Shown: one piece after another, positions 1 to 20,000 of the stretch
Layout of the letters: each line of letters opens with the position of its first letter
Position numbering within the stretch: position 1 is the first letter of the stretch
Source of the DNA: an uncultured virus (IMG/VR IMGVR_UViG_3300034104_001787)
Taxonomy: Duplodnaviria > Heunggongvirae > Uroviricota > Caudoviricetes
Length of the DNA: 20,000 nt
Virus record (IMG/VR): IMGVR_UViG_3300034104_001787
Direction: 5' to 3' (one strand)
Notes under the pieces: model-generated
Seen by the model: the letters and a program-made list of their open reading frames with translations, nothing else
Told to the model about the DNA's origin: nothing
The model's database searches: none
Made by a program: the position numbers and the translations under genes

Positions 1-359
1 ACGTCATACAGCTTGCACTCTATTTGAATAGGGAAGGTTTTGATTTTAGGCATATGCTCTAAGAACGGCCTATAGAAATCCTTGATAGCATTAACAATCT
101 TAACTCGTATGATAGGTGTACTTAGACCAGAATAGAAATCCTGACCGTTGATACGCTTGTATCTTGGATTGTTTACACTCTTGGAGTTCTTCACTATAGG
201 TTGCCCATCAGGACCACACAACCTTCCCTTAGAATCGTATCCGTATGCTTGATACTTCTTAGGGATTTTGTCAGTTTTAGAGAAGTACTTCGGTCTCCTA
301 CTATTACTCATCTTAACCTGAGTAATGTAGTTTGGCATTTCAATGGTTATGATATTCAT
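1..359 (-). CDS. Partial (3' end outside window) conserved phage protein, possibly a RusA-like Holliday junction resolvase
   Basis: Not in the ORF track. Manual translation from ATG 359 is open to the window edge: MNIITIEMPNYITQVKMSNSRRPKYFSK...RYKRINGQDFYSG...IKDFYRPFL...FPIQIECKLYD. The last part resembles the segment preceding the RusA catalytic DxDN motif, which would lie outside the window. Confidence 0.5.
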   Translation of the reverse strand, partial: MNIITIEMPNYITQVKMSNSRRPKYFSKTDKIPKKYQAYGYDSKGRLCGPDGQPIVKNSKSVNNPRYKRINGQDFYSGLSTPIIRVKIVNAIKDFYRPFLEHMPKIKTFPIQIECKLYD

Positions 360-1326
360 CTAATAGCCAAGATATGGTAGAAGCTACATATGATTTACCG
401 TGTAGCTTTACTAAGTCGCTGATATCTTTTGCTCCATAGTTCGTGGTCGCGAAACGCCCGTTAGTTAGGAACAAGGGCGAAATATCGAATTTTTTACGCA
501 TGTAGTTTGCCATCTTGATACCCGCTCTATCGAAATCGTAGAGGGAATAGACAAACTTGCTTTTCGATTTGATACCTTCAATCCACTCAGGATCGGGGTA
601 GACGGACTCACTCTGTGGGGCAACAGCGGTAATACCAAACTCGTGTAAGACCAGTACATCCTTCATACTCTTGGTGATTATAGTACCTTTACTATAATCC
701 CTTGGAATATGCTCACCTTGTACAACAGTGCAGTTACATATAAATCTACTTCCTTTTCTAAACGGGAAGTAAATTTTGTAGTCTCCTCCACCAAACCAGT
801 AGGCATAAGCTACGTCGCTCTTCTGGAAGTTGTAAACGATTTTACCGTTGACCCAGACGTTGCTTACAGGATACACGTGAAACATCCGAAGGGTATCTTT
901 TGATACACCGAAGGAAGTCCAGTATAACTTATCTACTTCTTCAAAGTCCCTCCTCTTAATTTGGATTGCGGTATGTTCCTTGTGCATCTCTTCAGGAGTG
1001 ATATACTCTATACGAGGCACAGGGTTGTTTGTATGTAGACCAAAATCCTCTACGATAAGAGAGAGTGTTTCGTTGTAACTGAGATTAAACTTCTCCATTA
1101 CAAGCTTGAAACAACCAGCTACATATCCTGTAGCAAAGTCCTTGAATAATAGGTCGCCTTGTTTGGTATAGAAGAATCCGCAACTTGGATTTTTATCCTG
1201 CCGTAATGGAGAAGTAATCCGCTTGTGAAGTTCAACCCTCACTTGCAGATACTTCTCCATTATTTGTTCTTGCGACAGGCGCGTCAGGATAAAATCTTTA
1301 GTTATGTCCGGACGCAGCGTATACAT
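340..1326 (-). CDS. dnaG: DNA primase, crAss-like DnaG/TOPRIM type
   Basis: N-terminal SPLRxDKNPSC...FKDFATG (degenerate Zn-binding domain), TOPRIM IITKSMKDV and YDFDRAG, C-terminal KDISD; typical crAss-like primase signature. Confidence 0.9.
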   Translation of the reverse strand: MYTLRPDITKDFILTRLSQEQIMEKYLQVRVELHKRITSPLRQDKNPSCGFFYTKQGDLLFKDFATGYVAGCFKLVMEKFNLSYNETLSLIVEDFGLHTNNPVPRIEYITPEEMHKEHTAIQIKRRDFEEVDKLYWTSFGVSKDTLRMFHVYPVSNVWVNGKIVYNFQKSDVAYAYWFGGGDYKIYFPFRKGSRFICNCTVVQGEHIPRDYSKGTIITKSMKDVLVLHEFGITAVAPQSESVYPDPEWIEGIKSKSKFVYSLYDFDRAGIKMANYMRKKFDISPLFLTNGRFATTNYGAKDISDLVKLHGKSYVASTISWLLDEYHNH

Positions 1327-1952
1327 TACCAGGGTGCGCTATCCAACTCAGCACTGGTGGTTGAGTCGAATACAGAAGTGTGCGATTCAATAGTATCAGG
1401 TACTGGTGGGGTAACATTATCCCACTCAGGGTTGATAGTAAGCCGAGAAACCTCACTCATATTTTGAATGAAGGGAGCCACCGCACGCTTAGGGAAGGTA
1501 GTATATGCGCTGTTCTTCTTGTAGATCGTCTTGATACGTACAGGAACATTGTTATACGTCTGTCCCAACAGCTTGATGATGCCGTTAGCAAACTCTTCAA
1601 ACGTCTGAGCGTGGAATACACACTTGTCTTTTGGGATATAGCAAGACAGGATATGCTTGATACGCTCGCCTTGGCTTTGAAACTCTTGCTTCACATACCG
1701 CTCGGCATCATCCTTCGACTTCGACCATCCCTTAGCAGCTTGCAAGCGGGATTCATAGTCGATAGGAAACTCGATATGGGTGAAGGTAGCTCCGTTACTA
1801 TCCGCAAAGACAAACTTCAGCACCTTCTGTCCAGTGCCATCTGTCTTGAGGTGATCATACGTAACATCTTTCAGCAAGACGTTCTCTGTAATACCAGCTT
1901 GAATCTTAGATCCACCAGAGCTGGTGTTTGTGCTTTCATCGAATCCGTACAT
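1326..1952 (-). CDS. Putative single-stranded DNA-binding protein (DUF669-like OB fold)
   Basis: Beta-rich N-terminal half (LKFVFADSNGATFTHIEF) and acidic/aromatic C-terminal tail (TSAELDSAPW); directly downstream of a Sak4-like ATPase; TAATG overlap with primase. Confidence 0.6.
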   Translation of the reverse strand: MYGFDESTNTSSGGSKIQAGITENVLLKDVTYDHLKTDGTGQKVLKFVFADSNGATFTHIEFPIDYESRLQAAKGWSKSKDDAERYVKQEFQSQGERIKHILSCYIPKDKCVFHAQTFEEFANGIIKLLGQTYNNVPVRIKTIYKKNSAYTTFPKRAVAPFIQNMSEVSRLTINPEWDNVTPPVPDTIESHTSVFDSTTSAELDSAPW

Positions 1953-1954
1953 AG

Positions 1955-2650
1955 TCAGTTATTTTTAATTAGATCAGGGTATATCTCAGACCAATTCAAT
2001 TCCATCAGTTGATTTGCAAGACGTGGAATACGACATCCCGCATCGGTGTTTTGTCCCGTACGGAAATCAATCATCAGCTTGCCTTCAGCGTTGCGTGTAA
2101 TACGTCCTACGCCATCCATAATAGAGCAGAGATGGGTCTTTAACTTACCAGTCAAAGCCACCTTCTCCACCTCGATTTGTTCCTCACCATGACCATCCTT
2201 CTGATGGCCTACAATGATGAGCTTATTGGCGATTTTAGCAAAGGTTTCTACCACAGCAATCGTTTGGTTACGTGCCATAGCCCAGCCCTTGCCGTGTGGT
2301 AAATCACCGATAGATTGTACCCTATGCTTGGCACAGATCTCTTCGGTAACCCACGCTTCGATATGATCGATAGTATCGATTACGATAAAATCAAACTTAT
2401 CTTGTTGTGCAGTAATGTACTTATGCACCTCACGCAGCGTAGGCAAATCACCTACGATAACGCTGTATGCACCTGTACAGAAACTTGTTCCACCTACGGG
2501 AACTCCATCCTTAGTCCCCTTGATTTCTGTATCTATGATAAGGTGCTTTGGTAACGCTGCAATAGCTGTCGTCTTACCAACCTTAGGCTTACCATAGATA
2601 AACAATCTATGAGGACTCGGGGCTGCCTCTTGTAATCGTGGTTCAATCAT
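1955..2650 (-). CDS. AAA_24 / Sak4-like ATPase (single-strand annealing recombinase)
   Basis: Walker A LFIYGKPKVGKTT, IIDTE, Walker B FIVIDTID, GKGW, LIIVGH motifs; ATG at 2650 preferred over TTG 2656. Confidence 0.8.
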   Translation of the reverse strand: MIEPRLQEAAPSPHRLFIYGKPKVGKTTAIAALPKHLIIDTEIKGTKDGVPVGGTSFCTGAYSVIVGDLPTLREVHKYITAQQDKFDFIVIDTIDHIEAWVTEEICAKHRVQSIGDLPHGKGWAMARNQTIAVVETFAKIANKLIIVGHQKDGHGEEQIEVEKVALTGKLKTHLCSIMDGVGRITRNAEGKLMIDFRTGQNTDAGCRIPRLANQLMELNWSEIYPDLIKNN

Positions 2651-2999
2651 CTTCAAATGTGCTAAAATGTTTATCTATTACATTGATTAAATGCTTGTTC
2701 AATCTCTTCCTCAACCAAAGGTAGCACTCACCCGCTTCTATGCCGTTCACTTTGAGTAGCGATATGCTTGGAGGTAAGAAGACTTGATCAAAGGGTTCAA
2801 TCTTAACCGTATTCATTAGGGGCCGGAAAGTTATTACTTCATTCTCAGATATAAAGAAGTAAGTTACTTCTGTATCTAATTGTGGCTCGTAATGATTGGT
2901 TATTGTAGGGGACTTATATACATCTCCTACATACACTTGTAGATTCTCATATGGAAAATCCACGTCGGGGACTTTGAGTTGCCTGAGGTTGAGTGTCAT
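2643..2999 (-). CDS. Hypothetical protein
   Basis: Fills the gap between DnaB and the AAA ATPase in the operon direction; start could be 3017 or 2999. Confidence 0.6.
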   Translation of the reverse strand: MTLNLRQLKVPDVDFPYENLQVYVGDVYKSPTITNHYEPQLDTEVTYFFISENEVITFRPLMNTVKIEPFDQVFLPPSISLLKVNGIEAGECYLWLRKRLNKHLINVIDKHFSTFEDD

Positions 3000-3930
3000 A
3001 CTCTTCGAAGCTTCCATTCTTTAAATTGTTTGTAAGTAGCGTCAAGGCTGTTTGCCCGTGCCTGTTCTTTAGGCAGTGCAAAGCCACAAGGTTTTGTGTT
3101 GGTATATTTCTACGTCCGTAATACTCTAACCCCAACAGGCTTGGTTGGTGAATGACGAGCACACAATCTGCTGCGTGATACAACTGTTTAGAACCGTGTA
3201 TGTCGGTCTTCATAGGGTAATGCAGGTTGGGCACGTCAGGATCTCTACGCCTATCTCCTTCTATCTTATCGTTTAGCTGAGAAAGCAATAATACCATTGC
3301 ACCATATCTCTTACGAATCTCAATACACATCTTGCCTAACTCCGCCAGAGTTTGGATCTCGTCTTCTCCCTGTACAGGAGCAACCAAGAGTGTATGGTCT
3401 AAACAGATTACATAGTGGGAGTCAGGGTTATCGTCGACAAATTTCTTAATCGTCTTGGCAATCTGAATCCTGTTACCGGGGTTCTCTACGAAGTATAAAT
3501 CGGGCTCTTTAATCTTCCCTAACCTATCGTATATAAGAGCCTTCTCGGTATCGTTCAGTCGCAAGTCCGCCTTCAGAATTTTATCCAGCCCGACCGTAGA
3601 CAAAGCACTAATCCGCCTAATCAATTCCATCTCAGCACTCATCTCGAAGCTGAAGTGTAGGATCTTCAAAGGCTTTTTAAATTCATTAAACACAGGAGAA
3701 GTAAAGTCCCTCATAAGGTTATTGAGGAACATACTCTTGCCGTGTCCTGATGCACCTGCAACGACATAGACCATCCCAAACTGCAAGCCACCAAGAAGCA
3801 TATCATTTACCTTCTTCCAGCGGGTCTTTAGTACAGGGACAGTACCATCCATGTACGATTCTATGGTAGACGTAGTAGTGACTACCACCTCATCCATAGA
3901 TCGTATTGGTAGTTCAAAGGAGTCGGTCAT
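2947..3930 (-). CDS. dnaB: DnaB-like replicative (SF4) helicase, ATPase domain only
   Basis: H1 VVAGASGHGKS, H1a FSFEMSAE, H2 ICLDHTLL, H3 LLSQLN, H4 GSKQLYHAADCV and KNRHG; likely start ATG 3930 (MTDSFELP). Confidence 0.92.
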   Translation of the reverse strand: MTDSFELPIRSMDEVVVTTTSTIESYMDGTVPVLKTRWKKVNDMLLGGLQFGMVYVVAGASGHGKSMFLNNLMRDFTSPVFNEFKKPLKILHFSFEMSAEMELIRRISALSTVGLDKILKADLRLNDTEKALIYDRLGKIKEPDLYFVENPGNRIQIAKTIKKFVDDNPDSHYVICLDHTLLVAPVQGEDEIQTLAELGKMCIEIRKRYGAMVLLLSQLNDKIEGDRRRDPDVPNLHYPMKTDIHGSKQLYHAADCVLVIHQPSLLGLEYYGRRNIPTQNLVALHCLKNRHGQTALTLLTNNLKNGSFEEYDTQPQATQSPRRGFSI

Positions 3931-4471
3931 GGGGCATATCTTCTTGAGTTTCTGCATCCATCAGTTTGCAGACATCAATATATGCTTCAGACATCAGCCA
4001 TTTGTCGATACGAATTGCAATCAGTTTATTATCAATAGCATACTTCAAAGCACCAATAATCATATCGTGCTTCTCTTGAGTAACAATAGTTTGGTGATAC
4101 TTCTTCACCAACTCTTCTTTGTTTACCCCTTTAGCAGGAATCTTCTTATTGTTGATTGTGATGTAGCCGGGATATAACTCCCAGAACTCTTCTGCATTTC
4201 TCATAGTAGCGTCATAAAAGAGGGTGACAAACTTCTCTGTAGGTTCATAGTAGTCGGCATATACACTACGCACATTGACATTTGTATTGATAATTAGACC
4301 TTTAGATTCTAAATCATCAATCATATCGGCGGTAAAGTAATGGCCCTCATTGGCAACCTTATAGAGCAAGTCGTATCGCTTTTCATAGAGGATCTGCATA
4401 AAGAAGATCTGCATAGGAGAGATATCCAACTTGATAATAATGTCAACGTACTTGTCGATGGGATGTATCAT
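3914..4471 (-). CDS. Putative replication initiator / helicase loader (wHTH plus 'FWxxYP' domain)
   Basis: wHTH-like IDDLESKGLI and AEEFWELYP, a motif typical of phage replisome-organizer C-terminal domains; overlaps the dnaB start. Confidence 0.5.
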   Translation of the reverse strand: MIHPIDKYVDIIIKLDISPMQIFFMQILYEKRYDLLYKVANEGHYFTADMIDDLESKGLIINTNVNVRSVYADYYEPTEKFVTLFYDATMRNAEEFWELYPGYITINNKKIPAKGVNKEELVKKYHQTIVTQEKHDMIIGALKYAIDNKLIAIRIDKWLMSEAYIDVCKLMDAETQEDMPHDRLL

Positions 4472-4474
4472 AGC

Positions 4475-5722
4475 TTAATCTTTAAATGGTAAAGGGTCTT
4501 TAAGTAGGTTATCTCCGATATGTTCGATAGCCTCTTCTACAGAATGCACCCAGATTACGTTCGTCGTTTTGGTTTGACGGGCCTTAAGCCAAGTAAAATC
4601 CTGAGTGTCTTTAAGATAGAGGTTGATGATATATCCGGTCTTTCCTTCCTTAAATCTAATGGCTCGACCCGTTCTTTGCAAGTCCTGTCGAGGAACAGAA
4701 GTGCCAGAACATACAATAGCCATCTCTATACCATCTACATCAAAGCCCTCATCTAAAGCACGAGCAGTATGCAAAATACGCATATCGGTACGAGGGTCAG
4801 CAAACTGTTTGAGGATGCTGTGTCGTGCGGCTTTAGAGAGTTTGCTATGATAGGCAGCACTATAGGGTTGCGTACGTTTGTTGATCTCCGAAGCGAAGTC
4901 TACGCTCTCTCCAAAGGTTATCATAGGCACGTCATAGGTGCTGATAAGTTGTCGAGCAGCATTCATCTTCGTCTCGGACTTGTAGATCAAATCCATACGG
5001 TCTCTCATAGCTTTATTCCAAGCCCTTGCTTTACCTATAATCTCATTCTCCTCCCATCCGGGCATATTCTTTTTGAATATGCTACGGTAGATAGGATCCT
5101 TGAGACATTTCATAGCCGTAGTGAAGTTGTTATTGAACAAAGCAAAATGCTCGTAGTAGGTATCTGTAATCTTCTTGTACTGGATAGCTTCTTTCTCGCT
5201 CATCCGTAGGCCGATGTTGATTACAGAGAACTTAGATACATAGTTGTTCTTTACAGCTTCATTCAGGCTAATCGTATCAATAACAGGAGCATACCTTTCG
5301 ATGATAAAGTGCCGCGAATCATCTCGCTCTAACGTAGCTGTTAGGCCGAGGATATGGCGGTACTTGATTACATCGAAGACAGTTTTAAAGACATCGGAAG
5401 TATAGTTATGTACCTCGTCAAGAATAAGGAGGTCGCAGTCGATACGGCTTTTAACTACCGTATTGATTACAACTACTTGGGTATTGACGATACCTAACTT
5501 GTTAATCTGTTTCGTCCATTGGTCTTTCAGATTGACAGTAGGCACAACGACTACAGCGGTTCCTCCGTGTAGCTTCTCGTTCAGGTCTTGAAGAATAAGC
5601 AGGGCTACAAAGGTTTTCCCGAAGCCTGTTACAGCTTCAAGAGTTCCCTTGCGCCCTGCCTTAGTCCACCTATCTATTACTTCTTGTTGTCTTTTGAGTC
5701 GGCGGCTATCAATTTTTTCCAT
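4475..5722 (-). CDS. Superfamily 2 (DExH, ResIII/XPB-like) helicase
   Basis: Q-motif RQQE, motif I AVTGFGKT, Ia VVVPT, II LILDEVH, III GLTAT, V LDEGFDV, VI QRTGRAIR. Confidence 0.92.
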   Translation of the reverse strand: MEKIDSRRLKRQQEVIDRWTKAGRKGTLEAVTGFGKTFVALLILQDLNEKLHGGTAVVVVPTVNLKDQWTKQINKLGIVNTQVVVINTVVKSRIDCDLLILDEVHNYTSDVFKTVFDVIKYRHILGLTATLERDDSRHFIIERYAPVIDTISLNEAVKNNYVSKFSVINIGLRMSEKEAIQYKKITDTYYEHFALFNNNFTTAMKCLKDPIYRSIFKKNMPGWEENEIIGKARAWNKAMRDRMDLIYKSETKMNAARQLISTYDVPMITFGESVDFASEINKRTQPYSAAYHSKLSKAARHSILKQFADPRTDMRILHTARALDEGFDVDGIEMAIVCSGTSVPRQDLQRTGRAIRFKEGKTGYIINLYLKDTQDFTWLKARQTKTTNVIWVHSVEEAIEHIGDNLLKDPLPFKD

Positions 5723-6492
5723 TAAACCACCAACGACGGCTCCAATCCCATCTCTTCGACAAACCAGTTACTCAAGTCAGCGTGACGCCTCACATACTCA
5801 GAAGGAACAGAACGCTTCAAAGCTTCTGTAGCGTTGTTGTATAGCTGCCAAGCGGTGCCCTTTAACTCCTGAATATCCTGCGACCTATTCTCCAACATAG
5901 CAAAGTCCTTGTTGGTAGCAATAGATTCAAGGAAAGAAGACATCATATGGGGCGACAGCAGGTTCTTCAGGTAGGCATCACCTACGAATGTAGAAGCTAC
6001 ATCATAGTTGACTTCGATCTGCTGCAACTGTTCAGCCAGTTTCATAGCACGGTTGTATTCGCTATCCATCTCTTCGATAATATCCATGATATTACAAGTG
6101 AGATCTTCGTTGACAGAACCGCTATGCTTACGGCGGTAGGTCTGATTCTCTGAGAGGAACACACCGTTACTACATACACGAACCATAGCACCCGCAGTAA
6201 ACGTAACCTTCTTGGTCTTGTTGTAGCTGTTGAGGAACGCTACACTACGGTGCATAGGGCTGTTGTAATCTGAAGGCTTAGAGACTCGCATCACACCAAG
6301 GCAGACCTGACCATTCAAAGCAAGGCTATACTGCTCAGCTTCGATATTAAATCCAGCGGCATTGAGGTTGCCTGTAATAGCTTGGTGAAGAGAGCGATTA
6401 CTTACAGGACGGTAATAGTTCGTTGCTTGTGGAACTGGTACACTAAAGATCACTTCTGGATCACTGGTACGGAGGATTGATTTCGTACTCAT
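5722..6492 (-). CDS. DUF932/DUF945-like protein
   Basis: YRPVSN, FLNSYNKT...AGAMVRVCSNG, RKHSG and TAWQLYNNATEAL match the family pattern (NS.d...G.fr.vC.NG; t.W.lyNa.TE). Confidence 0.7.
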   Translation of the reverse strand: MSTKSILRTSDPEVIFSVPVPQATNYYRPVSNRSLHQAITGNLNAAGFNIEAEQYSLALNGQVCLGVMRVSKPSDYNSPMHRSVAFLNSYNKTKKVTFTAGAMVRVCSNGVFLSENQTYRRKHSGSVNEDLTCNIMDIIEEMDSEYNRAMKLAEQLQQIEVNYDVASTFVGDAYLKNLLSPHMMSSFLESIATNKDFAMLENRSQDIQELKGTAWQLYNNATEALKRSVPSEYVRRHADLSNWFVEEMGLEPSLVV

Positions 6493-6698
6493 TTCTCTTT
6501 CTTTAAAAGGTTTAGAACAGTTGTAATGCTTTTTATTTGAGACATAATTAAAAGTTTTCCTTCTTCACTGATTTGTTCTTCTGAATCAAGAAAATCTTTT
6601 AAGTCTTGCTGATGAGTGGCCCAGTAGCCGTATCTCTCCTCTAAAGTTAAGGAATAATAGGGTACGTGAGCGCGTTTTTTAGGATGTGATAGACTCAT
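6489..6698 (-). CDS. Hypothetical protein (69 aa)
   Basis: ATGA overlaps with both neighbours, consistent with translational coupling. Confidence 0.7.
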   Translation of the reverse strand: MSLSHPKKRAHVPYYSLTLEERYGYWATHQQDLKDFLDSEEQISEEGKLLIMSQIKSITTVLNLLKKEK

Positions 6699-8572
6699 TT
6701 ACTCCAATGTTGTGTGATGTTGACTTCTGCTTTAAGTAAGTCATTCTTAATAACATAGCGTGCTGCTTCTTCCATAAGATCTTGCAGAATCTGTTTCCAT
6801 TCTTCTGCGTGGTCGGGATGGCAAATCGTGTCTATCTGGTCGTGTACAGCGAGGACAAGCTTGGCTGGATAGTTATTCTTTTTGATATAGTTATATACCA
6901 AAACCATTGCGTGCTTAGTCATATCAGCTGCGGTACCTTGGATAGGGGTATTCTTTGCCTGACGTTCAATCTTACCTCGGATAGCCATAGGCATATTGTA
7001 GGGTTCCCAATCTGGGAACCACCTCTTACGTGAATAAGGAGGGAAGGTTTCTATATATCCTCTCTTGATAGCAGACTTGGACATATTATCCAAGAACTTC
7101 TTGATAGATGGAAACGCTTTGAAGTATTTGTCGATGAGTTCAGAGGCTTCCTCCATAGGAATTTCCATCTGCTCCGATAACTTCTTAGGCCCCATACCAT
7201 ACGCCAAGCCGAAGTTGATTCCCTTTACCACGTTACGTAACTGCTTATGTCTCTTGCAGTTACACTTGATTCTATACTTTACAAAGTCGCAGTCCTCTTC
7301 TGCAGAGTCCACCCATTCCTGACCAAAGACCAACTCGCCACATACAGAGTGCAAATCTTGCCCCTTACTAAGTGCCGAAAGGAATACAGGATCCTGTGAA
7401 CCATAAGCGATAATACATAGCTCCTGAGAAGAATAATCACCAGACACAAATACCCACTCGCTCCCAGAAGTAAAACAATTTCGATAGGTGTTATCAGAAG
7501 GTATCTGCTGAAGGTTAGGCTCCCTACACGAAGCACGGCCTGTAGATACCATCTGAACAAAGTTGGGATGGATCTTCCCGTCAGAATATATATGCTCTAA
7601 AAACGACGTACCAAACGAACTGGCTTTCTTGCTCTTCTCCCTATAGTCCTGAAGGATAGATGCCAACTTATGCTTCCTCTTTAGCTTGTGCAATACCTGA
7701 TCCGAAGTAGCAAGTATCTTCCTATCTATACACTGGAAGATCTGCAACGTAGTAGAGGTACTATTCCAGTTGTACCTATGAGTGCCCATAACATTCTCAG
7801 AAGAGAACATATCAAGCTGTATAGCCGTAGGACGTACAGATTCAAACAAAGGGTCTGTAGCCACTATCTCATTCATCTCAATCTCTATATCCTTTGCCTC
7901 TTGCTCTATGATAGCAACCTGCTTCTTCCACTGTTCTACATCTAACGTGATACCATTGTATTCCATCTCCGTAAAAGCAAGTACAGACGCATTCTCTAAC
8001 ATAGCCAAGAGAGATAGATTACTCTCTTGCATAGCCTCCATCTGCTGGTGCATGATATGTGGCAAATACGCTATGTCTAATGCGGCATAACTGAGTTGCT
8101 GAGATGATAGTGTACTATTAGGTTTGAACGATGTCTGTGCTTGTTTGCTGAGAGACACGTTACAGTATCGCTGTACTACGGCTTTGAGGTTATTGCGTAC
8201 GTTGGTACCTGCTGTGAGTATCTGTTCACATATGAAGGTATCGTACACTTGGTTGGGTTGAAGGCCTTGCTTGATGAGGAACTTGAGGTCGAACTTGAGG
8301 TTGTGTCCTACGAGGATTTTGGCGTTGTTGAGTAGCTTGATAAGGGCATCGACCCTACGCTGATCGTTATCTATGACGAAGATGTACTGGTTGGAATCGT
8401 TATGAGATACCTGTACTGTTACTATAGAATCTTGTAGGAAGTTGAGGCCAGTAGTTTCTATGTCGATATAGAGGATAGATGCTTTGGATAGTTCTTCGTA
8501 GGCTGTTATGAATGATATGGGTTGGAATTGTGTCTCGTCAGGAGTTTCAGTTCTACCGATAATATAAATCAT
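6695..8572 (-). CDS. polA: Family A DNA polymerase (3'-5' exonuclease plus polymerase; no 5'-3' exonuclease)
   Basis: ExoI YIDIETTG, ExoII GHNLKFD, ExoIII YAALD; TGRASCREPNLQQIP; motif A DYSSQEL; motif B RNVVKGINFGLAYG; NTPIQGTAAD; motif C VHDQI. Likely start ATG 8572, because the upstream extension runs through a hairpin. Confidence 0.96.
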   Translation of the reverse strand: MIYIIGRTETPDETQFQPISFITAYEELSKASILYIDIETTGLNFLQDSIVTVQVSHNDSNQYIFVIDNDQRRVDALIKLLNNAKILVGHNLKFDLKFLIKQGLQPNQVYDTFICEQILTAGTNVRNNLKAVVQRYCNVSLSKQAQTSFKPNSTLSSQQLSYAALDIAYLPHIMHQQMEAMQESNLSLLAMLENASVLAFTEMEYNGITLDVEQWKKQVAIIEQEAKDIEIEMNEIVATDPLFESVRPTAIQLDMFSSENVMGTHRYNWNSTSTTLQIFQCIDRKILATSDQVLHKLKRKHKLASILQDYREKSKKASSFGTSFLEHIYSDGKIHPNFVQMVSTGRASCREPNLQQIPSDNTYRNCFTSGSEWVFVSGDYSSQELCIIAYGSQDPVFLSALSKGQDLHSVCGELVFGQEWVDSAEEDCDFVKYRIKCNCKRHKQLRNVVKGINFGLAYGMGPKKLSEQMEIPMEEASELIDKYFKAFPSIKKFLDNMSKSAIKRGYIETFPPYSRKRWFPDWEPYNMPMAIRGKIERQAKNTPIQGTAADMTKHAMVLVYNYIKKNNYPAKLVLAVHDQIDTICHPDHAEEWKQILQDLMEEAARYVIKNDLLKAEVNITQHWSK

Positions 8573-8601
8573 TGCGATATTGATTGCCCACGAAGGTAGG
8601 G

Positions 8602-8637
8602 AGAAGGAAGTGCCTCTGTGTAGAGACACCTCCTTCT
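8602..8637 (-). terminator. 16-bp stem-loop (terminator, stabiliser or RNase III site) between the 153-aa gene and polA
   Basis: Minus strand AGAAGGAGGUGUCUCU-ACAC-AGAGGCACUUCCUUCU; the two mismatches are G-U pairs only on the minus strand; no U-tract. Confidence 0.6.
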
Positions 8638-8651
8638 TTCCTTAGATGTGG

Positions 8652-9113
8652 TTAGACCTTGATGGCGCGACGTGTAGCGATGGTCGGCACGGGGATAGCG
8701 TGCAGCTTATCGGTGAGGGTGTGTCCTGCCTTTTCGAAAGCTGCGGAGATAGCTGTCTCGAAGGCTGGGCTTTGGGGATCACCTGCTACGAAGATGGTAG
8801 CATACTCACGTACGTCGCCATTGATGGTGTATGGCGATACCTTACGACGGACGATTTGTCCTTGCACGACCATATCGACTTTGGCATTGTACATCCAGTC
8901 GGGCACAGCAGAGGTGTCGTCAGCGTCGTACAGGTAGGGGACTTTATATCCGATAGCACGAACTGTGGTGGAGGGAGCAAGGACTTGGTGGATCTCTCCT
9001 GTGGTGGGATCGATAAAGGTTTCGTTACCCATCGTCTGGAGAGTCACACGGTTGTACTCACGACCATTCTTGTCTACTTGGAAATCTGTTGCAATTACTT
9101 TGACGTAATTCAT
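8652..9113 (-). CDS. Hypothetical protein, possibly an OB-fold nucleic-acid-binding protein
   Basis: 153 aa, beta-rich (VKVIAT...DKNGREYNRVTLQT), AT-rich leader, followed by a strong hairpin. Confidence 0.7.
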   Translation of the reverse strand: MNYVKVIATDFQVDKNGREYNRVTLQTMGNETFIDPTTGEIHQVLAPSTTVRAIGYKVPYLYDADDTSAVPDWMYNAKVDMVVQGQIVRRKVSPYTINGDVREYATIFVAGDPQSPAFETAISAAFEKAGHTLTDKLHAIPVPTIATRRAIKV

Positions 9114-9163
9114 AATAAAGAGGGATTAAAGGATTAAATTAGGGCCAACAAAAATCTTTTGGT

Positions 9164-9469
9164 ATGGCACGTAACGGTCTCGCTGGTAAAGGGTTCTCGT
9201 ATAAGAAACGAGGGATGACTCAACGGAGTATTGAACGTAAGCGAGCGTATGATGCACAGTATCAAAAGCAGGAGTCCGCTGTAAAGAAGCGGGTAGCTAT
9301 GAATAGGGCTAATCGTCAAGCGGGTACGTATGGTAATGGTGATGGTTTAGATGCCAGCCATACCCGCGGTGGAAAGATTACAATGGAAAAGGCTACTACT
9401 AACCGGGCACGCAACGGGATGAAGAAGGGAGCCAAGACTACCTCACGCCGTAGAGGTACAAAGAAGTAA
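9164..9469 (+). CDS. Small basic protein with a minimal HNH-like motif, antisense to the early arm
   Basis: 28 K/R in 101 aa; GDGLDASH...NRARN resembles small phage HNH-like proteins; occupies a gap in the minus-strand gene array; its stop abuts the stop of the convergent gene (TAA|TTA at 9467-9472). Confidence 0.75.
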   Translation: MARNGLAGKGFSYKKRGMTQRSIERKRAYDAQYQKQESAVKKRVAMNRANRQAGTYGNGDGLDASHTRGGKITMEKATTNRARNGMKKGAKTTSRRRGTKK

Positions 9470-9718
9470 TTACTTCGCTAAGTTGCGCCTACACAGATGC
9501 ACAAACTCGCGTAGGCTGAGGTGCTTGTAGGTGCTGGTGAAGTTTACTGTATATGCCTCCCCATTCTTTACGAGGGTGATATAGAAGGGAAGTTCTTCTT
9601 CTATAGCCAACGCTGCTATGGCGGTATCATCTTTCAGGATCTCTTCTAACTCTTCTGCTGTCTCACCTTCATAAGGTATGAGCTGACGGAAACGTCCTAC
9701 TGTTTCTTCGCTCATCAT
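9470..9718 (-). CDS. Hypothetical protein (82 aa)
   Basis: TGATG coupling with the upstream gene; acidic N-terminal half. Confidence 0.7.
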   Translation of the reverse strand: MMSEETVGRFRQLIPYEGETAEELEEILKDDTAIAALAIEEELPFYITLVKNGEAYTVNFTSTYKHLSLREFVHLCRRNLAK

Positions 9719-10116
9719 CAGTAGTTGTTAGCTGATTCCCCTTGAGGAAGGTTCTTGTAGATATCTCCAAGTTCTTCGCTCAGCATAGCATCGGCAACAA
9801 TCTTCGACTCTGTGATACGTTGTACATAGTCTCCGATACAGATGTCGTGAATCCTGAAATCAATTTGGAAGTTGTCACGATAGGTCTCGCCTTCGTAAGT
9901 AAAGCACTCGTCTTCGTAGAGTTGGGCCATACGGTCAGCACCAATCATAAAACATTTGATCATCAAATCTTTGGTGATCGCATGTTGGCGTACAGATTCG
10001 GAAGTCAATTCCAATTTTGTACAGGCGTTGTGTAGTTCTTGCACTAATAATTCTACACGTGCAAGGGTTTCACGAGCCTCATCGAGAAGCTCAGTTGCGG
10101 TCTTATTATTTTCCAT
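9718..10116 (-). CDS. Hypothetical protein with N-terminal coiled coil
   Basis: Likely start ATG 10116 (TAATG overlap with the RadC stop); heptad-like LLDEARETLARVELLVQELHNACTKLE. Confidence 0.7.
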   Translation of the reverse strand: MENNKTATELLDEARETLARVELLVQELHNACTKLELTSESVRQHAITKDLMIKCFMIGADRMAQLYEDECFTYEGETYRDNFQIDFRIHDICIGDYVQRITESKIVADAMLSEELGDIYKNLPQGESANNY

Positions 10117-10532
10117 TAGTCGTGAAGGATTGAATGACACGAGGTGTCGGTGATGATGAGGGAATCAAGGAGGGTGATATCGAGAGTCTCGCTGCCAGCT
10201 TTTAGCGAGTCTGTCAGCTTTATATCCTGAACAGAAGGCCGGGTGCTACCTGAGGGATGGTTATGGGCTACAACGAAAGCTGTAGCGTTAGACAGCAACA
10301 GATATTGCATGATGATTCTGATGTCTGCTACGGTAGCGGTAATACCTCCGCTGCCTACAAGCATAGTAGAGATAGGCGTATTGGAGTTATCTATAGCAAT
10401 GACGTGCATCTCTTCGTGATGGTGCATACAATCTTTGAAGAGGGGTTTAAAGAACTCGTATGCATCCTCTTTGCTTTTGATAGGTTTAGAAATGAACTTT
10501 CTTTTTCTAACCTTCAGATATACTCTATTCAT
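10116..10532 (-). CDS. radC: RadC-like JAB/MPN+ domain protein
   Basis: Catalytic E (HEEMHV), GGITATVAD, AHNHPSG..RPS..D JAMM motif and LLDSLII (canonical LLDHxI); stand-alone JAB without HhH. Confidence 0.88.
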   Translation of the reverse strand: MNRVYLKVRKRKFISKPIKSKEDAYEFFKPLFKDCMHHHEEMHVIAIDNSNTPISTMLVGSGGITATVADIRIIMQYLLLSNATAFVVAHNHPSGSTRPSVQDIKLTDSLKAGSETLDITLLDSLIITDTSCHSILHD

Positions 10533-10552
10533 AATGTTACTATTTTAGTATT

Positions 10553-10699
10553 ATGAAAATGATGAAACGTAAAGACGGAACCACCAGTCCAAGAGGATTG
10601 TGGGATAATATCCGCGCTAACAAGGGGTCAGGCAAGAAGCCTACTAAAGCTATGCTGAAGCAGGAGGCGAAGATCAAGAAGAAAGCGAAGAAGAAATAA
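10553..10699 (+). CDS. 48-aa lysine-rich microprotein, antisense to the early arm
   Basis: Not in the ORF track. MKMMKRKDGTTSPRGLWDNIRANKGSGKKPTKAMLKQEAKIKKKAKKK; 18 K/R; AT-rich leader; hairpin immediately after the stop. Confidence 0.75.
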   Translation: MKMMKRKDGTTSPRGLWDNIRANKGSGKKPTKAMLKQEAKIKKKAKKK

Positions 10700-10701
10700 A
10701 G

Positions 10702-10736
10702 AGGGGCTTAGTCCCTATGGATAGGACCAAGCCCCT
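10702..10736. terminator. Probable (bidirectional) intrinsic terminator
   Basis: AGGGGCTT(10702-09)...AAGCCCCT(10729-36) with inner pairing and A/T-rich flanks, directly after the stop of the + strand microprotein. Confidence 0.65.
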
Positions 10737-10778
10737 TTATTATATAGGTTCCTTATATAGGAACCACTTAACCGTAAA

Positions 10779-10817
10779 AAATACCCCTTAATCTTACTGC
10801 TAAGATAAGGGGTATTT
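10779..10817. terminator. Probable intrinsic terminator of the minus-strand small-gene array
   Basis: AAATACCCCTT-a-ATCTTA CTGC TAAGAT-AAGGGGTATTT; 17-bp stem with one bulge; the A-run on + gives a U-tract on minus. Confidence 0.7.
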
Positions 10818-10846
10818 CTATTTATAGCTACTACCTATATAGGTAA

Positions 10847-11062
10847 TTAGTATGTGGTGTCGTATTCCTCTCGCTTAAACACCTCTCGAAGTTCATACTC
10901 CCATCCAGCAGTCTTCGTGTAGTTGGAAGCTACGTGAACTTTAGCCATCTCCCTTACACCAGCCAAGCTCGACCCATAGAAGGCGTGTCGCTTACCCAAA
11001 GTAGGGTTGATAGCAACACACTTGAATGTCTTGGCGTTTTCTGAGTCGCGTGATTTAGTCAT
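10847..11062 (-). CDS. Hypothetical protein (71 aa)
   Basis: Part of the tightly packed minus-strand array. Confidence 0.65.
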   Translation of the reverse strand: MTKSRDSENAKTFKCVAINPTLGKRHAFYGSSLAGVREMAKVHVASNYTKTAGWEYELREVFKREEYDTTY

Positions 11063-11180
11063 TGCTCACAGGGAAACAACGTCCCTCTCCACGCTTATAG
11101 GCCAGCAACAAACTGGGAGTGATAAACCAACCGTCAGCGGTTTGGTACATATACGCTTCGTGTTCTTGTTCTTCGATCAT
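11055..11180 (-). CDS. Hypothetical microprotein (41 aa)
   Basis: Not in the track: MIEEQEHEAYMYQTADGWFITPSLLLAYKRGEGRCFPVSND; ATGA overlap with the upstream stop and exact gap filling. Confidence 0.6.
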   Translation of the reverse strand: MIEEQEHEAYMYQTADGWFITPSLLLAYKRGEGRCFPVSND

Positions 11181-11440
11181 AAGAAAAGGATAACTGTAAA
11201 AGAGATAGCATAGAATGTAACGAGGCAAAGAACTACCTGAAGCCAGAAGATATAATCGAATAGCTTTTCAGAATCTGCAGTAAACGAGTTCTTCAAGTTA
11301 AGAAGACGATATCCTTCTTGTGTGTAGAAGATAGATCGTGAATCATCATCGTCATACAACTGCGATTTGTGAAAGCATTCGAGACACTTGTCGTGCAAGG
11401 TCTCACTTACTCGCTTGTGTAGTTCTCTGCGTTGTTTCAT
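11177..11440 (-). CDS. Tail-anchored membrane protein (87 aa)
   Basis: C-terminal hydrophobic stretch YIFWLQVVLCLVTFYAISFTVILFL; ATGA overlaps on both sides. Confidence 0.7.
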   Translation of the reverse strand: MKQRRELHKRVSETLHDKCLECFHKSQLYDDDDSRSIFYTQEGYRLLNLKNSFTADSEKLFDYIFWLQVVLCLVTFYAISFTVILFL

Positions 11441-11898
11441 TCGTTTACTATCTTGAAGTGGTTCTCAATCTTAGTGCTACCCTCGTTGGTAGTAAGGTAG
11501 ATTTTTAGGGACGCAAGATAAGCGAGTAACATCAAGTTAGCGGTATTGATATCATACTCGTCAATCGTACCCGGAATGATAAGGGTAGCACTGATGTCTT
11601 TCTGGTTGATATTATTTGGATCAACTTCTTTTTCTCCATAGACACCTACGTTGCATGCGATTTGCCATTCACCTTGTGGGCCATAGTCGATGCTGATGTA
11701 ATTGCTACGAGGCATATAGACACGCAGATAAAAATCGCTGTTGTAAAATATGTTTTCCATAGGAGGAGAAACATAGTCAGCAGACAGGTAGATAAACTTA
11801 TCCGAACTCTTGTATTGGGATAAGTAAGGAAGCAAGATCTCCCGTGCTGTGAGCGTGAGTTTCTGTGCCTCTTGAGAAAGTTCAAAGAATGTTTTCAT
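11437..11898 (-). CDS. Hypothetical protein (153 aa)
   Basis: Packed minus-strand ORF; no motif recognised. Confidence 0.7.
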   Translation of the reverse strand: MKTFFELSQEAQKLTLTAREILLPYLSQYKSSDKFIYLSADYVSPPMENIFYNSDFYLRVYMPRSNYISIDYGPQGEWQIACNVGVYGEKEVDPNNINQKDISATLIIPGTIDEYDINTANLMLLAYLASLKIYLTTNEGSTKIENHFKIVNE

Positions 11899-11900
11899 AG

Positions 11901-12149
11901 TTAGTCGTCTTCTAAGATGTCATCGTCAGTCCATTCACTGTAGTAGTACAGTTCATTATCGTAAGCTTCATCTAAAACATCTTCTATAGCACCCGAATAA
12001 TCGTAGTGCGTAACAAGAATGTTGTATAGATTTATAACGGTAGCTGCATAGTAGAAGCCATCGTCAATACAGTAACCCTCATAGAATCCCTCGTTAGAGA
12101 TGCTGTCATAACGAGGATACTTATGTTCCTTACTCATTGGGAGGTTCAT
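11901..12149 (-). CDS. Acidic, Tyr-rich hypothetical protein
   Basis: From ATG 12149: 20 D/E, 3 K/R and 13 Y in 82 aa; EGYCIDDG and YYYSEW motifs. Confidence 0.65.
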   Translation of the reverse strand: MNLPMSKEHKYPRYDSISNEGFYEGYCIDDGFYYAATVINLYNILVTHYDYSGAIEDVLDEAYDNELYYYSEWTDDDILEDD

Positions 12150-12429
12150 TCGTATCCTCGTTATACAATACACTTGCTTTTACCAAGTGTGTCTCAGCAT
12201 ACATCTCACAGAGAAAGCACATACTGAATGATGGGTGGTCGGTGATGACTTCGTACACCACGTGGATATTTCCATTGGGGAAGTAGCAATCTGCCATACG
12301 GTTATTCCGTTTAAGAAATAACTTCACCTTGTACGCTTCATCGTCAGTAAGTGCAGAGTAATCATCATTGATTATAGCTGAAAGGAAATATCCAGCTATA
12401 GGGAAGGTGTTGATTTCAAAGTGTTTCAT
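12130..12429 (-). CDS. Conserved-looking phage hypothetical protein
   Basis: AIINDDYSALTDDE resembles a small phage/plasmid family (aliNgD.SgL.deE); C-terminal CxxC; ATGA overlap with the FISUMP gene. Confidence 0.65.
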   Translation of the reverse strand: MKHFEINTFPIAGYFLSAIINDDYSALTDDEAYKVKLFLKRNNRMADCYFPNGNIHVVYEVITDHPSFSMCFLCEMYAETHLVKASVLYNEDTNEPPNE

Positions 12430-12950
12430 AACTGATCTTTAATTAAACGAACAGAGAAACCGTAGGTAGTATGGTAGTCATCCCGGTTTATACCTGAGTC
12501 AGAATCTGTTAGGTAGTAGCTCCATGAATATGCACCATTTGGAGTGGAAGACCAGAAGTATCCGATGATTTCACTATGGAAACTTCCAGAACGACAACGG
12601 TACCCACCTGCGATTGCATTGAATCCTGACTTTCGTGTGCCATCCCACTTTTTGGTTGACTTCAAATAGCCACCTGCTTTATGAAAATCTCCGCAGAACC
12701 TAACGAGTTGAAGCCACTGCATATCTGTAGGTACGTGGAATCCTTCGGGAGCAAGTCCTCGAGGATCGTCGATAGCATACCAGTTGTAGTAACATTCTCC
12801 GCTATCGGGATTGATACACATAGCGGCTTCTTGAAGGACAGCCCAATCATCTGGGTCTTGTACGATTGGAATAGGATCTCCATTGCGAAACTTGAATACA
12901 CGGAGATTCTTTGTAGTCCACACCTGTGAACCAATCTGAATAGTTTTCAT
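12426..12950 (-). CDS. Fibrobacter succinogenes major paralogous (FISUMP / Fib_succ_major) domain protein
   Basis: TIQIGSQVWTTKNL, FRNGDPIP, YYNWYAI..PRGLAPEGFHVPT..QW, GFNAIAGGYR, GYFWSST and GFSVRLIKD cover the full family pattern; no signal peptide. Confidence 0.88.
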   Translation of the reverse strand: MKTIQIGSQVWTTKNLRVFKFRNGDPIPIVQDPDDWAVLQEAAMCINPDSGECYYNWYAIDDPRGLAPEGFHVPTDMQWLQLVRFCGDFHKAGGYLKSTKKWDGTRKSGFNAIAGGYRCRSGSFHSEIIGYFWSSTPNGAYSWSYYLTDSDSGINRDDYHTTYGFSVRLIKDQL

Positions 12951-12986
12951 AGCGTTGAATGTGTTACTGGGTGAAGAGGGAAAGAA

Positions 12987-13014
12987 AAGCAGTTTATAGA
13001 CATGCTTAGGTCTA
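12987..13014 (-). ncRNA. Compact H-type pseudoknot in the leader of the FISUMP gene
   Basis: Minus strand UAGAC-CU-AAGCA-U-GUCUA-UAAAC-UGCUU: stem 1 UAGAC/GUCUA and stem 2 AAGCA/UGCUU, all Watson-Crick; intergenic. Confidence 0.55.
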
Positions 13015-13019
13015 AACGA

Positions 13020-13175
13020 TTAGACTAACTCACACTTGCTTGTGTAGATGTTAGTCTTGATGGTGTAGTTAATACCATCAATTTTCCAAACCATCTTGTA
13101 ATCCCCGTCTTGTTTTGGGGATGACTGCCCGACAAACTCTTTGTTGGGACAGTCAATGACTTGTTGTATTGTCAT
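13020..13175 (-). CDS. Hypothetical microprotein (51 aa)
   Basis: Not in the track: MTIQQVIDCPNKEFVGQSSPKQDGDYKMVWKIDGINYTIKTNIYTSKCELV; TGATG overlap with the upstream gene. Confidence 0.65.
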   Translation of the reverse strand: MTIQQVIDCPNKEFVGQSSPKQDGDYKMVWKIDGINYTIKTNIYTSKCELV

Positions 13176-13426
13176 CAGTACGTCCAAGAGCAGGCAGCCG
13201 GTCGGTGTTGGAAGAAGGCACGACGGTTAGCATTGCTGCGGTGCTTACGGATGTAATAACGGTCGCGGTAAGAGGATTGGTTCCAGATAGCAGGATGCTT
13301 GGGACCACGGAGTTGGCTGTAACGCTTGAGTGTATAAACTCGCGTTGCACCACCCGTCCGGTAAATCGACTGAGCCTCACCCACCGTAGAGAGAGAGACA
13401 ACCAAGAGGAAAAGGAAGATACGCAT
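13175..13426 (-). CDS. Small secreted basic protein with a Sec signal peptide
   Basis: Likely start ATG 13426: MRIFLFLLVVSLSTVGEA|QSIY...; Arg/Tyr-rich mature part. Confidence 0.6.
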   Translation of the reverse strand: MRIFLFLLVVSLSTVGEAQSIYRTGGATRVYTLKRYSQLRGPKHPAIWNQSSYRDRYYIRKHRSNANRRAFFQHRPAACSWTY

Positions 13427-13461
13427 GTTAAACGATGCTGATAGGGTTAGAGAAAAACTAA

Positions 13462-13497
13462 AAGCCAAATAGTAAGTGGTGTCTTACTATCTGGCTT
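13462..13497 (-). terminator. Intrinsic terminator
   Basis: Minus strand AAGCCAGAUAGUAAG-ACACCA-CUUACUAUUUGGCUU followed by UUAGUUUUUCUCU; the G-U pair sets the strand. Confidence 0.7.
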
Positions 13498-13504
13498 GTA
13501 GATA

Positions 13505-13600
13505 TTATTTCTTCGCAGCTTTTCTAAACTTGAAGAAGTAAAAACCAATTAAAGCTACCTCCACAGAGGCAGTGAGCAGAAAGAAATCGAAATGTTCCAT
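13505..13600 (-). CDS. 31-aa single-pass membrane peptide
   Basis: Not in the track: MEHFDFFLLTASVEVALIGFYFFKFRKAAKK (hydrophobic core plus basic tail); terminator immediately downstream. Confidence 0.6.
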   Translation of the reverse strand: MEHFDFFLLTASVEVALIGFYFFKFRKAAKK

Positions 13601-13624
13601 TTGATTTAGGAATCGTTGATGATG

Positions 13625-13900
13625 TTAAGACGTTTTAATTACCAGATGATAAGAGCCAGTTTCTGTATGGCCTGTAGAGAGGAGAGAGAAGGGAAAGAGT
13701 CCAAGTAGCTCAAGGGTAGCTACGAGGTTGGACTCTTCTTGCCCGTCACAGAGATATACTATGTTGGAGAGGTCGATGTCATATTCGGAGGATCGATTTA
13801 GCTCAGCTAAACAAATCAGGATCTCTTTCTTTACTATGTTGTAAGAACAGTAGTACTCCTTGGAAGAAGAGATTAAGGCAGGATTACAATAAGTCGCCAT
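13625..13900 (-). CDS. Hypothetical protein
   Basis: Packed minus-strand ORF; ATG 13900 preferred over TTG 13915. Confidence 0.55.
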   Translation of the reverse strand: MATYCNPALISSSKEYYCSYNIVKKEILICLAELNRSSEYDIDLSNIVYLCDGQEESNLVATLELLGLFPFSLLSTGHTETGSYHLVIKTS

Positions 13901-14069
13901 AGGTAACAGAGTCAAACTCGATACCCAAATCCAGCTTGTCTAAACGAGAACCACACAGCACATCCTCAAACGAGATACGACCTCCCGATAAGCGAGAATA
14001 TACATAAGAGTCAAAACAAGTATCTCCTCCCATATGGAGAAGAGTAGAGTGAGAAAGAAACTGCTTCAT
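13884..14069 (-). CDS. Hypothetical protein (61 aa)
   Basis: Minus-strand ORF overlapping the next gene, with a pyrimidine-rich leader. Confidence 0.5.
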   Translation of the reverse strand: MKQFLSHSTLLHMGGDTCFDSYVYSRLSGGRISFEDVLCGSRLDKLDLGIEFDSVTYGDLL

Positions 14070-14102
14070 AACAGTAAGAGATAAAGAGAGTGATACTAAG
14101 AG

Positions 14103-14198
14103 TCAATTAGACCTACGCTCCATAATAGCAAGGATGGTTAAACCACCTAATACATACCCTATGATAAGGGCATAAACACAGATAACATAAGTGTCCAT
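14103..14198 (-). CDS. 31-aa single-pass membrane peptide
   Basis: Not in the track: MDTYVICVYALIIGYVLGGLTILAIMERRSN; A-rich leader without SD. Confidence 0.55.
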   Translation of the reverse strand: MDTYVICVYALIIGYVLGGLTILAIMERRSN

Positions 14199-14238
14199 AG
14201 TAATTACGTTTTGATTACTGATACAAAAGAGGAAATTT

Positions 14239-14461
14239 GATCTACTCAGGAATGGTAGATCTGTAGATATATAACCTTGTATTTTTGAAGATTAAGTATA
14301 TATCTATGTCGTCGTTCTGATTACAGGATGATAGTGTAAAGTAAAAGATTACACTACGTATACCTGCAACGCAATAACCTGCACACAGTCAACAAGTTAC
14401 GTTGCTAAGTAGGTAGCATAGGATTGTGGCCTACGCTACCTACTTTCGCAAACGATTTGCG
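14239..14461. repeat. Array of seven back-to-back inverted repeats
   Basis: gatctac/gtagatc; tagatatata/tatatatcta; tcgttctg/caggatga (G-U); tagtgtaa/ttacacta; gcaacg/cgttgc; aagtaggtagc/gctacctactt; cgcaaa/tttgcg. Confidence 0.6.
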
Positions 14462-14465
14462 GACG

Positions 14466-14783
14466 TTATGCGAGGGAATGCCAGTGTTTGGCGTTACCCT
14501 CTTTGTCCGTTACAGGAACCAGCTTCTTGCCGTCCTGTCGCTGCACCAGATCGTCGGACTTAACCAGCTCAATAGCTGCGTCCATATCGATACCGTGCTC
14601 TGCGCCGAACTGCTGTACAGACTCATAGCCAGAGTCCCGATAGGTATCCGTTACCTTCAGGCCCAGCAATCGCGCAGTAATCGCAGGCACACGCACCCAT
14701 TGTGGCGCTTCACCTGCAGCAAACACTTGTCCAACCAGCGTACCAGTAGCCGACACGGACACAGGAACAAAGAGACGTTTCAT
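14466..14783 (-). CDS. First gene of the leftward arm; hypothetical protein (105 aa)
   Basis: Likely start ATG 14783 (MKRLFVPV); visibly more GC-rich than its neighbours; followed by the hairpin array. Confidence 0.65.
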   Translation of the reverse strand: MKRLFVPVSVSATGTLVGQVFAAGEAPQWVRVPAITARLLGLKVTDTYRDSGYESVQQFGAEHGIDMDAAIELVKSDDLVQRQDGKKLVPVTDKEGNAKHWHSLA

Positions 14784-14832
14784 GAGGAAAACGGTGTTAG
14801 AGCAAGCAGCGACATTGCCGCTTGCCAAGACC

Positions 14833-14961
14833 GGGGAGTCGTCATTGGGGGGTATTCGTCCTTAGTGCCCTACCGGGGGAGGGTATATGGGGGTGCTACT
14901 CACAAGTCTCCCCATATGGTATACTGGGCGGGGGTTCTTTACAGGGCTAAGAGAAGGGGGG
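14833..14961 (+). other. G-tract-rich non-coding divergence region (candidate pac site, genome end or origin)
   Basis: Nine G-runs of 3-6 nt on the + strand in about 130 bp, between the divergent gene arms and upstream of the terminase cluster. Confidence 0.5.
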
Positions 14962-14965
14962 TTGT

Positions 14966-14973
14966 TATATTTG
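14966..14973 (+). promoter_or_regulatory. Bacteroidota housekeeping-sigma -7 element (TAnnTTTG)
   Basis: TATATTTG followed by only 4 nt before ATG 14978; no clear -33 element. Confidence 0.6.
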
Positions 14974-14977
14974 CGGT

Positions 14978-15217
14978 ATGGGATATTACAAAGACATCCG
15001 CATACGTCAGCGGATAGATGATTACTTACGGATTAATGCTGCTATACAGGCGAACCTTGGCACGAAGAGTAAGTTTGATATAGGCAGTAGAAGAGATGCC
15101 AAGACGATATGGATACAGTTACTAAGGGAGATTAGTTTATTGGATAAGGAATACTATCGGACGTTGGCATCTCCCAAGGAGCAGGAGTTGGTAAGTGCCT
15201 TAGATATTGGTAGTTGA
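14978..15217 (+). CDS. Hypothetical protein (79 aa), first gene of the rightward arm
   Basis: Helical ORF directly after a -7 promoter element. Confidence 0.7.
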   Translation: MGYYKDIRIRQRIDDYLRINAAIQANLGTKSKFDIGSRRDAKTIWIQLLREISLLDKEYYRTLASPKEQELVSALDIGS

Positions 15218-15236
15218 GGATATATGAATATATTTG
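15207..15236 (+). promoter_or_regulatory. Bacteroidota sigma promoter (-33 TTG, 19-nt spacer, -7 TATATTTG)
   Basis: TTG 15207-15209, spacer 15210-15228, TATATTTG 15229-15236, then an AT-rich leader without SD to ATG 15256. Confidence 0.7.
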
Positions 15237-15255
15237 AACTTTAAATAATAATATT

Positions 15256-15576
15256 ATGGAAGTAGTAACGCCGGGTGTAGAGTATAAGCTACACAATTTT
15301 AAATCGGAGAATGACTATCAGGTAATACGTTTTACGGAGAAGACGGCCTTGGGGTATAACGGGGGGACTACGAACGAGGAGGTTATTACTATGTTGATAG
15401 ATAGGATGTATGAGTTACAGAAGAAGAACTTCTCTGTAGAGAATCAGTGTATTATTATATTGTTGAAGAATATCAGGGTTCTCTTGAAGAAGAGGTTAGT
15501 AAAGAAGATTGACAGAGTAAGCAAATACGAGGGAAGCAATGGTACTAAATATAGCGACGAGTCCGAGGCTTCATAA
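15256..15576 (+). CDS. Tad1/Acb2-like protein (candidate immune-signal sponge), divergent
   Basis: EYKL...QVIRF...GTTNEEVITMLIDRM..LQ...FS.EN.C...KKR...IDR parallels the Tad1 pattern as recalled (EYVI...TIKF...G....LLEIVRDRL..FQ..PFSSRENAC...NRR..RIER). Confidence 0.6.
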   Translation: MEVVTPGVEYKLHNFKSENDYQVIRFTEKTALGYNGGTTNEEVITMLIDRMYELQKKNFSVENQCIIILLKNIRVLLKKRLVKKIDRVSKYEGSNGTKYSDESEAS

Positions 15577-15865
15577 GAGGCACTATCTGGAGTTGATGAA
15601 TGGGATATTGAAGTTGACTCCGAGGGAATTGGATTGTTTGTTATTGTTTATGGCTTTCGACCCTGAGGTAGCTTGTAGTACGGAGGCGAGGATCTCTGTA
15701 AGTAGGGAGATGAATTTCAGGAGTGTAGCTGTGATCAATAATTATGTGAAGAGTTTGAAGGATAAGGGGGTTATTATTTTGGGAGACGATGGTTTATATA
15801 GGTACAATTCGATAATACACGCACCTCCTATAGTAGATGATATTATATTCAGGTTTGTCATCTAA
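15539..15865 (+). CDS. Winged-HTH protein (RepL/MarR-like) of the crAss pre-terminase cluster
   Basis: LKLTPRELDCL...RISVSREMNF.SVAVINNYVKSLKDKGVII...GLYRYN wHTH pattern. Confidence 0.7.
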   Translation: MVLNIATSPRLHKRHYLELMNGILKLTPRELDCLLLFMAFDPEVACSTEARISVSREMNFRSVAVINNYVKSLKDKGVIILGDDGLYRYNSIIHAPPIVDDIIFRFVI

Positions 15866-16058
15866 CCGACCCAGCCATTATTTGGTATATGAGTTTGATG
15901 ATATAGGGGTGTTGATGGAGTTTGAGTTTGTGGTGTCTGTAAGGTTGGAGGAGATGGGGATTGTATACTATACGGAGATTTATATCGGACAATATGTTTA
16001 TCAATTAATGTTTGTGTTGTATGCCAAGAAAGAACTCGATAAAAGCGAAGATTTGTAA
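15837..16058 (+). CDS. Hypothetical protein (73 aa)
   Basis: Fills the gap between the HTH and IHF-like genes on the operon strand. Confidence 0.55.
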   Translation: MILYSGLSSNRPSHYLVYEFDDIGVLMEFEFVVSVRLEEMGIVYYTEIYIGQYVYQLMFVLYAKKELDKSEDL

Positions 16059-16296
16059 GGAGATTGCAAATGATTTGGGAGCGCATCCCGATGAGGTGCT
16101 TAGCATTGTGGAATCACAATTTGAGCATTTGAAGATGCATATGGAAGAAGGGGCTTTGACCAGTGTACGTCTTCCGTACTTTGGGAAGTTCTATGTTAAA
16201 CCGGGAAGGATATCACAGTTAAATTATGGGATTATTCAGAGAAGAAAACTTCAGGGTAATAGTGGACCCTCAGATACTCCTGATAGCGGAGTTTAA
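16021..16296 (+). CDS. IHF/HU-like DNA-binding protein
   Basis: ICKEIANDLG...VLSIVESQF...SVRLPYFGKFYVK histone-like fold motif; an IHF-like gene upstream of TerL is a crAss hallmark; ATG 16021. Confidence 0.8.
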   Translation: MPRKNSIKAKICKEIANDLGAHPDEVLSIVESQFEHLKMHMEEGALTSVRLPYFGKFYVKPGRISQLNYGIIQRRKLQGNSGPSDTPDSGV

Positions 16297-16786
16297 GTCG
16301 CTATATAGGAGAGACAGGACCAAAGAGAAGATAGTAGCTCCTAAGGAGTTTGGATATATCTACTTCGTTTATGATCACCGCAGCCCTTATATCATATATC
16401 CTGTGGAGGAGAGGACGACGCGGGTCAAGGCCGACTTGAAGTTGGTGGATTGGGAGGTGGATTCTTATGTCAAGGCAGCTATAGACAAGTACCTTGAGAT
16501 GAGTTCTACCCCCGAGGTAAAGACCCTTACGTCTATACGGGAAGGCCTGCTTACCTCCAGCAAGGTAATCGACACGTTACGTATCCGTATCGAAGATGCC
16601 CTCAAAGACGTAGATATGGAGGACATCGACCCCATTGTACGAAGCGTACAGCGTATGTTGGAGATAGCAGAGAAGCTTCCCAAAGCCATAGACAACATCT
16701 CTACGTTAGAGGATAAGATCAAGCGTCAGGAAACTACCGACACCAAGATCCGAGGAGGAGGTAAGAAGGGACAATTTGAAGATTGA
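16226..16786 (+). CDS. Conserved crAss-like protein upstream of TerL; putative terminase small subunit
   Basis: DRTKEK...EFGYIYFVYDHRSPY, long helical C-terminal half and KIRGG...FED tail; immediately precedes TerL. Confidence 0.6.
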   Translation: MGLFREENFRVIVDPQILLIAEFKSLYRRDRTKEKIVAPKEFGYIYFVYDHRSPYIIYPVEERTTRVKADLKLVDWEVDSYVKAAIDKYLEMSSTPEVKTLTSIREGLLTSSKVIDTLRIRIEDALKDVDMEDIDPIVRSVQRMLEIAEKLPKAIDNISTLEDKIKRQETTDTKIRGGGKKGQFED

Positions 16787-16787
16787 T

Positions 16788-18806
16788 ATGTTAGTCAATA
16801 CCCAAGAGTTTAGAAGAGATGCCCTGCACTTCCTTGAGCACGGCTTCTACTGCCCTGACCCTCCGGGAAGTTCTGCTCATTACGAGTATTGGACTACTCA
16901 GTTAGATAGGTGTATCAATGGCTACGAGGTCGGTGGTACTCGTATCACAGGGCACCACTACTTCTACCTCAACTTCGTACGAATAAAGCTCACAGAAGAC
17001 GCTGGTAAAGCTCAAAGCAAAGTGCTTACCTTTCCCTCGTTTTGGGATGGGGACTATGAGTTCTTCTGGCTGCTCGATATCGCTCGCAAAGGCATTGCGA
17101 AAGACGAGTATGAAAAGCTACGTCTTACGACCACTGTCGCAGATGGATTTATGGATGGAGGAAGGCACCTCATCGTAGGTAAGGCAAGACGTAAAGGATT
17201 TAGCTACAAGAACGCCGCGTTAGTAACCAACACCTTCAATACCGTAAGGAACAGTTATTCGCTGCTCTGTGCCTTCGACAAGAAGTACCTATACCCAAAA
17301 GGTATTATGGCGATGGTTACAGACAATATGAACTTCTTGAACGAGCATACGGGCTGGACTAAGAGAAGGCAGTTAACTGACAAGCAAAACCACCGTAAGG
17401 CAAGCTACTTAGAGTATATGGGAGGGCAACCCGTAGAGAAGGGATATAAGAGCGAAGTAGAAGCCCTTACGTTCCTTGACAACCCCGACGCTGCCAGAGG
17501 TAAAGATGCCAATATCGTGATCTTTGAGGAGTGTGGTGTATTCGACAACCTCAAGTCCTCCTATCTCGCTACCCAGCCGTGTGTGGAAGACGGTGATGTC
17601 GTTACTGGGCAGATCATCTTGTTTGGTACTGGTGGCGATATGACCGGAGGAACTATCGACTTCGAGTCTATGTTCTATAACCCGGAGGCATATAACCTGC
17701 TTCCTATAACCAACATCTGGGATGAAGGCTCACAACATCAGAATTGCGGCTTCTTCTTCCCTTGCTACCTTAATAAAGTTGGCTATATGGATTCATCGGG
17801 GAATAGCAACGTGGAGAAAGCCAAACAGTCGGAACTGGCTATACGGGAGCAGAAGCGTAGAGATTCTAAGGATGCTGGCGTACTTGACAAGTATGTGACG
17901 GAATACCCTTTCTGTCCCAAAGAGGCGTTTATGCAACAAAGCTCTAACCTCTTCCCATCTGCTATGATCTTGGACTGGAGAAACGAGATACTCAAGTCCG
18001 GATCTCTTGCAAATATTGCAACGGTTGGTAGGTTAGTAGACAGTAAGGAGGGGGTTAAGTTTAGGCCGGAACCTAACTTACGGGCTATCAGTAAGTTCCC
18101 TCACCAAAAGGGCGACGACTTGACTGGGGCTGTTGTAATCTACCAGTCACCTTACAAAGAAAACGACCAGATACCCGATGACCTGTACATCATTGCACAC
18201 GACCCCTATGCACAAGATGGGTATGGGCAATCGTTGGGTGCAGCGTATGTTATAAAACGCATAAATCCGTTCAGTAAACCGGATGATATGATCGTTGCCA
18301 GCTATATAGGAAGACCTGATACGCAGGATGAATACAATTATAACCTATTTTTGCTTGCAGAATACTATAATGCCCGTATCGGCTTTGAAAACGATAGGGG
18401 AGAAGTAATACCTTACGCTAAGAGAAACAGGTTACTTCAGTATTTAATGCCCGAAGTAGAAATTTTTGATAAGACGGACAACATCAAAATCAAAAAGTTA
18501 GGGCGTAGCTACGGTATGAGTATGGGAAGTAGAGAAAGAAAGGGCCAAGCGGAGATCTATTTGCGAGATTGGTTAAAGACACCACGCGCAATATCTCAAA
18601 CTGGCGAGAAGAAATGCAATCTTCATTATATATATGATGTAGCTTTGCTTGATGAGTTAATAAAATACAATAGAAGTGGAAACTTTGACCGTGTGTCAGC
18701 TATGATGGTGGGTATGTTCCACCTAAAAGAGTTGCACAACAGAGAATTGACTATAACAGAACAGACAAACAGCTCAAACTTTTTTGACCGCAACTTCTTT
18801 TCATAA
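16788..18806 (+). CDS. terL: Terminase large subunit (crAss-like)
   Basis: ITGHHYFYLNF, Walker A GKARRKGFS, Walker B VIFEECG, motif III FGTGG, RNase H-like nuclease IIAHDPY, FENDRG and GNFDRVSA; ATG 16788; no intron or intein evident. Confidence 0.96.
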   Translation: MLVNTQEFRRDALHFLEHGFYCPDPPGSSAHYEYWTTQLDRCINGYEVGGTRITGHHYFYLNFVRIKLTEDAGKAQSKVLTFPSFWDGDYEFFWLLDIARKGIAKDEYEKLRLTTTVADGFMDGGRHLIVGKARRKGFSYKNAALVTNTFNTVRNSYSLLCAFDKKYLYPKGIMAMVTDNMNFLNEHTGWTKRRQLTDKQNHRKASYLEYMGGQPVEKGYKSEVEALTFLDNPDAARGKDANIVIFEECGVFDNLKSSYLATQPCVEDGDVVTGQIILFGTGGDMTGGTIDFESMFYNPEAYNLLPITNIWDEGSQHQNCGFFFPCYLNKVGYMDSSGNSNVEKAKQSELAIREQKRRDSKDAGVLDKYVTEYPFCPKEAFMQQSSNLFPSAMILDWRNEILKSGSLANIATVGRLVDSKEGVKFRPEPNLRAISKFPHQKGDDLTGAVVIYQSPYKENDQIPDDLYIIAHDPYAQDGYGQSLGAAYVIKRINPFSKPDDMIVASYIGRPDTQDEYNYNLFLLAEYYNARIGFENDRGEVIPYAKRNRLLQYLMPEVEIFDKTDNIKIKKLGRSYGMSMGSRERKGQAEIYLRDWLKTPRAISQTGEKKCNLHYIYDVALLDELIKYNRSGNFDRVSAMMVGMFHLKELHNRELTITEQTNSSNFFDRNFFS

Positions 18807-18814
18807 AGTTACTG

Positions 18815-20000
18815 ATGTTTCAAATACCAAAACAAAAACTTCCCCGGTCTAAAAAGACCAAAAAATGGGGAGAGGAATGTATAAAGGCGTTTATCAATAG
18901 AAGTTCATTCAGCACTTCTACCAAGCATACCCTCCAGACGTATTACGAGGCCTATAACGGCAACTTAAAGGAGTCCGACTACAACTATGTCGTCAACCCT
19001 TATAATAGTGAATCTTGGGCCAAGAAAAACTTCCCAGCCCGACTCCGCAACTACAACATCATTAAGCCCGTTGTGGATCTTATGCTTGGCGAAAAGGCAA
19101 AACGTCCTGTAGCATACCAAGTAGTAGTGCGTAATGCAGACATCCAAACCCGTTTTGACGCATACCGCAAGGAGAAGTACAAAGAATACCTTGAGCAGAC
19201 CTTTATCAATGAGATGAACAAGGGAGGTATGGAGACAAACATACCTTCTGAGGAACAAGCTGCACCGGATGAGTATATGAGCATGGTTCTCTCTAACTAC
19301 AGAGACTCTCGTGCTATCGTAGGTCAGGAGGTATTGAACTATTTGTTTGATTGGTTGTCGTTAGAGGATAAGTTCCAGCTGGGATTCTTGGATTGGTTGG
19401 TTACTGGAGAGGTTTATACCTACAAGGATGTGTTGATGAATGATATCGAGTACGATATCGTTAGCCCGTTAGACCTTGACTTTGAAAAATCCCCAGACGT
19501 AGAGTTTATCGAAGACGCGGATTGGGTTGTACGTCGTAAGATAATGAGTATCAACGATGTAATTGACAAGTTCTACGATGTCCTTACTCCACAAGATATA
19601 GATAGGTTAGAGCAGCCCTCTGGAAAGTACCGGGATGGCTATGGTGGAGTACAATCTCTCTTTATCAATAAGCCTGAAGACGACGAGAGCGATCGTATGG
19701 TCGAGGTGCTTCACGTTTGTTGGAAGAGTTTTTCTCGTGTAGGTATCTTGAAGTATACCGACGAGTTTGGCAACCCACAGGAGATGGTTGTTGATGAGAC
19801 CCACAAGGCAGAAGAGAACGAAACGGTTGAGTTCTATTGGGTAAACGAGGTGTGGGAAGGATATCAGATTGACGGAGATATCTATGTGAACTTCGGCCCC
19901 CATAAAGTCCAGCGTAATCAGATGAATAATATCTCTGACTGCAAGCTGCCCTATAACGGACGTATCTACAGCAATCGCCATAGCGATAACATCAGCGTTG
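18815..20000 (+). CDS. Portal protein (partial, continues past the window)
   Basis: Not in the track because there is no stop in the window: MFQIPKQKLPRSKKTKKW...YNG...YNYVVNPY...PARLRNYNIIKPVVDLMLGEKAKRP, a typical crAss portal N-terminus; follows TerL. Confidence 0.92.
   Translation, partial: MFQIPKQKLPRSKKTKKWGEECIKAFINRSSFSTSTKHTLQTYYEAYNGNLKESDYNYVVNPYNSESWAKKNFPARLRNYNIIKPVVDLMLGEKAKRPVAYQVVVRNADIQTRFDAYRKEKYKEYLEQTFINEMNKGGMETNIPSEEQAAPDEYMSMVLSNYRDSRAIVGQEVLNYLFDWLSLEDKFQLGFLDWLVTGEVYTYKDVLMNDIEYDIVSPLDLDFEKSPDVEFIEDADWVVRRKIMSINDVIDKFYDVLTPQDIDRLEQPSGKYRDGYGGVQSLFINKPEDDESDRMVEVLHVCWKSFSRVGILKYTDEFGNPQEMVVDETHKAEENETVEFYWVNEVWEGYQIDGDIYVNFGPHKVQRNQMNNISDCKLPYNGRIYSNRHSDNISV

Follow-up and report, generated by a model that had tools for sequence, protein, structure and literature searches.

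Tad1 is a phage protein that soaks up bacterial alarm molecules. Of two earlier studies, that of Leavitt et al. (10.1101/2022.05.03.490397) described the roles of the residues of the gcADPR pocket in CbTad1, which is sealed by G55 and R57 of the β4-α1 loop; that of Li et al. (10.1101/2023.11.15.567273) described the cyclic-trinucleotide site of CbTad1 and CmTad1 and the residues of the CmTad1 hexamer interface. Hadary et al. (2025) (10.1101/2025.08.24.671296; PMC12393519) gathered Tad1 homologs from IMG/VR by HHpred and already list the clade analysed here: their Table S1 ('homologs_Tad1') contains 66 occurrences of FSVENQ and 66 of FSAENQ, and its contigs include loci L009, L041, L030, L034 and L064 of the present set. 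The classification of these proteins as Tad1 homologs is thus in print and not new here. A literature text search did not find Tad1 together with Crassvirales, and the co-occurrences of Tad1 and 'crAss' among the matches listed were unrelated (Crassostrea, fungal names), so that the crAss-like link, the core synteny and the derived anatomy appear undiscussed in searchable text. Here we describe these for a Tad1-family gene in a 20,000-nt stretch of DNA (the window) from the uncultured virus IMGVR_UViG_3300034104_001787; its anatomy, synteny and conservation are our additions to the published classification.

The 106-residue Tad1-family protein

The initial annotation of the window, made from the sequence alone, had proposed a 106-residue ORF carrying a series of motifs, and both the ORF and every motif quoted were found on the plus strand at the position given in Table 1: E9-Y10-x-L12, V23-I24-R25-F26, GTTNEEVITMLIDR (residues 37-50), F59-S60-x-E62-N63-Q64-C65 and K78-K79-R80, followed four residues on by I85-D86-R87. 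Using a word-indexed search, 33 relatives of this protein were obtained at E ≤ 0.01, with 55-99% identity, and an exhaustive search with the 106-residue protein returned 108 cluster representatives at E ≤ 1e-3. Comparison with the nearest relative having an unsaturated dS (locus L004) gave a dN/dS of 0.15. These relatives and this ratio establish that the ORF is a genuine gene and exclude a chance ORF. The evolutionary pace of the gene was about as slow as that of the large terminase subunit (TerL), since at the same seven loci its dN was 0.09-0.41 vs. 0.13-0.32 for TerL. Among 51 distinct clade proteins, 15 positions were invariant and the reading frame was unbroken in every one. Across related loci the identity to the window copy was 55-88% for the Tad1-like protein (near-identical copies aside), tracking that of TerL (62-84%), and fell to 30-61% and 40-63% for the two proteins encoded next downstream, a putative winged-HTH protein of 108 residues (HTH108) and an HU-like protein, respectively. 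When positions 14900-16900 (blastn) and the 106-residue protein (tblastn) were searched against 50,697 phage records, no protein match was obtained at E ≤ 1, so a close homolog is absent from every cultured or deposited phage among those records. Near-identical DNA was present in lake and freshwater metagenomes from 11 further studies, and no RNA dataset was among the sequencing runs listed with such DNA. The record nearest to the window, G001, is a fragment of 12.4 kb that lacks the gene. A maximum-likelihood tree of 100 relatives had low resolution, with 6 of its 97 branches starred, and served only for choosing representatives.

Scanned singly against Pfam, the 106-residue sequence gave no match to PF24729 (Acb2_Tad1_hairpin) at E ≤ 1; a sub-threshold match to ACP53EA (E 0.01) was dismissed as chance, and phrog_2428 was matched weakly (E 1e-4). 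A family profile was then built from the alignment of the 100 relatives. Against PDB sequences, this profile matched CmTad1 (8kbb) at E 2.7e-12 and CbTad1 (7uav, 8kbe, 8kbg and 8kbh) at E ~3e-8, with the next chain at E 0.004 and the remainder above 0.6; individually, 12 of the 100 family members also matched PF24729, the best at 3.6e-8. The profile check that the initial annotation had proposed therefore recovered Tad1, and on this evidence the 106-residue protein is homologous to Tad1. An AlphaFold2 (AF2) monomer model based on the 100-relative alignment reached a pLDDT of 92.2, with strands at residues 2-5, 9-13, 21-26, 28-30 and 33-35, helices at 40-57 and 61-95 and a low-confidence tail thereafter, so that the complete Tad1 fold is predicted, in which an antiparallel sheet at the N-terminus precedes a hairpin of two helices. 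The best Foldseek and VIA matches to the model were Tad1, and only Tad1 chains matched over the full length. The original label, 'Tad1/Acb2-like sponge', is thus supported in part: the similarity to Tad1 was borne out by both the profile and the structural comparison.

Pocket residues mapped onto CbTad1 and CmTad1

Residues were mapped by HMMER sequence alignment rather than by a superposed complex, with the roles taken from the two structural studies (10.1101/2022.05.03.490397 and 10.1101/2023.11.15.567273). The register of SVENQCIIILLKNIRVLLKKRLVKKIDR against CbTad1 given in the initial annotation was the same as that of the HMMER profile alignment. In the gcADPR/cyclic-dinucleotide pocket, the adenine-stacking residues F82 and R109 of CbTad1 correspond to L54 and R80 of the window protein, the Hoogsteen-edge reader N92 to N63, the second phosphate arginine R113 to K84, and the ribose contacts F87 and R78 to F59 and R50. 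Four of these (R50, F59, N63 and R80) are identical to their CbTad1 counterparts, and L54 and K84 are conservative replacements. Throughout the 51 distinct clade proteins R50, N63, R80 and K84 were each constant (51/51), L54 was present in 50, and position 59 was always aromatic (45 F and 6 W). The adenine and phosphate contacts of this pocket are therefore, by the alignment mapping, kept and fixed or nearly so across the clade. Since the invariant residues align to the nucleotide contacts of Tad1, they point to a small-molecule ligand.

The remaining elements were altered. At the cyclic-trinucleotide site on the three-fold axis, R90 and T97 of CbTad1 (R88 and T95 of CmTad1) are replaced by V61 and I68; in the 51 clade proteins position 61 was A, V, S or T and never basic, and position 68 was L or I and never Thr. 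This site of Tad1 is, as judged from the aligned residues, gone in the clade (Arg to Val/Ala, Thr to Ile/Leu). Tad1 forms a homo-hexamer (a trimer of dimers), and the polar EExxMW motif of its interface reads KNxxVL in the clade. Of the CmTad1 interface residues, the polar K96, Q98 and E99 correspond to L69, K71 and N72, and the hydrophobic set M102, W103 and K106 to V75, L76 and K79, which indicates that the polar contacts are changed and the hydrophobic ones similar. The hydrophobic run of helix 2 (C65 to L70 and I73 to L77) suggests that this face may still be buried in an oligomer. The β4-α1 loop falls ~9 residues short of that of classic relatives and carries no Arg; in place of the C-terminal R-x-VEG lid there is RVSKYEG, within a predicted helix that continues helix 2. 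CbTad1 H29 falls outside the aligned region. With the loop shortened and the lid replaced, 5 of the 11 CbTad1 contacts (H29, G55 and R57 of the β2-β3 and β4-α1 loops, G120 and N122 of the C-terminal tail), which are the pocket-closing elements that read the ribose-ribose linkage, have no clear counterpart.

The initial annotation had stated that EEA.MW was replaced by KNI.VL, that the Arg before EN was lost, and that EN and two Arg were kept. The alignment bears out each of these points (CbTad1 R90 to V61; N63 and R80 retained, with R50 likewise identical to CbTad1), and that structural guess is correct in detail. Collectively, as mapped here, strong constraint has kept the floor of the dinucleotide/gcADPR pocket in place; the linkage-specificity elements, the second pocket and the polar hexamer contacts are all changed.

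Gene order and the promoter-like site upstream of the terminase

The window is a portion of a crAss-like phage genome. Using tblastn, its TerL had matches in 160 deposited phage records, none of which reached 60% identity; Flavobacterium phage FpV4 was the best (40.4%), and the further matches included many Crassvirales, among them crAss001 and Carjivirus communis. The features of the rightward block and its upstream region are collected in Table 1.

Table 1. Position, strand and supporting evidence of the features around the Tad1-family gene (window coordinates)
Feature	Position	Strand	Evidence
m120, 120-aa ORF	14466-14828	-	no Pfam family
Divergent intergenic region between leftward m120 and rightward block	14829..14977	.	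ORF map
orf79, first gene of rightward block	14978..15217	+	no Pfam/PHROG match
Bacteroidota-type promoter-like site (TTG, 19 nt, TAtaTTTG)	15207..15236	+	sequence
Tad1-family gene, 106 aa	15256..15576	+	ATG-started ORF, family profile, AF2 model, Foldseek/VIA matches
HTH108, putative winged-HTH protein, 108 aa	15539..15865	+	sub-threshold Pfam only
HU/IHF-like DNA-binding protein, 94 aa	16012..16296	+	Bac_DNA_binding, E 2.3e-5, 25.0 bits (cut-off 22.4)
p186, 186-aa conserved protein just upstream of TerL	16226..16786	+	phrog_16390 (unknown function), E 6e-7
Large terminase subunit (TerL), crAss-like type	16776..18806	+	tblastn
Portal gene, runs off window	18815..19999	+	position after TerL as in annotated references; conserved in related loci

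Counterparts of orf79 (29-84% identity, tblastn) lay directly upstream in most related loci. The start of HTH108 overlaps the 3′ end of the Tad1-like ORF by 38 nt, and its Pfam matches all remained below threshold (LexA_DNA_bind 0.028, Trans_reg_C 0.062 and HTH_11 0.19). No Pfam family above the cut-off was found for p186, which the initial annotation had named TerS and which is at most a candidate for that role, and none at E ≤ 0.001 for the portal gene. The order of the block was compared in two sets of IMG/VR loci, one selected with the gene itself (the best 80 of 203 loci) and the other with the TerL of a distant clade member (the best 80 of 151). The Tad1-like gene was followed by HTH108 and the HU/IHF-like gene in 80 of 80 gene-selected loci, 79 of which ran on to p186 and TerL; in the remaining one the contig ended earlier. 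Among the TerL-selected loci, a family member was present on the strand of TerL in all 48 that had at least 2300 nt upstream, with the Tad1-like ORF ending 1228-2466 nt before TerL. The proposed placement beside the HTH, IHF and terminase genes was thus confirmed in both sets (80/80 and 48/48).

This regularity did not extend to the reference Crassvirales. In the whole records of FpV4, cr125_1 (L082), crAss001, Carjivirus communis and the Azobacteroides phage, the family profile, searched with no positive control, matched none of the five, and in their TerL-proximal loci it again matched 0/5 by hmmsearch --max, a search in which the window itself scored 7e-44. Because the five references lack it, the Tad1-like gene is core to the aquatic clade and not to Crassvirales; the synteny that the initial annotation had proposed to trace across Crassvirales is strict within the clade (80/80 and 48/48), and the gene is absent from these five references. 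In crAss001 (L083, record positions 6439-7436), the 109-residue hypothetical protein Gp12 precedes the HTH regulator Gp13 and the HU protein Gp14 upstream of TerL. Gp12 occupies the slot of the Tad1-like gene and has no similarity to the family, and the small gene in the slot before the HTH and HU genes may vary from one crAss lineage to another. It was also considered whether HTH108 could be an Aca-like autoregulator controlling an anti-defence operon; this was rejected as the main reading because crAss001 has the same HTH-then-HU order before TerL yet no Tad1-like gene.

Classic-type Tad1 genes were observed upstream of TerL, on its strand, at L212:5001-5309 (with CREN, ITKLEESLMW and R-N-VEGK) and L181:242-457. 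The TerL proteins of these two loci are only 27-29% identical to that of the window. In the distant crAss-like locus L212 the immediate neighbours of the classic-type gene are a GroES-like gene on one side and, on the other, a p186-like gene that precedes TerL, and this location hints that classic Tad1 occupied the pre-TerL spot before the derived form arose. The pre-terminase position is suggested to be an old or recurrent Tad1 site in crAss-like phages.

The gene had also been credited with its own host-sigma promoter. A TTG at 15207-15209 is separated by a 19-nt spacer from TAtaTTTG at 15229-15236, and the ATG follows 20 nt further downstream. The motif TAnnTTTG alone proves little, since it is no commoner in the window than expected by chance (11 observed vs. 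13.7 ± 4.1 simulated), and a sigma-70-type scan was uninformative (5 sites vs. 7.6 expected). Of 50 distinct upstream sequences of relatives, 12 had the strict motif at 15-45 nt from the ATG, 44 had TAnnTTT before the ATG, and 37 had the TATATTT core at 15-50 nt from it, the last vs. 0 of 50 in an intragenic control of the same size. This conservation argues that a host-type -7-like box directly precedes the Tad1-like gene. The promoter claim is therefore upheld as to a candidate site with a conserved core, and the strict motif as such stands at chance frequency in the window. As no plus-strand terminator-like site was found between orf79 and the Tad1-like ORF, read-through from the first promoter region of the block is also possible; a further TAnnTTTG, at 14966, lies in the divergent intergenic region 12 nt before the ATG of orf79. 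In crAss001 (PMC8375218), temporal modules follow ORF orientation, the onset of late transcription is at 30-60 min, and the corresponding block belongs to the late class.

An AT palindrome, ATATAT-ga-ATATAT, overlaps the promoter-like site. Short inverted repeats were seen over the -7-like box (window 15220-15236) and at the same place in L040, L079, L073, L031 and L064, and their arms vary between subclades yet are complementary (ATATAGAA/TTCTATAT, TATAGAA/TTCTATA, TATATAA/TTATATA and ATATAG/CTATAT). They could be a candidate operator, perhaps for the downstream winged-HTH protein; the signal was judged too weak for this assignment, with a mean best perfect arm of 5.8 vs. 4.8 in shuffles and arms of at least 7 in 17% vs. 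8%.

In the left part of the window, genes pointing leftward encode a family-A DNA polymerase, a helicase and small accessory proteins. The m120 stretch has 52-56% GC, with much of its surroundings near 40%, and the ORF is kept at the same place in L004-L006 (40% identity, E 5e-25); m120 may have been gained recently, as an accessory gene, where the two modules meet. Further to the left, 12426-12950 (-) encodes a phage protein that matches Fib_succ_major (PF09603, E 4e-31) over the full domain; the name of this Pfam family derives from Fibrobacter succinogenes. A strong terminator-like hairpin with a 15-pair stem and a T-rich tail lies at 13462-13497 (-), adjoining a stretch of 51-55% GC (13100-13400) whose ORFs had no homolog in related loci. 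An Rfam scan of 12900-15300 together with a tRNA scan found nothing, including at the hairpin and the high-GC stretch (13100-13497).

Possible functions and comparison with known systems

A close homolog of the window protein has been assayed. In Hadary et al. (PMC12393519), item 55 of Table S2 is a 103-residue clade member tested as 'Tad1', and by-eye comparison showed that its sequence is the product of L028:373-681. This homolog is identical to the window protein at 72 of 102 positions (71%), with all pocket-mapped residues the same, and it lies in the standard synteny. In that source, all seven strains were transformed with the item 55 constructs. No liquid collapse was recorded for type I, type II or type IV Thoeris, for CBASS (3′3′-cUA), CBASS (3′3′-cGAMP) or Pycsar (cUMP), and plaque validation was not done for any of these; with Pycsar (cCMP) liquid collapse was recorded and plaque validation failed. 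With no substantive difference from the window protein, the L028 homolog thus provides an experimental stand-in without validated inhibition in the seven systems. The same source reports that 19 of the 84 sponges assayed inhibited none of the seven, for which its authors suggested untested CBASS variants or the signals of undiscovered systems.

The initial annotation had offered two readings, a sponge of altered specificity or a sponge fold co-opted for packaging or late regulation. Replacement of the specificity elements stood up. We consider it somewhat more probable than otherwise that the protein is a Tad1-derived sponge with changed ligand specificity, encoded by a clade-wide core gene of aquatic crAss-like phages. 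Under such a mechanism the protein would form a homo-oligomer whose interfaces create pockets, and in these pockets the signal of a host defence system, a nucleotide containing adenine, would be sequestered. The ligand would differ from those of classic Tad1, the trinucleotide site, the EExxMW motif, the loop and the lid all being altered. Transcription from the host-type promoter would coincide with that of the packaging genes or shortly precede it, so that the sponge would be present while late proteins accumulate. Counted against this are the L028 homolog, which has the same pocket residues and no validated inhibition of seven systems, and the five CbTad1 contacts that have no clear counterpart. 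Strict synteny and TerL-like conservation, unlike the varied settings of the classic relatives, would also fit a housekeeping role.

Such a role would follow if the Tad1 fold had been exapted, with no immune function, to serve the late or packaging programme; the protein might then be a regulator that binds nucleotides, for instance, or interact with the HTH, HU-like or terminase proteins. Exaptation would explain why the gene is core and fixed in place (same position and strand in 80/80 of the gene-selected loci, the best 80 of 203, and in 48/48 TerL-selected loci), and it accords with a dN similar to that of TerL, with the 38-nt overlap of the 3′ end with the next gene, with the loss of the cyclic-trinucleotide site, the hexamer motif and the lids, and with the inactivity of the L028 homolog against the seven defence systems. 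The invariant residues, however, align with the positions at which Tad1 contacts its nucleotide, and the five reference Crassvirales package their DNA without a Tad1-like gene; we consider exaptation rather unlikely, although it deserves to be taken seriously. That ordinary Tad1 activity towards 3′cADPR or a cyclic dinucleotide is simply kept, the negative outcome in B. subtilis and E. coli reflecting poor expression, folding or dosage, appears improbable. Six core pocket residues are indeed kept or conservatively replaced, no per-homolog protein-level check of inactive sponges was found in the accessible part of PMC12393519, and the source phage is crAss-like, ~40% GC and remote from the test hosts; but the gcADPR-closing loop (R57 and G55) and tail (G120 and N122) are shortened or replaced in every aligned clade member, and seven successful transformations yielded no validated inhibition. 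A decaying sponge remnant with no present function is strongly disfavoured and would be a real surprise: several family hallmarks are lost and the L028 homolog has no validated activity, but the dN/dS of 0.15, the 15 invariant positions with an intact frame in 51 proteins and the presence of the gene in 48/48 TerL-selected loci all oppose decay.

As a narrower form of the sponge with changed specificity, the clade may sponge an undescribed immune nucleotide of a defence system of aquatic Bacteroidota, perhaps triggered by phage late proteins; we offer this tentatively, as a possibility on the unlikely side. Triggering by the phage's own late proteins would explain why the gene is an obligatory core member of the late operon and not an accessory that moves about. 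Were this true, the purified protein could be used as bait for isolating the signal and finding the defence system. Sponges have served as such discovery handles before, since according to Hadary et al. (PMC12393519) Tad1 was crucial for 3′cADPR and 2′cADPR and MoTad2 for His-ADPR. One of the 19 orphans of that study is placed here in a coherent clade, which makes a well-defined candidate for ligand fishing. It is also a possible case of an anti-defence gene turned conserved phage backbone at the head of the packaging and structural block; if exapted, it would be a non-immune use of the sponge fold.

Among named systems, Acb2 (T4 Vs.4, PDB 7UQ2) gave a structural match that stopped short of the N-terminal sheet of the model and was no better than that of many unrelated helical hairpins, and no Acb2 chain was in the Foldseek list. 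One family member, P0119 (241 residues), has a Tad1-like hairpin (PF24729, E 5e-8) fused to a NUDIX hydrolase (E 4.7e-8); this fusion would possibly couple a sponge domain with a nucleotide-cleaving enzyme. The nearest known systems are CbTad1 (PDB 7UAV, 7UAW, 8KBE and 8SMD) and CmTad1 (8KBB-8KBD), at ~20% sequence identity. Relative to these, the window protein lacks ~20 residues at the N-terminus and in the β4-α1 loop, it reads KNIRVL where CbTad1 has EEALMW, and it has a longer helix instead of the R-G-VEG-T tail of Tad1.

The classic GTTNEEV-type Tad1 proteins (phrog_2428; P0064, L160:5001-5306 and L212:5001-5309) are 36-40% identical to the window protein. In most sampled loci of other phages, the neighbours of this type (P0064 branch) were genes for a DNA methyltransferase, a pyrophosphatase, an exonuclease, a helicase-primase and replication proteins; a crAss-like TerL was nearby in 4 of 80 loci and lay downstream on the same strand in two of them (L181 and L212). 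The classic type alone has C-R-E-N...I-T-K-L-E-E-S-L-M-W...R-N-V-E-G-K and the longer β4-α1 loop, whereas M-x-x-x-x-x-G-x-x-Y-x-L-x-x-F, F-x-E-K, GTTNEE, LI-x-R and E-N are common to the classic type and the window protein.
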